Part shown: piece after piece, positions 1 to 64,000 of the stretch
Layout of the letters: every line of letters begins with the position of its first letter
Numbering within the stretch: position 1 is the first letter of the stretch
Source of the DNA: an uncultured delta proteobacterium
GTDB lineage: Bacteria; Desulfobacterota; Binatia; JACPRU01
Assembly (NCBI GenBank): GCA_963745025.1
Contig: CAVUWD010000019.1
Location: 160,001 to 224,000 of the forward strand
Reading direction: 5' to 3'
Length of the DNA stretch: 64,000 nt
The notes under the pieces: generated by a model
The model's input: the letters and a program-made list of their open reading frames with translations, nothing else
What the model was told of the DNA's origin: nothing
Databases searched by the model: none
Position numbers and translations under genes: made by a program

Positions 1-331
1 AGCGCAGGTGGAAGACGAAGCGCCGCAGGCGCAGGCTGCGATCGGTCTCGGCTTCGAGGCTCGTGCGCACGAGCTGGGCCGTGCCCATCATTCTCAATTG
101 CATCTGCGCGTCGGACTCCACCGAGAAACCGTCCTCGGTCGGTTTGCGCACGCGGTGCGAGTAACCGATCTTCTTCCCCTCGCCGTAGATGCCGTGCCAC
201 TGCTCGCTCGCCTCGGCGGGAAGCGGCCGCGTGGGCGTGAGCGGCTCGCGCACCGCTCCGCTGCGAACGACGAGGGTGATCATCACCGCGACCCAGGTGA
301 TCAAGACGGCGCTTCGCGCGAGCGTTCGCAA
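1..331 (-). CDS. 5' part of a membrane-anchored protein, probably transglutaminase-like family (runs off the window)
   Basis: Manual translation: LRTLARSAVLITWVAVMITLVV...EQWHGIYGEGKKIGYSHRVRKPTEDGF... has an N-terminal TM helix and a WxGIYxxGxKIGY motif that I associate with N-termini of transglutaminase-like proteins. The frame is open to the window edge. Confidence 0.5.
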   Translation of the reverse strand, partial: MRTLARSAVLITWVAVMITLVVRSGAVREPLTPTRPLPAEASEQWHGIYGEGKKIGYSHRVRKPTEDGFSVESDAQMQLRMMGTAQLVRTSLEAETDRSLRLRRFVFHLR

Positions 332-474
332 CGGATCTTTAGTTGTTCCGGCCTACTGGGGCACGTTGGGGCATCGTCAGAGGCGTCTTGAAGGCCGAGT
401 CAAAGACTACTAGAAGGCTGCCTAGCAGGCCAACTGAGGTTCGCAGGGGACAACGTGCGAAGAGAGGAGCTCCG

Positions 475-1286
475 GTGGCGACGGTAGCAACTTCACTCGG
501 CTCGCGAAGGTTCGGCGAGACCGCACGACGCGACGCCTGGTGGGTTCAGCCGCTCGCCGTGTTCGCCGGTTTCAGCGCGTTCATCGTGTACGCGACGTGG
601 GCGGCATTTCAGGGCGAGCACTACACCTACGGACCGTACCTCTCGCCGTTCTATTCGCCGGAGCTCTTCGGCGACTCGCCGCACGCGTGGTTCGGGCCGA
701 AGCCGGGCTGGTGGCCGGCCTGGCTGCCGCTTTTCGCCGGCGCTCTTGATCCTCTGGGTTCCCGGCCGGCTTCCGCTTCACCTGCTACTACTACCGCGGC
801 GCCTACTACAAGGCGTTCTGGGCCGATCCGCCCTCCTGCGCCGTCGGCGAGCCGCGCAAGAGCTACCGCGGCGAGCAGCGTCGTTCCCGCTCATCCTGCA
901 GAACGTCCACCGCTACTTCCTGTACCTGGCGCTCGTGTTCCTCGTCATCCTGTCCTACGACGTCTGGAAGGCGCTGTGGTTCGCCGACCCGGCCACGGGC
1001 CAGGTGCAGTTCGGCATCGGCGTCGGCACGCTCGATCCTGGCGGTCAACGTCGTCCTGCTCGGCGGCTACACGTTCGGCTGCCACTCGTTGCGCCATCTC
1101 GTCGGCGGCGGGCTCGACCTGCTCTCGAAGGCGCCCGGTGCGCGAGAGGCGCTACAACTGCGTCAGCTGCCTCAACCGCCGGCACATGCTCTGGGCGTGG
1201 ACGAGCCTCTTCTTGGTCGGCATTCACCGACTTCTACGTCCGGCTGTGCTCGATGGGCATCTGGTCACCGACTGGAGGATCTTCTG

Positions 1287-1287
<1 letters not shown>
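475..1287 (+). CDS. Succinate dehydrogenase membrane anchor, Sdh1/Rv0249c type (frameshifted in this sequence)
   Basis: GAGGAG RBS before GTG. Motifs across frames: PYLSPFYSP, RFTCYYYRGAYYKAFWADPPSCAVGE, QNVHRYF, GCHSLRH, NRRHMLWAW. TGA overlaps the ATG of the flavoprotein gene. Confidence 0.85.
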
Positions 1288-3117
<1,830 letters not shown>

Positions 3118-3865
3118 ATGACAGGCCACGTTCCGCATCTGGCGCGGCGACGCGTCCGGCGGCCGGTTCCAGGACTACCCGACCGAGGTCTCCGAGGGCA
3201 TGGTCGTGCTCGACGCGGTCCACCAGATCCAGGCCGAGCAGGCGAACGATCTCGCCGTGCGCTGGAACTGCAAGGCGGGCAAGTGCGGCTCGTGCTCGGC
3301 CGAGATCAACGGCATGCCGCAAGCTCATGTGCATGACGCGCCTCGCGGATCTGCCGCTCGAGCGAGCCGGTCACCGTCGAGCCGATGCAGGCCTTCCCGC
3401 ATGTCAAGGATCTGGTGACCGACGTCTCGTGGAACTTTCGCGGTCAAGAAGCGGATCAAGCCGTTCAAGCCGCGGCCGCCCGACGCGCCGGACGGCACCT
3501 GGCGGATGGCCCAGGAGGACGTCGATCGCGTGCAGGAGTTCCGCAAGTGCATCGAGTGCTTCCTCTGCCAGGACGTCTGCCACGTGCTGCGCGACCACCA
3601 CCTGCACGACGAGTTCATCGGCCCGCGCTTCTTCGTCTACGCCGCGGCGCTCGAGATGCATCCGCTCGACACCGAGGACCGGCTCGACGAGCTGCGCAAG
3701 ACGCAGGGCATCGGCTACTGCAACATCACCAAGTGCTGCACCAAGGTCTGCCCGGAGAACATCACGATCACCGACAACGCCATCATTCCGCTGAAGGAGC
3801 GGGTGGTGGACGAGTTCTACGACCCGCTGCGTCGACTGTTTGGAGGACGGCGCTCCGGCAAGTAG
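3118..3865 (+). CDS. sdhB: Succinate dehydrogenase/fumarate reductase iron-sulfur subunit (frameshifted)
   Basis: WNCKAGKCGSC (2Fe-2S), CIECFLCQDVC and CNITKCCTKVCP. Confidence 0.9.
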
Positions 3866-4086
3866 TCGAAAAGGGACTGGGTCCCTCTTCGAGCGAGGTG
3901 TGATCCTGTACGCTCGAGCGACCGTCGAAGGACGCCGTGCATCGGGCGACCGAGAGGGCGGAGCGTCACCGGCTGTTGAACGAGCCGTCCGAGGCGGAGA
4001 GCATCTGCCAAGACGTATCGCACGTGGCGCCGCAGAAGCCTGATGGCAGACGTTGAAGCCGCGCGTCGCTTCCTTTAGCTTCGGCA

Positions 4087-4602
4087 GTGGTGACCGCAAA
4101 TTCCCTTCCGCGCTTTGTTGCGGACAAGACCTTGGGCCGCTTGGCGCGGTGGCTTCGCATCGTCGGGTGCGACGTACTCTATGGGCCGAACTTTTCCGGG
4201 AAGGGACTCTTGTCGGCGGCTCGGCGTGAGGATCGCATCGTGCTGACCCGTGACCGGCGGCTCACGCGCAGAGCGGGCATGCCCCCGTTTCTGCTAGTCG
4301 AGAGCGACCGCTTCCGCGATCAGCTCCGGCAGGTGATCCACGCCTTCGCGATCGATCCGGGAGAGGCGCTCTTCCGACGCTGCGTCGAGTGTAACGCCGA
4401 GCTCGTCGAGGTGGCGCGCGAAGAGGCCGCGGGACAAGTCCCGCCATTCGTGCTGGCCACGCAGACCCGGTTCCGTCGCTGCCCCCGCTGCCGGCATTTC
4501 TACTGGGAGGCGACGCATGTCGCGCGCGTGCGCGACGAGCTCTCCCGTATGGGTCTCGCGTCGAGGGATGCCGCAGCGGTGGCCGGCGAGGATCCTCGGT
4601 GA
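4087..4602 (+). CDS. Mut7-C RNase domain (PIN-like, DUF82) protein
   Basis: RFVADxxLGRLARWLRxxGxD, RIVLTRD, RCVECN...RCPRCRHFYW..H. Confidence 0.85.
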   Translation: MVTANSLPRFVADKTLGRLARWLRIVGCDVLYGPNFSGKGLLSAARREDRIVLTRDRRLTRRAGMPPFLLVESDRFRDQLRQVIHAFAIDPGEALFRRCVECNAELVEVAREEAAGQVPPFVLATQTRFRRCPRCRHFYWEATHVARVRDELSRMGLASRDAAAVAGEDPR

Positions 4603-4901
4603 GCCCGACCCCCGGCGTCTTTCTCGAGGCTGGCGACTTCGCGATCGGCCGCTGCACGGAGTGTCGTCGCGAAGTGCTCACCTACCCGGACGAGGTGCGC
4701 CCCGGAGAGGAGTGCGTCCGGCGCTGCCTTCACTGCGACGTGCGCGTCGCGGGTGAGCTCCGCTGGATCGACGTGGCGGATCTCGGGGCGGTCGGCTACG
4801 CGGTCGATTCGGGCGAAGATGCCGGAGGCGGTTGCGCGACGTGCGCGAGCGGCTGCGTGGTGAGGACCCCGAGCGAGACGAGAGGGGTTCGAAGGAGCTA
4901 G
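4599..4901 (+). CDS. Small Cys-rich, putative metal-binding hypothetical protein
   Basis: GTGA overlap with the upstream gene. CTEC, CLHC and C-terminal GGGCATCASGC. Confidence 0.6.
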   Translation: MSPTPGVFLEAGDFAIGRCTECRREVLTYPDEVRPGEECVRRCLHCDVRVAGELRWIDVADLGAVGYAVDSGEDAGGGCATCASGCVVRTPSETRGVRRS

Positions 4902-4951
4902 ACGTTCAACAGCAATCTGGGCGCCTGGCCGAGTTCATCGGCGATCGGCCG

Positions 4952-5914
4952 TCAGCGATCGGCATCGTGGTGGCGAAGGCGGAGAGCCGAGAGCCGAAAC
5001 CCGAGGCGGCGAAGAGCGATCGCGAAGTCTTCGGGCACCCGGCTCTCCACGGCGATCCGCTTGCCGGTCTCCGGATGGTCGAACTCGATCCGCCGTGCAT
5101 GCAGAAGATGGCGGCCCTCGGGGATGGGATCGCCCCCGTAGAGCGTGTCGCCGAGCACGGGATGACCGATCGCGGCGAGATGCGCGCGGATCTGATGCAT
5201 GACTCCGGTTGGAAGCTCCACTTCGAGGAACGTCGCATCCGAGCCACGGCCGCGCGGCCGAAAACGGGTGACTGCCGGCCGGGCGCGGCGAGAGGACTCC
5301 CCTTCCTCGAGCACTCGCACCTTACGGCGGTTGCGTGGGTGAGGCTCGATCGCTCGCGTGACCTCGCCGGCGCTCGTCAACGCACCCTGAACGACCGCCA
5401 CGTAGAGCTTGCCGACCTTTCGCTCGCGAAACTGCCGCCGCAGTGCTTTCCACGCTTCGCGCGTCCGGGCCGCGAGCAGCACCCCAGAGGTCTCGGTGTC
5501 GAGCCGATGCACGAGCCCCGCCTCGAGCGGCGTGTCGCCGGCGCTCGAGCAGTCGGGGAAGCGCCCCGTCAGGAAGTTGGCGATCGTGCCGCGCTCGCCC
5601 GATCTGAGCGCGTGGCCCGCACGCCCCGCCGGCTTGTCGAGGGCGACGCAGCTCAAGTCCTCGAACAAAATGGCGATGGGTGGTTCCGGCTCCGCGGGCA
5701 ACGCTGCGATCGCCGAATCGTCCACGGCGACTTCGATGACGCACTCGCCGCGAAGCATCTCCCCCTTCCGTACGCGGCGCCCGTCGATACGAACCGAGCC
5801 GTCCTCGAGGAGGCGCTGGATGCGCTGACGCGAGAAGCCGCTGAGCGATTCGGCGAGCAGGCGGTCGACTCGGGCCGCATAGTCGCTCGGAAGGTGGATG
5901 CGACGCCGGATCAT
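4952..5914 (-). CDS. RluA-family pseudouridine synthase with S4 domain
   Basis: RVDRLL..SRQRIQRLLEDGSVRIDG (S4), DKPAG, VHRLDTETSG (catalytic Asp), TGVMHQIRAHL, HPVLGD. ATGA overlap with rlmD. Confidence 0.9.
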   Translation of the reverse strand: MIRRRIHLPSDYAARVDRLLAESLSGFSRQRIQRLLEDGSVRIDGRRVRKGEMLRGECVIEVAVDDSAIAALPAEPEPPIAILFEDLSCVALDKPAGRAGHALRSGERGTIANFLTGRFPDCSSAGDTPLEAGLVHRLDTETSGVLLAARTREAWKALRRQFRERKVGKLYVAVVQGALTSAGEVTRAIEPHPRNRRKVRVLEEGESSRRARPAVTRFRPRGRGSDATFLEVELPTGVMHQIRAHLAAIGHPVLGDTLYGGDPIPEGRHLLHARRIEFDHPETGKRIAVESRVPEDFAIALRRLGFRLSALRLRHHDADR

Positions 5915-7161
5915 CGGGGTTCCAGGAAAGGCGCCGCGGAGTCCTTGCCTGTAGCCCGTGGCCCGAAGCCGGTAGCCGTCTTTTCCGCGAGCGCGACGAC
6001 CTCCACGTGCTCGGTTTGCGGCAGCATGTCGAACGGCTGGAGCCGAACGGCTGGGTAGCCGAAGCCGGTGAGACGGTCGAGATCGCGAGCGAGCGTGGCG
6101 GCATCGCAGGAGACGTAGATGATGCGCCGCGGCTCCAGCGCGGCGATCTGCTCGAGCACGGCTCGTGACGCCCCCTTGCGGGTGGGATTCAGCGTGACGA
6201 CGTCGAGCCGCCCGACGCGCTCGCGGACGCGTGGCAAGACGTCTTCGGCAAGCCCCTCCTCGAAGCGCGCGTTGTGGACGCCGTTGCGGCGCGCGTTCGA
6301 GCGGGCGTCGCGCACCGCCGCCGGCGACTCTTCGATGCCGACGACCGTTTTCGCGCGGGTCGCCAGGTAGAACGAAAGCGGGCCGATGCCGCAGAAGAGG
6401 TCGAGCGCTCGATCCGCCCCGCTGGGCGCAGCCCACTCGAGCGCCGTCTCGTAGATCCGCCGGGCGGCCCAGACGTTCGATTGCAGGAACGAGGCCGGAC
6501 CCACCTGAAGCTTCAGGAAGCCGATCCGCTCGACGAGCTCCGCAGGAGGGCGCAGCGTCGCGAACCGTCGCCCCAGAATCACGTTGCCGGGGGCGGGGTT
6601 GTGGTTGTAGACGACGCCTGCGAGCGAATGGCAGCGACGCACGAGCCGGCGGCAGAGCTCCCGCAACGTGCGGTCGTCGGCACACGCGCTCACCAATACG
6701 AGCACGACCCGCCGCATCCACGCGCTGTAGCGGGCGACGAGGTAACGGAGCTCTCCCGTACCGCGCCGCTCGTCGTATGCCTCGACCCCGAGCGTCCCGG
6801 CCTCCTCGAGCGCGGCGACCACGACTTCCGTGAGGGCCGGGTGTTGCACGGCGCAGCGCTCGGCATCCACTAGGCGGTGGCTGCCCGGGGCGTACACACC
6901 CGCGCGGAGTCGACCGTCGCGCCCCGCGCGGACCGCGAGCTTGGCGACGTTGCGATATCCGAAGAGATCGCGAGATCCGATCACGTCTTCGATCCGTGCG
7001 TCGCGCAGGCCGGGATACGCGGACAGCGCCTCCTCGACGCGTCGGCGCTTCCGAGCGAGCTGCTCGCGGTATGGACGCCCGCGAAGCGGGCAGGGAACGC
7101 AGCTCGGCGCGTGCGGGCAAAGCTCGCGGCTCGCCCCTGGGTTCAGACGCTCACGGCGCAC
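5911..7161 (-). CDS. rlmD: 23S rRNA (uracil-C5)-methyltransferase, RlmD/TrmA family
   Basis: CPH..CxxC Fe-S motif, SFLQSN, DLFCGIG, NPTRKG, YVSCDAATLARD, FDMLPQTEHVE. Confidence 0.85.
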   Translation of the reverse strand: MRRERLNPGASRELCPHAPSCVPCPLRGRPYREQLARKRRRVEEALSAYPGLRDARIEDVIGSRDLFGYRNVAKLAVRAGRDGRLRAGVYAPGSHRLVDAERCAVQHPALTEVVVAALEEAGTLGVEAYDERRGTGELRYLVARYSAWMRRVVLVLVSACADDRTLRELCRRLVRRCHSLAGVVYNHNPAPGNVILGRRFATLRPPAELVERIGFLKLQVGPASFLQSNVWAARRIYETALEWAAPSGADRALDLFCGIGPLSFYLATRAKTVVGIEESPAAVRDARSNARRNGVHNARFEEGLAEDVLPRVRERVGRLDVVTLNPTRKGASRAVLEQIAALEPRRIIYVSCDAATLARDLDRLTGFGYPAVRLQPFDMLPQTEHVEVVALAEKTATGFGPRATGKDSAAPFLEPR

Positions 7162-8872
7162 GGAGCGGCGAGGGGTGGGGGCGCAACCGGCCTCGCCGCG
7201 GGCGGATCATCAAGCAAGTCACGAACCGCGGATCGATCGGCCGGTCCGGCAAGACGGCCAAGAATTCTTCCTCGAAGCGGCGCAGGCTGAAATCCACAAA
7301 TCCGCGAGGGACGGGATTTGCCTCGTAGAAGCGCTCGCGAACCGCCGCGCGGAGGCGGCCGGTCTCCGGGTCGAGCGTGGCCTGCCGAAGCTCCGTCAGG
7401 TCGTCCTCCCCGAGCGGTTCGATGCTCGGGCTGCGGCCGAGCACGAAATGGGCGAATCCAGTCAGAAGCACCGCGCTGATGCGGAAATCGTCGGCGTCGC
7501 TCGGGCGCAGCGCTGCAAGCTGCGCGGCGGACTGGCCGAGGAGCCGCGGGCAGACTTCGGCGAGCGATGCGACGTCGGCCAGAAGCGCTCGCGCGCGGTC
7601 GAGGTCGGCGAGTGATGCGAACGGGCGGTAGCGAATCTCCCCCGGGCGCTCGATGCCCTCGTAGAATCGTGGCTTCATGCCGAGAAGCCCAGCCAGTCCT
7701 TCACGGTACGGCGTATCGAGAAACGCCATCTCGCCCGTGGGCGATCCGATGCCGAGCGCCTCCACCGCTCGCTTCGCCGATTTGCGCAGTTCGAGCAGGA
7801 TCTCCCAGGCAACGCGGAACAGGTGCTGGACATAGTGGTGTTGAAGGAGCCGGATCGCCTCCGTCGTCTCGGAACGGGACAGTGACTCGAGCGCGAGGTT
7901 CACGGTGTCGTGCGCGACGCGGATGTTTTCCGCGACCCGATCCCGATCGGCGAAGTCCACGCCCTCTGCGACGAGCACGTGATTCACGAGGTAGGCGAGC
8001 TCGTGGCGAAGCTCGCTCGCCGCTTCTCCGGAGAAGCCCACATGCAGAACCTGAGAGAAGAAGGACGATCCGTCCTCGGGGAGGATCAGCGCACGGTCCT
8101 GCGGAAGGGCCTCCGAATCGTCGGCGACGGAGCGACCGAGCGGCTCGGACCGCTCGGCGAGATCCCTCGCCGGCAGCGGCCGATAGATCTGCTGCGCCTC
8201 GTAGTAGTCGGGGAACCCGCGGTCCTGCAGGCGAGCATTGCGCAGCCGAAAGGCGGCCTCTTCGAGGTCGCTGTCCACGCCCCACCAGGTCTCCTCCATG
8301 ACCGTCACGAAATAGCCGTAGTCCCGCTCGTAGAGCGCCTCGATGAGGCTCCGCACCAGCGGTATACGAGCATCTGGACGGTGAAAGAAGATTTGGTAGT
8401 GCTCGTCGAGCTCGAACACCTCGCGCCCTTCGGTATCGTCCTCCGGCTCCTCGGGATCCTCGCGCCGGTGGATTCGCACGAAACGCCGGAGCAGCAACAC
8501 CAAGAGATCGCGGTCGATCGAGTTCAGCAGCTCGCCGACAGGCCGTGCGCCGGCTTCGACGATCACCTCGAGCCAATTGAGAAGCGTCGCCGTCTCCAGA
8601 CGATCCTTCTTCCAGCAGTCGAGATCGACGAGCGCGCAGACCTGCTCGCCGGACGCGAGCGAGAGCAGATCCACCCCGTCCTCGAGGCCGATCTCTTTGA
8701 GCGTGTGGAAGAGACTCTCGGCGGCGAACGACCGCACGAGCCGCTGCGCGTTCGGTGCGCTGAGGATCAGATCGCGCCGGTCCCGTGCAGAAACCCCATA
8801 GAGCGCGTCGAGCTGCTCGCGGAACGGCAGGCTGTTGAACGCGTCGGAGCTGTAGGCACGCTGATTGGGCAT
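7151..8872 (-). CDS. DUF6178-like conserved hypothetical protein
   Basis: 573-aa ORF. LKEIGLED..LLSLASGEQ..LVDLDCW and R..RLQDRGFPDY.EA resemble deltaproteobacterial DUF6178. Confidence 0.7.
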   Translation of the reverse strand: MPNQRAYSSDAFNSLPFREQLDALYGVSARDRRDLILSAPNAQRLVRSFAAESLFHTLKEIGLEDGVDLLSLASGEQVCALVDLDCWKKDRLETATLLNWLEVIVEAGARPVGELLNSIDRDLLVLLLRRFVRIHRREDPEEPEDDTEGREVFELDEHYQIFFHRPDARIPLVRSLIEALYERDYGYFVTVMEETWWGVDSDLEEAAFRLRNARLQDRGFPDYYEAQQIYRPLPARDLAERSEPLGRSVADDSEALPQDRALILPEDGSSFFSQVLHVGFSGEAASELRHELAYLVNHVLVAEGVDFADRDRVAENIRVAHDTVNLALESLSRSETTEAIRLLQHHYVQHLFRVAWEILLELRKSAKRAVEALGIGSPTGEMAFLDTPYREGLAGLLGMKPRFYEGIERPGEIRYRPFASLADLDRARALLADVASLAEVCPRLLGQSAAQLAALRPSDADDFRISAVLLTGFAHFVLGRSPSIEPLGEDDLTELRQATLDPETGRLRAAVRERFYEANPVPRGFVDFSLRRFEEEFLAVLPDRPIDPRFVTCLMIRPRRGRLRPHPSPLRAP

Positions 8873-8932
8873 CGCTTCACAGAACCTAACATCGACCGCG
8901 AGGGCTGGGAAGAAACCCTACCGCGAGCCGCA

Positions 8933-9047
8933 CGACGTACGGCCGGGAGAATACACAGTCGACGTCTGGCACGAGGCGCTCGGTCAAGAGAGCGCAAGGG
9001 TGACGGTGGGTCCCGGCAAGGAGACCCGGGTCGACTTCGCGCTCGGC
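8933..9047 (+). pseudogene. Orphan C-terminal fragment of a carboxypeptidase-regulatory-like (transthyretin fold) domain gene
   Basis: DVRPGEYTVDVWHEALGQESARVTVGPGKETRVDFAL matches the family C-terminus. No N-terminal half or start is present. Confidence 0.5.
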
Positions 9048-9164
9048 GGCGAGTCGTCGGCTTCGCGTCTCCTCCTGCCTCGCGCGTCGGAGCGCCTGTG
9101 GTTCGCCGCAACCATCGCGGTGGGCGTGCAAGAGAGCGATGGAGGTATCGCCCCTTCGGGCTCC

Positions 9165-9821
9165 TCACCGCGTGGGCGTCCGCTCCGACTCCGCCTTTCG
9201 CAGCTCCTTCTGGTACTGGGCGTAGAGGTCGTCGAGCTCTTTCTGCAGCTTGGGAAGCTGCTCGTTCAGCAGCCGTGTCAGCTCCCCGCCGGTGACCGTG
9301 AGCTGGGCGGAAAGTCGTGCGACCTGATCCTTGAACTTGCCCCATTCCGGCGAGCGCTGCAGCTCCTCCAGGTTTCGCCGAAACTGCTCCACTCCCTGGG
9401 ACATCGCGCGCGCGAGTTCGTCGGCGCTGATCCGTCCGCGGCGCAGCCAGACCTCCGCGAGTGAACGTGCTCCCTGGAAGCGCATGTTCGGCTCGGCCAG
9501 CGGGCTCTTCGCGTCGATCACGAAATATTCGATGCTCGGGCGCCCGCCCGCGACCGCCTCGTTGACCACGAACGTCCCCGACCTGCGGATCTGCTCGCGA
9601 GCCGCGGCATCGATCGCGATCTTGATCTCGACCGTGTCGCGCTCGCCGAATCCGACGTCGGTCACGTCGCCGATCCGCTTCGCTTCGAACATCACGGCAT
9701 CTCCTGGGCGGAGGCCCTTGGAGTTCTCGACGTCGACGACGAGCGGCAGAGCCCCCGCGGAGGCGAGCCTCGCTGCGAAGAGAAGCGCTGAAGCCGTCCA
9801 GGACAATCTTCGTCGAGTCAT
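9165..9821 (-). CDS. MCE/MlaD-like domain protein with signal peptide and C-terminal coiled coil
   Basis: ENSKGLRPGDAVMFEAKRIGDVTDV matches the MCE pattern GLxxGxxVxxxGxxIGxVxxI. Helical tail. ATGA overlap with the upstream gene. Confidence 0.7.
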   Translation of the reverse strand: MTRRRLSWTASALLFAARLASAGALPLVVDVENSKGLRPGDAVMFEAKRIGDVTDVGFGERDTVEIKIAIDAAAREQIRRSGTFVVNEAVAGGRPSIEYFVIDAKSPLAEPNMRFQGARSLAEVWLRRGRISADELARAMSQGVEQFRRNLEELQRSPEWGKFKDQVARLSAQLTVTGGELTRLLNEQLPKLQKELDDLYAQYQKELRKAESERTPTR

Positions 9822-11455
9822 CGCTCCGTTCCTTTCGCTTTGCCGCCGAGCCTTTGGGACTGCTCGAAGGTGCCGAACCCGACACCACCCTGCGCGCCGA
9901 AGCGGGCCAGCCCGAAGAAAGTGAGAACCCTCCCCTCCGCGGCAGGGCGGACCACGGGAATCGCGTGCGTCACTTGTCCAAGAACACGCAAACTGCCCGA
10001 TCGGCTCGCCACCTCGACTCGCATCGCCTGGGGAGCGAGGCCGCCCGCGGAGTTGCGAACCGAGACGCGACCCGAGAGGAGCGGCTCGATCCGCCCGTCG
10101 CGGAGGATTTCGCCCTCCACGCGTTCGTCGCCATCGGTGTGTGAGGACATCGACAGGAAGGTTTTGGGGCCAAGCGGGATGCGCAGAGCGCGGCGCTCTT
10201 GCCAGCGGCGCGGGTCCGCTCGGCGGCCGTCTTCGAGCGTGGCCGCCGAGCGGATCGTGGCGGTCCGTCCATCGTGACGAACGCGACCTTCGACACGGCC
10301 GATTCGCGCGTGCCGGCCGCTCGATCCCACCGCCGCGGTCGGCTGCCATTCGAGCTTCGCTTCGAGCCGCGAGAGCTCGGCCTCGGAGAGGCCGAATTCC
10401 AGGTCGAGGAAGGGATCCGTGCGCGGAAACGTCAGGCACGGACCTTCGTACTCGAGCGTGATCACTCCCGCCGCACCACGCGTCCAGGCGAGCCCTCCGC
10501 AGCGCAGTCGATCGCCCGTGGTGGGAAGAGCGTCCTCTCCGGTGAACAGCCCGAGGCGCGTGGCGCCGATGCAGATGAGAAAGCGACCCTGGCGCCGCCC
10601 CGACACGAGGCGCTCCGCGGCGGCAAAGCCGCCGACCCCGGCTTCGCCGTCGTGGAACTCGAGGGCCAGCTGCTCGGGCGCGAGGCACTGCGCCTGCACC
10701 ACCTCGAGCATGGTCAGCGTCGCGTCGGCCGGGGCGCTGTCCGCGAACGTCGCGACGGCCTCGATCAGGCGGGTGCGAAGGGCTCCCGGCCAGCGCAGCG
10801 GCACCGCCAGTTCGATCTGGACCGCCGCGATCTTCCCCGCGGCGCCGAGGCGGCCGAGCTCTCGAACGCGCGGATCGAGGTCGTCCGCGAAGCGCGCCGT
10901 GAACAGCTGGAGCACGTTGTCGCGGCCGGCGGCGGGGTAGCGGTCGCCGATCGTCACGTCGATCCCGCCGCGACGGGACGCCTCGGCGAACTTCGCGAGC
11001 CTCGGTAGGAAGCGCAGCGGCACCGTTGGCACGCCCTGCTTGACGGGCACGAAGGTGCCGCCGCCGATGCGGGCCCCGATACCGATGTCGCAGCATGGCT
11101 GGATGGCGTTCCAGCCGTGTATGAAGAGAAGCGTCGCTTCGCCGGCCTCGGCGATCTGCCGGCGAACGTCCTCGAGCAGCAGATCGATGAACCAGGGCGC
11201 GCCCTTGCGTACGTCGCCCACGCGGTTCAGATCGAGCCGGTTTCGGTCCTCGGCGCGGTTGACGATCGCCGACGCGCCGAGGCGGTTCGCGAGCTCGATC
11301 GTCAGCTCGGCGGTATGCAGATCGTTGACCTTGCGCGAGGCTTCGTCGAGCGCGGCGGCGCGTGCGCTGCGTCCGCCATGGGGGGCTACGAAGAGGAGCG
11401 GCGCTCCACCCGCAATTCGCACCAGCCAGTCGGGGAGGGCCGTGCCGGGGTTCAC
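9818..11455 (-). CDS. N-formylglutamate-amidohydrolase-like (Zn-peptidase fold) domain fused to an unknown beta-rich domain
   Basis: LLFVAPHGG, NDLHT, RNRLDLNR, FIHGWN, DIGIG, AVQIEL. Start position is uncertain. Confidence 0.6.
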   Translation of the reverse strand: MNPGTALPDWLVRIAGGAPLLFVAPHGGRSARAAALDEASRKVNDLHTAELTIELANRLGASAIVNRAEDRNRLDLNRVGDVRKGAPWFIDLLLEDVRRQIAEAGEATLLFIHGWNAIQPCCDIGIGARIGGGTFVPVKQGVPTVPLRFLPRLAKFAEASRRGGIDVTIGDRYPAAGRDNVLQLFTARFADDLDPRVRELGRLGAAGKIAAVQIELAVPLRWPGALRTRLIEAVATFADSAPADATLTMLEVVQAQCLAPEQLALEFHDGEAGVGGFAAAERLVSGRRQGRFLICIGATRLGLFTGEDALPTTGDRLRCGGLAWTRGAAGVITLEYEGPCLTFPRTDPFLDLEFGLSEAELSRLEAKLEWQPTAAVGSSGRHARIGRVEGRVRHDGRTATIRSAATLEDGRRADPRRWQERRALRIPLGPKTFLSMSSHTDGDERVEGEILRDGRIEPLLSGRVSVRNSAGGLAPQAMRVEVASRSGSLRVLGQVTHAIPVVRPAAEGRVLTFFGLARFGAQGGVGFGTFEQSQRLGGKAKGTER

Positions 11456-11499
11456 ACTGTGATACACACCACGGGCACCGCGTAGGGGCAACCGGTCCG

Positions 11500-11567
11500 G
11501 GCTAGAGGCTACGGGCTACCGGCAAACAATTCACGATGCCGTTCCCGTAGCCGGAATCGCGTAGCCG
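11500..11567. repeat. GGCTACn/nGTAGCC heptamer palindrome (REP-like)
   Basis: GGCTAGA GGCTACG GGCTACC GGC ... CCGTAGCC GGAATCG CGTAGCC. Confidence 0.7.
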
Positions 11568-11576
11568 GAGGTTTCT

Positions 11577-12600
11577 TCACTTCGCCCGCACCAGCTCGTC
11601 GTCGATCGTCTTCTGGAAGACCTCGAACGGCTGTGCGCCCCGGATCGAAATGCCGTTCACGAAGAAGCCGGGCGTGCCGCTGATGCCGGCCTTCTGGCCG
11701 ACGTCGAGCGACTTCTTGATCGTCGCATCGTACTTGTTCGAGGCGAGGCAGGCGTCGAACTTCGCCGGATCTAGCTTCAGGTCGCTCGCCCATTTCGTGA
11801 AGTTGTCGGCGGAGAACTCGTGCTGATGCTCGAAGAGGAGCGTATGATACTGCTTCGTACTTTCCTTGCTCGTCCGCGCAGTGGCTCGCAACGGCCGCTT
11901 GCATCGCGAACGGGTGGATGCTCGTCAGCGGGAAATCCATGAACACGTGATGGATCTTGCCGTCGTACTTCTCGAGCACCTTTTTGACGGCGTCCTGAGA
12001 GCGTCCGCAGAAGGGGCACTGATAGTCGGAGAATTCGACGAAGGTGATCGGTGCGTTCACCGGACCCTCGGCGTGGCCGGTCGAGGTGTCGATGTCAAAG
12101 CGCGGGGGCGAGATGTTGATGGTGATCTTCGCTTCCTGCTTGAGCTCGCGGATGTAATCGGCTTGTCGCGTGTTGATCGCTTGAGTCGCCAGCATGTCCT
12201 TGATGTGGGGTCCGAGGGTCTCGAGCGTCGCGTCGCCCGTCCGCCCCTTCAGCTTGTCGAAGGCGGCCTTGACGTCCTCGTCCGTCGGCAATTTCGCCTT
12301 GTCGGTGATCTCGCGCTTGACGAGATCGTCCTTGGGAATGCCGAGCGACTTCGCCTTGTCCGCGAGCAGCGCGTCCTCGATCATCTGATCGAGCTTCGCC
12401 TTGCGCGCTTCGTATCGTTCGCTTTCGATCTTGGCGAGCTGGGTTTTGATCGACTCGTCGAGCTCGTGAATCGTGATCGTCTTCGTGCCGATCTTGGCGG
12501 CCACGTCGGATTCTTCATGGGAGCCCGGGAACGACCCGCAGCCCTGCCCCGCCAAGCTGGCTCCCGCCAGAAGGAATAACCCAGCAATCGAATTTTTCAT
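11577..12600 (-). CDS. DsbA-family thioredoxin-fold lipoprotein with SurA-like N-terminal helical domain (one frameshift near 11860)
   Basis: Lipobox-like GQGC, VEFSDYQCPFC, DFPL..H..A..AA, GISGTPGFFVNG..IRGAQPFEVF. Confidence 0.85.
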
Positions 12601-12675
12601 GAATGCAAACACCGTAAGGCAAAGGGTCTGGCCAGTCAATCATCGAACGCCCGTTGATTTGCTCACGACCGTCTG

Positions 12676-15309
12676 GTGTCTAGGCTCCGCTTGAGAGCTG
12701 CGCGCCTCCTTTTCCACGCCGCGGTCGCGGTGGTCTCCGTGTCGCTCTCGGCGCGGGCCGCAGACGATCGTCCCGAGGTCGCGATTCGCGCTCGGCTCGA
12801 CTTCGACGCGCCCGAGATCAGCGGCGCCGCGGATGTTCGCTGGCGAAACGCGGGCGCCGTGCCGGCACGGACGCTTCGGGTCTTCCTGTTCGCGAATCGC
12901 TTTCGGTCGATCGATTCGCTGAACGATCTGGCGCGACACTTACTGATCGCGGGCCAAGCGTTCCGGCCGGGCGGAACGGACCTCGTGTCCGTGAGTGAAG
13001 CGGGAGCGTCGCTTTCCTGGCGCTTCGAGAACGTGCCGTCGTTGCCGCCGCACACCGTGGCGGCGGTCGATCTGGGTCGCGACGTTTTGCCGGGCGAGGA
13101 GATCGCCGTGACGATCGACTTCCGCACGCGGCTGCCGAATCTTCTCGATACCTTCGGCGACGTCGACGGGCTCGTGGTCGCCGACGGCGGTTGGTATCCG
13201 CTGCCGCTTGCCGTCGATTCGACGTCCGCGAACGATCTCTGTGCTTCGAGCGTCGCGACCCGTGCCGAGCTCTCGATCCCCGCGGGGAGCAGCTTGCTCG
13301 TGAACGGCAGGCGCTTCGCCGCTAACGCTGGCATCGAAGTCACGGCTCCGGCGGGGGAACGCCTGTCATTTGTGCTGTCACGCACGCCCTTCGAGACGAG
13401 CTCGTTTCGCGTCGGCGGGCGAACGGTCGAGATCGATACCGTCCCCGCTCGCGAGCTCGCGCATCGCATTTCCCCGGGCCAGGCGCCCCTCGAGGTGCTC
13501 GCAGACACGCTGCCCTCGATCCTCGCCGAGTCGAGCGAAGAACGATCGCTGCGGGTCGTGCGGCTGCCGCTGCGCTGGTATCCGTCAGCGTCGGCCCCGG
13601 GAATGGTGCTGGTGTCGGATCGATTGTTCGAGATCTTTCCGATTCTTCGCCCGCTCCATCAACGCGAGCTCGCCTACGCGGTCTTTCTCGAGGAGGAAAC
13701 GAGGAGAGCCGCGGCGCGCGAGCCTCCCGCCGATGCGCCGTGGATCGCCGAAGGGCTCGCCTGGCGCCGTGCCGAGGCACTCTATCGAGCGCGCTTTCGC
13801 GGCGGCCGAGAGGTCAAGGACTGGATTCGCCTCTTCGACGTGTTCGCGATCGTCGATCGCTTCGAAACGGCTCCGCGGATCCCGTTCGTCCGGCCGTTCT
13901 TCCCGGTCGCGGTATCGGATGATCCGCTCGGCATTCGGCTCGGGGGCGTCTGCCAGGACCGACCGCCGGGACGCTTCGTATTCGACAAGCTCGAGGCGAA
14001 GCTCCGCCCTGTGACCTTCGCAGCGGTGCTCGAGCGATACCGCCGAGGTCGGGATCCGTTGAGAGACGTCGTCAGGACGGCCGGCGGAGAAGACGCCGAC
14101 CGCTTCCTCGCCGCTTGGCTCCGTCCGCACGTCCCGGTCAACTATGCGCTCCGCGAGGTCGAGCTGGATCCCGCGGGCAAGCCCGGCGCGCGCTTCACGA
14201 TCGCGCGCATGAGCCCCGAGGCCCGTCCGGACAGCTTGGAGGTCGCGCTCGAAGAGGAAGGCGACGCGGAACCCGAGACGTCGTTCGTCGATCTGGGCGA
14301 CCCCTCGAACGCGGTCGAGCTCGCGGCGAGCAAGAAAGTACGTGCGCTGCAGCTCGACCCGGAGCGGAAGACCGTCGAGACCCGCCTCGACGACGACCGC
14401 GTACCTTCCGAGTATCAGTTCTTGCTCGACAGCGCCGACGTCGAGGTCTCGTCGACGGAATTCGGGATCTCGACGCTGCTCGTCGGCCGGCGACGTTACG
14501 ATTACCAGAAGGACCTGGCCGCGGCCGGATTCTACACGAGCCGGGGCTACGGCGTGGATGCCGGTCTGCAGTTACACGGGGGAAAGCCAATCGACGCCAA
14601 CCTCTACCGCCAGAACCTCTTCGCCTACTATTCGATCGAAGAGCTCGACTCCTCCTTCGAGAACAAGCAGGCGCCCGACGTGCGCACCCGGGGGCGGCTC
14701 GGCGGCTTCGGCCTGCGCTTCAATTCGTACGACGCGTTCTGGTTCGAGAATCCCGCGGGCTCGCACCACTTGCGGCTCTTCTTCGATGGCTATGACCGCG
14801 CGCTCGGCGGAGACTTCGGCTTCGTACGGGGCGGCGGAAGCCTCGCCTACACCCTGCCGCTGCGCGAGGACACCGTTCTCGCCGCGCAGGTGCTGAACGG
14901 CTACAGCGCCGCGACGGGCCACGGCCCGATCCCCAACCAGGGGCTCTTCAGCCTCGGGGGATTCCGTTCGATCCGCGGCATCGGAGCGGAAGACGAGCTC
15001 GCCAAGGATATCGTCGTGGTGCGCGCGGAGCTCCGTCGCATGCTGCCCTGGCGGCTCGACTTGAACTTCGAGGACGTGTTGATCGCACGCCGGCTGCAGG
15101 CAAAGGTCTTCGTGGATACCGGGCGCGTCGAAAACTCCTCGCGGCGGCTCTACGATCCATCCGGGTTCGCAGTCGGCGTCGGCGGAGGGCTGAACCTGTT
15201 TTACGACTTCATGGGATTCTTCCCGACCACGTTCTATCTCGACGTCGCCACGCGCGCCGACAAGGCCGGTAAGGCGCAAGTGCTGTTCGGCGTCGGCCAG
15301 CCGTTCTGA
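12676..15309 (+). CDS. Large exported protein: M1-aminopeptidase-like region plus C-terminal Omp85/BamA-type beta-barrel
   Basis: Signal peptide, GWYP, WIAEGLA, LDPERKTVETRLDDD, SLGGFRSIRG, VFVDTGRV, C-terminal GQPF. Confidence 0.65.
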   Translation: MSRLRLRAARLLFHAAVAVVSVSLSARAADDRPEVAIRARLDFDAPEISGAADVRWRNAGAVPARTLRVFLFANRFRSIDSLNDLARHLLIAGQAFRPGGTDLVSVSEAGASLSWRFENVPSLPPHTVAAVDLGRDVLPGEEIAVTIDFRTRLPNLLDTFGDVDGLVVADGGWYPLPLAVDSTSANDLCASSVATRAELSIPAGSSLLVNGRRFAANAGIEVTAPAGERLSFVLSRTPFETSSFRVGGRTVEIDTVPARELAHRISPGQAPLEVLADTLPSILAESSEERSLRVVRLPLRWYPSASAPGMVLVSDRLFEIFPILRPLHQRELAYAVFLEEETRRAAAREPPADAPWIAEGLAWRRAEALYRARFRGGREVKDWIRLFDVFAIVDRFETAPRIPFVRPFFPVAVSDDPLGIRLGGVCQDRPPGRFVFDKLEAKLRPVTFAAVLERYRRGRDPLRDVVRTAGGEDADRFLAAWLRPHVPVNYALREVELDPAGKPGARFTIARMSPEARPDSLEVALEEEGDAEPETSFVDLGDPSNAVELAASKKVRALQLDPERKTVETRLDDDRVPSEYQFLLDSADVEVSSTEFGISTLLVGRRRYDYQKDLAAAGFYTSRGYGVDAGLQLHGGKPIDANLYRQNLFAYYSIEELDSSFENKQAPDVRTRGRLGGFGLRFNSYDAFWFENPAGSHHLRLFFDGYDRALGGDFGFVRGGGSLAYTLPLREDTVLAAQVLNGYSAATGHGPIPNQGLFSLGGFRSIRGIGAEDELAKDIVVVRAELRRMLPWRLDLNFEDVLIARRLQAKVFVDTGRVENSSRRLYDPSGFAVGVGGGLNLFYDFMGFFPTTFYLDVATRADKAGKAQVLFGVGQPF

Positions 15310-15312
15310 ATC

Positions 15313-15379
15313 GGCTACCGGCTACCGACTGCCGGCAAAGACTTCGCGGTGTCTTTCCGGTAGCCTGTAGCCGGTAGCC
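15313..15379. repeat. GGCTACn/nGTAGCC heptamer palindrome (REP-like)
   Basis: GGCTACC GGCTACC GACTGCC GGC AAAGAC..GTCTTT CC GGTAGCC TGTAGCC GGTAGCC. Confidence 0.8.
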
Positions 15380-15434
15380 TGTTGGAGACGCCGGGTTGTG
15401 GATGCCGGCCATTCTTCGCTAGTTTCTGAGTCAC

Positions 15435-16811
15435 ATGCGCGCGCTTCTGATCTCGGCGAATACCGAAAAGATTCCCGACCCCGTCTATCCGATCGGTGCG
15501 GCGGCGGTAGGCGCGGCCGCGCGGCGAGCGGGCCACGAGGTCGAGGCGCTCGATCTCTGCTTCGCCGAGGACGCACGGTCGCTGGTCGTCGACGCGATTC
15601 GCGATTTCAAGCCGCAGGCGGTCGGGCTGTCGCTTCGCAATCTCGACAACTCGGCGTATCCCGAGAACTGCTCCTACATCGAGGACTATCGCGCGCTTGT
15701 CTCGTGGGTGCGACAGACGACCGAAGCGCCGGTGGTGCTCGGCGGCGCCGGCTTCACGGTCATGCCGACGACGATCCTCGAGGAGCTCCACGCCGACTAC
15801 GGGGTCGTCGGTGAGGGCGAGTTCGCGTTTCCCTGGCTGCTCGGCGAGATCGAGCGCGGCGGCCCGCTACGGGACGACGGAAGCTTCACTTGTCGGTCCG
15901 TGAACGGAGGAATGCTCGTCTCGGCGAACGCACGCATCAAGCAGCTCGATCTGGCGGGCGAGCCCGAGCGCGGTCTCTTCGACGTGCACCGCTACTACGA
16001 GCGCGGGGGCTGTCTGAACGTCCAGACCAAGCGCGGCTGCTGCTTCGAGTGCGTGTTCTGCAGCTATCCGCTGATCGAGGGCAGCAAGGTGCGCGCCCGC
16101 AGTCCCGAGCGGGTGGTCGACGAGATCGCCGACCTGCGATCCCGTTACGGAGTACGGCACCTCTTCGTCGTCGACAACATCTTCAACTTTCCGCTGCCGC
16201 ACGCGAAACGGATCTGCGAGGAGCTTCGCAGGCGACGTCTCGACGTCGAGTGGTCGGGCTACCTGAATCCGAAGTTCGTCGACGAGGAGCTGGTGCGGTT
16301 GATGGCGGCCTCTGGATGCAACAGCGTCGAGTTCGGCACCGATTCGGGGTCGGCGACGATGATCGCCAACCTGCGGAAGGAATTCGACGCTGAGGATCTC
16401 CGCCGCTCGAGCCGGCTCTGCCACCGCTACGGCGTCAAGTTCGCCCACAGCCTGATCTTCGGCGGCCCGGGAGAGACCCGCGAAACCATCGAGGAGACCC
16501 TCCGCCTGATGGACGAGCTCGAGCCCACCGCGGTGATCGCGTTCACCGGAATCCGCGTCTTGCCGGGCACGGGCATGGTGGAATTGGCTTTGCGCGACGG
16601 ACAGATCGATGCCGATGACAATCTCCTTCACCCCAAGTTCTACATCGCGCGGTCGCTCGGCGAGGAGCTGATCGCGACGATCGAGAATCACGCGGCGAGC
16701 CGGTCGAATTGGATCGTTCCCGGAAAGGGGATCCGGACCAACATCAGGATGCTGCAGAGGCTGCGCGACAAGAAGATCAAGGGTCAGCTGTGGCGGCTAC
16801 TGCGCCGGTGA
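15435..16811 (+). CDS. Cobalamin-binding radical SAM protein (resembles the 'lipid biosynthesis B12-binding/radical SAM' family)
   Basis: PDPVYPIG, GLSLRNLDN, QTKRGCCFECVFCSYP (CxxxCxxC), VDNIFN, FGGPGET. Confidence 0.85.
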   Translation: MRALLISANTEKIPDPVYPIGAAAVGAAARRAGHEVEALDLCFAEDARSLVVDAIRDFKPQAVGLSLRNLDNSAYPENCSYIEDYRALVSWVRQTTEAPVVLGGAGFTVMPTTILEELHADYGVVGEGEFAFPWLLGEIERGGPLRDDGSFTCRSVNGGMLVSANARIKQLDLAGEPERGLFDVHRYYERGGCLNVQTKRGCCFECVFCSYPLIEGSKVRARSPERVVDEIADLRSRYGVRHLFVVDNIFNFPLPHAKRICEELRRRRLDVEWSGYLNPKFVDEELVRLMAASGCNSVEFGTDSGSATMIANLRKEFDAEDLRRSSRLCHRYGVKFAHSLIFGGPGETRETIEETLRLMDELEPTAVIAFTGIRVLPGTGMVELALRDGQIDADDNLLHPKFYIARSLGEELIATIENHAASRSNWIVPGKGIRTNIRMLQRLRDKKIKGQLWRLLRR

Positions 16812-16829
16812 GTTCGCGGCCGAGTGCGG

Positions 16830-17816
16830 ATGCCTGAGGTGCGTGGCCTGGTCTCCGTCGTTCGTCGTTTTCCCCGCACGCGCCTGCTCGTGGTCGGTGA
16901 CCTCATGCTCGACCAGTTCATCTCCGGACGGGTGAGCCGCATCTCGCCGGAGGCGCCCGTGCCGGTCGTGCAGGTGACGGGGGAAAGCTTTCACCTCGGG
17001 GGCGCGGCGAACGTGGCTGCCAACATCCGCGCGCTCGGCGGGCAGGCGGCGATCGTCGGCGTGGTCGGCACCGACGCACCCGGCGGGCGGTTGACCCGCG
17101 ACCTTCAGTCGATCGGCGTCGGTGTCTCCGGGGTCGTCCGGGGGGCGGCGTATCCAACGATCCGCAAGATACGCATTCTCGCCCACCAGCAGCAGGTGGT
17201 TCGTCTCGACCGCGAGCCGCGCGCGCTCGACGAGCGCCTGACGCGGAAAGTCGTTGCCCGCGTGCTGCGTTCGCTCGAAGGGTTCGACGGTGTCATCGTC
17301 TCCGACTACAACAAAGGGGTGGTGAGCCGCGCGCTCCTCGAGCGGCTCGGTGAGCGGGCCGACGGCAAGCCGATGCTGTTCATCGATCCCAAGAAGGGGA
17401 ACTTCCAGCACTACGTGGGCGCAACGCTCGTCAAACCGAACTTGGAAGCGGCATCGCTCGCCTCGGGTATCGAAATCGTCGACGAAAGCTCGCTCGCCAA
17501 GGCCGGCGAGCGGTTGCTCGAGCAGTGGCGGTGCGAGGCGGTGTTGATCTCGCGGGGCGAGGAAGGCATGACGCTGTTCCGCAGGAATCGTCGCATGGAA
17601 CACTTTCCGACGGCCGCTCGCGAGGTTTACGACGTGACGGGCGCGGGGGATACCGTGCTCGCGACCGTCGCGTTGGCGCTTGCTGCCGGCGCCACCTTCG
17701 AGGATGCGGCCGTGCTCGCGAACCGTGCCGCCGGGATCGTCATCGGCAAGCTCGGCACCGCGACGGCGTCGGCCGAGGAGCTCGTCGCCGATCTACGAAG
17801 GACGTCTCCGGCGTGA
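16830..17816 (+). CDS. rfaE1: D-glycero-beta-D-manno-heptose-7-phosphate kinase
   Basis: VVGDLMLD, RISPEAPVPVV, GGAANVA, SDYNKG, DVTGAGDT. Confidence 0.93.
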   Translation: MPEVRGLVSVVRRFPRTRLLVVGDLMLDQFISGRVSRISPEAPVPVVQVTGESFHLGGAANVAANIRALGGQAAIVGVVGTDAPGGRLTRDLQSIGVGVSGVVRGAAYPTIRKIRILAHQQQVVRLDREPRALDERLTRKVVARVLRSLEGFDGVIVSDYNKGVVSRALLERLGERADGKPMLFIDPKKGNFQHYVGATLVKPNLEAASLASGIEIVDESSLAKAGERLLEQWRCEAVLISRGEEGMTLFRRNRRMEHFPTAAREVYDVTGAGDTVLATVALALAAGATFEDAAVLANRAAGIVIGKLGTATASAEELVADLRRTSPA

Positions 17817-18694
17817 GGAGCATGACCGGATTCGGAGCCGCAACGGTGCGGCTCGGCGCCCGCTCGCGAGGCTCGATCACCGTCGAGGTGAAGAGCCTCA
17901 ACCAACGCTTTCTTGACCTCAAGCTCTCTCTTCCCAAGGAGTACGCGGTCTGGGAGGGTGACGTGCGGAAGATCGTTCAGGAGCACGTGGCGCGCGGACG
18001 CGTGGAGGTGTACGTCGGCCGCAGCGTCTCCGGGAATGACCGTCCGCCGATCGAGCTCGACGAGGATCTGGCGCGCGCCTACGTCGAACAATGGCGGCGG
18101 CTCAAGCGCGCGCTCCGTCTGGCCGGCGACGTGGACCTTTCCCTGCTCAAGGGAATCCCCGACCTCTACCGCGCGCGTGACGTGGCCGCGGTTCCGGAAG
18201 CCGAGCGCTCGCTGCTCGCCCGCGCCCTGGCTGCCGCGCTCCGCGAGCTCGATCGGTCGCGTCTGCGCGAGGGCGAGCATCTCGCCACCGACATGGGCGA
18301 GCGCATCCGCGCGCTCGAGACCCTCGCCGCGGGAATGGCCGAGCGCGCGGACGCGAGTCGGCAGGATACACGGCGGCGGATCGAGGAGCGCATGCAAGAG
18401 CTGCTTGCGGGTAAGGTCGACGATTCGCGCATCCTCCAAGAGGTGGCCTTTCAAGTGGAGCGAAGCGACGTCACCGAAGAGATCGTGCGTTTGCGCAGTC
18501 ACCTCGGCGGCCTCCAGGGTCTGATCGAAGCCGAGGACGCGGTCGGCAAACGGATCGATTTTCTCCTTCAGGAAGTGCAGCGGGAGGTCAATACCGTGGC
18601 GTCGAAGTCGAGCGATCTTCGTCTCACGCAGCTCGCCGTCGAGGCGAAGGGAGAGGTGGAGAAGATTCGGGAACAGGTGCAGAATGTTGAATAG
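17813..18694 (+). CDS. yicC: YicC/YloC family endoribonuclease
   Basis: RSMTGFG, EVKSLNQRFLD, DVTEEIVRLRSH, GKRIDFLLQE..REVNT..SK, EKIREQVQNVE. Confidence 0.93.
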   Translation: MRSMTGFGAATVRLGARSRGSITVEVKSLNQRFLDLKLSLPKEYAVWEGDVRKIVQEHVARGRVEVYVGRSVSGNDRPPIELDEDLARAYVEQWRRLKRALRLAGDVDLSLLKGIPDLYRARDVAAVPEAERSLLARALAAALRELDRSRLREGEHLATDMGERIRALETLAAGMAERADASRQDTRRRIEERMQELLAGKVDDSRILQEVAFQVERSDVTEEIVRLRSHLGGLQGLIEAEDAVGKRIDFLLQEVQREVNTVASKSSDLRLTQLAVEAKGEVEKIREQVQNVE

Positions 18695-18736
18695 CGCGTC
18701 GTCGATCACCCCACTGATGCTCGGCGATGAAGGAGC

Positions 18737-18902
18737 GCGTCCGTTTCCGGTCGATCCGTACTCGGGTCGACCGGAAACGGACGCAATTGCGCGAAGCGCG
18801 GAAAGCAATAGACCGAGTCCTCGGCTATTGCCTTCCGCGCTCGCGCGCGGTGGGGTGGATGTTCCGGTAGATCCGAGTGCGGATCTACCGGAACATCCAC
18901 CC
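18737..18902. repeat. Three-hairpin intergenic element, copy 1
   Basis: Hairpins at 18737-18784, 18789-18848 and 18853-18902; the last has a perfect 23-bp stem. Homologous to 30755-30917. Confidence 0.85.
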
Positions 18903-18934
18903 GTTGCTCATCAACCCACAAACGGGAAAGTGGT

Positions 18935-19540
18935 GTGACGCTCATTGATTTTCGCCGCCGAGGCATTCTCTTCATCGTCTCGGCGCCCTCGGGCGCGGGG
19001 AAGACGACGATCTCGGGCCGTGCGCTGCGCGAAATCGGCGGTCTCGAGATGTCCGTATCCTGCGCGACCCGGGCGCCGCGCCCCGGCGAGGTCGATGGCC
19101 GTGACTACACCTTCCTCGATCGGAAGGAATTCGAGCGCCGCCTCGGCCGCGGTGAGTTCGCGGAGTCGGCCGAGGTTCACGGTTTCCTCTACGGCACGCC
19201 GCGCTTGCCGATCGATCGGGCCCTTGCGGAGGGACGGGACATGCTCCTTGACATCGACGTCCAGGGGGCTCGACAGATGAAGGACGGCTACCCCGCGGAC
19301 GCGGTCGCGGTCTTCGTCCTGCCGCCCTCGGAGGCCGAGCTCGAGCGGCGGCTGCGCACGCGCGGCACCGACTCCGAGGAGGTGATCCGCCGCCGTCTGG
19401 AGCGGGCCCGGGCGGAGATGGCGGAGTATCGAAGCTACGACTACCACCTGATCAACCGCGACGTCGCCGAGAGCGTTCGGCTGCTCGCCTCCATCGTTGC
19501 GGCCGAGCGGGTTCGCATATCGCGGCTGGTGGCACGATAG
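18935..19540 (+). CDS. gmk: Guanylate kinase
   Basis: SAPSGAGKTT, TRAPRPGEVDGRDY, YGTP, LDIDVQGA. Confidence 0.95.
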   Translation: MTLIDFRRRGILFIVSAPSGAGKTTISGRALREIGGLEMSVSCATRAPRPGEVDGRDYTFLDRKEFERRLGRGEFAESAEVHGFLYGTPRLPIDRALAEGRDMLLDIDVQGARQMKDGYPADAVAVFVLPPSEAELERRLRTRGTDSEEVIRRRLERARAEMAEYRSYDYHLINRDVAESVRLLASIVAAERVRISRLVAR

Positions 19541-19608
19541 CGAAGGTCGGGGCGACTCGGCCGCGCGCTTTCCCCCTACGATTCGGGTGCTAGACTGAGC
19601 TGGCCGCC

Positions 19609-21790
19609 ATGACCCTCCAAGATCTCATCAACCGCGTCCAAGCCTACAATCCGGTCGCCGATACCGGCACGATCAGCCGGGCCTACGAGTTCTCGGCCGA
19701 CGTCCATCGCGGCCAAAAACGGCTGTCGGGCGAGCCCTACCTCACCCATCCCCTGGAGGTCGCCGGGATCATCGCCGAGCTGAGGCTCGACGTGCCGAGC
19801 GATCGCCACGGGGCTGCTGCACGACACCGTCGAGGACACGCTGACGACGCTCCGGCAGATCGAGCAGATCTTCGGCCCCGAGATCGCCTCTCTCGTCGAC
19901 GGCGTCACGAAGATCAGCCAGATCAACTTCACCACGCGCGAGGAGAAGCAGGCCGAGAACTTCCGCAAGATGATCCTCGCGATGGCGCGCGACATCCGCG
20001 TCATCCTGGTCAAGCTCGCCGACCGCACGCACAACATGCGCACGCTCGGCCACCTGCCGACGGACAAGCAGCTCGAGATCGCCCAGGAGACGCTCGACAT
20101 CTACGCGCCGCTCGCGCACCGCCTCGGCATCTACTGGATGAAGACCGAGCTCGAGGACAACGCGCTGCGCTACCTCCACCCCGAGGTCTACTACCAGCTC
20201 AAGCGCAGCGATCGCGAAGAAGAAGGACGAGCGCGAGCGCTACATCAAGGAAGTCATCGGCGTGCTCGCGAAGAAGCTCGAAGCGGCGGGCGTCGAGGCG
20301 CGAGGTCACGGGCCGGCCGAAGCACTTCTACTCGATCTACCAGAAGATGCAGCAGCAGAACCTGCTCTACGACCAGATCTACGACCTGGTCGCGTTCCGC
20401 ATCCTCGTCGACACGCGTCCGCGAGTGCTACGAGGCGCTCGGCGTCGTGCACGCGAACTGGAAGCCGGTGCCCGGCCGCTTCAAGGACTACATCGCGCTG
20501 CCCAAGGCGAACTGCTACCAGTCGCTGCACACGACCGTGATCGGTCCGTACGGCGAGCGCATCGAGGTGCAGATCCGCACGCACGAGATGCACCGCGTGG
20601 CCGAGTACGGGATCGCCGCGCACTGGAGGTACAAGGGGTCGGCAGCGGATGCGTCCCGAAGACGCGCAGCGCTTCGCCTGGCTGCGCCAGCTCGCTCGAG
20701 TGGCAGCAGCATCTGCACGACCCGCAGGAGTTCCTGCAGATCCGTCAAGGAGGACCTGTTCGCCGAGGAGGTCTTCGTCTTCACGCCGAAGGGCGACATC
20801 CTGAATTTCCCCGAGGGCGCGACGGTCATCGACTTCGCCTACCGGATCCACTCCGAGGTCGGCCATCACTGCACCGGCGCGCGCGGCGAACGGCAAGCTC
20901 GTGCCGCTGCGCTACCAGCTGCAGAGCGGCGACACGGTCGAGATCATCACCACGCCGCAGCAGACGCCGTCCAAGGACTGGCTGAAGATCGTCAAGACGC
21001 CACGCGGCGAGCTCGAAGATCCGCGCCTGGATCAAGGCTCAGCAGCGCACGCGGAGCGTGGACCGTCGGCCGTGAGATCCTCGAGCGCGATCTCGGACGT
21101 TACAAGCTCGAGGTTTCCAAGCTCCGCAAGGACGGTCGGCTCGACAAGCTGCTCGAGGAGCTGAGCCTCAAGGACGAAGAAGGCCTGCTCGCCGCAGTCG
21201 GCTACGGCCGCATCACCCCGCATCAAGTGCTGTCGAAGCTGTTGCCGCCGGGGGAGTTGAAGGAGCATCCGGCCGCGAAGCCGGAGGGAGCGCTCAAGAA
21301 GCTCTTTCGACTGGTGGCGCGCCAGCAGGCCCCTGGTCAGCGAGGGCGCGTCGACGGCGTACGGGTGAGCGGCGTCGAGGACGTGCTGGTTCGCTTCGGG
21401 CGCTGCTGTAGCCCACTACCGGGAGAGTCGATCGCCGGCTTCATCACCCTCGGCCGCGGCGTCACGGTGCACTCCGCGAGCTGCCCGCGCGTGATGGAGA
21501 GCGATTCCGCACGCCGTGTCGACGTCGTCTGGGACGGAGTGGCGACGGCCCTACGCGCGGTGAAGGTCGAGGTGGTCTGCGTCGATCAGCCGGGGATGCT
21601 CGCCTCGATTTCGAAGGTGATCAGCTCGAGCGGCATCAACATTGCGCGCGCCGAGGTGCGGACCGACGGTCAGCAGCGGGCGGTCTCGAGCTTCCATCTC
21701 ATGGTGACGAGCGCCGAGGCGCTGAACCACGTGATGCGGGCGATTGGCAAGCTCCGTGGCGTGCTGCGCGTCAGTCGAGTGGCCGCATGA
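19609..21790 (+). CDS. relA: Bifunctional (p)ppGpp synthetase/hydrolase (frameshifted)
   Basis: GQKRLSGEPY..HP, LLHDTVED, KLADRTHNMRT, APLAHRLG, RFKDYI..PK.N.YQSLHT, EVQIRT, plus TGS and ACT domains. Confidence 0.92.
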
Positions 21791-22179
21791 GCGGTCGACA
21801 GCCGAAGGCGGTGCGAGCAGCGACCGCGCCGGCGCCGATCGGACCATACTCCCAAGCGATCGAGAGCGGCGAGTGGCTCTTTTGCTCGGGGCAAATCGGC
21901 CTCGATCCGCGGAGCGGGGAGCTGGTTCGGGGCGGCGCGGCGGAGGAAGCCCGCCAGGCGCTTGGGAACCTCCGGGCCGTGCTCGACGCGGCGGGTCTTC
22001 GGTTCGCGGATTTGGTGAAGACGACGATCTATCTCGTGGAGTTTTCCGACTTCTCCGCCGTCAACGAGATCTACGGCGAGTTCGTAGTCTCGCCGTACCC
22101 GGCCCGCGCCACCGTCGGCGTGGCCTCGCTACCGCGCGGAGCACGAGTGGAGATCGAGGCGATCGCGCGTAAGAAATGA
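21787..22179 (+). CDS. ridA: RidA/YjgF family deaminase
   Basis: APAPIGPYSQA, SGQI, VKTTIYL, PARATVGVASLP..VEIEAIA. Confidence 0.92.
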   Translation: MSGRQPKAVRAATAPAPIGPYSQAIESGEWLFCSGQIGLDPRSGELVRGGAAEEARQALGNLRAVLDAAGLRFADLVKTTIYLVEFSDFSAVNEIYGEFVVSPYPARATVGVASLPRGARVEIEAIARKK

Positions 22180-22243
22180 CGGCGACGGGCCATGGGCAAG
22201 GGTTTCGCGATTCCCCCCGGGTAGCCGGAAACTAGTCGCCTCT

Positions 22244-22435
22244 TCAGGCCGCCTTCGTCACTTTTCCCGAGCGCAGGCAGCGGGTGCACACCAGCACCCG
22301 GCGGACGCCGCCGCCGACCTTGGCGCGGACGGTTTGCAGGTTTGCTTGCCAGGTCCGCTTGGTACGGTTGTTGGCGTGGCTGACGTTGTTGCCAACCGAG
22401 CGATGCTTTCCGCAGATCTCGCAAGTTCGGGCCAT
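22244..22435 (-). CDS. rpmB: 50S ribosomal protein L28
   Basis: [35 protein letters not shown]. Confidence 0.97.
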
Positions 22436-22595
22436 CGGGCGGTGTCTTCCTTTCGCCGGTGTCGAAGCAGGACTGTCTAGCGGTTTCCGCGGGGCGGGTC
22501 AATTTGCGAGACCCGCTTGCATGACATTGCAAGCGCGGATCGCTCCGATGGCGCCCGTTCGCGGGAACGCGTCGAGCCCGAGCAAAGCGCCGGCG

Positions 22596-23069
22596 TCAAG
22601 TCCCACGAATGCGTCGTAGAACCTCCGTCGTCGACATTCCCGGATGGTAGGTCATGCGCTCGACGCGTCCGCCGCGGCGGCGAACGAACTCCGCGCCGAC
22701 GATGTCGGCCTCCTTCCAGTCGCCGCCCTTGACGAGCACGTCGGGCTCGACCGCATGGATGAGCTCGAGAGGCGTATTCTCGTCGAAGAGGGTCACGTAG
22801 TCGACCATGTCGAGCGCCGCCAACACCTCCGCGCGCTCATCTTCTGTGAAAATTGGGCGGCCGGGTCCTTTGCCGAGGCTGCCGACCGACCGATCGCTGT
22901 TCACGCCGACGACCAGGCGGTCACCGAGCCCTCGCGCCTCGCGCAGCGAGCGCACGTGCCCCGGATGAAGCAGGTCGAAACATCCGTTCGTGAAGACGAC
23001 CGTCCGTCCGGCCCTCCGCTCTTCGGCGAGAGCCTCCCGCAGTTCGGCACGACCCAGGACACGGCCCAC
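22596..23069 (-). CDS. rfaE2: D-glycero-beta-D-manno-heptose 1-phosphate adenylyltransferase
   Basis: VFTNGCFDLLHPGH, VGVNSD.SV, PDVLVKGGD, STT. Confidence 0.93.
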   Translation of the reverse strand: MGRVLGRAELREALAEERRAGRTVVFTNGCFDLLHPGHVRSLREARGLGDRLVVGVNSDRSVGSLGKGPGRPIFTEDERAEVLAALDMVDYVTLFDENTPLELIHAVEPDVLVKGGDWKEADIVGAEFVRRRGGRVERMTYHPGMSTTEVLRRIRGT

Positions 23070-23150
23070 CTGCTGAGTTTACCCCCTCGATCTTCGGCTG
23101 GCGAGCCATTTCGGACTCGCGCTCGCTGCTGATACACTCCGCCCCCGCCG

Positions 23151-24587
23151 ATGGCCGACTATCGAAAAAAGCGCTGGCGGACGGAGATGACGGTGCGTGT
23201 CGACGTCAACGGCGCGCTCGATTCGCTGATCGGCGAGGCGGGGCTGCGAGAGGCTGAGCTCGCCAATCTCGAGCAAAACGTCGCCGGCGCGCACGCGGCC
23301 CTCGAAGCGAGGCGCAAAGCGAAGGAGATGCGGTTTCGCGACCTCCCCTACGAGAAGCACGAGGTGCAGAAGATCCTCGAGCTCGCTCGCGAGGTGCGCT
23401 CCGAGGGCGACACGCTCGTGGTACTCGGCATCGGCGGCTCGGCGCTCGGCACGCGCGCGCTCCATCGGGCGCTCTGCCCGCCCTTTCATGGCCACCGGCC
23501 TGGATCGGCCGAACGGGGCGCTCGCCTCCTCATCGCGGACAACATAGATCCGCGGACGTTCGGCGCCATTCTCGACGAAGTCGATCCACACCGGACGACG
23601 TTCAACGTGATCTCCAAGTCGGGTGAGACCGCGGAGACCATGAGCCAGTTTCTCATCGTCCGCGAGCGACTGCTCAAGGTGCTCGGTGCCGTGGATTACA
23701 ATCGCCGGGTCGTTGTCACCACGGATGCCGACGCCGGTGCCTTACGGCAGATCGTCAACGACGAGGGGTTCCGCTCGCTCGCGATCCCCGCGGGCATCGG
23801 CGGACGCTACGCGGTGTTGACGGCGGTCGGGCTCTTTCCCGCGGCCGTCGCCGGCATCGACGTCAACGAGCTTCTGGCTGGTGCTGCCGTGATGGATGAG
23901 CGTTGCTCGTCGCCGTCGCTGCTCGAGAACCCCGCCTATCTACACGGCGCAGTGCACTATCTCGCGCACACCGCCCGGCAGAAGACGGTGCGGGTGATGA
24001 TGCCGTACTCCGACGCGCTCGCCCCTCTCGCGGCCTGGTTCGCGCAGCTCTCTGCCGAGAGTCTCGGCAAGGAGCTCGACCTCGACGGCCGCGTCGTTCG
24101 CAACGGCCAGACTCCGCTCGCCGCGGTCGGCTCGAGCGACCAGCATTCGCTCCTCCAGCTCTTCGCCGAAGGTCCGAACGACAAGATCCTCTCCTTCATC
24201 CGCGTGGAGGACCAGGGCGTGCGGCTCGAGATCCCGCAGGGCTACGGCGACTTGGAGAGTGTCGGCTATCTCGGCGGGCGTACGCTCGGCGAACTGTTGA
24301 ATCTCGAGCAACGAGCGACCGAGATCTCGCTCGCGGAGCGCGGCCGAATGACGACGACCCTGCACGTGCCGATGGTGAACCCGTTCACACTGGGCCAGCT
24401 GGTCTACCTACTGGAGGTGCAAACGGTGCTCGAGGCCGCGCTGTACCGTGTGGATCCCTTCAACCAGCCCGGTATCGAGGTCGGCAAGCGCCTGACCTAT
24501 GGTATGGCCGGCCGGCGCGGCTTCGAGGAGAAGCGCGCGGAGGTGGAGGCGTGGATGCAGAAGAAGAATCCGAAGTATGTGATCTAG
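23151..24587 (+). CDS. pgi: Glucose-6-phosphate isomerase
   Basis: GIGGSALG, VISKSGETAET, GGRY, QL.AESLGK, DPFNQPGIE.GK. Confidence 0.92.
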   Translation: MADYRKKRWRTEMTVRVDVNGALDSLIGEAGLREAELANLEQNVAGAHAALEARRKAKEMRFRDLPYEKHEVQKILELAREVRSEGDTLVVLGIGGSALGTRALHRALCPPFHGHRPGSAERGARLLIADNIDPRTFGAILDEVDPHRTTFNVISKSGETAETMSQFLIVRERLLKVLGAVDYNRRVVVTTDADAGALRQIVNDEGFRSLAIPAGIGGRYAVLTAVGLFPAAVAGIDVNELLAGAAVMDERCSSPSLLENPAYLHGAVHYLAHTARQKTVRVMMPYSDALAPLAAWFAQLSAESLGKELDLDGRVVRNGQTPLAAVGSSDQHSLLQLFAEGPNDKILSFIRVEDQGVRLEIPQGYGDLESVGYLGGRTLGELLNLEQRATEISLAERGRMTTTLHVPMVNPFTLGQLVYLLEVQTVLEAALYRVDPFNQPGIEVGKRLTYGMAGRRGFEEKRAEVEAWMQKKNPKYVI

Positions 24588-24595
24588 GAGGCTCA

Positions 24596-24673
24596 GGCTA
24601 CAGACTACCGGCTACGGGTAAGACGAAGACACAACGGAATCGTTGCCGTGCCCGTAGCCTGTAGTCCGTAGCC
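24596..24673. repeat. GGCTACn/nGTAGCC heptamer palindrome (REP-like)
   Basis: GGCTACA GACTACC GGCTACG GG ... CC CGTAGCC TGTAGTC CGTAGCC. Confidence 0.8.
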
Positions 24674-24687
24674 GGCAAGGGTTTCCC

Positions 24688-26394
24688 GTGCCGAAGATCC
24701 AAGTCCTTCCCGACTCCGTCGCGCGCAAGATCGCGGCGGGCGAGGTCATCGAGCGGCCGGTGTCGGTGGTGAAGGAACTCGTCGAGAACTCGCTCGACGC
24801 AGGGGCAGGGCGGGTCGTCGTCGAGCTCGACCAGGGGGGGCGTCGCCGGATCGCGGTCACGGACGACGGTGAGGGAATGGCACGCGAGGATGTCCTCGTT
24901 GCGTTTCAGCCGCATGCGACGAGCAAGATCCGTGGCGAGGAGGACCTGCTCCGCATCTCCACGCTCGGTTTTCGCGGCGAGGCGCTGCCGTCGATCGCCG
25001 CGGTATCGGAGGTCGAGCTCTGGACCTGCCGCCGCGGCGAGACCGTCGGCACCCATCTGCGGATGGAGGGCGGCAAGCCGGTCCTCGCCGAGGACGTCGG
25101 CACGGCCATCGGTTGCCGCATCGAGGTGCGGGAGCTGTTCGCGCCGACGCCGGCGCGGCGGAAGTTCCTCAAGGCGCCGGCCACGGAGGCGGGACACGTG
25201 GCGCAGCTCGTCGGCCGATTCGCGCTCGCCCGTCCGGACATCGGGTTCGAGCTCCGGCAAGAGAGGCGGGACACACTGTCGCTGCCTCCCGGAACTCGGC
25301 GCGAGCGGATCCGCCGCGTGCTCGGCGGAGAGATCGAGACCGAGATGCGCCCCGTCGAGTTCGAGGGACCGCTCCGGTTATCGGGGTTCGTGACGCACCC
25401 GCACTCCTCGTTCGCGAACTCGCGAAGCATTCTCTTCTTCGTCAACGGACGGCTGGTCCGAGATCGTCTGCTCCAGCATGCGATTCTCGCGGCCTATGCC
25501 ACGCTCCTACCGCAGGGTCGCTATCCGGCCGCCGTCCTCTTCCTCGACCTCCCGCCCGAGCAAGTCGACGTCAACGTGCATCCCGCGAAGCTCGAGGTTC
25601 GCTTTCGCGACTCTCAGGCGGTCCATGATGCGATTCGTCGGACGGTGCGTGACGCCCTGCGGAGCGTGCCGGCGGGAGCTCTGCTCGTTGCCGCGGAAGC
25701 CTCGCCGGCGTATCCCCCGGTTGCCGGCTCGCCGCAGGCGCCGAGCGGAGAAGCGCGGCTGCGCTTGGTCACGGCGGCGGCAGAAAGGGAATCGTTGCCG
25801 TTCGAGGCGCCCGGCCTCTTCTCGTCACTGCGCGTCGTCGGGCAGGTCTTCGACGGCTATATCGTCTGCGAAGGAGACGGCGAGGTCGTGCTCATCGATC
25901 AGCACGCCGCACACGAACGCGTCGCCTTCGAGCGGCTGCGGTCGGCACGACAGTGCGGGCGGATCGAGTCGCAGACGATGCTTGTTGCGCAACCGGTCGA
26001 GGTCGGGGCAGGGGAGGCCGAATTGCTCGTCGCCGCGGTGGAGGACCTCGCCGTTTGTGGCCTCGACCTCGAGCCGTTCGGGGAGCGCACGGTGCTCGTG
26101 CGCGCGGTTCCGGCGCTACTGCCTCCGGAGGCCATCGCTCCGCTCGTCCGCGCCATCGCTTCCGACCTCGGCGAGGTCGAGCGATCGCGTGCCCTCGAGG
26201 CGCGGACGGAGAGCGTGCTCGCCACCATCGCCTGCCACTCGGTGGTCCGCGTCGGTCAGAAGCTCTCCGAGTCGGAGATGCGTGGGCTCCTCTCCGCGAT
26301 GGATTCGATCGATCTCAGTTCAAACTGCCCGCATGGCCGACCGGTGGCGCGCCGGATGCCGCGCTCGGAGCTCGAGCGGCGGTTCGGTCGGTAG
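24688..26394 (+). CDS. mutL: DNA mismatch repair endonuclease MutL
   Basis: IAAGEVIERP.SVVKELVENSLDAGA, LGFRGEAL, DVNVHPAK, DQHAAHER, ACH, CPHGRP. Confidence 0.96.
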   Translation: MPKIQVLPDSVARKIAAGEVIERPVSVVKELVENSLDAGAGRVVVELDQGGRRRIAVTDDGEGMAREDVLVAFQPHATSKIRGEEDLLRISTLGFRGEALPSIAAVSEVELWTCRRGETVGTHLRMEGGKPVLAEDVGTAIGCRIEVRELFAPTPARRKFLKAPATEAGHVAQLVGRFALARPDIGFELRQERRDTLSLPPGTRRERIRRVLGGEIETEMRPVEFEGPLRLSGFVTHPHSSFANSRSILFFVNGRLVRDRLLQHAILAAYATLLPQGRYPAAVLFLDLPPEQVDVNVHPAKLEVRFRDSQAVHDAIRRTVRDALRSVPAGALLVAAEASPAYPPVAGSPQAPSGEARLRLVTAAAERESLPFEAPGLFSSLRVVGQVFDGYIVCEGDGEVVLIDQHAAHERVAFERLRSARQCGRIESQTMLVAQPVEVGAGEAELLVAAVEDLAVCGLDLEPFGERTVLVRAVPALLPPEAIAPLVRAIASDLGEVERSRALEARTESVLATIACHSVVRVGQKLSESEMRGLLSAMDSIDLSSNCPHGRPVARRMPRSELERRFGR

Positions 26395-26408
26395 GGTCGT
26401 CCGTGACG

Positions 26409-27341
26409 ATGCTCCGCTGGCTGGTGATTGCAGGCCCGACCGCGTCCGGCAAGAGCGCACTCTCGCTGGACATCGCAGAACGTTTCCGCGGCGAGATCGT
26501 CAACGCCGACTCGCGGCAGATCTACCGCTACATGGACGTCGGCACGGCGAAGCCCAAGGCGGACGAGCGGCAGCGCGCGCCGCATCACCTCTTCGACGTG
26601 GCGATGCCCGACGAGCGATTCGATGCGGCCCGCTACCGTCACCTTGCGCGCCCAGCAGTCGCCGCGATCGCGGCGCGCGGAAAGCTCCCCATCGTGGTCG
26701 GCGGAACCGGCCTCTACATTCGAGCGCTCACAAGGGGTCTCTTCGCGGCGCCCTCCGCGTTCGCACCGCTCCGCCGCTCGCTCGAGGGGCTGGAGGAACG
26801 GCGCCCCGGCACGTTGCATCGCTGGTGCCGGCGGCTCGACCCGCGAGTCGCGGAGCGAGTGCACCCGAACGACCGCGTGCGGTTGACCCGCGCGTTGGAG
26901 GTGACGCTGACGACGGGTGAGCGCATGTCGGAGCAGCAACAGCGGCATGGCTTCGCGGAGCGGCTCGGCACCGTCTTGTACCTGGTCGTCGATCCGGGAG
27001 TGGAAGAGCTGAAGCAGCGCATCCGCACGCGCTCGGCCGATCTGTTCGAGCGAGGTCTGGTCGAGGAGGTGCGCCAACTCCGGGAGCGAGGCTACGGGCC
27101 GGAGCTGCCGGCGCTACGGAGCATCGGCTACTTCGAGGCGGGTCACGTACTCTCCGGCGAGAAGTCCGTCGCGGAAGCGACCGAAGACGTCGTGCGCGCC
27201 ACGGAGCGCTTCGCCAAGCGCCAGCGGACGTGGTTTCGCGGGGAAGCCGACGCCGTCTGGATTCGTCCCGACGAGAGCCGAGCGCACATCCTCGAGGGGA
27301 TTGGACGATTCCTCGAGAAGCCTTCGAAGGCGCCATTGTAA
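26409..27341 (+). CDS. miaA: tRNA dimethylallyltransferase
   Basis: GPTASGKS, DSRQIY..MDVGTAKP, VGGTGLY, AKRQRTWF. Confidence 0.95.
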   Translation: MLRWLVIAGPTASGKSALSLDIAERFRGEIVNADSRQIYRYMDVGTAKPKADERQRAPHHLFDVAMPDERFDAARYRHLARPAVAAIAARGKLPIVVGGTGLYIRALTRGLFAAPSAFAPLRRSLEGLEERRPGTLHRWCRRLDPRVAERVHPNDRVRLTRALEVTLTTGERMSEQQQRHGFAERLGTVLYLVVDPGVEELKQRIRTRSADLFERGLVEEVRQLRERGYGPELPALRSIGYFEAGHVLSGEKSVAEATEDVVRATERFAKRQRTWFRGEADAVWIRPDESRAHILEGIGRFLEKPSKAPL

Positions 27342-27376
27342 ACACGAAGCGCTTGGTCGATCATTACCGGCCCCCG

Positions 27377-28324
27377 ATGCAATCGACCTATCTCGATTTC
27401 GAACGTCCGCTCGAAGAGCTCGACCGGCGCGTCGAGGAGCTGCGCGGCCGAAAACCGCCGCCGGCCGAGCTCGAGCCGCTGAAGCGAAGCCGGCGCCAGC
27501 TCGAGGCCGAGATCTACCAGGAATTGAGCCCCTGGTATCGCGTGCAGCTGTCCCGCCATCCCGATCGGCCGCAGACTCTCGATTACGCCGCGCAGCTCTT
27601 TCGCGACTTCACCGAGCTCCATGGCGACCGATCCTTCGCCGACGATCCGTCCGTGGTCGGCGGTCTCGCGTGGTTCGGCGCAAAGCCCGTCATGCTGGTC
27701 GGCCACCAGCGCGGCCGGACGACCCAAGAGAAGATCCGCCGCAATTTCGGGATGCCGAAGCCGGAAGGCTACCGCAAGGCGCTGCGCCTCTTCCGGCTCG
27801 CCGAGCGCTTTGGGCGACCGATCGTCTGCATGATCGATACGCAGGGCGCGTTTCCCGGCCCCGACGCTGAGGAGCGAGGGCAGGCGGAGGCGATCGCGCG
27901 GAACCTGCGTGCGATGACGGGGCTCCGAGTTCCGCTCGTCGTCTGCGTCATCGGCGAGGGAGGAAGCGGGGGCGCGCTCGCGCTCGGGGTGGGCGACCGT
28001 ATCCTCATGTTCGAGTATGCCTGCTACTCGGTGATCACTCCGGAAGGATGCGCGGCGATCCTCTATCGGCAAAAGACTGCCGAGTCCGTCGCACGGGCGG
28101 CCGAAGCCTTGCGCCTCACGGCCAAGGACCTACACGCACTCGGCGTGATCGACGAGATCGTTCCCGAACCGCGGGGCGGGGCACACCGGCACGCGGCGGA
28201 AGCGATGGAATCACTGCGTGCCGCGCTCGCCCGCCACCTCGGCGAGCTCTCCGAGGTGCCGCCCGAGCGGCTGCGGGAGGCGCGTTACGAGAAGTTTCGG
28301 CGGATGGGGGTTTTGGCGGGATAG
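27377..28324 (+). CDS. accA: Acetyl-CoA carboxylase carboxyltransferase alpha subunit
   Basis: YLDFERP, RHPDRP, ELHGDR, NFGMPKPEGYRKA, GEGGSGGAL, YSVITPEG. Confidence 0.95.
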   Translation: MQSTYLDFERPLEELDRRVEELRGRKPPPAELEPLKRSRRQLEAEIYQELSPWYRVQLSRHPDRPQTLDYAAQLFRDFTELHGDRSFADDPSVVGGLAWFGAKPVMLVGHQRGRTTQEKIRRNFGMPKPEGYRKALRLFRLAERFGRPIVCMIDTQGAFPGPDAEERGQAEAIARNLRAMTGLRVPLVVCVIGEGGSGGALALGVGDRILMFEYACYSVITPEGCAAILYRQKTAESVARAAEALRLTAKDLHALGVIDEIVPEPRGGAHRHAAEAMESLRAALARHLGELSEVPPERLREARYEKFRRMGVLAG

Positions 28325-28540
28325 TCACAGCGCGCTGCGCGCCCGTGGCGCCGTTCCGTCGAGGCACGATCGTAGCCGTACAGGCCCCCTCCGTACGCGA
28401 TGGCGGGAGGAGGTCCGTCCCGACGCATGCTCGGCGAGATGCGCCCTCATCGCGCGATCCGTGCACGGGCCGGGCCGAATCCGCCTTGCAGTCGTTCGTC
28501 GTATGCGTTACCGAGATTCTTTTTAGGCAGAGACCCATCG

Positions 28541-29610
28541 TTGTCCGCGAAAACCATCAACCGGCTGCGGCGCCAGATCGATCAAATCGACGATGATCTG
28601 CTGCGCCTGCTTGCCCGGCGTGCCGAAGGCGCTCGGGCGATCGGCCGCGCCAAGGCGGCGGGCGGCCGCAGTGTCTACGTCCCTGCCCGCGAGAAGAAGA
28701 TTCTCGACCGCTTGAACCGCAAACGCGGCGTCCTCCCCGCGCCCGTCGTGCGCGCCGTCTTCCGGGAGGTGATCTCTGCGTGCCGCGCGCTCGAGCGTGG
28801 CATTCGCGTCGCGTATCTCGGCCCCGAGGCGACGTATTCGCACATGGCGGCGCGCGAACAGTTTGGGGCCGCCGCCACGTTCGTGCCGGCGGAGTCGATC
28901 CCCCAGGTGTTCGAGGAAGTGGAGCGGGAGGAGGCCGAATTCGCGGTCGTTCCGATCGAAAACTCGACCGACGGCGTTGTCACCCACACGCTCGACCGGT
29001 TCCTCGAGTCCCCGCTTCGCATCGCCGCCGAGATCTGTCTCGACGTGAACCACTGCCTACTTTCGAAGCGAGGTCAGCCGCAGCGCGTGCGGCGAATCTT
29101 CTCGCACCCTCAAGGACTCGCGCAGTGCCGTCGCTGGATCGCCAGCCACTACCCGCGCGCCTCGCTCCACGAGACCGCCAGCACGGCGGGTGCGGCGCGC
29201 GAGGCGGCGCGGCACGGCGACGCCGCGGCGATTGCCAGCGCGCTCGCCGCTGACGTCTACGGCCTCGCGATCCTCGCCGAGAACATCCAAGATCTGTCGT
29301 TCAACGCCACCCGCTTCGTGGTCATCGGCCCGGACGATTCGGCGGAGCCGTCCGGGGACGACAAGACTTCGGTGGTTTTTTCGATTCGCGACGAGGTCGG
29401 CATTCTTCACCACATGCTCGAGCCTTTCGCCGAGAATCGGATCAACCTGACACGCATCGAATCGCGCCCGCTGAAGGGAAAGCCGTGGGAGTATGTCTTC
29501 TTTATCGACTTCCTCGGTCACCGCAAGGAGCGTCGCGTGGCCCGAGCCCTGGCGCGGCTGGACGGTCTCAGCCGGATGCTGAAGGTGCTCGGCAGCTATC
29601 CGGTGTGGAG

Positions 29611-29614
<4 letters not shown>
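28541..29614 (+). CDS. pheA: Chorismate mutase/prephenate dehydratase (P-protein)
   Basis: LRRQIDQID, AYLGPEATYSH, PIENSTDG, N.TRF, NLTRIESRP. TTG start is inferred. Confidence 0.93.
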
Positions 29615-30711
<1,097 letters not shown>

Positions 30712-30754
30712 TAATGCCTCAGTCTCCGCGCGATTGCTGCGAATTTCGAGAAAT

Positions 30755-30917
30755 GCTGGAGGTTCCGGTCGGGACCTACTCGGCCCAACCGGAACCTCCA
30801 GCCACCGCGCGGAGCGCGGAAAACAATAGACGAATCCCGAGAGTTATTGCTCCCGCGCTCCGCGCGGTTGCGGTCGGTTACGGTCGACCCGAGTACGGAT
30901 CGACCGTAACCGACCGC
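30755..30917. repeat. Three-hairpin intergenic element, copy 2
   Basis: Hairpins at 30755-30802, 30804-30868 and 30870-30917. The core GGTCGACCCGAGTACGGATCGACC is the exact reverse complement of the copy-1 hairpin A core. Confidence 0.85.
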
Positions 30918-30987
30918 GCTTCCGGCTTGCCGAAAGCCGCAACGAAGGGGGAGCACCGCTGTCACCCCCGCTGACGAGACACCGCTG

Positions 30988-31863
30988 ATGCCGCTGTTCG
31001 AACGGATGGTCGTCGCCGGCGTCGGGCTGATCGGCGGCTCGCTGGGCCTGGCCGCCCGCGGCCGATCCCTGGTCGGCGAGGTCGTTGGCTACGGCCGCGG
31101 CGAGGCAAACCTGAAGGTCGCACTCGAGCGCGGCGCCATCGATCGCTACAGCCGCTCGCCCGAGGAAGCGGCGGAGGGAGCCGACCTCGTCGTCCTGGCC
31201 GTGCCGGTCCGGTCGCTTCGGCCGGTTGCGGAACGGATGCTGCCGCATGCACGGCAAGACGCGGTGGTGATCGACGTCGGCAGCGTGAAGGGCAAGGTCG
31301 TCGAATCGCTCTCCCCGCTCGTGCGACCGCCGGCGGCGTTCGTCGGCTGCCACCCCGTCGCCGGCACCGAGCATTCCGGCGCGGCGAACGCGCTGCAGGA
31401 CTTGTTCGACGGCCAGCTCTGCATCGTCACGCCGACTGCGAGCACGGCCCCACGGGCGCTGGCGCGCGTCCGGGCCCTCTGGGAAGGGCTCGGCATGCGG
31501 GTGGAATCGATGCCGCCCGCGGAGCACGATCGGCTGCTCGCCCTCGTCAGCCACCTGCCCCACGTCGTCGCCTACGCGCTGGTGGCGGCGATCGAACGCG
31601 AGAACGTGGCCGACCGCGATCCGCTGTCGTACTCGGGCGGCGGTCTTCGCGACACCACGCGCATTGCCTCGAGCCAAGCCGAAATGTGGCGCGACATTTT
31701 CCTCGACAATCGGGCCGAGGTCTTGCGGACGATCGACCAATTCAATGCGACCGTGGCGCGGCTTCGGGAGATGATCGATCGCGAGGAAGCCGCGCCGCTC
31801 GAGGCCGAGCTCGATCGCGCGCGACGCGCACGAGGTCGTTTGTCGAAGGAGCGCGGCGGGTGA
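30988..31863 (+). CDS. tyrA: Prephenate/arogenate dehydrogenase
   Basis: GVGLIGGS, DVGSVK, HPVAGTE.SG, HD..LA..SHLPH, RDTTRIA. Confidence 0.93.
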   Translation: MPLFERMVVAGVGLIGGSLGLAARGRSLVGEVVGYGRGEANLKVALERGAIDRYSRSPEEAAEGADLVVLAVPVRSLRPVAERMLPHARQDAVVIDVGSVKGKVVESLSPLVRPPAAFVGCHPVAGTEHSGAANALQDLFDGQLCIVTPTASTAPRALARVRALWEGLGMRVESMPPAEHDRLLALVSHLPHVVAYALVAAIERENVADRDPLSYSGGGLRDTTRIASSQAEMWRDIFLDNRAEVLRTIDQFNATVARLREMIDREEAAPLEAELDRARRARGRLSKERGG

Positions 31864-33152
31864 CGGCCGACGCCGAACCGGCGCTCGAGATCCGGCCGAT
31901 TCCCGGCCCGCTACGGGCATCGCCTTCGCTTCCCGGCTCGAAGAGCCTGACCAATCGTGCGTTGATCATCGCGGCCCTGGCGGGAGGCGAAAGCGTGCTT
32001 CGCGGCGTGCTCGAGAGCGACGATACGCGGCACATGGTCGCGGCCCTCGAGCGACTCGGCTTCGCGATCCAGTGGAATCGTCCGACGGCGACGATCGAGG
32101 TAGGCGGCCGCGGCGGGCTGATCCCCGCGCCAGGCGCGGAGCTCTTCGGCGGAAACGCCGGTACGACCGTCCGCTTCCTCACCAGTCTCGTGGCGCTCGG
32201 CCGCGGGCGGTTCCGGATCGACGGAGACGTGCGGATGCGCGAGCGGCCCATCCAGGATCTGCTCGATGCGCTGACGGCGCTCGGAGTCGCCGCGGTGAGC
32301 GAACGCGGCAACGGCTGCCCACCGGTGATCGTCGAGGCGGCCGGGATACCGGGAGGAGGGGCGCGTGTCGCCGGCGAGACCTCGAGTCAGTTCACGAGCT
32401 CGATCCTGCTGGTCGCGCCGTATACAGCGCGCGGCGTGCGTCTGACGATCGTCGGCACGCCGGTCGGCGCGCCGTTCGTCGACATGACGCTCGGCCTCAT
32501 GCGCCGCGCTGGCGTCGAGACCGATCGGCAAGGTGACACGATTTCGGTCGCGCCGGGACAGCGCTATCGGAGCGGAGAGGCGACGATCGAGCCCGACGCG
32601 ACGGCCGCTTCCTATTTTCTCGCCGCCGCCGCTCTCGTTGGCGGGGAAGTGAACGTCCGCGGGATCGGCGCTCGTTCGCTGCAAGGAGACGTCGCGTTCG
32701 CCGACGTGCTTTCGCGAATGGGTGCCGAGGTGCGGCGCGAAGCGGATGGGATCGTCGTGCGCGGCAGAGAGCTCCGCGGCGTCGATTTCGACTTCCGTGG
32801 GATCTCCGACACGTTTCTCACCGCCGCGGCGCTCGCGCCGTTCGCCTCTTCGCCTACCCGCCTCCGCGGCATCGGCCATACCCGTCGACAGGAGACGGAT
32901 CGCGTGTCCGCGGTGGCACGCGAGCTCTCGCGGCTGGGCGTCCACGTTCGCGAGTCGGAGGATGAGCTCGTGATCGAGCCCTCTCCGGTGCACGGTGGCG
33001 AAATCGAGACGTACGACGATCACCGCATGGCGATGAGCTTCGCGCTGATCGGCCTTCGGGTGCCGGGGATCCGCATCCGCAATCCTGGTTGCGTGGACAA
33101 GACGTTCCCGGATTTCTTCCGATGTTTGGAGTCCCTGCGGCAAGCCGACTAG
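31860..33152 (+). CDS. aroA: EPSP synthase
   Basis: PGSKSLTNR, GNAGTT.R, SSQF, RQETDR, YDDHRMAM, KTFP. Confidence 0.95.
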   Translation: MTADAEPALEIRPIPGPLRASPSLPGSKSLTNRALIIAALAGGESVLRGVLESDDTRHMVAALERLGFAIQWNRPTATIEVGGRGGLIPAPGAELFGGNAGTTVRFLTSLVALGRGRFRIDGDVRMRERPIQDLLDALTALGVAAVSERGNGCPPVIVEAAGIPGGGARVAGETSSQFTSSILLVAPYTARGVRLTIVGTPVGAPFVDMTLGLMRRAGVETDRQGDTISVAPGQRYRSGEATIEPDATAASYFLAAAALVGGEVNVRGIGARSLQGDVAFADVLSRMGAEVRREADGIVVRGRELRGVDFDFRGISDTFLTAAALAPFASSPTRLRGIGHTRRQETDRVSAVARELSRLGVHVRESEDELVIEPSPVHGGEIETYDDHRMAMSFALIGLRVPGIRIRNPGCVDKTFPDFFRCLESLRQAD

Positions 33153-33162
33153 GCTCGGACGG

Positions 33163-33858
33163 ATGCGGCCGAAGGGATTGATCATCGCCATCGACGGGCC
33201 TGCCGGGGCGGGAAAGAGCACGGTGGCCCGAGAGCTCTCGCGGCGGCTCGGCTACGTCTATGTCGACACCGGCGCCATGTACCGGGTCGTCGGCCTGCTC
33301 GCTCGCGAGCGGGGCATCGGCCCCGACGAGGGGGCGCGGCTCGGCGAACTGGCCGATGGCCTCGACATCCGCTTCGAGGCGCGGCCCGAAGCCAACCAAG
33401 CGGTCTACGCCGACGGACGCGACGTGACGGCGGCGATTCGCGACCAGCCGATCGGCGAATGGGCCTCCAAAGTCTCGACCCAGGGGGAAGTTCGCGAGCG
33501 CATGGTTGCCGCGCAACGCCGCATCGCTCGCGAAGGCGGGGCGGTGCTCGAGGGTCGCGACATCGGTACGGTGGTATTCCCCGACGCCGACCTCAAGTTC
33601 TATCTGGATGCTTCCGCCGAGGAGCGGGGCCTCCGTCGCTACGGTCAGCTCCGCGAACGCGGCGAGCCTGCGGTGCTCGCCGAGATCGTCGCCGAAATCG
33701 CGGAGCGCGACCGGCGGGATCGGTCGCGCGCGCACTCGCCGTTACGTCGCGCGCCCGACGCCGAGCGAGTCGATACGACGCGCCGTTCAGCGGAAGAGGT
33801 CCTCGCGCTCCTGCTCGAGCGCTGTCGTGAACGGCTTCAGGGGCAACAAAAGCCTTGA
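33163..33858 (+). CDS. cmk: Cytidylate kinase
   Basis: IAIDGPAGAGKST, DTGAMYR, EGRDIGTVVFP. Confidence 0.96.
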   Translation: MRPKGLIIAIDGPAGAGKSTVARELSRRLGYVYVDTGAMYRVVGLLARERGIGPDEGARLGELADGLDIRFEARPEANQAVYADGRDVTAAIRDQPIGEWASKVSTQGEVRERMVAAQRRIAREGGAVLEGRDIGTVVFPDADLKFYLDASAEERGLRRYGQLRERGEPAVLAEIVAEIAERDRRDRSRAHSPLRRAPDAERVDTTRRSAEEVLALLLERCRERLQGQQKP

Positions 33859-33994
33859 ATCGAACGAGGCACAGATGTAGAGAAAGAAGGCTTAAGCTGC
33901 CGACGCCGCCGACAAGCCCGTACATTCCTGCCGTAGTGCTTGAGCGGTGACGAGCGTCTTGCGAGAAATCGGGAAAGGGGATCTCAAAAAATCA

Positions 33995-35750
33995 ATGGAT
34001 AGTGACAAGGACCAACATTCATCCGCGCCCAAACGCGAGGAGGTGGAAGATTTCGGGGCGCTGTTCGAAAACAGCCTGAAGACCATCAAGCCCGGGGAAG
34101 TCGTACGAGGACACGTCGTGCAGGTGACGCGCGATTACGTCACGGTCGACATCGGCTACAAGTCCGAAGGCCAGATCCCGATCCAGGAGTTTCTCGGCCG
34201 CGACGGCGACGTCGACGGTGCACGAAGGCGACGAGGTCGACGTCTACTTCGAGTCGAGCGACAGGAGAGAACGGCGGCATCGTCGCTGTCGCGCCAGAAG
34301 GCCGAGCAGCTCAAGGTGTGGCGCGACATCGAGCAGGCCTTCGAGGCGCGACGGCGCCGTCGAGGGCACGATCGTCGGCAAGGTGAAGGGCGGCCTCAAG
34401 GTCGACATCGGCGTCGCCGCGTTCCTGCCCGGGCTCGCATGCCGACATCCGTCCCGCCCGCAATCTCGATCGCTACATCGGCCAGCGCGGCCGCTTCGCC
34501 ATCCTCAAGTTCAATCGCTCGCGCGGCAACGTGGTCGTTTCGCGCCGCGCCGTGCTCGAGCGCGAGCGCGACGGCGCTCAAGGAAGAGACGCTCAAGGTG
34601 CTCGAGGAGGGCGTCATCCTCGAGGGCACGTGAAGAACATCACCGACTACGGCGCCTTCGTCGATCTCGGCGGCATCGACGGCCTGCTGCACGTCACCGA
34701 CATGTCGTGGGGACGGGTGTCGGCATCCGTCCGAGGTGCGTCAACGTCGGCGACAGCGTGAAGGTCGTCGTGCTCAAGTACGATCCCGAGCGCGAGCGCG
34801 TCTCGCTCGGCATGAAGCAGATCATGCCCGATCCGTGGAGCGACGGTCGCGCGAGCGCTATCCGATCGGCACGCGCGTGCACGGCAAGGTCGTGAGCCTC
34901 ACCGACTACGGCGCGTTCGTCGAGCTCGAGCAGGGCGTCGAGGGCCTGGTCCACGTCTCCGAGATGTCGTGGACCAAGCGGGTCACGCATCCGCTCGAAG
35001 GTCTTGCGAGGTGACAGGAGGTCGACGTGCAGGTGCTCGACGTCGATCCGCAGAACCGGCGCATCTCGCTCGGGCTGAAGCAGACCGAGCCGAATCCGTG
35101 GGAGATGGTGCGCGTCAACCACCCGGTCGGCAGTCACGTCACGGGGCAAGGTGAAGAGCATCACCGACTTCGGCATCTTCGTCGGGGTCGACGAAGGCAT
35201 CGACGGGCTGGTGCACGTCTCCGATCTCCACTGGACGAAGAAGATCAAGCACCCCTCCGAGCTCTACAAGAAGGGCGACGACGTCGAGGCGGTCGTGCTC
35301 GGCGATCGACGTCGACAACGAGCGCATCTCGCTCGGCATCAAGCAGCTGACTCGACGATCCGTGGGCGACGCGTCCCGCGAGCGCTATCCCGTCGGCAGC
35401 CGCGTGCACGGCAAGGTGACCAGCGTCACCGACTTCGGCGTCTTCGTCGAGATCGAGGAGGGCATCGAGGGTCTCATCCACGTCTCGCAGCTCTCGACCG
35501 AGCGCGTCGACAAGCCGCAGAGCCTCTACAAGCCCGGCGACGAGGTCGAGGCCGAGGTCACCAGCATCGACCCGCAAGGAGCGCCGATCGGCTCTGTCGA
35601 TCAAGGCGCTGCGTCGCTCGCGAGGAGCGCGCCGAAGTCGAGACCTACCTTCGTCGCGAACGCGAGAACGCGCGCTTCTCGTTCGAGGACATCCTGAGCG
35701 AGGAGTTGCCGCTCGACCGCGACGAGAACGCCGAGACGAAGAAGCCCTAG
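33995..35750 (+). CDS. rpsA: 30S ribosomal protein S1 (frameshifted)
   Basis: VDIGYKSEG and repeated S1 motifs ([59 protein letters not shown]) across frames. Confidence 0.95.
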
Positions 35751-35764
35751 GCTCCGGCGTCGCC

Positions 35765-36655
35765 ATGCCACGACGTCACCCGATCCTCAGGGGCCTGTTG
35801 GTTCTGTCAGCGATCGGGTTCGTCGTCATCGTGGCGCTCGCCGCGTTCTCCTATCTGAAGAGCGAGGGCATCGCCCTTCTCTCGAAGAATGCCGTGGCGA
35901 TCGTCACGGTCGAGGGCGTGATCGAGAATTCGCGCGAGATCGTTCGCACGCTCGACCGGTTGGCGAAGAACGACGGCGTCCGTGCGGTCGTGCTGCGCGT
36001 CGACTCGCCGGGCGGGGCGGTTGCTCCTTCGCAGGAAATCTACGATGCGGTGCTGCGCGTGCGCGAGAAGAAGCCGGTCGTCGCCTCGCTCGGCGGCGTC
36101 GCCGCTTCGGGTGGCTATTACGTCGCCAGTGGATGCGATGTGATCGTCGCCAATCCCGGGACGCTCACCGGCTCGATCGGCGTGATCCTGCAGACGGGCA
36201 ACGTCTCCGAGCTTCTGAAAAAGGTCGGCATCCAGGGAGTGATCGTCAAGGCCGGTAAGTTCAAAGACATCGGATCGCCGCTGCGGGAGATGAGCGAGGA
36301 AGAGAAACGCTTGCTCGATGATTTGCTGCAGAACGTTCATACGCAGTTCATCGCGGCCGTCTCCAGAGGTCGGAAGCTGCCGGTGGAGCAGGTGCGGCAA
36401 CTCGCCGACGGCCGGATCTATTCGGGTGAGCAAGCGCACGACCTGAAGCTGGTCGACCAGCTGGGCGGGCTCCGCGACGCGGTTCAGCTCGCGGCGGAGC
36501 GCGCGGGCATCTCCGGCGAGCCGAGCTGGATCGAGATCGAGAAGCGCCAGCCGCCGTGGTGGTGGCGGCGCCTGACTGGCCTCATGGAGAACGGACCGGA
36601 GAGCTTTGGCGGCCTCCAATTTCTCTTCTCCGGCCCCTGGGGCACGTCCGGGTAA
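35765..36655 (+). CDS. sppA: Signal peptide peptidase SppA (S49)
   Basis: LRVDSPGG, AASGGYY, TGSIGV, KAGKFKD, ADGRIYSG. Confidence 0.93.
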   Translation: MPRRHPILRGLLVLSAIGFVVIVALAAFSYLKSEGIALLSKNAVAIVTVEGVIENSREIVRTLDRLAKNDGVRAVVLRVDSPGGAVAPSQEIYDAVLRVREKKPVVASLGGVAASGGYYVASGCDVIVANPGTLTGSIGVILQTGNVSELLKKVGIQGVIVKAGKFKDIGSPLREMSEEEKRLLDDLLQNVHTQFIAAVSRGRKLPVEQVRQLADGRIYSGEQAHDLKLVDQLGGLRDAVQLAAERAGISGEPSWIEIEKRQPPWWWRRLTGLMENGPESFGGLQFLFSGPWGTSG

Positions 36656-36844
36656 TCCTCCCGCCGCAGAATGATGCGACCGCTTTCGCATCGTTGCGCG
36701 ATCGCACCGAGGGATGCCGACGCGGCCTGGCGCGCGACCCACCGCCGCGGCCCAGATGACCCAGATTTGCCATACCCCTCGCGGGTTGACGTCGGCGGGC
36801 CGACAGAGCGAAAGTAGCGAACAAATCCGAGGCGAGGGCGTCAG

Positions 36845-37189
36845 ATGACCAAACGCGAGCTGATCGACGAGGTGATGAAGCTCTACCCACGCTTCTCACG
36901 GCGCGACGCCGAGATCATGGTCAACGCCGTGTTCGACAGCATGACCGAGGCGCTCTCGCGCGACGAGCGCATCGAAGTCCGCGGGTTCGGTAGCTTCGTC
37001 GTCAAGCATCGCCAAGCGCGCGAAGGCCGAAATCCAAAGACCGGGGAGCTCGTGTCGGTGGCCGCCAAGCGACTGCCATTCTTCAAAGTGGGCAAGGAGC
37101 TGAAGCTCCGCGTCGACGGCCGGCCCGTTCCCGACTCCGATGACGGCGGCAGCACGATCAGCGGCGGAGAGGAATTCCACGAGGGCTAA
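36845..37189 (+). CDS. ihfB: Integration host factor beta / HU family DNA-binding protein
   Basis: MTKRELI, IEVRGFGSF, GRNPKTGE, FFKVGKELK; located after rpsA-sppA. Confidence 0.88.
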   Translation: MTKRELIDEVMKLYPRFSRRDAEIMVNAVFDSMTEALSRDERIEVRGFGSFVVKHRQAREGRNPKTGELVSVAAKRLPFFKVGKELKLRVDGRPVPDSDDGGSTISGGEEFHEG

Positions 37190-37273
37190 TGCCCTTCGTC
37201 GGCCGTTGCCTTCGATCGCGACCAACGGGAGCGATCTGGTTAATTGCCGCTGCGATCGGGCGTCGAAGACGCC

Positions 37274-37780
37274 ATGAAGGTGCTGTGGGCACCCTGGCGG
37301 ATGACTCTGATCTCCGCACCGAAGCAGAAGGGGTGTATCTTCTGCCAGTTACCGCGCGGCAAGAGCGCTCGCGACGGCTTGGTCCTCGTGGTCACCCGCT
37401 CCTCGGTCGTGATGTTGAACAAGTTTCCTTACAACAGCGGCCATCTGATGGTCGCACCGCGGCGCCACCTCGCCGATCTCGAGCGACTCACGGCCGCGGA
37501 GCGTCGGGAGATCGGTGACACGCTTCATCGCGCCGCGGCGATTGTCCGGCGCGAATTCCGTCCGCACGGCATGAACATTGGGATGAATCTCGGCGCAGCC
37601 GCCGGCGCGGGCATCGCCGATCATCTTCACTGGCACGTCGTGCCACGCTGGAACGGCGACACCAACTTCATGCCCGCGCTCGGCGCCGTGAAGGTCATGC
37701 CGGAGCACCTGCTCGAAACCTACGATCGCCTCCACACGCACTTCGCGCCGTGGCCGAGGAGAGCGCCGAAACGACGCTGA
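37274..37780 (+). CDS. HIT-family protein (Ap4A phosphorylase/FHIT-like)
   Basis: LWAPWRM, CIFC, LNKFPYNSGHLMV, AGAGIADHLHWHVVPRW.GD.NF. Confidence 0.9.
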   Translation: MKVLWAPWRMTLISAPKQKGCIFCQLPRGKSARDGLVLVVTRSSVVMLNKFPYNSGHLMVAPRRHLADLERLTAAERREIGDTLHRAAAIVRREFRPHGMNIGMNLGAAAGAGIADHLHWHVVPRWNGDTNFMPALGAVKVMPEHLLETYDRLHTHFAPWPRRAPKRR

Positions 37781-37791
37781 TTCCGGCCGGG

Positions 37792-37820
37792 TTGCCCCTG
37801 TGGAACGCGGCCCCTATAAT
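37792..37820 (+). promoter_or_regulatory. Sigma70-type promoter
   Basis: TTGCCC-17 nt-TATAAT, 33 nt upstream of the ATG at 37854. Confidence 0.65.
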
Positions 37821-37853
37821 CCCTCGCATCCGACGATTCTCTCGGCTCCGCAC

Positions 37854-39271
37854 ATGACGAGACCACAGAAGACTCTGGGCGACTTGAAGCGCGCCGGCAT
37901 CCACGTCCTTCCGGTTCGCGAGGAGATGCGCCGCAACCTCATCGATCGCATGACGCGCCGCGAGCGTATTCTGCCGGGCATCATCGGCTACGACGACACC
38001 GTCGTCCCGGAGATCGAGAACGCGATCCTCGCCGGTCACCACATGGTGTTCCTCGGCGAGCGCGGCCAGGCGAAGAGCCGCATCATCCGCGGCCTCGTCG
38101 ACGCTGCTCGACGCGGACGTCCCGGTCGTCGCCGGCTGCGAGATCAACGACGATCCCTTCGCGCCGATCTGCCGCGCGTGCCGCCGCCGCGCTCGCCGAG
38201 CGAGGGCGACGCGCTGCCGATCGCCTGGCTCGGCGCGCGACGCACCGCTACGGCGAGAAGCTCGCCACGCCCGACGTCTCGATCGCCGACCTGATCGGCG
38301 AGATCGACCCGGTGAAGGTCGCCGAGGGCCGCTACCTCGCCGACGAGGAGACCATCCACTACGGGCTCGTGCCGCGCACCAACCGCGGCATCTTCGCCAT
38401 CAACGAGCTGCCCGACCTGACCGAGAAGGTGCAGGTCGGTCTCTTCAACCTGATGGAGGAGAAGGACGTCCAGATCAAAGGCTACAAGGTCCGTCTGCCG
38501 CTCGACGTGGTCATCGTCGCCAGCGCGAACCCCGAGGACTACACCAGCCGCGGCCGCATCATCACGCCGCTCAAGGACCGCTTCGACGTGCAGATCCGCA
38601 CTCACTATCCGCGCACGATCGAGGACGAGATCGCCATCATGGAGCAGGAGGTGCCGGCGCGCGACCGCGCACGCCGCGGCCGCTGCGCGTTCCGCCGTTC
38701 CTGAAGGAGATCCTCGCCCAGCTGACGATCGAGGCGCGGGCCTCGAACGAGATCAACCAGTCGTCGGGCGTGAGCGTGCGCGTCACCATCAACAACTACG
38801 AGAGCCTTCTCTCGAACGCCGAGAAGCGCGCGCGTGCGACTCGGCGAGCCGGAGATCGTTCCGCGCCTCAGCGACCTGCCAGCTCTGTCTCGCCTCGACG
38901 GCCGGCAAGATCGAGCTCGAGTACGTCGGCGAGGACGAAGGAGGAAGAGGATCTGATCGAGCGTCTGATCAACCGCGCCGATCCTCAAGATCTTCGACAA
39001 GTACCTGAAGGTCGAGGAGCTGCAAGCAGGTCATCGAGTACTTCGAGGCGGGCTGGGGCGTCGAGGTGTCCGACACGATGCCCGTCGGAGGACTATCTGC
39101 GAGGGCATTCGAGCCGATTCCCGGGCCTCCGCGAGGGCATTCGCGCGCTCGGACCCTTCGAGAGCCCGGGGCTGCATGGCCGCCGCTACCGAGTTCGTGC
39201 TCGAGGGGCTGCATCTCCACCAGAAGCTCAACAAGGAACAGGAGGGCGCTCGGTACGTGTATCGGGCATAG
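37854..39271 (+). CDS. Mg-chelatase-like AAA+ ATPase (frameshifted)
   Basis: [66 protein letters not shown]. Confidence 0.88.
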
Positions 39272-39274
39272 GAT

Positions 39275-39333
39275 GGGCTAGGGGCTGCGGGAAAGGCATC
39301 ACAGGGTCTTTCTGTAGCCGGTAGCCCGTAGCC
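39275..39333. repeat. GGCTACn/nGTAGCC heptamer palindrome (REP-like)
   Basis: GGGCTAG GGGCTGC GGGAAAGGC..GTCTTTC TGTAGCC GGTAGCC CGTAGCC. Confidence 0.7.
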
Positions 39334-39342
39334 GGCGTTTCC

Positions 39343-40930
39343 ATGTTCCGCAGCCGATACACCCGCTGGGACGGCAGTCAGCGGATCCAGCTGACGCCGT
39401 CGCAAGTCTTCGAAAAGCTCTCGGAGTACCTCTCGTTCACCGACGACCTGCAGCAGGCGATGGACTGGCTGCTGCGTCAGGGAATGGAGTGGGAGGGTGC
39501 GCGGGTCGTCGGTCTCGACGATCTGCTCGAGCAGTTGCGCGAGGAGATGCGCAAGCGTTACCGCGAGTTCAACCTGGACCATTCGCTCGACGACGCTGCG
39601 CGACAAGCTCGACGGAGATCGTCGATCTCGAACGCTCGGCCCTGGAGCAGATGGGCGAACGCGGAAACGAGAAGCGCGAGTTTCTCGACCGGCTGCCGTT
39701 GCGCCTCGCCAGGCGATCGAGCAGCTTCAGCAATACCGATTCGAGGATCGCGACGCGGAGCGGGATTTTCGAGAACCTCCTCGAGGAGCTCGGTAACATC
39801 CGCGATCTCGAGGAGTTCCAGTCGGCGGTACGGGGATCTCTTCCACGGACAACAGTCGCTCGAATACGGCGAGGCCGTCGAACTGATGCGCGAGATGGAG
39901 CGGTTGAAGAAGCTCGAGGAAGATCTCTTCTCGGGGAACCTCGGCGGCCTGGATCTCGAGTCGATCCGCGAGCTGCTCGGCGCCCAGGCTGCGCAGGACG
40001 TGCAGACGCTGCAGCGGATCATGAAGATGCTCGGGGACTCGGGTTACGTCCTGCAGCAAAGCGGCCGCCAGAAGCTTTCGCCGAAGGGCGTCCGCAAGAT
40101 CGGGCAGCTCGCGCTGCGCGACATCTACGAGAATCTGCTTCGCGATCGGCTCGGGGATCATTCGGCGGACCAGCGGGGCCCGGTCGAGATTCGTCCGGAA
40201 GAGAGTCGCCCCTACGAATACGGCGACCCGCTCCACCTCGACCTCGTGGCGACCCTGAAGAAGGCGCTGACCCGCCGCCGGGGCACGCCGCTGGCGCTCG
40301 AGCCGGGCGACTTCGAGATCTTGCGTACGGACGCGACGACGACGACGTCCACCGTGCTGCTCCTCGACATGAGCTGGTCGATGAGCTGGGAGGGGCGATT
40401 CGCGGCGGCGAAGAAGGTGGCGATGGCGCTCGAGAGCTTGCTGCGCTCGCGCTATCCGCGTGACTACTTCGGCATGGTCGGATTCTTCACGCGCGCCGTG
40501 GAGCTCAAGCTGAGGGACCTGCCCGAGGCCTAGCTGGAACATGGGCGACCCGTTCACGAATCTCCAGGACGGCCTTCGGCTGGCGGGGGATCTCCTGGCG
40601 AAGCATCCGAGCCGCAACCGACACATCATCGTCATCACCGACGGACAACCGACCGCGTATTTCTCGCGGGGCCGCCTCTACTGCGAATGGCCGCTGTCGT
40701 TCGGCGGCATCAGCACGCGCGCCGCGGCGGAGACGCTGAAGGAGGTCGAGCGGGTGACGCGGCGAGGCATCGTGATCAACACGTTCATGCTCGACGACAG
40801 CCCACCGCTACGCGCGTTCGTCGAACGCATGACGCGCATCAACAAGGGCCGAGCGCTGTACACCCGACCGGACCACCTCGGCGAATACCTGCTGATCGAC
40901 TATCTGGGACGACGCCGGAAGAAGGTGTGA
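39343..40930 (+). CDS. VWA-domain protein, partner of the AAA+ ATPase (frameshifted)
   Basis: RYTRWDGSQ, YEYGD, LLLDMSWSM (MIDAS), TNLQ.GL, ITDGQPTA, INTFML. A +1 insertion at ~40531 produces the apparent TAG. Confidence 0.88.
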
Positions 40931-41073
40931 GCGCCGCCGCCACCAACCTTCCGTAGCGAGTCCGCTGCCCAAGAAGTCCGCTGGTCGAAGCCTCCCTCTT
41001 GCGCTTGAGGGACCCTTGACGACGCCAAGCTCGGTCTTACCTTGTGGTGCGTTGGGTGAACAAGGAGGTGTTT

Positions 41074-41520
41074 ATGCCGCTCATTCGATTCTCGCCCGAT
41101 CTCGATCCGGTAGACGGCTTGCTCTCATTGCAGCGGGAGCTGGGTCGCGTACTCGAGAGCCCGTTTGGTTCCGAACTCGGCCCGTCGGGTCGAGGGGTCT
41201 ACCCGCCGATGAACGCATTCTCCGACCGCGAGGACTACGTGCTTCGCATGGAGGTTCCGGGGATCGCCCCGGAGAATCTCAAGATCGAGAGTCACGGCAG
41301 GACACTGACCGTGTCTGGAAAGCGCGAGATCAAGACCCCCGAAAACGGCAGCTTCCATCGTCGTGAACGCGATAGTGGTGAGTTTTCGCGCTCGTTGCAG
41401 CTTCCGTCCGAGCTAGATCTCTCGCGGGCAGAGGCCTCGTGCAAGCACGGAATTCTCACGATTCGCCTGCCGAAGAAGGAAGAGGCGAAGCCGCGACAGA
41501 TCACGGTTCATGCCGTGTGA
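41074..41520 (+). CDS. Hsp20/alpha-crystallin small heat-shock protein
   Basis: AAGGAGG RBS; YPPMN, EVPG, RRER..GEFSRS..LP, GILTIRLPK.EEAKPR.I.V. Confidence 0.92.
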   Translation: MPLIRFSPDLDPVDGLLSLQRELGRVLESPFGSELGPSGRGVYPPMNAFSDREDYVLRMEVPGIAPENLKIESHGRTLTVSGKREIKTPENGSFHRRERDSGEFSRSLQLPSELDLSRAEASCKHGILTIRLPKKEEAKPRQITVHAV

Positions 41521-41557
41521 GAAGCGCGCCAACCGCTTCGCAAAGGAGGAAATGGGC

Positions 41558-41956
41558 ATGACGGAACAAGAACTGCCCGTACGGAGCAAGCAGGAAGTCA
41601 GCCGCGAGGAACCGACACGACCCGGCCGGACGTATCAGCCCGACGTAGACATCTACGAGACTCCTAATGCCCTTTGGCTGTGGGCGGACATGCCGGGCGT
41701 GGACGGAACACAGATCAACGTGAACCTCGCCGACGGCGTGCTGACGCTCGAGGGGAGGGTGGCTCTCGAGGACTACAAAAATCTGTCCCCTATCTACACC
41801 GAATACAACGTAGGGAACTATCTGCGCCGATTCATGATCTCGAGCGACATCAACACGGACGAGATCAAAGCGCGGGTGACGAACGGCGTGCTCGAGCTCG
41901 AGCTCCCGAAGACGGAGCGAGCGAAGCCACGCCGGATCTCCGTCTCGACCGCCTAG
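41558..41956 (+). CDS. Hsp20/alpha-crystallin small heat-shock protein
   Basis: P.VDIYE, ADMPGV, NGVLELELPK.ERAKPRRI.V. Confidence 0.92.
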   Translation: MTEQELPVRSKQEVSREEPTRPGRTYQPDVDIYETPNALWLWADMPGVDGTQINVNLADGVLTLEGRVALEDYKNLSPIYTEYNVGNYLRRFMISSDINTDEIKARVTNGVLELELPKTERAKPRRISVSTA

Positions 41957-41994
41957 TCAACGCGATCCACGACTCTGGTCCGAAGCTCCAATCG

Positions 41995-42025
41995 GGGGGG
42001 TAGCACCAGCAGCGGTGCTCCCCCT
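41995..42025 (+). terminator. GC-rich hairpin after the hsp20 pair (possible terminator)
   Basis: GGGG(T)AGCACC-loop-GGTGCTCCCC followed by TCTT. Confidence 0.35.
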
Positions 42026-42083
42026 CTTCGCATCTTCCGGGCCGCGTGGTTGAAGCGGATGAAGGACTTGAGGAGAGGCGAAG

Positions 42084-42422
42084 ATGAACTGGACTTTGGT
42101 CGGATCGCTGATGGCTCTGGTCAGCGTCGGTGCGGGGGCATTCGGTGCCCATGGTCTGAAGTCCCACATCACGGTCGCGCGAATGGAGACCTTCGAGGTC
42201 GCCGTTCGTTACCAGATGTATCACGCGGTCGGTTTGATGCTGGCCGGGATTCTCGATGCCCAGCAGGCAGGGTGGTGCTTCTCCGGCGGGATTCTAATAT
42301 TCTCTGGAAGCCTGTACCTCTTGGTCTTGACGGAGCAGCGCTGGCTCGGAGCGATTACGCCCGTGGGCGGCTTCCTGTTTCTGGTCGGCTGGCTGCTCCT
42401 GGCCATTCACTCGAAAGAGTGA
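42084..42422 (+). CDS. DUF423 (YgdD/TMEM256) membrane protein
   Basis: GAFGAHGL, YQMYH, FSGSLY, LGAITPVGG. Confidence 0.92.
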   Translation: MNWTLVGSLMALVSVGAGAFGAHGLKSHITVARMETFEVAVRYQMYHAVGLMLAGILDAQQAGWCFSGGILIFSGSLYLLVLTEQRWLGAITPVGGFLFLVGWLLLAIHSKE

Positions 42423-42449
42423 AATGAATCCCTGACAGAGTTCGGGGGC

Positions 42450-43994
42450 TCACTCAGGCCGCTCCGGAGCGACTGCGGGGTAGAGAGTCACGCTGCGGAA
42501 GGGCTCGCGACCGCGGCTCTCGGAGCCGAGGCCACGTTCCGCCGCGAGTATGTGCTGGAGCCTCCGCTCGGGCGCGGGCCGCGGCGGCAGTACGACCGGC
42601 CGATTCTCTGCTGAGACGGTCTCGGCGGCACGCTCTGCTTCGATTCGCGCCGCCTCGTAGGAGTGCTCGACCGCGAAGAGCCTCGACAGCAGCTCCTCGA
42701 TCTGCGCTTGCGTGTTGCTGCTGATGGCCATCACGGGAAGGCCCCGACGCTGCGCCTCGAGAAGCTTCGGCGGGGATTTACGGAGCAGGCTGCGCAGCGT
42801 CAGCACGAGGTCGGCATCCTTGAGATGAGGGGTGACGGCCGTCGCCACTCCGAGGGCACGGATCGCCCGCTCGAGCCGGCTGTAGCTCACGCCATAGGGA
42901 AAGATTCTCCGCGGAGCCTCGCTGCGGGACGGGTCGGCGGCACGCCCGCTTGGCCGGGCGGGCGGGGCGGCGGTGTGAATCTCGACGCTCCCATCGTCGC
43001 GCCGCTCGCGAATCTCGGGCGGCTCGGGGCGTCCTGCGAGCAGGGCGTCGACCGCCTCGGCAACGTTGTCGCAGACGGCGAACCGACGATGGCTCTGGAT
43101 CTCGATCAAGACGTCGAACGTCGGTGAGGCTCGGCGCTCGAGCACCGTCTTCTGGGTGCGGCGCCGACGCGCCTCCTCGTCTCCGAGCGTGACGGCTTCG
43201 ACACCGCCCAGGAGGTCCGCCAGCGTGGGATTCGCGAGCAGATTCTCGAGCGTCGTACCGTGCGCGGTGGCGATCAGCTGAACGCCCCGCTCGGCAATCG
43301 TGCGCGCTGCGAGCGCCTCGGCATGGGTGCCGATCTCGTCGACCACCACAACCTCCGGCATGTGGTTTTCGACGGCCTCGATCATCACCGAATGCTGAAG
43401 CTCCGAGGAAGGCACCTGCAGGCGTCTCGCCTTGCCGATCCCGGGATGCGGGATGTCGCCGTCCCCGGCGATCTCGTTGGAGGTGTCGACGATGACGACG
43501 CGCTTGCCGAGATCGTCGGCGAGGACGCGCGCCGCTTCGCGGAGAAGTGTGGTTTTGCCGACCCCGGGCTTGCCGAGCAGCAGCACGCTCTCGCCGCGGG
43601 CGAATAGATCTCGAACGATGTGAATCGTCCCGGTCACGGCGCGGCCGACTCGACAGGTGAGCCCGACGACCTCTCCGCGCCGGTTGCGCAGCGCTGCGAT
43701 GCGGTGGAGCGTACCCTCGATGCCCGCGCGGTTGTCGGACCCGAAGCTGCCGATGCGTGAGATCGTGTGGGCGATCTCGTCGTGCGACACCGGGTCACTA
43801 CCGAGCGGCCGTGCGCCGTAGGTGTAACGCGCTTCCGGAGCGCGACCGAGATCAAGGATGATCTCGAGAAGCGTGGACGGATCCTCGCTCTCCAGCGGAT
43901 GGCGCACGCGCTCGGGGAGCACGGCGAACAGCAGGCCGAGATCGTCGATCCGGACCTGCGCGGGCTCCTCGGGCCTAGGGTTGGTGGCGACCAT
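42450..43994 (-). CDS. Ycf45/SpoIIIAA-like AAA ATPase with C-terminal R3H domain
   Basis: LDLGR.PEAR, GKPGVGKTT.LRE, DTSNEIAGDGDIPH, EAVENHMPE, RRLQH, S.GREP.R.V. Confidence 0.88.
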   Translation of the reverse strand: MVATNPRPEEPAQVRIDDLGLLFAVLPERVRHPLESEDPSTLLEIILDLGRAPEARYTYGARPLGSDPVSHDEIAHTISRIGSFGSDNRAGIEGTLHRIAALRNRRGEVVGLTCRVGRAVTGTIHIVRDLFARGESVLLLGKPGVGKTTLLREAARVLADDLGKRVVIVDTSNEIAGDGDIPHPGIGKARRLQVPSSELQHSVMIEAVENHMPEVVVVDEIGTHAEALAARTIAERGVQLIATAHGTTLENLLANPTLADLLGGVEAVTLGDEEARRRRTQKTVLERRASPTFDVLIEIQSHRRFAVCDNVAEAVDALLAGRPEPPEIRERRDDGSVEIHTAAPPARPSGRAADPSRSEAPRRIFPYGVSYSRLERAIRALGVATAVTPHLKDADLVLTLRSLLRKSPPKLLEAQRRGLPVMAISSNTQAQIEELLSRLFAVEHSYEAARIEAERAAETVSAENRPVVLPPRPAPERRLQHILAAERGLGSESRGREPFRSVTLYPAVAPERPE

Positions 43995-44108
43995 CGCCGC
44001 CAGTATATCCTAGGCGTTTGATGGCGGAATTGAAAATCGGTTTTCGGTCGCGGCTCGAAGGCCGACGGACGTTTCGACTTTGGCCGGTCCTCGGGCTAAA
44101 CAACGGCC

Positions 44109-44909
44109 ATGGAGCGGCACCTTCAGGTAGCAATCGCGGCGGCACGAGCCGCAGGCGAGATCGCGATGCGCCATTTCCGTACCGGCGTGGCGGTCGAGAC
44201 CAAGGCCGATCGCTCGCCCGTCACTGAGGCCGACCGCGCCTGCGAGCGAAAGATCGTCGAGATTCTTCGCGGCGCATTCCCCGCTTACGGATTCTTTGGC
44301 GAAGAGTTCGGAGAGGAATCGGGTCGGACCACGAAGCGCTGGATCATCGACCCGATCGACGGGACGAAGAGCTTCGTGCGGGGCATCCCGTTCTTCGCGA
44401 CCCTCATCGGTCTCGAAGAAGACGGCGAAGTCACGGTAGGCGTGGTCCACGCGCCGGCCACGAGCGAGCTTCTCTATGCGACCCGAGGCGGCGGAGCCTA
44501 CGACGAGGCGGGCAAGCGTTTGCGCGTGAGCGACGTCGACCGGCTCTCGGCCGCGATGGTGAGCTTCGGCGGTCTCAAGATCTTCCGGCGCGGCCGTTGG
44601 TCGGCCTTCGAGCGGCTCGTCGAGGCGACCGCGCGCCAGCGGGGTTACGGCGACTATCTCGGCAGCACGGCGGTCATCCGCGGCTGGAGCGAGGCCATGC
44701 TGGAGCTCGACGTCAAGCCCTGGGACCTGGCCCCGCTCAAGATCCTCGTCGAGGAGGCGGGTGGCCGTCTGACGGATTTTTCCGGGCAGGTTACGATCTA
44801 CGGCGGCTCAGCCGTCGTCACCAACGGTAGGATCCACGATCAGGTGCTCGAGATCCTCGACGCGACGGCTCCGCCGAATCTCGTCAACCGTAGCGACGCT
44901 CGAGCTTGA
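44109..44909 (+). CDS. hisN: Inositol monophosphatase family protein, histidinol-phosphatase-like
   Basis: K.D.SPVT.AD, GEE, WIIDPIDGTKSFVRG.P, RGYGD, WDLA. Confidence 0.75.
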   Translation: MERHLQVAIAAARAAGEIAMRHFRTGVAVETKADRSPVTEADRACERKIVEILRGAFPAYGFFGEEFGEESGRTTKRWIIDPIDGTKSFVRGIPFFATLIGLEEDGEVTVGVVHAPATSELLYATRGGGAYDEAGKRLRVSDVDRLSAAMVSFGGLKIFRRGRWSAFERLVEATARQRGYGDYLGSTAVIRGWSEAMLELDVKPWDLAPLKILVEEAGGRLTDFSGQVTIYGGSAVVTNGRIHDQVLEILDATAPPNLVNRSDARA

Positions 44910-45423
44910 TCGAGCAGGTTCCCGCCTTGAGCCTGAGCGTGATCGACGTCCCCGCCTGCGCGACAGGAATCTTCATCTCCGCGCACGCTTCTTGCTGTTG
45001 GTCGGGCCCGAGGAAGCCACGGAACGCGAACACGACGACCTCTTCTGCCTGCGTGTCGATCTCGACGACGAAAGGTCCCGGCTTGACCAACTTGGCTTCG
45101 CCGAGAAATCGTCCCGGACATTTCGGGAAGAAGAAGAGCTGCGGCGAGCACGCTTCGTAGACCGCCACCCCGAGAGGCATGTGCTGAAGCGTTGGGAACG
45201 TCTGCAGCGGACGGGGCTTGGCGGGCTTCGCGACCGACTCTCCCGATTGCGGCGTTGCGGCGGCACTCGGCATGGAGGGAGTCGGCGTAGGCTCGACGAC
45301 GTCCTCGACCATCCCGATCAGCCGGATGCTCTCGCGAGGGGCTTTGAGGGCCGGCGTGCACGCGATGGCGCCAGCGAAAAGCACAACCGCCGCTACCCCG
45401 ACGCTCTTCTCCCGCAACGTCAT
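44884..45423 (-). CDS. Hypothetical lipoprotein
   Basis: Hydrophobic leader ending in AIAC, Pro-rich linker, paired Cys; follows the small ORF upstream. Confidence 0.55.
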   Translation of the reverse strand: MTLREKSVGVAAVVLFAGAIACTPALKAPRESIRLIGMVEDVVEPTPTPSMPSAAATPQSGESVAKPAKPRPLQTFPTLQHMPLGVAVYEACSPQLFFFPKCPGRFLGEAKLVKPGPFVVEIDTQAEEVVVFAFRGFLGPDQQQEACAEMKIPVAQAGTSITLRLKAGTCSIKLERRYG

Positions 45424-45433
45424 TCGGATGAGA

Positions 45434-45655
45434 TCAGGAAGCCGCGCGACGAACCGGTTTGCGCTTCGTGTCGTCGCTCGAGCCGAAGAGATTCGTCATC
45501 GCGTCTTTGAGGCTCTCATAGCAGGGCCGGCACATCTCGGAGCGCCAGTTCCAAGCGGCGAGGCTCGGCCGCTCGCGGCTCTCGACGGTAACTTCGATGA
45601 GGTCGTCGGGTCCTTCGACCTCCGTATTACAACGATCGCAGTAGAAGCGGACCAT
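45434..45655 (-). CDS. Small Zn-ribbon-like protein
   Basis: AGGAG RBS; MVRFYCDRC...EMCRPC followed by an amphipathic helix. Confidence 0.7.
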   Translation of the reverse strand: MVRFYCDRCNTEVEGPDDLIEVTVESRERPSLAAWNWRSEMCRPCYESLKDAMTNLFGSSDDTKRKPVRRAAS

Positions 45656-45873
45656 GCTTTTTCTCCTCGCGCCGACCGGCCTACTCATGCCGCAAATTCG
45701 CGGGAAAGGGAACTGTGGGGCGTATTCTCATCGCGTTGGACGATGGCTCTTGGCAGGCCGCTCACCGTGAAGCCGTTGGGGGGCTAGAAATATCGCCGCC
45801 GCCGGCGCAGCGAGGCGGCAACCGAGCTTCTGGAGGGGAGGGGCGATCGCGAACGGTGTGGCGAAGTGCGCCG

Positions 45874-47097
45874 CTACGACAGCTCGCGGCTCGAGTACCC
45901 GAAGATGCGCCGAGCGACGATCAGCATGTTGATCTGCTGCGTCCCTTCAAAGATGTCGTTGATCTTCGCGTCGCGCATCCACTTCTCGACCAAGAGCGAG
46001 CGCGAGTAGCCGAGCGGGCCGAGGATTTCGACTGCCTTCTGAGTGATCTGCGTGACCGCGAGACCGGCCTTGGCCTTGGCCATCGAGGCTTCGAGATTGT
46101 TGGGTATGCCGCGGTCCATCATCCATGCGGCCCTCCAGGTGAGCAGGCGGGCGGCTTCGAGAAGCGTTTCCATCTCCATGAAGTCACGCTCGACGGCGGC
46201 GAGCTTCGAGGCGGGGATGCCGTAACGAATCGGGATTCCCTCCTTTTGCAGCGTCTCGCGTAGGAACTCGATCGTCGCTCGACCGATTCCGATTGCGCTC
46301 GCGGCCACGGCCGGTCGGGTCGCGTCGAAGGTGGCCATTACCCCCTTGAAGCCTTCGGAAGTCCTGGGGATCTCCGGGCTGCCGAGAATGTTGTCGAGCG
46401 GCACGCGGCAATCCTCGAGGATGAGCATCGCCGTGTCCGAGGCGCGTATGCCGAGCTTGTGCTCGAGCTTTGCGACGCCGATGCCCGGCGTGCCGTGCTC
46501 GACGATGAACGCTTTGATGCCGACGCGTCCGGCCGACTTGTCCACGGTCGCCCAGACCACCACGAAGCCTTCCGATTCGAGCAGCGCCTTGTGTCCCGCG
46601 GTGCAGAAGATCTTTGTGCCGTTCAGCACCCAGTGATCCCCGTCCCGCACCGCCGTCGTTTGGATCGCGGAGGAGTCCGAGCCACAGCCGGGCTCGGTGA
46701 TGGCCATCGCGGCCCACTTCGGCTTTCCGCTGCGGAACCGGGAGAGGAAGCGAGCCTTCTGCTCCGGAGTTCCCGCAGCGGCGACGGCGGCACCGCCGAG
46801 CCCGGGGCCTGCCATCGACAGATAGAGCCCGGCGTCGCCCCAAGACAGCTCCTCGATCGACACGGCGAGCTGGAGGTTGCGTTCGGGTGCGGGCCCATCC
46901 TCCTTCGTCGGCTTCTTTCCGGCTAGATTGGCGTCCGAGCCCTGCGTCGCTTGCCACATGAAATCGATGAAGTCCCAGGGAATCGTGTGCTCTTCCTCGT
47001 CGAATTGGCGGGACACGGGGCGCATGAACGCTTCGGCTGCCCCGTGAACCATCGCCTTCAGATTTTGGGCGGCCTCGGACAGCTCGAAATCGATCAT
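45874..47097 (-). CDS. Acyl-CoA dehydrogenase (FadE23-like)
   Basis: EELSWGD, AMAITEPGCGSD, LNGTKIF, KLGIRASDT, EKWMRDAKINDIFEGTQQI. Confidence 0.92.
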   Translation of the reverse strand: MIDFELSEAAQNLKAMVHGAAEAFMRPVSRQFDEEEHTIPWDFIDFMWQATQGSDANLAGKKPTKEDGPAPERNLQLAVSIEELSWGDAGLYLSMAGPGLGGAAVAAAGTPEQKARFLSRFRSGKPKWAAMAITEPGCGSDSSAIQTTAVRDGDHWVLNGTKIFCTAGHKALLESEGFVVVWATVDKSAGRVGIKAFIVEHGTPGIGVAKLEHKLGIRASDTAMLILEDCRVPLDNILGSPEIPRTSEGFKGVMATFDATRPAVAASAIGIGRATIEFLRETLQKEGIPIRYGIPASKLAAVERDFMEMETLLEAARLLTWRAAWMMDRGIPNNLEASMAKAKAGLAVTQITQKAVEILGPLGYSRSLLVEKWMRDAKINDIFEGTQQINMLIVARRIFGYSSRELS

Positions 47098-47129
47098 CGG
47101 GGTTCCTCCCTACCAATCGGTGCGGGGTC

Positions 47130-48260
47130 TCAAACGATCGCCATGCCCTCGAAGCTCGCGAAGCCTCGCGCGTTGCGAAGCCAGAGCTCGACGAGGTGGT
47201 CGCGGATGTAGCCGTGCCCGCCGAGGACCTGCACGGCATTGTCGGTGACTTTCAGCGCCATGTTCGCGGCGTAGTGCTTCGCGAGGTACGCCTCGCGGGT
47301 GGCGTCCTCGCCGCGGTCGAGCTTCCAGGCGGCTTCCCACACGAGCAGCCGCGTGGCATCGATCTCGATCGCCATCTCGGCAAGCATGAACGCGATCGCC
47401 TGCTTCTGTGCGATCGCGACGCCGAAGGCCCTCCGCTCCTTCGCGTAGTCGCGCGCATAGTCGAAGGCGGCGCGCGCCACACCCACCGCGAGCGCGCCGA
47501 GCGCGACCCGAGAGCAGTTCATGAGTCGCGCGAAATCGATGCCGCGATCGCCACCCAGCCGGCATTCCGCGCCGACGCGCACGTCGCTCAGCGTAATCTC
47601 GTGCGAGCGAAGCGCCTTGATCCCCATGTTCTTCTCCGGCGGGCCGATCTCGAGCCCCGGAGCGCCGCGCTCGACGAGGAACGCTCCCACCGCCCGATAG
47701 CCTTCAGCTGGGTTCTCGGACGGCGGTCGATCGGCGTGCCGCGCATAGACGAGCACGGTCTCCGAGCCGTCGGCGAGCGGCACGAACGCCTTTCGCCCGC
47801 GCAGCACGAAGCCATTCTTCTCCGCGATCGCGGTGGTCGTCAACGCGGAGAGGTCGAAGTGAAGGCTCGGCTCCACGACGGCGGCGGTCGCCGCGCGGAA
47901 CTCCGCCTGTGTGAAGGCAGGCAGGAGACGCTTCTTCTGGTCTTCGGTTCCATGCTCGAGAAGCGGGTGGACGAGGAGGCGGGGGGCAAGCACGTGGAGC
48001 GCGATCGACAGATCGCCGTAACCGAGCTCCTCGAGCACGATCGCGCCAGTGAGCGCGGAACGGGCATCGCCGAAGCCTCCGTAGGACTCGGGGATCACGC
48101 CGGCCACGAGCCCGAGCTTCCACGCCTTGGCGACTACCGATTCCGGAGCCTCTCCCCGTTCGTCTGCGTCGCGCGCCAGCGGGCGTATCTGCTCGATGGC
48201 GAACGCGGCGACAGTCTCCTGGAGGAGTCTCTGATCTTCGCTGAGCTCGAAGCTGACCAT
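47130..48260 (-). CDS. Acyl-CoA dehydrogenase (FadE24-like partner)
   Basis: EELGYGD, LRGRKAFVP, ERRAFGVAIAQKQAIAF, VQVLGGHGYIRDH.VE.W.R. Confidence 0.9.
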   Translation of the reverse strand: MVSFELSEDQRLLQETVAAFAIEQIRPLARDADERGEAPESVVAKAWKLGLVAGVIPESYGGFGDARSALTGAIVLEELGYGDLSIALHVLAPRLLVHPLLEHGTEDQKKRLLPAFTQAEFRAATAAVVEPSLHFDLSALTTTAIAEKNGFVLRGRKAFVPLADGSETVLVYARHADRPPSENPAEGYRAVGAFLVERGAPGLEIGPPEKNMGIKALRSHEITLSDVRVGAECRLGGDRGIDFARLMNCSRVALGALAVGVARAAFDYARDYAKERRAFGVAIAQKQAIAFMLAEMAIEIDATRLLVWEAAWKLDRGEDATREAYLAKHYAANMALKVTDNAVQVLGGHGYIRDHLVELWLRNARGFASFEGMAIV

Positions 48261-48349
48261 CGATTCACTCCTGTGTCGGTTCGTTGCGTGAGGTCTTGCT
48301 CGGTCGACGGGCGCGGCCTGCGCCGAGCCAGATCGAGAACTGTTCGGTC

Positions 48350-48496
48350 GCCGCGTGCATCGTCGGGAAACAGGCCCTTGGTCTGGCGGACGCGCACAGT
48401 ATTGGCGAGGAACTCGTGGAAGCGACGCATCATCTACCGGAAGCGCTCAGACAGAGCCGCGTGGGTATCGGGAGCTTCGACCGTCGGCGTGACCAT
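48350..48496 (-). pseudogene. Possible remnant of a TetR-family C-terminal domain, with an in-frame TAG
   Basis: EAPDTHAALSERFR*MMRRFHEFLANTVRVRQTKGLFPDD resembles TetR C-terminal helices. No HTH upstream. Confidence 0.3.
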
Positions 48497-48599
48497 GAAC
48501 CGTCGATGATGGCTGCGGGTTGCCTGCTCGACGCACGTGTCGGCGCCGGCGTGGAGCGCCGCTGCGCGATGTGTCAACGCAAAATCCTCGAGGTGCAGC

Positions 48600-49352
48600 T
48601 CAATTCCGGAAGATCCTCCGAACCTGCTCGGACGAAGCCGTGGCGCGCAGCAGCACGCCCGGGGCGGCATCGCCGGGAGGGGCCATGAAATCGCCCGGAC
48701 CACGGTACTGAAGCACTGCGTGGGGCAAGGCCTCGGCGAACCAGTAGGTGGCGTCTCCTGCGGTGCCGCTCTTCGGGCGAACCCGCAGCCGGAGCGCTGG
48801 CACGCGGGTGCCGAGCACCTCGAGCGTCTCTTTACCATCGAAGGCGACCTCTACCGGCACCGCGGAATTCCGCAGCCAGACGTGGATCGGAACAGGAGGA
48901 TGGTCCGCGGTGAAGCTCGAGAGCGCGGTGCAGAGCGCGAGATAGGTATAGGTGTCGGCCGGAACTTGCGCGGGCTCGCCCGTCAGCGGGTTCGAGCCCC
49001 CGGACTGGAAGACGACCGTGGTTTCTTCCGGTGTCTCGAGGTGACGGTGAATGCGATGGAAGCCGAGCATGCGCATGCGACCTCCCTCCTCGGCGAGAAG
49101 CAGGATGGTTTCGCGACGGTCGCCGTTGGCAAGCGGCAGGGTCATGCTCGTCTTGCGGTAGTTCTGCCCGTTAACCGTGGCCTCCTCCGTTTGCAGCCGG
49201 CCGCTCTCGATCTCGCGCAAGCTCTCCGGGAGGGCCTGCGCTCCGCCAGCCGGCAGGATCTCGAAGTTGACCCACAGCGAGCGCTCGGGAGGCAAGGGCG
49301 AGAGCGGCAGTAGCTCGGCCAAGGCGGGGGTGCAGGAGAGGGCCGACGCCAT
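48600..49352 (-). CDS. Hypothetical exported protein (DUF3108-like beta-rich)
   Basis: Signal-like N-terminus; ETLEVLGTRVPALRLRVRP...ATYWF...VLQYRGP. Start is uncertain and may be near 49388. Confidence 0.55.
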   Translation of the reverse strand: MASALSCTPALAELLPLSPLPPERSLWVNFEILPAGGAQALPESLREIESGRLQTEEATVNGQNYRKTSMTLPLANGDRRETILLLAEEGGRMRMLGFHRIHRHLETPEETTVVFQSGGSNPLTGEPAQVPADTYTYLALCTALSSFTADHPPVPIHVWLRNSAVPVEVAFDGKETLEVLGTRVPALRLRVRPKSGTAGDATYWFAEALPHAVLQYRGPGDFMAPPGDAAPGVLLRATASSEQVRRIFRN

Positions 49353-49384
49353 CGCGAGCCAGACGAGAGCGAACGAAGCTCGCT

Positions 49385-50138
49385 TCAGTCGTGACCCCCT
49401 CCGTCGCGGAACGACACGAGCTCCAGCGTGGTGACGGGTCTCGCCCGCTCTTTGGCGTGAACTTCGCTCTTCACGAGCCCGACGCCCGGCGCATACCAGT
49501 CGGCGTAGCGGAACGTCACCTCGTCTTGCGGCGAGCGCATCGAGCGCGACGCCAGAACGCCCTCCAAACGGAGGCATCCGGGGAAGATTCCCGCGCGCAC
49601 ACGCACCACCTCGGCACGCGGTTGCGCGACCGGAACCATCAGCGCCCGGTATCCGCTCCCGGCGTCGGCGCGCAAGATGTCGAAGTCGCTTTCCCACTCG
49701 CGATGCTCGTTCGGGTCTGCCGGCGGCACCTTCTCTCCTCCTTTGCCGAGAGAAAGCTCACGGAGCTCGCCGCCGACGTCGTAGTTCAGTGCCGAAAACT
49801 TATAGAGAAATGGACCGCGACGGTAGTAGACGATGGAATGCAGACCGACGTCGAGATCGAATTCACCGCGTACCCCCAAGCGCTCGAGCACAACCCGACC
49901 TTCGGCATCCCGAACCTGATGGACTCCAGAGCGTGCCGGGATCCAGCGGGAAGAATTCGCCGCGGTGGGCGATCCCGTTGGCCGGGCTAGACCGCAGATC
50001 CGCGCAGCCGCAGAGCCCAGCGGCCGTCCACAGAAAAGCAATCGGGATCCAGAGCCGCAGGTGTATGGAACCTCCCGTTCGGTCCCCGCCGCAGCGGGCT
50101 GAGGCTCGAACGATACGCAGGCAATCGAATCGAGGCAA
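49385..50138 (-). CDS. Hypothetical lipoprotein, DUF3108/TapB-like (frameshift near 49922)
   Basis: LCGC lipobox, FFPLDPGTLW, VRVRAGIFPGCLR, WYAPGVGLVK. Start is uncertain. Confidence 0.55.
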
Positions 50139-50199
50139 TCGGATCGATTGACCGAAGCGGGCCGGCGCGCCTATGGTACGCCTCGACTAGGCGGCTTTC

Positions 50200-50751
50200 A
50201 TGCATCTCACGCGATTGCTGGGCGTGATCGTGTTGATCGCCGCGGGATCCGGGCCCGCGCGCGCGGACATCTTCGTCTGGCGTGACGCCGCGGGGGTCAG
50301 TCACTACACGAACGACCTGGCGAACGTACCGCCGGAGTACCGGGCGGAAGCGATGACCGTGGCGAAGGACTGGGCGCGGGCGGCGCCTCCGCCCGAGCCG
50401 GTCGCGATGCCGGCAGTGGCGACCGTCGCGGTGAATCCGGGCGCTCTGCCAGCGGCCCGCGATGGTTACGAGGCGGCGTACCTCGCGGGATTTCGTGCTG
50501 GCAAGCATGGCGAACCCGCGTACGGCGGTCCTCCAGCTAGCGCAGCTTCGGTGGCGCAGAACGAGGAGGTCCCGCCGCAGAGCGGCGTGGTCGCAGATCG
50601 TCTCGTGCCGGTGCTGGTCGATCGGCGCCAGTCGCGAGCGCCCCAGCGCGATGCGAGCCGAGACGACGACCTTCGTGATCGGTTCTCACCCTCGGAGCCC
50701 TCACCGTTTCTGCAGGGCCCGGCCGGCTCCCCGCCGGTCTCTGCCCGCTGA
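50200..50751 (+). CDS. DUF4124 domain protein
   Basis: Signal peptide followed by ADIFVWRDAAGVSHYTND...VPPEYR. Confidence 0.8.
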   Translation: MHLTRLLGVIVLIAAGSGPARADIFVWRDAAGVSHYTNDLANVPPEYRAEAMTVAKDWARAAPPPEPVAMPAVATVAVNPGALPAARDGYEAAYLAGFRAGKHGEPAYGGPPASAASVAQNEEVPPQSGVVADRLVPVLVDRRQSRAPQRDASRDDDLRDRFSPSEPSPFLQGPAGSPPVSAR

Positions 50752-50868
50752 CGAGTTCGCTTCGCGAATCGTCAGCCGGCTACTGGAGATGGCCGGCAGC
50801 TGCAGCAAGTGGAGGAAGGTCCCGCCCTGTTGAGGACGGCCCGCCAAGTCAACGCTGCGCAGGGTGAC

Positions 50869-51585
50869 TCAGGGGAAGATACGGAAGATACGGAAGATAC
50901 GATCGACGAGCTGGTCGAGGTGGGTGATCACGGCCGCACTCGACACGCCGCGGCGATCGAGCTGCAGGGCGGCGAGCCCCGCCTCCGTTGCGGCGCGACG
51001 GTCGAGTGGCTCGGAGTCGCCGACGTGCAGCGTTGCGGCGCCCGGGGTGGCGATCGCGCAAAGGGCTGCCTCGAAGATTCGGCGATCGGGCTTTGCGAAC
51101 CCGCACTCGCTGGACAGCACGACCGCGTCGAACGCCGAGGCGAGACCGAGCGCATCAAGAAGGCGTCGCAAGCGGCCGTCGAAGTTCGAGACGACCCCGA
51201 GTCGTAGACCGCGGTCGCGAAGCAGGCGGAGCACGGGCTTCACGTCCGCGTAGGTGCGCCACGCTGCGGCCGTGGCGTAATGTTCGAAGACGCCGGCGAA
51301 GGCGCTGTCGAGCGCCACGGGTGACGTGTCGACGCGCGCGCGCGCAAACGCATCGAAAACCAAGCGTCTCCACCACGCGCGCTCCAACGACGCCAACTCA
51401 CCGGCTGGGGCATGCGGAAATGCGAGCGGTGTCGATGCGGCGAAGGCGGCGCGGAAGGCGTCGTCGAGCACGAGCGGCTCGGCCGAAACCCCCTCCTGGC
51501 GGGCGAATCGTGCGTAGGTCTCCCCGACGGGCTCGGCGACGTCGAACAGCGTTCCGGCGGCGTCGAAGAGGACCGTACGGATCAC
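50869..51585 (-). CDS. HAD-IA family hydrolase (REG-2-like)
   Basis: FDAAGTL, VVSNFD.RL, KPD.RIF, HVGDS..D. Confidence 0.88.
   Translation of the reverse strand: MIRTVLFDAAGTLFDVAEPVGETYARFARQEGVSAEPLVLDDAFRAAFAASTPLAFPHAPAGELASLERAWWRRLVFDAFARARVDTSPVALDSAFAGVFEHYATAAAWRTYADVKPVLRLLRDRGLRLGVVSNFDGRLRRLLDALGLASAFDAVVLSSECGFAKPDRRIFEAALCAIATPGAATLHVGDSEPLDRRAATEAGLAALQLDRRGVSSAAVITHLDQLVDRIFRIFRIFP
50875..50901. repeat. 9-bp tandem repeat (GAAGATACG x3) encoding RIFRIFRIF at the HAD C-terminus
   Basis: Directly visible in the sequence. Confidence 0.85.
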
Positions 51586-52490
51586 GTCGCGAGCTCGAAT
51601 CCCTGCACCCAGTCCTCGACCGGCACCTGCCAGAACTGGATCAGCACGCCGAATGCGGACCGCGGGTGCAGAAAGGCGGTTCGCCGGCCTGGTGCGAAGT
51701 CGAAGCGGTCGACGATCGCGGCTCCGGCGCGTTCGAATGGGGCGAGCGCGGCGTCCAGATCCTCGACGTCGATCGACAGATGATGCATCCCTTCCCCGCG
51801 TCGAGCGAGGAAGCGCGAGAGAAAGCTCTCGGGCCGCGCCGGTTCCATCAACTCGAGGCGGTAGTCGCGAAGTCGCATCTGTAACAGCCGAAAGCTCCGG
51901 TCGTAGCCGAGATGCGGCTCGACCTCGAGGCGGCCGGCGAAGTGGCGTTCGAAGAAGGCGAGGGCGGGCCCGACGCGCTCGAGGGCGAGAGAGAGATGGT
52001 CTACCTGCCAGCGCACGCCGTTCTTGGCGACGATTCCGCCAGTGCTCGGGGCCTCGAGCGCGGCGGAGTCCTGTTGCTGCCAGAATTGGATCAGCGTCCC
52101 GAATGCCGAGCGCGGATGAACGAACGCGGTCTTGTGGCCGTCTCCTTCATCGAAACGGTCGACGATCCGAACCCCGTCGGACTCGAGTCGCTCGAGCTGC
52201 GGATCGAGCCGCTCGATCTCGAAGGACAGATGATGAAATCCCTCACCACGCTTGGCGAGGAACCGCTCGACGAAGCTCGCGGGGCGAGCGCTCTCGATGA
52301 GCTCGATCTTGAAGCTCCCGATCGTGAAGTCCGTCCAGGAGAATTCCGGCCGCTCGCCGTATCCGACCCGCTCCGGCTCGTTCAACCGAGCCGGAAAATA
52401 CTCGAGAAAGAAGTCAAGCGCCTGATTGATCGAGCGGACGGCGATCGATACGTGGTCGACGCGCAAATTGGGAACGCTCGGCGAGGTCAT
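51582..52490 (-). CDS. Tandem two-domain VOC protein (methylmalonyl-CoA epimerase-like)
   Basis: Two repeats of VDH.S.A ... ELIE/ELME ... RFLA.RGEG.HHLS ... TAF.HPRSAFG.LIQFWQ. Confidence 0.85.
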   Translation of the reverse strand: MTSPSVPNLRVDHVSIAVRSINQALDFFLEYFPARLNEPERVGYGERPEFSWTDFTIGSFKIELIESARPASFVERFLAKRGEGFHHLSFEIERLDPQLERLESDGVRIVDRFDEGDGHKTAFVHPRSAFGTLIQFWQQQDSAALEAPSTGGIVAKNGVRWQVDHLSLALERVGPALAFFERHFAGRLEVEPHLGYDRSFRLLQMRLRDYRLELMEPARPESFLSRFLARRGEGMHHLSIDVEDLDAALAPFERAGAAIVDRFDFAPGRRTAFLHPRSAFGVLIQFWQVPVEDWVQGFELAT

Positions 52491-52581
52491 CCAGCGAACG
52501 CTAGGGGAGGCACCGGGTCGAGTCAATTCAGGTCCGTCGCTTGACTTCTTGCAAAGGCCAGTGACGCTGTCGGTAGCGCCA

Positions 52582-53340
52582 ATGAGCCTCGATCGAGTGC
52601 GAGTCGTGCTGGTCCGCGCAAAGAGCCCCGGGAACGTCGGGTCGGTCGCGCGAGCGATGAAGAACATGGGGCTCTCGGACCTCCGCGTGGTGGCGCCGCG
52701 ACGGTATCGGGCACGCTCGGCAGCGGCGATGGCCGTGCACGCGTCGGACGTGCTCGAGCGCGCGAAACGGTGCGCGTCGCTCGGGGAAGCGATCGCTGAT
52801 TGCGGCTGGGTCGTCGGTACGACGTGCCGGCCCGGTCCCTATCGGGCACGCGCGTTGACCCCGCGCGAGGCCGCGCCGCAGATCCTCTCGGTGCTCTCCG
52901 GGAATCGCGTCGCGCTCGTATTCGGTCCGGAAGATCATGGTCTCTCGAACGACGAGCTCAAGCTCTGCCACGAGCTCGTCACGGTCCCTACCGACTCCGG
53001 CTATCCTTCGCTGAATCTCGCCCAGGCGGTGCTCGTTTGCCTCTACGAGCTGATGCTCGCTCGGCACCCGTGCCGCTCGCCGGCTCGGGCGCTGGCGACC
53101 TCGGATCGCCTCGAGCGCATGTACGCGAACCTCGGCCACGCGCTCGTCCGCATCGGCTTCCTCCACGGAACGAACCCCGAGCACATCATGTTCACGGTGC
53201 GCCGCATCTTCGGGCGCGCGCGGCTCGATGCGCGCGAGGTCGCGATCTGGCTCGGGATCGCGCGGCAGATCGAGTGGTTCGCCGAAGCGGGTCGAGGCGT
53301 CGTCGAGGAGAAGCTGAAGAAGGGAATTCGCCTGAAGTAG
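52582..53340 (+). CDS. trmJ: TrmJ/TrmH-family RNA 2'-O-methyltransferase
   Basis: PGNVGSVARAMKNMG, LVFGPEDHGLSN.EL, SLNLAQAV. Confidence 0.85.
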   Translation: MSLDRVRVVLVRAKSPGNVGSVARAMKNMGLSDLRVVAPRRYRARSAAAMAVHASDVLERAKRCASLGEAIADCGWVVGTTCRPGPYRARALTPREAAPQILSVLSGNRVALVFGPEDHGLSNDELKLCHELVTVPTDSGYPSLNLAQAVLVCLYELMLARHPCRSPARALATSDRLERMYANLGHALVRIGFLHGTNPEHIMFTVRRIFGRARLDAREVAIWLGIARQIEWFAEAGRGVVEEKLKKGIRLK

Positions 53341-53355
53341 ACGCTGGCGCCCGGC

Positions 53356-53832
53356 TCAGCGCGCGGCGGGCGCCGTGCTGGCGCAGCGAATCGTGAATTG
53401 ATCGCCGTCCGTCGAGTACTGGAGCGGCTTGCCGCTCACCGGATCGAACGGTACCCGATCGACGTACGGCCCGACGAGCTCTGCGAGCGTCGCGGGGGGA
53501 TGGCCATGGTCTGCGACGTAGGCGACGACCTCCCAGTAGGCCCGATTGGTCGCGGCGGTGCAGGTTTTCGGTCGTGAGGCTTGCGCCGCCAGTGGCCTCG
53601 TCGCGACGGCTTGCTTTTGGCGCTCGTAAAGATAGACGAAGAGGGCCGTCTCCAGGGTGATCAGCACCAAGCCGAGGCGGATGAACGTACGAATCGGTCT
53701 CTGCTCGCCGCGTTTGCGTAACTCCTCTTCGGCACGGAGGTCTTCTTCTCTCGCCTGCCGAGCGAGTTGATGGATCGCCTTGCCAAAGTCCGGGGGGAGG
53801 GGGCCACCCGGGGGCGGAGGGGTGAGGCTCAT
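53356..53832 (-). CDS. Single-TM protein with a GspG/pseudopilin-like C-terminal domain
   Basis: One TM helix; Y..DHGHPPATLAELVGPYVDRVPFDPVSGKPLQY resembles the GspG globular domain. Confidence 0.55.
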   Translation of the reverse strand: MSLTPPPPGGPLPPDFGKAIHQLARQAREEDLRAEEELRKRGEQRPIRTFIRLGLVLITLETALFVYLYERQKQAVATRPLAAQASRPKTCTAATNRAYWEVVAYVADHGHPPATLAELVGPYVDRVPFDPVSGKPLQYSTDGDQFTIRCASTAPAAR

Positions 53833-53862
53833 GCCGTCATTGTTCCGTCGGGGCAACATGGA

Positions 53863-54258
53863 TCAGGTGCAGGCGCCGGACGTCACGGCGAAGACGCCGT
53901 TCTCGAGCTTGAAGCAGTCGCCGCCCACCTGATAGGTCTTGATGACGTACTCGTTCGGGGCGGGGAACTCGATCGTTCCGAAGGTGCCCGGAGACGTCTT
54001 TCCTCCCGGAATCGCCGGCTGCCCACCGGTGTCGAGTACAGGGCCGCCGTTGCCGGTGAACGGAGAAATGACGGGTGGCGAGGGTTGGGTCGAGACCATG
54101 TCCACGCCAGGGGCCAGTGCCCGCGCATCGCTCGCCGCGGTCGCGTTCAGTGCCGTGCTCTTGAACAAGCCGAAGTTCGAGAGAGCCAGGGTGGCGAGAA
54201 TTGCGATGATCGCAACCACTAGCAGCAGCTCGACGATCGTGAACCCGGAGTCCTTCAT
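53863..54258 (-). CDS. Type IV pilin-like protein with prepilin cleavage/N-methylation motif
   Basis: GGGAGGGAG RBS; MKDSG|FTIVELLLVVAIIAILATLAL; two C-terminal Cys. Confidence 0.9.
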   Translation of the reverse strand: MKDSGFTIVELLLVVAIIAILATLALSNFGLFKSTALNATAASDARALAPGVDMVSTQPSPPVISPFTGNGGPVLDTGGQPAIPGGKTSPGTFGTIEFPAPNEYVIKTYQVGGDCFKLENGVFAVTSGACT

Positions 54259-54320
54259 GGCTCCCTCCCTGTACCCGTTGGCGCTCAGTGTTCCACACGG
54301 CCCACTCCGCGCGCAAACCC

Positions 54321-54336
54321 AGCAACCGAGATGCCC
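54321..54336 (-). promoter_or_regulatory. Sigma54 (-24/-12) promoter for the pilin gene
   Basis: Minus strand GGGCATCTCGGTTGCT = GG-N10-GC, about 63 nt upstream of the ATG. Confidence 0.6.
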
Positions 54337-54456
54337 ACCGCGAAGCCCACGGTTCCACGGGTGCACGTCACAAGCTCGTTTCGTCTCGAGCCAGGACCTT
54401 GCGACCCGCGAACGATTCTGGTTGTTGTGACGCGACATTCCCCAAGGAGCCGATGA

Positions 54457-54762
54457 ATGGGAACGTTCGTCAAAGTCGCCGAGACCAAGGACCTCGCACC
54501 CGGTGCCGGGAAGACCGTCGAAGTGAACGGGAGGGAAGTAGCGCTCTTCAACGTAGGGGGCTCGTTCTACGCGGTGGACAATACTTGCAAACATCGCGGC
54601 GGCTCTCTCGGCGAAGGCGAGGTCGACGGCGCCGTGGTGACCTGCCCTCTGCACGCCTGGACCTACGATGTGACGACGGGTGAGTGCTTCGACGACCCCG
54701 CCTGCTCGATTGACCGCTTCGCGGTGAAAATCGAGGGCGACGACGTCCTCATCGAGCTGTAA
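54457..54762 (+). CDS. Rieske [2Fe-2S] ferredoxin
   Basis: AAGGAG RBS; CKHRGGSL...CPLHAW.YD..TG. Confidence 0.92.
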   Translation: MGTFVKVAETKDLAPGAGKTVEVNGREVALFNVGGSFYAVDNTCKHRGGSLGEGEVDGAVVTCPLHAWTYDVTTGECFDDPACSIDRFAVKIEGDDVLIEL

Positions 54763-54766
54763 GCCT

Positions 54767-54865
54767 CTGGAACTCTTCGCGACCATGGAGCCCGAAGACC
54801 ACGAGCAGGTGGTCTTCTGCCGCGACCGTTCGACCGGGCTGCGGGCGATCGTAGCCATTCGATGA
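54767..54865 (+). pseudogene. Truncated N-terminus of a Leu/Phe/Val dehydrogenase
   Basis: LELFATMEPEDHEQVVFCRDRSTGLRAIVAIR* matches the LeuDH N-terminus (EQxVFCxDxxxGLxAIIAIH). It stops before the PALGG motif and overlaps the next ATG. Confidence 0.7.
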
Positions 54866-55965
54866 TTCCTCCGAGTCCCTTTGCCGAGCTCGCGCGAGCG
54901 CGCGGAGCCGTATTCCGCGATTACGGGGGTCTCGCGCTCGTCGAGACGTACGGCGATCCGTTGGCGGAATGCACGGCGGTGCGTGCCGGCGCGGGGCTCT
55001 TCGATCTCTCGTTCCGGACGACGCTTCAGTTCACCGGACCAGATCGCACGACGTTTCTCCACAACCTGCTCTCGAACGACATCGCCGCGTTGCGCCCCGG
55101 TACGGGCTGCTATGCGACACTGCTGACGCGCGAGAGCAAGGTGGTGGCCGACGCCAACGTCTTCTGCATGGAAGACAGCATCCGGCTGGACCTGGACCTG
55201 CGAGTGAAAGACCGGGCGCGCGCGCATCTGGAAAAGTTTCTCGTCGCCGACGACGTCGAGATCGAGGACCGAACCGAGTCGGAGACGTCGCTCGGAGTTC
55301 ATGGCCCGCGCTCGAGCGAGATCTTGAGGGCGACGCTCGCCGCCGACGTTCCGGCCGCGGCCCTCCAGCACGTGACGGGAACGATTGCCGGCGCGCCCGT
55401 GCTCGTGGCGCGCGTCGAGTGGACGGGCGATCCGGGGTTCGACGTGACGGTCGCGCGCGCGGAGGGTCCGGCGGTGTGGCTGGCGCTGCTCGCCGCGGGG
55501 GCTCCGCTCGGGCTTCGGCCGGCGGGGATGGCCGCCGCCGAGATCTTGCGTCTCGAGGCCGGCATTCCCTACGTCGACGTCGACTTCGACGAGAGCCACC
55601 TGGTGCTCGAGGCCGGGCTCGAGCGTGGGATCAACTTTCAAAAGGGATGCTATCTCGGGCAGGAGATCGTCGAGCGCGCTTCGGCTCGGGGCCACGTGAA
55701 CAAGCGGCTCGTCGGCCTGCGGATCCACGGGGAGCGGACGCCCGCTCGAGGCGCTCGGATCCTAAAGGACGGAAGCGAGACCGGCCGGGTCACGAGCGCG
55801 GTCTTCTCTCCAAGCCTGCGGGCGCCGATCGCGCTTGGTTACGTGCGGCGCGACGCGATCGCCCCAGGTAGCCGGATCGACGTCGAGATCTCCGGCACGA
55901 CGGCGGTTGCGGAGGTGGTTGCCTTGCCGTTCTACCGCGGCGAAGGCAGAAAGAATCGGACATGA
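54862..55965 (+). CDS. ygfZ: YgfZ/GcvT-family folate-binding protein
   Basis: GLFDLS, GPDR..FLHNLLSND, RLEAGIP, FQKGCYLGQE.V.R..RGHVNKRL. Confidence 0.88.
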   Translation: MIPPSPFAELARARGAVFRDYGGLALVETYGDPLAECTAVRAGAGLFDLSFRTTLQFTGPDRTTFLHNLLSNDIAALRPGTGCYATLLTRESKVVADANVFCMEDSIRLDLDLRVKDRARAHLEKFLVADDVEIEDRTESETSLGVHGPRSSEILRATLAADVPAAALQHVTGTIAGAPVLVARVEWTGDPGFDVTVARAEGPAVWLALLAAGAPLGLRPAGMAAAEILRLEAGIPYVDVDFDESHLVLEAGLERGINFQKGCYLGQEIVERASARGHVNKRLVGLRIHGERTPARGARILKDGSETGRVTSAVFSPSLRAPIALGYVRRDAIAPGSRIDVEISGTTAVAEVVALPFYRGEGRKNRT

Positions 55966-55989
55966 TGTGAGAAATCAGGAGGAAGCCAG

Positions 55990-56130
55990 ATGCCTCAACT
56001 CGGAAAACGGTATGTCTGCGAGAGCTGCGGGACCGAGATTCTCTGCAACAAGCCGGGGACGGGAGCGACGTCCTGCTGCGAGCAGGACATGAAGCTCAAG
56101 GAAGCCAAGCCGCTACCCTCCTCGGATTGA
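55990..56130 (+). CDS. 46-aa desulforedoxin-motif protein with KPLPSSD tail (not in the ORF track)
   Basis: AGGAGG RBS; MPQLGKRYVCESCGTEILCNKPGTGATSCCEQDMKLKEAKPLPSSD; its stop overlaps the TTG of the next gene. Confidence 0.85.
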   Translation: MPQLGKRYVCESCGTEILCNKPGTGATSCCEQDMKLKEAKPLPSSD

Positions 56131-57593
56131 CCGTCAGGCCCTTGAGGGCCGATCTCATTCTCCTCGGCCACGTGTGGACCGGGGACCGAGAGCGCCCGCA
56201 CGCCCGGGCGGTCGCGGTGCTCGGCGCCCGGATCGCCGCCGTCGGCGACGAGGGGGAGATCCTCCGCCTGCGCGGCGCCGCCACGGAGGTGCTCGGCGGC
56301 CGCGACGCCACGATCCTCCCGGGATTCGTCGACGCGCATCTCCATCTCCTCGCCCTCGCGCGGCGCGCCGAGGAGGTCGACTGCTCGAGGGAGAGCGTGC
56401 GCTCGGTGGCGGAGCTCGTCGCGAAGATCCGCGCGGCCGCTGCGTCGCGACCTCCCGGGAGCTGGATCCGCGCGTTCGGTTACGACGAGTTCTTTCTCGA
56501 GGAGAAGCGTCCACCCCGCGTGGCCGATCTCGACGCGGCGGCCCCCGCCCATGCGGTTCGCTTGTTGCACCGCACGGGACACGCCGCCGTGCTCAACACG
56601 GTGGCGTGTCAGAGGCTCGGCATGGCGCCCTGCGAGGTGATCTACGAGCCGGCGGGTCTGTTGCGCGGCCGGATTCCCGCCCCGTCCGCCGCCGAAGCGA
56701 AGAGGCTCGTCGCGGCCGCTTCCGATCGACTGCTCGCCTCGGGCATCACGATGTTCCACGACCCGTCGCCCGGCCAGAGCGCGGCCGACATCGAGCATTT
56801 GCGAGCGTGGGTCGAGGAGGGGACGATCCGCCAGCGGGTGATTGCGCTCGGCGCCAGCACGGGCTTCGAGCCGGGCGACCGAGCCAGTCGATGGTTTCGC
56901 CACGCGGGTGTGAAGATCATGATCGGTGAAGCCGGCGACGCCGACGAGATCGCCGCGCAAGTTGCCGCGGCGGATCGTCGTGGGGCGCAAGTCGCGCTGC
57001 ACGCCGTCGAGGGGGCCGCGCTCGTGGTGGCGATCGAGGCGCTACGCCGGCTCGGTCCGGCCCGCACGCGGGCGCGGCGCCATCGCATCGAGCATGCCGC
57101 GCTTTGTCCGCCGCCGCTCTGCGAGGCGATCGCCGAAAGCGGCGCCGCTGTCGTCACCCACCCGGGCTTCCTTCGCCGCTTTGGGGAGAAATATCGAAGC
57201 GAGCTTCGTCGCGAAGAGGAGGATTGGCTCTATCCCTTACGACGCTTTCTCGATTCTGGAGTTCCGCTCGCGTTCGGGTCCGATGCACCGATTGCCCCGC
57301 CTTCGCCTCTGGACAACGTCAGCGCCGCGCTCTTGCGAGAGAGCGAAGGGGGAGCGCGGCTCGGGCCCTCGCAACGGATTCTCGCGGCCGAAGCGCTGGC
57401 GCTGCACACGCAGGGCGGCGCGTGGGTGGGCGGGCTCGACTCGATCTGCGGGTCGCTGGCGCCGGGCCGGCTCGCCGATCTCGTCGTGGTCGATCGTGAT
57501 CCGCTCGAGGTCCCGCCCGCGGAGATCGCCGCCATCCGGGTCCGGGCGACGGTGATCGAAGGGCGCGTCGTTTGGAGACGTGGCGACGTATGA
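56127..57593 (+). CDS. YtcJ-like metal-dependent amidohydrolase (Amidohydro_3)
   Basis: PGFVDAHLH, H..VLN, ALHAVEG, HRIEHA, FGSDAP, G.LADLVV. Confidence 0.88.
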   Translation: MTVRPLRADLILLGHVWTGDRERPHARAVAVLGARIAAVGDEGEILRLRGAATEVLGGRDATILPGFVDAHLHLLALARRAEEVDCSRESVRSVAELVAKIRAAAASRPPGSWIRAFGYDEFFLEEKRPPRVADLDAAAPAHAVRLLHRTGHAAVLNTVACQRLGMAPCEVIYEPAGLLRGRIPAPSAAEAKRLVAAASDRLLASGITMFHDPSPGQSAADIEHLRAWVEEGTIRQRVIALGASTGFEPGDRASRWFRHAGVKIMIGEAGDADEIAAQVAAADRRGAQVALHAVEGAALVVAIEALRRLGPARTRARRHRIEHAALCPPPLCEAIAESGAAVVTHPGFLRRFGEKYRSELRREEEDWLYPLRRFLDSGVPLAFGSDAPIAPPSPLDNVSAALLRESEGGARLGPSQRILAAEALALHTQGGAWVGGLDSICGSLAPGRLADLVVVDRDPLEVPPAEIAAIRVRATVIEGRVVWRRGDV

Positions 57594-58306
57594 GTGCATT
57601 TCGCACGATCCTCTTCGAACGCCGCGGGCAGGTGGCGTGGGTCACCCTCAACCGTCCCGACGTGCGCAACGCCTACAACACCGAGATGCGCGACGACCTC
57701 CACGCCGCGCTCTCGACCGTTCGAGACGACGAGTCGCTGCGTGCGCTCGTCCTCCGCGGCGCCGGTCCCGCGTTCTGCTCCGGCGGGGACATCCGCGAGT
57801 TCGGATCGGCTCCGTCGCCGGTCGTCGCTCGCGAGGTGCGCTGGCGGCGAGACGTATGGGGGCTCCTCCGCTCGCTGCGCCAGCCGACGATCGCGGCGAT
57901 TCACGGTCACGCCGCCGGCAGCGGCCTCGAGATGGCGCTGCTCTGCGACTTCCGTATCGCCGCAACCGATGCGATTCTTTCGCTGCCCGAGACCGGTCTC
58001 GGCATGATCCCCGGCGTCGTCGGCACGCAGACCGCCCCGCGGGCGATCGGCGTCGGGCGGACGCTCGACCTGGTATTGACCGGCCGGCAGATTGACGCTC
58101 GCGAGGCTCGCCGTGTAGGAGTCGTGGGCTCGGTGGTGTCGTCGGCGCGCCTAGCGGACGAGGCGAACCGGCTGGCGCGCCGGTTGGTGAAGCTCGACGG
58201 AGAGTTGATTTCCCGAGTGAAGAATCTCGTCGTTCGCGGCCTCGATCTACCGCTCACACTGGCGCTTGCTCGAGAGCGTCTCGTCGCAGGGAGAACGAAT
58301 CCATGA
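57590..58306 (+). CDS. Enoyl-CoA hydratase/isomerase (crotonase) family protein
   Basis: LNRP..RNA, AFCSGGD, G.GLEMAL.CD.R, LPETGLG.IPG. Confidence 0.88.
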   Translation: MSAFRTILFERRGQVAWVTLNRPDVRNAYNTEMRDDLHAALSTVRDDESLRALVLRGAGPAFCSGGDIREFGSAPSPVVAREVRWRRDVWGLLRSLRQPTIAAIHGHAAGSGLEMALLCDFRIAATDAILSLPETGLGMIPGVVGTQTAPRAIGVGRTLDLVLTGRQIDAREARRVGVVGSVVSSARLADEANRLARRLVKLDGELISRVKNLVVRGLDLPLTLALARERLVAGRTNP

Positions 58307-59853
58307 ATACCGCAAGCTTTCTCAGCATCCCGGCTTCGATGTTCGGCGACCAGGAGATCCTGGTGTTCGGCCCGCACCGGCGCTGTTACGGAGAGTTGCT
58401 CTCGCGCGTGCGCCGGCTCGCCGCCTCGATGCGGCAGGCGGGCATCGGCAAGGGGGACGTGGTCGCCGCGCTGCAGACGAACTCCGACACGTACCTCGAG
58501 ACGTATTACGCGAGCGCGACCCTGGGCGCCGTCTTCGTTCCGCTCAACTACCGAGCGAAGCCGCCGGAACTCGAATACGCGATCGCGACGGCGAAGACGA
58601 AGATGATCTTCGTCGGTGACCGCTACGCCGACCTGTTCGAAGCGCTTCGGCCGAAGCTGCCGTCGATCGCCTCCATCGTGACATACGAGAGCGGGGATTC
58701 GGGCTGGCTACGCTACGAAGAGCTCCTCGAGAACCAGGAAGAAGTCGAGGATACCGACGTCGAGGAGAGCGACGTCTCGATCCTCATGTACACGAGCGGG
58801 ACGACCAGTCTGCCGAAAGGCGTGCTCCTCACCCACGGCGATTTCACCGCGTACGTCACCAACACCATCGAGCTCGCCGACGGCTCCGACCGGGGCACCG
58901 CGCTCGTTTCCGTGCCATTTTACCACATCGCCGGCACCACGCAGATGATGACCACGATGTGGTCGGGGCGCCGACTGGTGATTCGTCCGCAGTTCCAAGC
59001 GACGGAGTGGCTGGAGACGGTTCAGCGCGAGTCTGTCACGCACGCGATCGTCGTGCCGACGATGCTCAAGCAGATCGTCGACCATCCCGACCTCGAGAAG
59101 TACAATCTGTCGACGCTCACGAATCTCTCGTACGGCGGCGCGCAGATGCCGTTGCCCGTGATTCGCCGCGCGATCGAGCGGCTGCCGAAGACGATCGGCT
59201 TCGTCAACGCCTACGGTCAGACCGAGACCACTTCGACGCTGACGATCCTCGGTCCCGACGATCATCGGCTGGAGGGTTCGCGCGAAGAGGTCGAAAAGAA
59301 GGTGCGCCGCCTGGCCTCGATCGGCAAGCCGCTGCCCGACGTCGAGGTCCGGGTCGTGGACGACGCCGGCAACCCGTTGCCGGCGGGCGAGGTCGGCGAG
59401 ATCGTGGTTCGTACGCCGCGCATGATGAAGGGCTATGCGACCGAGAGCGGCGCCGCGATGAGCCTGCTCGAGGGCGGATGGCTCCGCACCCGCGACATGG
59501 GCTGGGTCGACGAGGACGGCTACATCTATCTCGCGGGCCGCAAGGACGACATGATCATCCGCGGCGGCGAGAACATCGCGCCCGCCGAGGTCGAAGCCGT
59601 GTTGCAGAGTCATCCGGGCGTCGACGACGTCGCGGTGTTCGGCGTGCCGAGCGACGAGTGGGGGCAGATCGTCGCCGCCGCGGTCGTACTCCGGAGCGAA
59701 GGATCTCTCTCGGCGCAGGACCTCGCCGAGTTCTGCAAGCAACGGCTGGCGAGCTTCAAGAAGCCCGAGAAGATCTTGTTCATGCCGGAGCTGCCGCGCA
59801 ATCCGCTCGGCAAGGTGCTCAAGAAAGATCTGAAGCAGCAATTCGGAGACTGA
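58303..59853 (+). CDS. Acyl-CoA synthetase / AMP-dependent ligase (FadD-like)
   Basis: YTSGTTSLPKG, NAYGQTE, WLRTRDMG, GRKDDMIIRGGENI, LPRNPLGKVLK. Confidence 0.93.
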   Translation: MNTASFLSIPASMFGDQEILVFGPHRRCYGELLSRVRRLAASMRQAGIGKGDVVAALQTNSDTYLETYYASATLGAVFVPLNYRAKPPELEYAIATAKTKMIFVGDRYADLFEALRPKLPSIASIVTYESGDSGWLRYEELLENQEEVEDTDVEESDVSILMYTSGTTSLPKGVLLTHGDFTAYVTNTIELADGSDRGTALVSVPFYHIAGTTQMMTTMWSGRRLVIRPQFQATEWLETVQRESVTHAIVVPTMLKQIVDHPDLEKYNLSTLTNLSYGGAQMPLPVIRRAIERLPKTIGFVNAYGQTETTSTLTILGPDDHRLEGSREEVEKKVRRLASIGKPLPDVEVRVVDDAGNPLPAGEVGEIVVRTPRMMKGYATESGAAMSLLEGGWLRTRDMGWVDEDGYIYLAGRKDDMIIRGGENIAPAEVEAVLQSHPGVDDVAVFGVPSDEWGQIVAAAVVLRSEGSLSAQDLAEFCKQRLASFKKPEKILFMPELPRNPLGKVLKKDLKQQFGD

Positions 59854-60605
59854 TGGCGCGACGCAGCCGAGCGGTGACGTTCGACCGGCGAGGGCATCTC
59901 GCCGAGCTGGTCCTGGACCTCCGCGAGAGCGGGGGCCGCTTCACGCCCGAGTCCGCCGTGGCGTTCTCGGAGGCCTGCACTCGATGCGACGACGAAGAGG
60001 TCTGGGTGGTGCTGTTGCGTTCGGCGGCTCCCGACCTCTGCATCGGCCTCGAGGGCCGGTTCTCCGATTGGCCGCGGGTCTCGGGCACCGACTTCGTGAC
60101 CTCGCTGGCGTCGATCCGCCAGCCGGTTGTGCTTGCCGTGCGGCGTCGCGCCGAGGCCGAAGGCTTCGAGTTCGCGCTGGCCGCCGATCTCCGCGTCGTC
60201 GAGCCGCGGACCCGGTTCTTGATGCCGCAGGTGGCGGCCGGGACCCTGCCGGGCTTCGGCGGCACCCAGCGCCTGCCCCGACTCGTCGGGGTCGAGCGAA
60301 CGCTGCGCGCGCTGCTACTCGGCGAGCCGATCTCGGGCAGGAAGGCGGTCGAGTGGGGACTCGCGACGCGCCTCGAGGCACGTGCCGATCGCGCGGCGCT
60401 CCGGCTCGCGAAGACGCTTCTCGAGCGTGGTCCACTCTCCCTCCGTTTTGCGAAGGAAGCCGTACGCCGCTCGTTGGATCTCGCTCTTGACGACGGTGCG
60501 CGTTTCGAGCACGACCTCTACGTGTTGCTCGAGACGACGCGCGACCGCGCCGAGGGAGTCGACGCGTTTCTCGGCAAGCGAAAACCGAAATTTCGAGGAC
60601 AATAG
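59853..60605 (+). CDS. Divergent enoyl-CoA hydratase/isomerase family protein
   Basis: GFEFALAADLR, PGFGGTQRLPRLVG, DRAEGVDAFLGKRKPKFRG; TGATG coupling with the upstream gene. Confidence 0.85.
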   Translation: MARRSRAVTFDRRGHLAELVLDLRESGGRFTPESAVAFSEACTRCDDEEVWVVLLRSAAPDLCIGLEGRFSDWPRVSGTDFVTSLASIRQPVVLAVRRRAEAEGFEFALAADLRVVEPRTRFLMPQVAAGTLPGFGGTQRLPRLVGVERTLRALLLGEPISGRKAVEWGLATRLEARADRAALRLAKTLLERGPLSLRFAKEAVRRSLDLALDDGARFEHDLYVLLETTRDRAEGVDAFLGKRKPKFRGQ

Positions 60606-60615
60606 GAGACCGGTG

Positions 60616-60735
60616 ATGCCGAACCAGCTGGGAAAGATGTACGTCTGCGCGAAGTGTGGAGCTCAAGTGATCGTCACCAAGGCGGGCAGCGGCTCGCTCC
60701 AGTGCTGTGGTCAGCCGATGGAGCAAAAGAAGTAG
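60616..60735 (+). CDS. 39-aa desulforedoxin-motif protein
   Basis: AGGAG RBS; MPNQLGKMYVCAKCGAQVIVTKAGSGSLQCCGQPMEQKK (CxxC-x15-CC). Confidence 0.85.
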   Translation: MPNQLGKMYVCAKCGAQVIVTKAGSGSLQCCGQPMEQKK

Positions 60736-61326
60736 ATGGCCCGCCTTCGGCCGCTCGAGGGGCGTGACGCAGGGCTCGTCACGAGGGCCGTTCAGGCTGT
60801 CTTCCGCCTCGCTCTCGGCCGCGAACTCAACCCGTACAAGCTGGAAGCGTATGCGCCGCGCACGGTGCTCGCGTCGTTTCTGTCGAACACCCTGATGACG
60901 ACCGGGCGTTGGGCGCTGGCGGGGGATTTCCGGCAGATGATCCGCGTCCGCGTCGCGGCGCTCAACGGATGCCCGTTCTGAATGGACATCAACGCCGCCG
61001 TGGGCGGCCAGCGCGGGCTGCCTCAGGAGAAGATCGATGCGGCGCTCGGCGTGCGCTCGGCCGACGCGGCCGGCCTTTCGAGCCGCGAGCGACTCGCCCT
61101 CGAATACAGCGATCGGGTGAGCGCCACGCCGGTCGACGTCCCCGACGACTTCTTCGCGCGACTCGCCGCCGAGTTCTCGGAACGAGAGATCGTCGAGCTA
61201 ACCGCTACGATCGCCCACGAGAACTACAATTCCAAGTTCAATCGGCCACTGCGGATCGAAGCGAACAACTTCTGCCAGATCCCTCTGCCGACGCCGGAAG
61301 AGCTGGCGGCAAGGAGAGCCGGATGA
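60736..61326 (+). CDS. AhpD/carboxymuconolactone-decarboxylase-family protein with in-frame UGA (putative selenoprotein, CxxU)
   Basis: ORFs 60736-60981 and 60982-61326 share a frame. The joined product reads ...RVAALNGCPF-U-MDIN...ERLALEY.D...FSEREIVELT..IA.EN..SKFN..L. Confidence 0.85.
60982..61012 (+). promoter_or_regulatory. Putative bacterial SECIS hairpin
   Basis: GCCGCC-GUG-GGCGGC stem-loop starting 12 nt after the UGA, with the apical G(U) 19 nt downstream. Confidence 0.55.
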
Positions 61327-61570
61327 ACGACCGCGAGGCGATCCGCGAGGAACTGGACGAGAGATCCTCGCGACGCACGAGCGCTTCTCGAGAGCATTTC
61401 GACCCGGTTGCCGCTGATGGATCTCGACCAACGCGAGCGATATCTGACGCTGGTTTCCCTGCAGGTCACGAAGATCGAGCGAATCGAAACGCCGCTTCGA
61501 CTGGCGCTTCGCGAAACGGCTGCCGAAGTCCCGCCGATCCTGATGCAGGAGCTTTCCGGCGGCCGAGGAC
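61323..61570 (+). CDS. Small hypothetical protein (probably frameshifted; end uncertain)
   Basis: AGGAG RBS and ATGA overlap; MNDREAIREELDE.. continues in another frame as ..LPLMDLDQRERYLTLVSLQVTKIERIE. Confidence 0.3.
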
Positions 61571-62248
61571 TCAGGCGAGGAGTTCCTCGAGCGCTCGCCA
61601 GTCGACCGCGGCGTAGGAAGGATAGACGCGGTCGGCATCGCGGAGCGCTTCGGCGGGAAACGAGTGCGGCAGCGCCACGACGCGGATCCCGGCGGCTCGG
61701 GCGGCAGTGATCCCTTTCGGAGCGTCCTCGACGGCGAGGCACTGGCGCGCGTCGAGGTCGCGGAGCGCTCCGCGGCGCAGCCGCGCGACGGCCAGGCGGT
61801 AGCCCTCCGGATCGGGCTTCCCCGCCCGCACGTCCTCGGCACTGACGATCAGCGGAAAGAAGCGCTCGAGGCCGGACCGAGCGAGAACCGAAGTGATCTC
61901 GTTCCGAAGCGCGCCGCTGACGATCATGAGCGCCGCGCGCTCGGCCGCGGCGGCGACGAATCCTTCGACGCCGGGACAGAGCGGCACGCCGCGAGCGAGC
62001 CGTACGGCCATCGCGGCGCTCTTCTCTCGGACGAGCCCCGCGACGTCGTCTCGAAGATCGGGGCGTTCGAAGTCTTCGACCATGCGCCTGACGCATTCCC
62101 GATCCGTGAGCGCCAGGTAGCGCTCGTAGTAGATGGGTTCGGCGAGCACGATGCCGCGTCTTGCCAGGACTTCGGCGAAGGCGGCGTAGTGAAGCGGCTC
62201 GCTGAGCGCGATGGTGCCGTCGAAATCGAAGAGAATCGCGCGAAGCAT
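61571..62248 (-). CDS. HAD-family phosphatase (CbbY/beta-PGM-like)
   Basis: FDFDGTIALSEPLH, GKPDPEGY, VEDAP.GI.AA..AG. Confidence 0.9.
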   Translation of the reverse strand: MLRAILFDFDGTIALSEPLHYAAFAEVLARRGIVLAEPIYYERYLALTDRECVRRMVEDFERPDLRDDVAGLVREKSAAMAVRLARGVPLCPGVEGFVAAAAERAALMIVSGALRNEITSVLARSGLERFFPLIVSAEDVRAGKPDPEGYRLAVARLRRGALRDLDARQCLAVEDAPKGITAARAAGIRVVALPHSFPAEALRDADRVYPSYAAVDWRALEELLA

Positions 62249-62304
62249 CGTCTGTTGACTTTCGGACGCCGACTCTGAACTGTCGGCCCGAGGGCGAACC
62301 AGAG

Positions 62305-62649
62305 ATGAACGACGATTGCGTGTTCTGCAAGATCGTCACGGGAGCGATTCCCGCGAAGTTCGTGCACCAGGAGGACGAGCTGGTGGCGATCGAGGACCTC
62401 CATCCTCAGGCGCCCACGCACCTGCTCGTGATCCCCAAACGCCACATCCCCACGGTGCTCGACCTGAAGCCCGAGCACGCGCGGCTGCTCGGGCGGATCT
62501 TCGAGACCGCGAATCGGCTGGCGCTCGATCGCACGCTCGAAGGTGGGTTCCGCGTCGTCGTCAACAATGGACCGGGCGGCGGTCAAACCGTCTATCACCT
62601 CCACTTCCATCTACTCGGTGGCCGACCAATGCGGTGGCCGCCGGGGTGA
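62305..62649 (+). CDS. hinT: Histidine triad nucleotide-binding protein (HinT)
   Basis: DCVFCKI, PQAP.H.LVIPKRH, GQTVYHLHFHLLGGR...WPPG. Confidence 0.92.
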   Translation: MNDDCVFCKIVTGAIPAKFVHQEDELVAIEDLHPQAPTHLLVIPKRHIPTVLDLKPEHARLLGRIFETANRLALDRTLEGGFRVVVNNGPGGGQTVYHLHFHLLGGRPMRWPPG

Positions 62650-63110
62650 AGGTGAAGAAGAAGCAGGACGTCCGGCCCGAGGTCATCGTCTATACCGACG
62701 GGGCGTGCTCCGGAAATCCCGGACCCGGAGGATGGGCCGCGGTGCTCCGCTACGGCGATCACGAGCGCGAGATCTCCGGCGGCGAGTCGCACACGACGAA
62801 CCAAAAGATGGAGCTCACCGCGGCCATCGAGGCGCTGCGTGCCCTCGGGCGCCCCTGTCGCGTGCGCCTGCACAGCGATAGCGCCTACCTGGTGAACTGC
62901 TTCCGGCAACGCTGGCACGAGACGTGGATTCGCAACGGCTGGATGAGCCGCAACAAGACGCCGGTCACCAACCGCACGCTTTGGGAGGAGCTCATCCGCC
63001 TCGCCGAGATTCACGATGTCGAGTGGATCAAAGTGGCCGGCCATTCGGGTGATCCGCTGAACGAGCGTTGCGACGCGCTCGCCCGCGCCGAGATCGAGCG
63101 CGTCGCATGA
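62646..63110 (+). CDS. rnhA: Ribonuclease HI
   Basis: YTDGACSGNPGPGGW, TTNQKMEL.A, SDS.Y, V.N..LW, GHSG...NERCD.LA. Confidence 0.95.
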   Translation: MKVKKKQDVRPEVIVYTDGACSGNPGPGGWAAVLRYGDHEREISGGESHTTNQKMELTAAIEALRALGRPCRVRLHSDSAYLVNCFRQRWHETWIRNGWMSRNKTPVTNRTLWEELIRLAEIHDVEWIKVAGHSGDPLNERCDALARAEIERVA

Positions 63111-63224
63111 AGGGCCTGGCCACCGGTTTGATCCGGCGGGGTCGATTGCGCGCCGAGGGTGAGCGGATGCGGAGCGAGATGCGCGCTCGCTTCTCCGAAC
63201 GGCCCGGTGAGGCGCGCAGGGAAT

Positions 63225-64000
63225 CTAGCTGACTAGCTTGGCGGAAAGGATCCGCGCGGTGTTGAACACGCGCTGGTCCTGCCGGAGGCGGCAGAAGCCG
63301 GTGAGGTAACGCCCGTCGAAGCTCGACGGCTCGACGATCCGGCGAGTCACACCCTGAAAACCGTCGTACTCGATCTCCATCGGCGTGTGATTCTCGACCG
63401 CCGTGAGTAGCAACGCGCGGATGTCTTCGCTGTCGCGCGCCTCGGTCGGCGCCTTGGGCTTCCTTTTCGCGCTCTTGCCGTGCACGCGCAGGAGCTTTTC
63501 GACCAGCGACTCGAGCTCTTGGGCGCGCGTCGGCGCCCCCGTGTCCTCTCGCCGTGTGAGCTCGAGAGCGAGGATCTCCTCGAGCGCGGCGAGCGCCGAG
63601 AGGTCGAAGTCGGGATCCACCTCGCGCGCCAGTTTGGTCGCCGCGCGCACCGCCGCATAGATCTCCTCGAACTCGGGGCGCGTGAGCGTGAGCTGTGCGC
63701 CGCGGGCGGTCACCTGCACCTTGTCGGTTCCCGCCGACGAGACGCTGTAGCCGGCCTTGCGGAGCTCTCTTCCGAGGGTCGCGAGGTCGACGTTCGACGT
63801 GAGCAGCGCGAGCGCATCGCCGATGCGGCGCTGGATGTAGGGGGCGAAGCGCGGATTGGCTTCGAGCTCACCGAGCAGCGTGCCCTCGCGGGCCTCGATG
63901 TAGGGCCCGGCGACGCCGATCCGCACCTCTCCGTGGCGGCCCTCGCAGTCCTCGACGAGCTGGCGCACGGTGGCCGGTACGCCGGTCCCGCTCACCGATT
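63225..64000 (-). CDS. 3' part of an XPB-type helicase-associated (Helicase_C_3) plus C-terminal WYL-domain protein
   Basis: VPATVRQLVED...HGEVRIG; C-terminal MEIEY...TRRIVEP...YLTGFCRLRQDQRVFNTARI (WYL). Confidence 0.75.
   Translation of the reverse strand, partial: SVSGTGVPATVRQLVEDCEGRHGEVRIGVAGPYIEAREGTLLGELEANPRFAPYIQRRIGDALALLTSNVDLATLGRELRKAGYSVSSAGTDKVQVTARGAQLTLTRPEFEEIYAAVRAATKLAREVDPDFDLSALAALEEILALELTRREDTGAPTRAQELESLVEKLLRVHGKSAKRKPKAPTEARDSEDIRALLLTAVENHTPMEIEYDGFQGVTRRIVEPSSFDGRYLTGFCRLRQDQRVFNTARILSAKLVS

Follow-up and report, generated by a model that had tools for sequence, protein, structure and literature searches.

What are two tiny proteins of the desulforedoxin family doing among the genes of an acyl-CoA ligase and two crotonases? 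Desulforedoxin is the textbook iron-sulfur electron-transfer fold of anaerobes, and homology to it would misdirect annotation of such mini-proteins towards oxygen defence or anaerobic electron transfer. The question is raised by a stretch of 64,000 nucleotides (the window) from an uncultured bacterium of the class Binatia, in which the fold belongs to a large unannotated family tied to one clade of acyl-CoA ligases. The reading that we favour, and to which we would give roughly an even chance, is that the two mini-proteins form a two-part, non-redox accessory subunit of the ligase pathway that acts through a C-terminal tail.

The initial annotation of the window described a tightly spaced run of seven genes, and all seven open reading frames (ORFs) indeed lie on the forward strand. 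They encode Dx1, a 46-aa desulforedoxin-fold mini-protein with the tail KEAKPLPSSD (55990..56130; PF06397, 27.1 bits), an optional 488-aa YtcJ-like hydrolase of the Amidohydro_3 family (56127..57593; PF07969, 233.7 bits), the crotonase ECH1 (57590..58306, with an alternative TTG start at 57572; ECH_1, 170.5 bits), a 516-aa acyl-CoA ligase of the ANL superfamily (58303..59853; AMP-binding PF00501, 279.5 bits, and AMP-binding_C PF13193, 75.2 bits), the degenerate crotonase ECH2 (59853..60605; ECH_1, 103 bits over residues 71-250 only), Dx2, a tail-less desulforedoxin-fold mini-protein of 39 aa ending in EQKK (60616..60735; PF06397, 38.7 bits), and an AhpD/CMD-like CxxU selenoprotein (60736..61326; CMD, 32.3 bits, with a TGA read as selenocysteine). 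The Dx1/hydrolase, hydrolase/ECH1 and ECH1/ligase junctions are 4-nt overlaps, ligase and ECH2 overlap by 1 nt, 10 nt separate ECH2 from Dx2, and Dx2 and the selenoprotein gene abut with no gap; AGGAGG lies 7 nt 5' of the Dx1 ATG. The limits first drawn for the unit hold only in part, since the seven genes are present but the conserved unit starts one gene earlier, with a 367-aa GcvT-like folate-binding protein on the same strand (54862..55965; GCV_T 179 bits, GCV_T_C 73.9 bits). A 101-aa Rieske-type [2Fe-2S] ferredoxin is encoded further upstream, also on the forward strand (54457..54762; PF00355, 79 bits). The GcvT-like gene, the Dx1 tail and the view of the mini-proteins as halves of one module had no place in that annotation.

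Comparison of 61 sampled Binatia genomes gives a core with the order GcvT-like gene, Dx1, ECH1, ligase, ECH2 and Dx2, and this conserved order, with the amidohydrolase optionally inserted between Dx1 and ECH1, recurs in many families of the class. A ligase orthologue (at least 56% identity) is found in 40 of these genomes, and all 40 carry the mini-proteins, either as two separate genes or fused into one, which bears out the proposal that the mini-proteins are tied to a ligase/crotonase cluster, although such counts are not independent because the relatives are kin. Among the 21 genomes with no ligase orthologue, a mini-protein was found only in G058, where it lies beside a ligase paralogue (37% identity); the other 20 were searched with a Dx2 query only, which misses the fusions of G035 and G059. 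In relatives, the Dx1 and Dx2 genes are on one strand, 3.3-8.8 kb apart. In every related locus shown, Dx1 comes directly after the GcvT-like gene; Dx2 is always immediately 3' of ECH2, and neither gene adjoins the ligase in Binatia. A Rieske match 5' of the GcvT-like gene occurs in many related loci (including L035, L036, L039, L042, L045, L049, L055, L057 and L060), not in all.

The enzymes around the mini-proteins suggest an acyl-CoA pathway. The ligase scores above the cut-off of the NCBIfam acyl-CoA ligase model NF004837 (483.8 vs 476 bits), and its translation shows the motifs TSGTTSLPKG, YGQTE and PLGK. ECH1, whose best solved relative is a 3-hydroxypropionyl-CoA dehydratase (5zai, E 1.3e-52), has the GGD(I/L/V)xEF motif of the oxyanion hole, and both catalytic Glu, at positions that we assign from rat enoyl-CoA hydratase, align with those of 5zai and are kept in 41/41 orthologues. 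'Degenerate' is a fair label for ECH2, since its match to ECH_1 starts only at residue 71. The two catalytic Glu occur together in 0/40 ECH2 orthologues: the second position is Gln in 29, the 3 that do have Glu there are without the first, and a GGDxxEF-type N-terminal motif is absent from these 40 proteins; ECH2 is probably non-catalytic. The GcvT-like protein passes the TIGR03317 model of the YgfZ/CAF17 domain (77.5 vs 49 bits). Its scores are below the NCBIfam cut-offs for the glycine-cleavage T protein GcvT (NF001567, 223 vs 300 bits; TIGR00528, 168 vs 235.85 bits). The 'amide-hydrolysis' frame originally put around the cluster does not hold, as the amidohydrolase is absent from several otherwise complete cassettes (e.g. 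L040, L048, L054, L062, L159 and L160); the same enzyme recurs near the type-B cassettes described below (L181, L184, L187, L217 and L221).

Both mini-proteins pass the Pfam gathering cut-off of PF06397 (23 bits), and Dx2 falls narrowly below that of TIGR00319 (35.5 vs 36.05). Their translations contain CxxC-x15-CC, a spacing that Dx1 keeps in 33/33 copies, so that they were rightly described as desulforedoxin-domain paralogues with exact spacing. The mini-genes are real and under protein-level selection: a same-strand pair that recurs in relatives and whose invariant Dx1 residues are written with varying codons (2-6 synonymous codons in use across the 33/33 copies) is not a product of chance. 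Across the class, Dx1 identity is 70-89%, compared with about 60% for the ligase. Both proteins stop after the Dx domain and do not have the C-terminal superoxide reductase domain (PF01880) of a desulfoferrodoxin or class I superoxide reductase. The HMM family and the cysteine spacing are shared with Desulfovibrio gigas desulforedoxin (PDB 1cfw/1dxg) and with desulfoferrodoxin in its N-terminal domain, but the mini-proteins differ from desulforedoxin in their family-specific LGK(R/I)Y start and invariant acidic tail, in their location in an acyl-CoA cluster of aerobic-type Binatia, with no superoxide reductase domain found in the window's own genome, and in the existence of natural cysteine-less variants.

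Fused variants throw light on the nature of the module. In seven genomes (G015, G019, G028, G035, G044, G051 and G059), one fused Dx2~Dx1 protein stands in for the pair, having lost all eight metal cysteines and kept the tail. Fusions with the eight cysteines intact are also found (e.g. P0010), every fused form seen has Dx2 as its N-terminal half, and the fused gene of G035 stands at the place of Dx1, with no Dx2 after ECH2. An AlphaFold2 model of a cysteine-less fused relative consists of two beta repeats (pLDDT 94.1, pTM 0.82) followed by the tail at pLDDT 62. Its C-terminal half overlays desulforedoxin 1cfw with an rmsd of 1.1 Å over 36/36 residues, the top row of that comparison albeit with a Z-score of only 3.7, and a Foldseek search with the same model gave no match. 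As far as can be judged from sequence, Dx1 and Dx2 are best explained as two halves of one desulforedoxin-fold module. Desulforedoxin is a small beta protein that forms a homodimer, whereas the halves here are two distinct paralogues, and the retention of the tail by cysteine-less fusions argues for a Dx1/Dx2 heterodimer and against electron transfer. The four-cysteine sites are best explained as holders of a structural metal, Fe or Zn, and the existence of natural variants devoid of them implies that the metal centre is dispensable.

These variants bear directly on the redox role initially suggested. If the pair were classical electron carriers with Fe(Cys)4 centres, like desulforedoxin or rubredoxin, they might serve the Rieske ferredoxin, the AhpD-like selenoprotein or some oxidoreductase outside the picture so far. 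Such a role would account for the match of both mini-proteins to the desulforedoxin model with exact cysteine spacing, and for the presence of a Rieske ferredoxin gene upstream and, in the window's family, of a thiol/selenol redox protein downstream. This role is nevertheless strongly disfavoured already, to the point of being scarcely credible, since seven genomes manage with proteins lacking all eight cysteines, these natural fusions keep tail and cluster, no gene of the cassette encodes an oxidoreductase, only one family has the selenoprotein, and PF01880 has no match in the window's own genome (92.65% complete). Six of the seven cysteine-less fusions are located away from the cassette, and three, from two genera, lie near metal-uptake genes: those of L070 and L072 adjoin Peripla_BP_2/ABC_tran/FecCD genes, and that of L071 has a FUR-family gene and an ABC-3 permease in its vicinity. 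This placement could hint at a role in metal physiology. Such neighbours, like the match of the GcvT-like protein to a model of an Fe-S assembly-factor domain, would also suit a metallochaperone or a regulator linked to metal, whose Cys4 sites would sense or deliver Fe/Zn and switch the pathway, with the cysteine-less forms freed from control. We consider this very unlikely: the pattern is seen in only three loci of two genera and not in L073 and L074, and the invariant part of the module is the tail rather than the metal site.

The ten residues of the tail are the same in 33/33 Dx1 copies while their codons vary synonymously, its terminus is an Asp after Ser-Ser, and no ORF of the window's own genome other than Dx1 has this type of ending. 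A sequence that is so invariant, flexible and unique, that outlives the loss of the metal site and whose constant neighbour is an adenylating enzyme might serve as a carrier or scaffold, the ligase loading an acyl or amino-acyl group on a lysine of KEAK or the C-terminal Asp, the chemistry taking place on the bound intermediate, and the amidohydrolase, which recurs in both cassette types, releasing the product. Such a protein would resemble the LysW amino-group carriers or the small scaffold peptides of the pearlin pathways. We find the idea unlikely, however, because some cassettes do without the amidohydrolase, the ligase scores high enough for a model of ordinary acyl-CoA ligases, the substrates of crotonases are CoA thioesters, no ANL enzyme is known to us that charges the tail of a protein, and a Pfam scan of the cassette detected neither an ATP-grasp protein nor a tRNA-dependent ligase. 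LysW-type carriers are partners of an ATP-grasp ligase with a C-terminal Glu as acceptor, and identity with them was rejected on the lack of the former in the cassette and on the nature of the Dx1 terminus. A carrier of a new type, the Dx1 tail of which (a Lys of KEAK or the terminal Asp) would receive a small acid or an amino acid from the ANL ligase, with the tethered intermediate processed and then released by the amidohydrolase or a crotonase-fold protein, seems quite improbable. If true, it would amount to a protein-templated small-molecule pathway like those on LysW/pearlin scaffolds, except that its basis would be a metal-knuckle fold together with an adenylate-forming ligase.

If the module is an accessory subunit, which protein does it accompany? 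A second fused subtype, type B, comes from metagenomes, represents an independent lineage and lies directly 5' of a ligase paralogue in 39 of the 59 loci with room downstream, the ligase gene beginning 1-87 nt after the fused mini-protein. In a ligase tree, built by a quick method and with outgroups all from one genome, a single clade (SH-aLRT 99) unites 19 Binatia ligases with 23 of the 25 ligases encoded next to type-B mini-proteins and leaves out all 16 ANL paralogues of the window's own genome. Gene order and phylogeny thus point to the ligase as the putative direct partner. Since the mini-genes are not adjacent to the ligase in Binatia, the GcvT-like protein or ECH2 could be the partner instead, and the module might scaffold the crotonase pair, active ECH1 and pseudo-enzyme ECH2, or the GcvT-like protein. 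The constant adjacency of Dx2 to ECH2 and of Dx1 to the GcvT-like gene would then be explained, ECH2 may be a structural partner because it lacks the full catalytic pair in 40/40 orthologues, and many type-B loci have an ECH1-like gene after that of the ligase. Precedents exist in the zinc ribbon of AccD, a crotonase-fold carboxyltransferase, and in heterotetrameric sarcosine oxidase, which combines a zinc-binding delta subunit with a GcvT-like domain. A partner other than the ligase is possible but doubtful, as no GcvT-like gene was detected by tblastn in type-B metagenome loci, the gene nearest to the mini-protein there is most often that of the ligase, and G019 and G059 keep GcvT-like gene, ECH1 and ECH2 together with no mini-protein alongside.

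On the favoured reading, the module would be a dedicated non-catalytic, non-redox accessory subunit in a conserved acyl-CoA pathway whose constant enzymes would be one clade of ANL acyl-CoA ligases and the active crotonase ECH1. Pseudo-crotonase ECH2 and the GcvT-like protein would be Binatia additions, the amidohydrolase and the AhpD-like selenoprotein lineage-specific ones. The working part would consist of the surface of the fold and the flexible, acidic Dx1 tail, which would dock most likely on the ligase or on a ligase-hydratase complex in the manner of MbtH-like proteins, which are small and assist adenylation domains, likewise of the ANL superfamily. These proteins are a working analogy only, inasmuch as they too are tiny, strongly conserved and non-catalytic, have an adenylating enzyme as gene neighbour and are inherited along with one enzyme clade. 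The two are unrelated in sequence and fold (the MbtH family is not among the Pfam matches of Dx1, Dx2 or the fusions), the module is two-part, tailed and in most lineages metal-binding, and its proposed partner would be a stand-alone acyl-CoA ligase rather than an NRPS domain. A likeness may also be seen with the DUF35/zinc-ribbon scaffold proteins that serve thiolase-type CoA-ester enzyme complexes, which are small structural connectors of zinc-ribbon type encoded in clusters for CoA-ester metabolism; the module differs in its fold, in having no OB domain and in its enzymes, a ligase and a crotonase.

No publication describing the module was found, and genes of 39-47 codons are easily overlooked by gene callers. 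The module may represent a new class of small enzyme partners, MbtH-like in concept, and flags a conserved pathway in a class of uncultured bacteria. In a profile search, 958 representative proteins match at E ≤ 0.001, of which 138 reach E ≤ 1e-10, and the acidic tail motif ends 109 of the best 150 matches.

A last observation concerns the selenoprotein, which was initially thought to end the operon and is part of the cassette only in five loci of the window's own family. The in-frame TGA that had been noticed is present (60979..60981, forward strand), giving C-P-F-U and hence the CxxU motif, and lies at the identical codon in 5/5 of these loci. A candidate SECIS hairpin, GCCGCC-GUG-GGCGGC, is predicted 12 nt past it (60994..61008, forward strand) and is unproven, because the region is no stabler than shuffled sequence (z 0.39; 117/200 shuffles fold at least as well) and also codes for a conserved NAAVGG. 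The protein shares the CMD domain, the CxxU motif and a partial model match with the 'YciW-related (seleno)protein' family NF053654 but differs in its restriction to one family and in its score, which at 110.2 bits against a cut-off of 310 places it outside that equivalog. The own genome encodes selenocysteine machinery, namely selA (571 bits), selB (397 bits) and a tRNA-Sec (C15:65252-65346).

A two-part desulforedoxin-domain (Dx) module, whose tail is invariant, is inherited together with one clade of ANL acyl-CoA ligases and with an active crotonase; it can be fused and can lose its metal ligands. In the window, the tail-bearing half, Dx1 (positions 55990-56130, 46 aa), is followed on the plus strand by an Amidohydro_3 hydrolase (56127-57593, 488 aa), the crotonase ECH1 (57590-58306, 238 aa, or 244 aa if started at TTG 57572), the ANL ligase (58303-59853, 516 aa), a second crotonase, ECH2 (59853-60605, 250 aa), the other half of the module, Dx2 (60616-60735, 39 aa), and a CMD/AhpD-like protein (60736-61326, 196 aa) whose reading frame contains a TGA at 60979-60981 (C-P-F-U). 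All seven genes of the initial annotation were recovered as described by ORF translation and Pfam, the latter assigning the five enzymes to the expected families. AGGAGG lies 7 nt 5' of the Dx1 ATG and, from Dx1 to the AhpD-like gene, the junctions are overlaps of 4 nt or 1 nt, one 10-nt gap and one 0-nt gap. The proposal that both mini-proteins are desulforedoxin-domain proteins is borne out by their PF06397 scores (27.1 bits for Dx1 and 38.7 bits for Dx2, against a cut-off of 23 bits); the window's own genome (92.65% complete) contains no further match above this cut-off and no superoxide reductase domain. A promoter and terminator scan of 53800-62400 gave no usable signal, because the counts were close to expectation (one promoter-like site versus 0.5 expected, four terminator-like sites versus 4.4). 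In X20, a soil RNA library (oligo-dT, contigs only), short pieces with 90-99% identity run across gene junctions (55829-56081, 57542-57787, 59800-60005 and 60703-60957) and across the TGA of the AhpD-like gene (60908-61084); relatives or DNA carry-over may be the source of these contigs, and they were not counted as proof of transcription. On the minus strand, at 53863-54360, a type IV pilin-like N-terminus (G-F-T-I-V-E-L-L, then a hydrophobic helix) sits inside a long frame just 5' of the Rieske gene.

The cassette was followed in 61 genomes, namely the window's own and those of 60 relatives, of which 7 belong to its family and 53 to its class. Dx2 used as a query found matches in 39 of them, nearly all as two same-strand matches 3.3-8.8 kb apart, and alignment of the window proteins onto 40 fetched regions outlined a recurring order: GcvT-like, Dx1, [amidohydrolase], ECH1, ligase, ECH2, Dx2, often with a Rieske ferredoxin gene slightly upstream. 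The amidohydrolase, initially placed within the pathway, is not a fixed member, being missing from several complete cassettes (e.g. loci L040, L048, L054, L062, L159 and L160). A ligase orthologue (56-100% identity) is present in 40 of the 61 genomes, and the mini-proteins are found in 40/40 of these, so the suggested tie to the ligase/crotonase cassette held when homologues and neighbourhoods were checked. Among the 21 genomes missing the orthologue, one (G058) has a mini-protein, fused and directly upstream of a ligase paralogue (37% identity); the remaining 20 were searched with the Dx2 query only, which had missed the fusions of genomes G035 and G059, and there the mini-proteins are simply not found with that query. 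The sampled genomes are kin and these counts are therefore not independent. Species-representative genomes contain 531 stretches coding for a Dx1 relative. In a close relative (G006), the cassette ligase (L039:4147-5693) is split at about 5106 into two abutting pieces (residues 1-196 and 197-514), a frameshift or an assembly error.

The mini-proteins are real genes under selection at the protein level. Dx1 is 76-89% identical to the window copy in 12 aligned relatives (68-89% among the tblastn matches listed), against about 60% for the ligase, 55% for ECH1, 40% for ECH2 and the GcvT-like protein and 35% for the amidohydrolase, and its invariant positions use 2-6 synonymous codons (33/33 copies). 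The last residues of every Dx1, K-E-A-K-P-L-P-S-S-D, stand directly before the stop codon, an ending shared by no other ORF of the window's own genome, while Dx2 ends in (E/Q)QKK. A Dx1 profile built from 13 sequences found 958 matches at E <= 0.001 (138 at E <= 1e-10) in 1.84 billion representative proteins, and a pattern search located the acidic tail motif at the C-terminus of 109 of the best 150. The tail might be a covalent carrier, a rival to the reading favoured here, in which it would help to bind an enzyme. Fusions of Dx1 to an enzyme were not seen: all nine proteins from the search for longer homologues are mis-started Dx1 or two-half fusions, and where high-GC loci have long ORFs around Dx1 and Dx2, these were rejected as enzyme fusions, their reading frames differing from those of the neighbouring enzymes. 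Literature searches returned no description of a desulforedoxin/acyl-CoA-enzyme association or of the Dx1 tail, and the main text of the Binatota genome paper (PMC8262859) contains no match to 'enoyl-CoA hydratase', 'acyl-CoA synthetase', 'selen' or 'superoxide'.

An idea of how the two mini-proteins relate to each other came from natural fusions. Seven Binatia genomes (G015, G019, G028, G035, G044, G051 and G059) have no split pair and encode instead one protein of 96-98 residues, a Dx2-like half joined by a linker to a Dx1-like half; it retains the LGK(I/R)Y starts as well as the tail, but all eight cysteines are replaced. The G035 fusion occupies the Dx1 slot (Rieske, GcvT-like, fusion, ECH1, ligase, ECH2, with nothing after ECH2). 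Four genomes (G015, G028, G044 and G051) have a cassette without mini-genes and the fusion gene elsewhere; in G019 and G059, GcvT-like, ECH1 and ECH2 genes share one site, with ligase and fusion at two others. Library representatives include fusions that keep all eight or only some of the cysteines, always in the order Dx2 to Dx1. No Pfam or NCBIfam family matches the cysteine-less fusions. The AlphaFold2 model of the G035 protein (mean pLDDT 94.1, pTM 0.82) shows two beta repeats, with pLDDT dropping, to 62, only at the last residues, which form the tail. VIA-align ranked desulforedoxin 1cfw first (36/36 residues on model residues 53-88, rmsd 1.1 Å, Z 3.7, a score that is low, as expected, because the 1cfw chain is very short); Foldseek against the PDB returned nothing at E <= 0.001. 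Fusion, cysteine loss and fold together led us to read Dx1 and Dx2 as the two parts of a single module, which is most likely heterodimeric.

The cysteine-less fusions, in which tail and LGK(I/R)Y starts persist, argue strongly against an electron carrier, and with it against the view of the module as a classical redox protein, one of the roles initially entertained for the mini-proteins. We read the metal of the Dx module as structural and dispensable, its function lying in the conserved surface and the tail; a rival explanation makes the module a metal-linked regulator. In two genomes of one genus (L070:3416-6501 and L072:420-3688), a stand-alone cysteine-less fusion adjoins Peripla_BP_2, ABC_tran and FecCD genes, and at L071:1657-7513 such a fusion has, no more than about 1.6 kb away, a FUR-family regulator as well as the permease and ATPase of an ABC-3 system. 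No metal-uptake neighbours were found at the fusion genes of L073 and L074. Such neighbours may hint at a metal-sparing logic.

A second fused subtype, type B (about 102 residues, with a divergent N-terminal half and the same tail as Dx1), emerged from the search for longer homologues. A metagenome scan gave 473 type-B loci, of which 80 were examined; in 59 of these the sequence extends 500 nt or more past the 3' end of the mini-gene. Of the 59, 39 have a ligase paralogue that begins 1-87 nt 3' of the mini-gene and is 29-41% identical to the window ligase, usually with an ECH1-like crotonase next; in two further loci the ligase alignment begins later, in four the ligase lies on the opposite strand within a few kb, in three there is a convergent ECH1-like gene just downstream, and the rest have none of these arrangements in view. 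An Amidohydro_3 gene recurs near the cassette in five loci, and no GcvT-like gene was detected in type-B loci. A quick maximum-likelihood tree was computed from the window ligase, 18 Binatia cassette ligases (a subset of the 38 of full length), 25 type-B neighbour ligases and every long ANL paralogue (16) in the window's own genome. One clade (SH-aLRT 99) unites the 19 cassette ligases with 23 of the 25 from type-B loci, every own-genome paralogue falling outside, together with two type-B ligases, both opposite-strand ones. This clade has 18 invariant positions that are rare in paralogues, most of them between residues 184 and 321, which we take to be the acyl-pocket region. An independent lineage thereby ties the Dx module to the ligase. 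With its conserved face and its tail, the module would bind a pathway enzyme, the ligase being the most likely one, and would serve as an obligatory accessory or scaffold subunit, much as MbtH-like proteins are small partners of adenylation domains (an analogy, not a homology). A crotonase or the GcvT-like protein is the rival candidate for its partner.

The ligase scores above the cut-off of an ordinary acyl-CoA ligase model (NF004837, 483.8 bits versus 476); among solved structures, fatty-acyl/feruloyl-CoA synthetases are its best relatives. ECH1 most closely resembles 3-hydroxypropionyl-CoA dehydratase (5zai, E 1.3e-52) and has both catalytic glutamates in 41/41 orthologues. ECH2 was rightly called degenerate: its ECH_1 match starts only at residue 71, the N-terminal oxyanion motif is missing, and both glutamates occur together in none of 40 orthologues, the second being Gln in 29. 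Its sequence suggests a partner that is probably non-catalytic. Scores of the GcvT-like protein stay below the GcvT cut-offs, and the YgfZ/CAF17 domain model is the only one that it passes. A reading akin to DMSP demethylation (GcvT-family protein, ligase and crotonase) was not adopted because the DmdA model scores 83 bits versus 410 and the cassette is without an acyl-CoA dehydrogenase. Our guess for the substrate is a short, beta-functionalised acid.

The AhpD-like gene product is likely a selenoprotein, judging from its TGA, at an identical codon in 5/5 own-family loci. The genome has adjacent selB and selA (C20:21768-25012) and a tRNA-Sec (C15:65252-65346), so the organism uses selenocysteine and may encode further selenoproteins. 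A candidate SECIS hairpin 12 nt 3' of the TGA folds no more stably than shuffled sequence, and the protein is below the NF053654 cut-off (110 bits versus 310). The gene had been counted as an operon member; among the matches listed it occurs only in the five own-family loci, which makes it a family-specific add-on outside the core. Further 3' (61571-63110) lie a HAD-family hydrolase (minus strand), a HIT-family protein and a ribonuclease-H-like ORF (assigned by eye from translation alone), none recurring with the cassette beyond its own family.

Metagenome contig depth (X1) at 59314-59781 reaches 169 and 1322, versus about 10-30 elsewhere. This roughly 100-fold jump is not a feature of the window's own genome, because the conserved C-terminal core of the ligase collects ANL contigs of many other organisms. 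In type-B loci, the ligase is followed by a crotonase of about 345 aa (L184:7815-8864, with matching stretches in L179, L236, L242, L188, L221 and L200), its ECH_1 match ending at profile position 178 and its conserved N-terminal extension of about 165 residues having no Pfam family. Its flanking genes in L184 (about 70% GC) encode CoA-transferase family III proteins and an aldehyde dehydrogenase.

Follow-up and report, generated by a model that had tools for sequence, protein, structure and literature searches.

The desulforedoxin fold is known from the homodimeric desulforedoxin of Desulfovibrio gigas (Dx; 1DXG/1CFW) and from the N-terminal domain of desulfoferrodoxin, which belong to PF06397 and possess a CxxC...CC motif, and desulforedoxins are encoded among the redox genes of sulfate reducers. 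LysW/AmCP carrier proteins possess a metal-ribbon body of about 50 residues and a flexible tail, the very last residue of which is acidic and conserved, and LysW, the C-terminus of which is acidic, is served by the ATP-grasp enzyme LysX together with LysZ, LysY, LysJ, and LysK. MbtH-like proteins are very small proteins on which some of the ANL adenylating enzymes depend and whose genes adjoin those of these enzymes; they serve the adenylation domains of NRPSs and possess neither a metal site nor a terminal tail. DUF35/Zn-ribbon OB-fold proteins are small, rubredoxin-like, non-catalytic subunits of thiolase complexes in CoA-ester metabolism. Few enzymes of catabolism and biocatalysis have been studied as thoroughly as the ANL acyl-CoA ligases, and we know of none that needs a small protein partner, save the NRPS adenylation domains with their MbtH-like proteins.

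The window analyzed here, which is the whole stretch of 64,000 nucleotides, contains an operon that encodes a tailed mini-protein, DxT, and a tail-less partner, Dx2 (Table 1). No description of the function or family of DxT was found in the literature searched. The DxT family has PF06397, the CxxC...CC motif, and the fold in common with desulforedoxin and the N-terminal domain of desulfoferrodoxin, but DxT differs by a GKR motif and by an additional invariant tail of 10 residues at its C-terminus. In contrast to the desulforedoxin homodimer, the Dx proteins occur as two dissimilar halves in constant partnership, or as a fusion of the two; many DxT relatives are devoid of the cysteines, and the family is located beside acyl-CoA ligases rather than in the redox contexts of sulfate reducers. 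With LysW/AmCP, DxT shares the layout and the conserved acidic residue at the extreme C-terminus, which is Asp. However, the DxT tail reads K-P-L-P-S-S-D instead of the acidic end of LysW, its partners are an ANL ligase and crotonases instead of the LysX/Z/Y/J/K enzymes, a dedicated releasing peptidase is not always present at its loci, and no covalent adduct is known for it. The Dx pair resembles MbtH-like proteins in that its genes adjoin, and are inherited with, those of some adenylate-forming enzymes, which is a working resemblance and not membership: the two groups are unrelated in fold and sequence, no MbtH family was matched by P0001, P0071, P0139, or P0198 at Pfam E<=10, and the Dx proteins are linked to an acyl-CoA synthetase, not to NRPS domains. 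Genes for DUF35 proteins are annotated in the same plasmid loci as the DxT family, but these proteins differ in family, size, and partner (thiolase) and do not carry a conserved terminal Asp tail. The reading proposed here, to which we assign a probability of about 0.5, is that the Dx pair may assist the CoA-activation step as an accessory or adaptor subunit that is itself not catalytic, with the tail docking via its terminal Asp.

Table 1. Positions of the DxT operon features in the window
Feature	Position	Strand	Evidence
GcvT/YgfZ-family folate-binding protein (predicted), directly upstream of DxT	54862..55965	+	PF01571, PF08669
Shine-Dalgarno sequence AGGAGG	55977..55982	+	sequence read; spacer of 7 nt to the DxT ATG
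DxT (P0001), 46-aa tailed mini-protein with predicted desulforedoxin fold	55990..56130 (ATG at 55990; TGA stop at 56128-56130 included)	+	PF06397, tail, selection
Invariant C-terminal tail codons, K40-P-L-P-S-S-D46	56107..56127	+	codon comparison of 81 copies
Amidohydro_3 metal-dependent hydrolase (predicted)	56127..57593	+	PF07969 at 8.2e-69; TTG start overlaps the DxT stop
Crotonase/enoyl-CoA hydratase 1 (predicted)	57572..58306	+	PF00378 at 5.5e-50
ANL-superfamily acyl-CoA ligase (predicted)	58303..59853	+	PF00501, PF13193; NF004837 483.8 vs cut-off 476
Crotonase/enoyl-CoA hydratase 2 (predicted)	59853..60605	+	PF00378, C-terminal part of ORF 58959-60605
Dx2, 39-aa tail-less partner with predicted desulforedoxin fold, ends QKK	60616..60735	+	PF06397

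The DxT gene and its C-terminal tail

The deduced DxT protein ends in ...LKEAKPLPSSD, and its metal ligands would be Cys10, Cys13, Cys29, and Cys30 (CxxC...CC), with Cys19 as a fifth cysteine. C10, C13, C29, and C30 are invariant across 43 Binatia-type copies, in which all five cysteines of the window protein are conserved. The AGGAGG ribosome-binding site, the Cys4 core, the acid-ending tail, and the tail-less paralogue at 60616, all of which had been pointed out in the first-pass annotation, were confirmed in the sequence. That annotation had also named the invariance and strictly terminal position of the tail as a check, and both were borne out. In a word-indexed search, KPLPSSD was the C-terminal end of 66 of 68 database homologues. 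PSSD followed directly by a stop was found in 81/81 genome copies, which comprise the window and 80 genome loci that had been located via a core pattern and not via the tail. Purifying selection on DxT was detected in each of the 81, where K(-6), P(-3), both Ser residues, Asp, and the stop are all kept while their codons vary synonymously: the tail Ser residues are encoded by both TCN and AGY, Pro by all four of its codons, and the stop is TGA in 48 copies, TAG in 13, and TAA in 20. The tail is therefore under selection, and the DxT ORF is a real gene, far beyond chance, because the tail is kept in homologues and genome copies with free synonymous change and with three stop codons.

Beyond these close copies, an index-free HMMER search at E<=1e-3 expanded the family to 1203 representative clusters. 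They are spread over soil Actinomycetota, sphingomonads, Binatia-type MAGs, and several bacterial phyla, including cultivable Rhodococcus, Streptomyces, Mycobacterium, and sphingomonads. DxT homologues are annotated either as "hypothetical protein" or as "Desulfoferrodoxin, N-terminal domain". One putative member, P0248, which has 508 residues in a cluster of 47-aa proteins, turned out to be an ABC ATPase and was rejected as a clustering artefact. The 150 best representatives carried a C-terminal Asp in 127 cases, and 115 of them formed the set with standard spacing. Within this set, terminal Asp was present in 115/115, P(-3) in 106/115, and K/R at -6 in 108/115, while positions -2 and -1 were Ser in 98/115 and 95/115, respectively, and otherwise Ala, Gly, or Thr. 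The terminal Asp is thus the sole tail residue without exception (115/115 and 81/81). The seven-residue C-terminal tail is the most conserved part of the family and provides a direct experimental handle.

Fold, metal site, and architectures of the Dx proteins

By its sequence, DxT is assigned to the desulforedoxin-type family PF06397 and not to the relatives of LysW. It scored 27.1 bits against PF06397 (cut-off 23) and 18.1 against NCBIfam TIGR00319, below the cut-off of 36.05; Dx2 scored 38.7 bits against PF06397 and, with 35.5, likewise did not reach the TIGR00319 cut-off. Only desulforedoxin families were matched by DxT in Pfam at E<=10 and NCBIfam at E<=0.01, libraries that presumably hold LysW models, and no LysW family was among the matches. 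A profile search of the PDB yielded desulfoferrodoxin 1vzg (E 0.0019) and desulforedoxin 1cfw (E 0.0055), and no LysW chain was present among its 11 matches at E<=1. The fold was examined on models of the relatives P0071 and P0132, not on the window protein. P0071, a fused protein, was predicted with a pLDDT of 92.2 and a pTM of 0.80, and one of its domains superimposed on desulforedoxin 1dxg_A with a TM of 0.96 and an rmsd of 0.5 A over 36 residues; the Foldseek E for such a 36-residue domain is weak (E 1.3 for 1dxg_A), and TM, rmsd, and the sequence family were relied on instead. The model of P0132 matched 1cfw_A with a Z of 5.7 and an rmsd of 0.8 A over 36 of 36 residues.

The metal site is less constant than the tail. 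In the 115 tailed representatives, the four ligand positions are occupied by CCCC in 49 and by CCCH in 28, and 31 possess two Cys or fewer, and the metal-free relatives retain both the tail and the synteny with the ligase. This loss of cysteines from tailed relatives suggests that redox chemistry is not the conserved function and argues against a simple electron carrier. The family thus shows the desulforedoxin fold reused without its metal.

Dx2 is encoded in the same operon, 1-6.5 kb downstream of DxT, in 57/59 Binatia-type loci. In other classes of the phylum of the window, the two genes form a Dx2-DxT tandem with a gap of 15-50 nt. Furthermore, many representatives of about 83-119 residues are matched twice along their length, the tailed domain being the C-terminal one, which corresponds to a fused Dx2+DxT, and the pair can hence be fused into one protein of about 100 residues. 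Many of the fused forms have no cysteines, yet they keep the GKR motif and the tail; invariance among 43 fused proteins is confined to G59, R61, G77, and the terminal D and extends to no Cys. DxT and Dx2 are best explained as a two-part module, which occurs as one module with tandem and fused forms elsewhere. In a third architecture, an N-terminal helical domain precedes DxT, and one member is labelled Candidatus Nealsonbacteria. This N-terminal domain matched no Pfam family, and a fold search gave no clear match past the desulforedoxin part (other rows Z<=4.1). Fusions with a ligase, crotonase, or hydrolase were absent from the 9 longer-protein matches, which span 89-115 aa and are weak evidence on this point.

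Operon context and the linked acyl-CoA ligase

The first-pass annotation had placed an AMP-ligase and an amidohydrolase next to DxT. The amidohydrolase is indeed adjacent, its start overlapping the DxT stop, while the ligase lies two genes downstream. The ATG of crotonase 2 overlaps the ligase stop (TGATG). The protein encoded upstream of DxT reached 77.5 against TIGR03317, the YgfZ domain (cut-off 49), and stayed below the cut-offs of the GcvT models. A DMSP- or ferulate-type pathway was considered for the operon and rejected, the GcvT-like protein and the crotonases being far below those equivalog cut-offs. A crotonase was found within 6.5 kb downstream in 58/59 loci and the ligase within 6.5 kb in 57/59 Binatia-type loci. 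Small PLP(S/A)SD-ending proteins near ligase and crotonase genes in other phyla, which the first-pass annotation had mentioned, were indeed found, on plasmids of Actinomycetota and Alphaproteobacteria, and they are also present in other classes of the phylum of the window. In nine annotated plasmid loci, the neighbours are enzymes of CoA-thioester metabolism (crotonases, acyl-CoA dehydrogenases, and thiolases), the make-up of which differs by locus. In 8/9 of these loci, which belong to Rhodococcus, Streptomyces, Mycobacterium, Sphingobium, and Sphingomonas, the ligase gene directly adjoins the mini-protein gene on the same strand; the one locus with no ligase within 4 kb is that of Rhodococcus gordoniae (H18). 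The order ECH-ECH-ligase-Dx2-DxT recurs in L092, L093, L096, and L097.

None of the motifs of CoA-forming ANL enzymes is missing from the window ligase, and the solved structures closest to it are those of feruloyl- and fatty-acyl-CoA synthetases. In the genome of the window, only 1 of 29 AMP-binding genes is located beside a Dx pair. In a tree with 25 other ANL paralogues, the 18 ligases encoded next to Dx genes are set apart by a single branch with a UFboot/SH-aLRT support of 100/99; the outsiders are solely the paralogues of the window's own genome, and the kin genomes are not independent. Residues that are invariant only within this clade include R223, Y277, and H321. A ligase orthologue (E<=1e-120) was found in 10 of 201 genomes of the phylum, all of them within the 12 that contain a tailed match, and in 0 of the 189 others. 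The Dx module is thus co-inherited with one clade of ANL acyl-CoA ligases. Two genomes depart from this arrangement. In G143, the fused gene and the ligase operon are on separate contigs, and the fused gene is beside unrelated genes; in G152, a two-subunit CoA-transferase (PF01144) occupies the usual place of the ligase. Because a CoA-transferase replaces the ligase in the latter, the Dx module may have as its partner not the ligase as such but CoA activation in general, or a downstream enzyme. Structure prediction of a ligase-DxT complex gave ipSAE values of 0.40, 0.15, and 0.16, the median of which is below the 0.32 mark; this run, made without controls and with DxT but no Dx2, and hence perhaps with an improper unit, counts neither for nor against binding.

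Possible roles of the Dx pair

In the proposed adaptor function, DxT would be translated as a 46-aa mini-protein and would pair with the tail-less Dx2 into a two-part module, which could serve an acid-degradation pathway comprising the ligase, two crotonases, and often the amidohydrolase. The working element may consist of the GKR motif, at the beginning of the fold, and the strictly terminal [K/R]-x-[L/I]-P-small-small-Asp-COOH. This tail would most likely be a non-covalent docking peptide, the two terminal carboxylates of which could bind a basic or metal site on a partner enzyme, probably the ligase, and the Cys4 site would be structural instead of an electron-transfer center. That the proteins bind each other, that the tail docks, and that ligase activity is affected is inferred. 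A docking plug of this kind, if real, would account for a possible lack of activity in some ligases of this clade when they are expressed alone in a heterologous host.

On the other hand, the tail could be a covalent swinging arm, as in LysW/AmCP, the group to which DxT had initially been likened. The terminal Asp carboxylate would then be adenylated by the ANL ligase, or would itself take the substrate, and CoA, an acyl group, or an amine would be carried as a thioester, anhydride, or amide until the amidohydrolase, where present, released the product. We consider this unlikely, although several observations fit: the LysW layout is matched by a small metal-ribbon body whose very last residue is an invariant acidic one, the terminal Asp has no exception, and the constant neighbours activate carboxylates, these being ANL ligases and also CoA-transferases, which are encoded on the other flank of the mini-protein gene in 4/9 plasmid loci and are present in G152. 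The amidohydrolase, the nearest solved structures to which are the uncharacterized hydrolases 3icj and 3igh, is likewise recurrent, being the next gene after DxT in 53/75 Binatia-type loci, present in L093, L095, and L096, and found within 4-7 kb in 2/9 plasmid loci. Against a carrier stand the absence of any detectable similarity of DxT to LysW or AmCP and the lack of ATP-grasp ligase, kinase, reductase, and M20 peptidase genes from the window operon by Pfam; no ATP-grasp enzyme is listed in the nine annotated plasmid loci either. A carrier pathway needs a fixed set of enzymes, whereas the neighbours are ordinary CoA-thioester enzymes that vary by locus. Membership of the LysW/AmCP group, as put forward in the first-pass annotation, is accordingly not supported, since only desulforedoxin families match and the operon contains no LysW-type enzymes. 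Its idea of the AMP-ligase as the loading enzyme fits poorly with a protein that looks like an ordinary acyl-CoA synthetase, with all ANL motifs, amid CoA-thioester enzymes. The amidohydrolase is optional at DxT loci, with the tail unchanged where it is absent, which speaks against its suggested role as the releasing enzyme. Loading on the Ser-Ser pair is also unlikely because neither Ser is invariant, Ala or Gly being tolerated at both positions. If the tail were a covalent arm after all, it would represent a new carrier principle.

A variant to which we give slightly less credence is that the terminal Asp may supply a catalytic carboxylate in trans, from a swinging arm. In CoA-transferases, an active-site Asp or Glu of the enzyme forms a thioester with CoA; in a similar way, the ligase, or the CoA-transferase that replaces or flanks it, could form an aspartyl-adenylate or aspartyl-CoA thioester on the tail, which would hand CoA or acyl groups between enzymes. 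Such an Asp, if confirmed, would constitute a new kind of carrier, LysW-like in logic and unrelated in sequence and chemistry.

A rubredoxin/desulforedoxin-type electron carrier, in which Fe(Cys)4 would pass electrons on to some redox enzyme in the pathway, is improbable. PF06397 membership and the CxxC...CC motif of both window proteins are consistent with it, as is the desulforedoxin fold of the modelled relatives, but the tail is kept in all of the representatives in which the ligands are reduced to two Cys or fewer (31/115) or changed to Cys3His (28/115), and the fused forms have no invariant Cys. Moreover, the pair has no conserved oxidoreductase neighbour: the Binatia-type operon contains none, and the plasmid loci vary. 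A redox role would also leave the invariant tail unexplained. Equally improbable is a metal- or redox-sensing regulator that switches the ligase, or a metal-delivery factor that is matured by the YgfZ-like neighbour. YgfZ-type proteins are linked to the upkeep of Fe-S clusters, and both the gene immediately upstream of DxT in 72/79 Binatia-type loci and the five conserved cysteines of the window protein would fit such a role. However, none of the nine plasmid loci contains the YgfZ-like gene, nor do the tandem loci in other classes, and both the tail and the synteny with the ligase persist in the metal-free relatives. Finally, a ribosomally synthesized precursor of a modified peptide, or a peptide that is tagged or secreted and has the C-terminus as core or recognition signal, would agree with the small size, Cys-richness, and conserved C-terminal motif of DxT, but is highly improbable in view of the window operon, which by Pfam contains no radical-SAM, YcaO, lanthipeptide, or protease/export genes, and of the compact fold of a known family and its fusion to a second folded domain.

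The tailed mini-protein and its exact end

DxT, the tailed desulforedoxin-type mini-protein of the window, ends in ...LKEAKPLPSSD and carries the desulforedoxin signature CxxC...CC, with two adjacent cysteines (Cys10, Cys13, Cys29 and Cys30), together with a fifth cysteine, Cys19. It belongs to PF06397 in Pfam (27.1 bits, cut-off 23), and NCBIfam returned desulfoferrodoxin models only, all below their cut-offs. Dx2, the tail-less paralogue, is the cleaner member of PF06397, and the two are the only matches to this family in the 5.6-Mb window genome.

Features of the window considered here
Feature	Positions	Strand	Description
DxT region	55977-56130	+	AGGAGG, 7 bases, ATG, 46 codons, TGA
Dx2	60616-60735	+	39 aa, ends QKK, no tail, PF06397 38.7 bits
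Ligase gene	58303-59853		ANL acyl-CoA ligase
Small ORF	60736-60981	+	81 aa, directly after Dx2; no Pfam or NCBIfam family
Long ORF	53863-55728	-	Overlaps gcvT-like gene; prepilin N-terminal methylation motif PF07963, 24.6 bits
PF07963 motif	about 54180-54260	-	Residues 491-516 of the long ORF
Candidate pilin-like gene	roughly 53863-54260		Short alternative to the long ORF
RNase H domain protein	62316-63110	+	Downstream of operon; N-terminal extension of ~120 aa
WYL-domain protein	63225-63995	-	Downstream of operon; helicase-C-like stretch below cut-off

The KPLPSSD end was found in 66 of 68 homologues from a word-indexed search, and the two exceptions are an apparent read-through and an apparent frameshift. 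Because such a search may be biased towards tail words, the tail was counted in 80 genome loci retrieved, of 584 confirmed relatives, by the core pattern E[VIA]LC[NT]K[PA]GxG; nearly all come from MAGs labelled Candidatus Binatia or 'delta proteobacterium'. PSSD is followed immediately by a stop codon in these loci and in the window (81/81), and K(-6), P(-3), both S and D are invariant, positions being counted back from the terminal D. Position -5 is P in 73 copies, A in 7 and T in 1, and position -4 is L in 76 and V in 5. Both TCN and AGY codons are used for the tail serines, all four proline codons are present, and the stop is TGA (48), TAG (13) or TAA (20). Fixed residues combined with free synonymous codons and stops show that purifying selection acts on the DxT protein and its exact end, and comparison of the copies shows DxT to be a real gene under selection.

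Architectures of the wider family

Index-free HMMER with a profile of 55 sequences gave 1203 representative clusters at a cut-off of E<=1e-3, of which 251 also pass E<=1e-10. Among the best 150 representatives, 127 end in D and 128 in a small-small-acid sequence, and the other 22 are for the most part apparent read-throughs, apparent truncations or members of a side clade whose ends differ. In the 115 of these 150 with standard spacing, position -6 is K or R in 108, -4 is L in 96, -3 is P in 106, -2 is S in 98, -1 is S in 95 and the terminal position is D in all 115, with A, G or T substituting for the tail serines. On alignment grounds, the terminal Asp is essential to the tail and neither Ser is. 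The four ligand positions of the same representatives read CCCC in 49 and CCCH in 28, and hold at most two cysteines in 31.

Many representatives are fused proteins of 83-119 aa, in which a tail-less desulforedoxin-like domain is joined by a linker to a tailed domain, and an alignment of 43 such forms keeps only G59, R61 (GKR motif), G77 and the final D throughout. These comparisons show that the family conserves GKR and the terminal tail as its core, and that the metal site is not part of it. In a confident predicted model of one fused form (pLDDT 92.2, pTM 0.80), one domain superposes on desulforedoxin 1dxg_A (TM 0.96 on target, rmsd 0.5 Å, 36 residues), and the only family members matched in a profile search of the PDB were desulforedoxin and desulfoferrodoxin; family membership and the modelled relatives give DxT a desulforedoxin fold. 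In the ESM Atlas, every neighbour is a 'hypothetical protein' cluster from Actinomycetota or Pseudomonadota.

A third architecture, in which a helical N-domain of ~60 aa precedes the tailed domain, accounts for 11 of the best 150 (alignment A7: P0132, P0145, P0149, P0162, P0163, P0167, P0168, P0177, P0202, P0206 and P0208). It superposes on 1cfw_A with Z 5.7, and neither family search nor fold comparison gave a clear match for the N-domain. One of the 11 carries the label Candidatus Nealsonbacteria; CoA-ester metabolism is scant in this lineage.

The fused two-domain forms P0088, P0153, P0120, P0130, P0146 and P0160 make up a side clade that ends in ...KAAF / ...NAAF or ...[AIVM]SE, not small-small-Asp, perhaps an altered tail suited to another partner. 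In the 122-aa P0075, an N-terminal hydrophobic stretch resembles a signal or anchor and the domain order is reversed, the tailed-type domain coming first without a terminal tail and the tail-less type last, ending ELKK. P0248, a 508-aa ABC-transporter ATPase grouped in a 90% cluster with a 47-aa tailed mini-protein, was rejected as a clustering artefact and not a fusion.

The pair and its ligase neighbour

The gene order of the 80 Binatia-type loci is gcvT-like, DxT, amidohydrolase (optional), ECH1, ligase, ECH2 and Dx2. Counted where the flank suffices, the gcvT-like gene lies immediately upstream of DxT in 72/79, the gene after DxT is the amidohydrolase in 53/75, ECH1 in 19/75 and something else in 3/75, and the ligase and Dx2 each lie within 6.5 kb downstream in 57/59. 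In the window, DxT and Dx2 bracket the operon genes at a distance of ~4.5 kb, and the junctions between them overlap or abut (TTGA, ATGA, TGATG, then a 10-nt gap). The small ORF after Dx2 is kept at this place in the five closest loci (L003, L005, L008, L010 and L011; 52-95% identity).

Fourteen genomes in a 201-genome sample of the window's phylum have a match at E<=1e-8, tailed in 12, and in classes other than the window's, Dx2 and DxT stand in tandem, in that order, 15-50 nt apart. A shared order in tandem and in fusion is a classic sign of one working unit, which argues that DxT and Dx2 of the window also work as one; the comparison shows that DxT has a tail-less working partner and that the two are fused in other lineages. 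The order ECH-ECH-ligase-Dx2-DxT is found in four loci of these other classes (L092, L093, L096 and L097) and partially in L098, and an amidohydrolase homologue lies nearby in L093, L095 and L096.

A tblastn search of plasmids with a Cys-free fused form matched 18 records (Rhodococcus 11, Streptomyces 3, Sphingobium 2, Sphingomonas 1, Mycobacterium 1), in which the mini-protein gene, where annotated, is a 'hypothetical protein'. In eight of the nine neighbourhoods examined, this gene directly adjoins a same-strand 'class I adenylate-forming' or 'fatty acid-CoA ligase' gene, the exception being Rhodococcus gordoniae. A CoA-transferase gene occupies the other flank in 4/9, an amidohydrolase lies within 4-7 kb in 2/9, and the other neighbours are varied CoA-ester enzymes.

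Only one of the 29 AMP-binding matches in the window genome sits with the pair. In a maximum-likelihood tree, 18 Dx-adjacent ligases (window 1, Binatia-type 5, other classes 4, plasmids 8) fall on one side of a branch (UFboot/SH-aLRT 100/99) versus 25 other ANL paralogues, all from the window genome itself; every ligase of the clade keeps R223, A248, Y277, A303 and H321, among other residues that are seldom found outside it. At a threshold of our choice (E<=1e-120, identity >=46%), 10 of the 201 genomes carry a ligase orthologue; all 10 belong to the 12 with a tailed match, and the other 189 have none, kin genomes not being independent. These patterns show that DxT and one acyl-CoA ligase clade are inherited together in at least three phyla: Actinomycetota, Pseudomonadota and that of the window.

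The two tailed-match genomes lacking the orthologue are G182, whose contig ends just beyond Dx2, and G152 (L103 / L094, G152:C10, about 104000-109500), where two CoA-transferase subunit genes (PF01144, 4.7e-55 and 1.4e-31) occupy the usual ligase position between ECH1 and Dx2-DxT. In G143, of the window's class (L102, G143:C13:17000-35000, and L099, G143:C8:235760-247891), the gcvT-like-amidohydrolase-ECH1-ligase operon has neither Dx gene, its ligase is 60-62% identical to that of the window, and a Cys-free fused Dx-DxT gene lies on a different contig beside sulfotransferase, alanine-racemase-like and ABC-transporter genes.

Proposed role and alternatives

The DxT-Dx2 pair may be an accessory or adaptor subunit of the CoA-activation step, with the tail docking through the carboxylates of its terminal Asp (probability about 0.5). 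MbtH-like proteins and DUF35-type scaffolds are systems for comparison, and the nearest working analogy would be an MbtH-like role, here for a ligase clade. G152 and the flanking CoA-transferases caution that the partner may be any enzyme that forms the CoA ester, or one acting downstream. A literature search, with most subscription journals outside its scope, found no paper linking desulforedoxin to Binatia, a CoA ligase or acyl-CoA, nor one with the tail string.

The first-pass annotation had read DxT as a possible LysW-like carrier, whose Ser-Ser-Asp could be loaded by the ligase and released by the amidohydrolase. The resemblance in layout is genuine and the tail proved invariant and terminal (PSSD-stop in 81/81, terminal D in 115/115), but LysW membership fails: Pfam, NCBIfam and the PDB profile search revealed no sequence relationship, and a family search of the window operon detected no ATP-grasp or other LysW-pathway enzyme. 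The parts assigned to the neighbours and to Ser-Ser did not hold up either, as each Ser is replaceable, the tail is unchanged where the amidohydrolase is missing, and the ligase has the look of an ordinary CoA-forming enzyme, feruloyl- and fatty-acyl-CoA synthetases being its closest relatives of solved structure. Carrier-like chemistry on the terminal carboxylate, as a covalent arm, is unlikely, although this carboxylate belongs to the sole invariant residue and the steady companions are carboxylate-activating enzymes. A plain electron carrier is improbable, since Cys-free relatives exist and no oxidoreductase is conserved beside the pair. Equally improbable is a part in metal or redox sensing or in YgfZ-linked maturation, which would fit Binatia-type genomes only. 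A peptide precursor is very improbable for a folded, fusable domain.

Beyond the operon lie the RNase H domain and WYL-domain proteins, and at the gcvT-like end the prepilin motif suggests a short pilin-like gene instead of the long minus-strand ORF.
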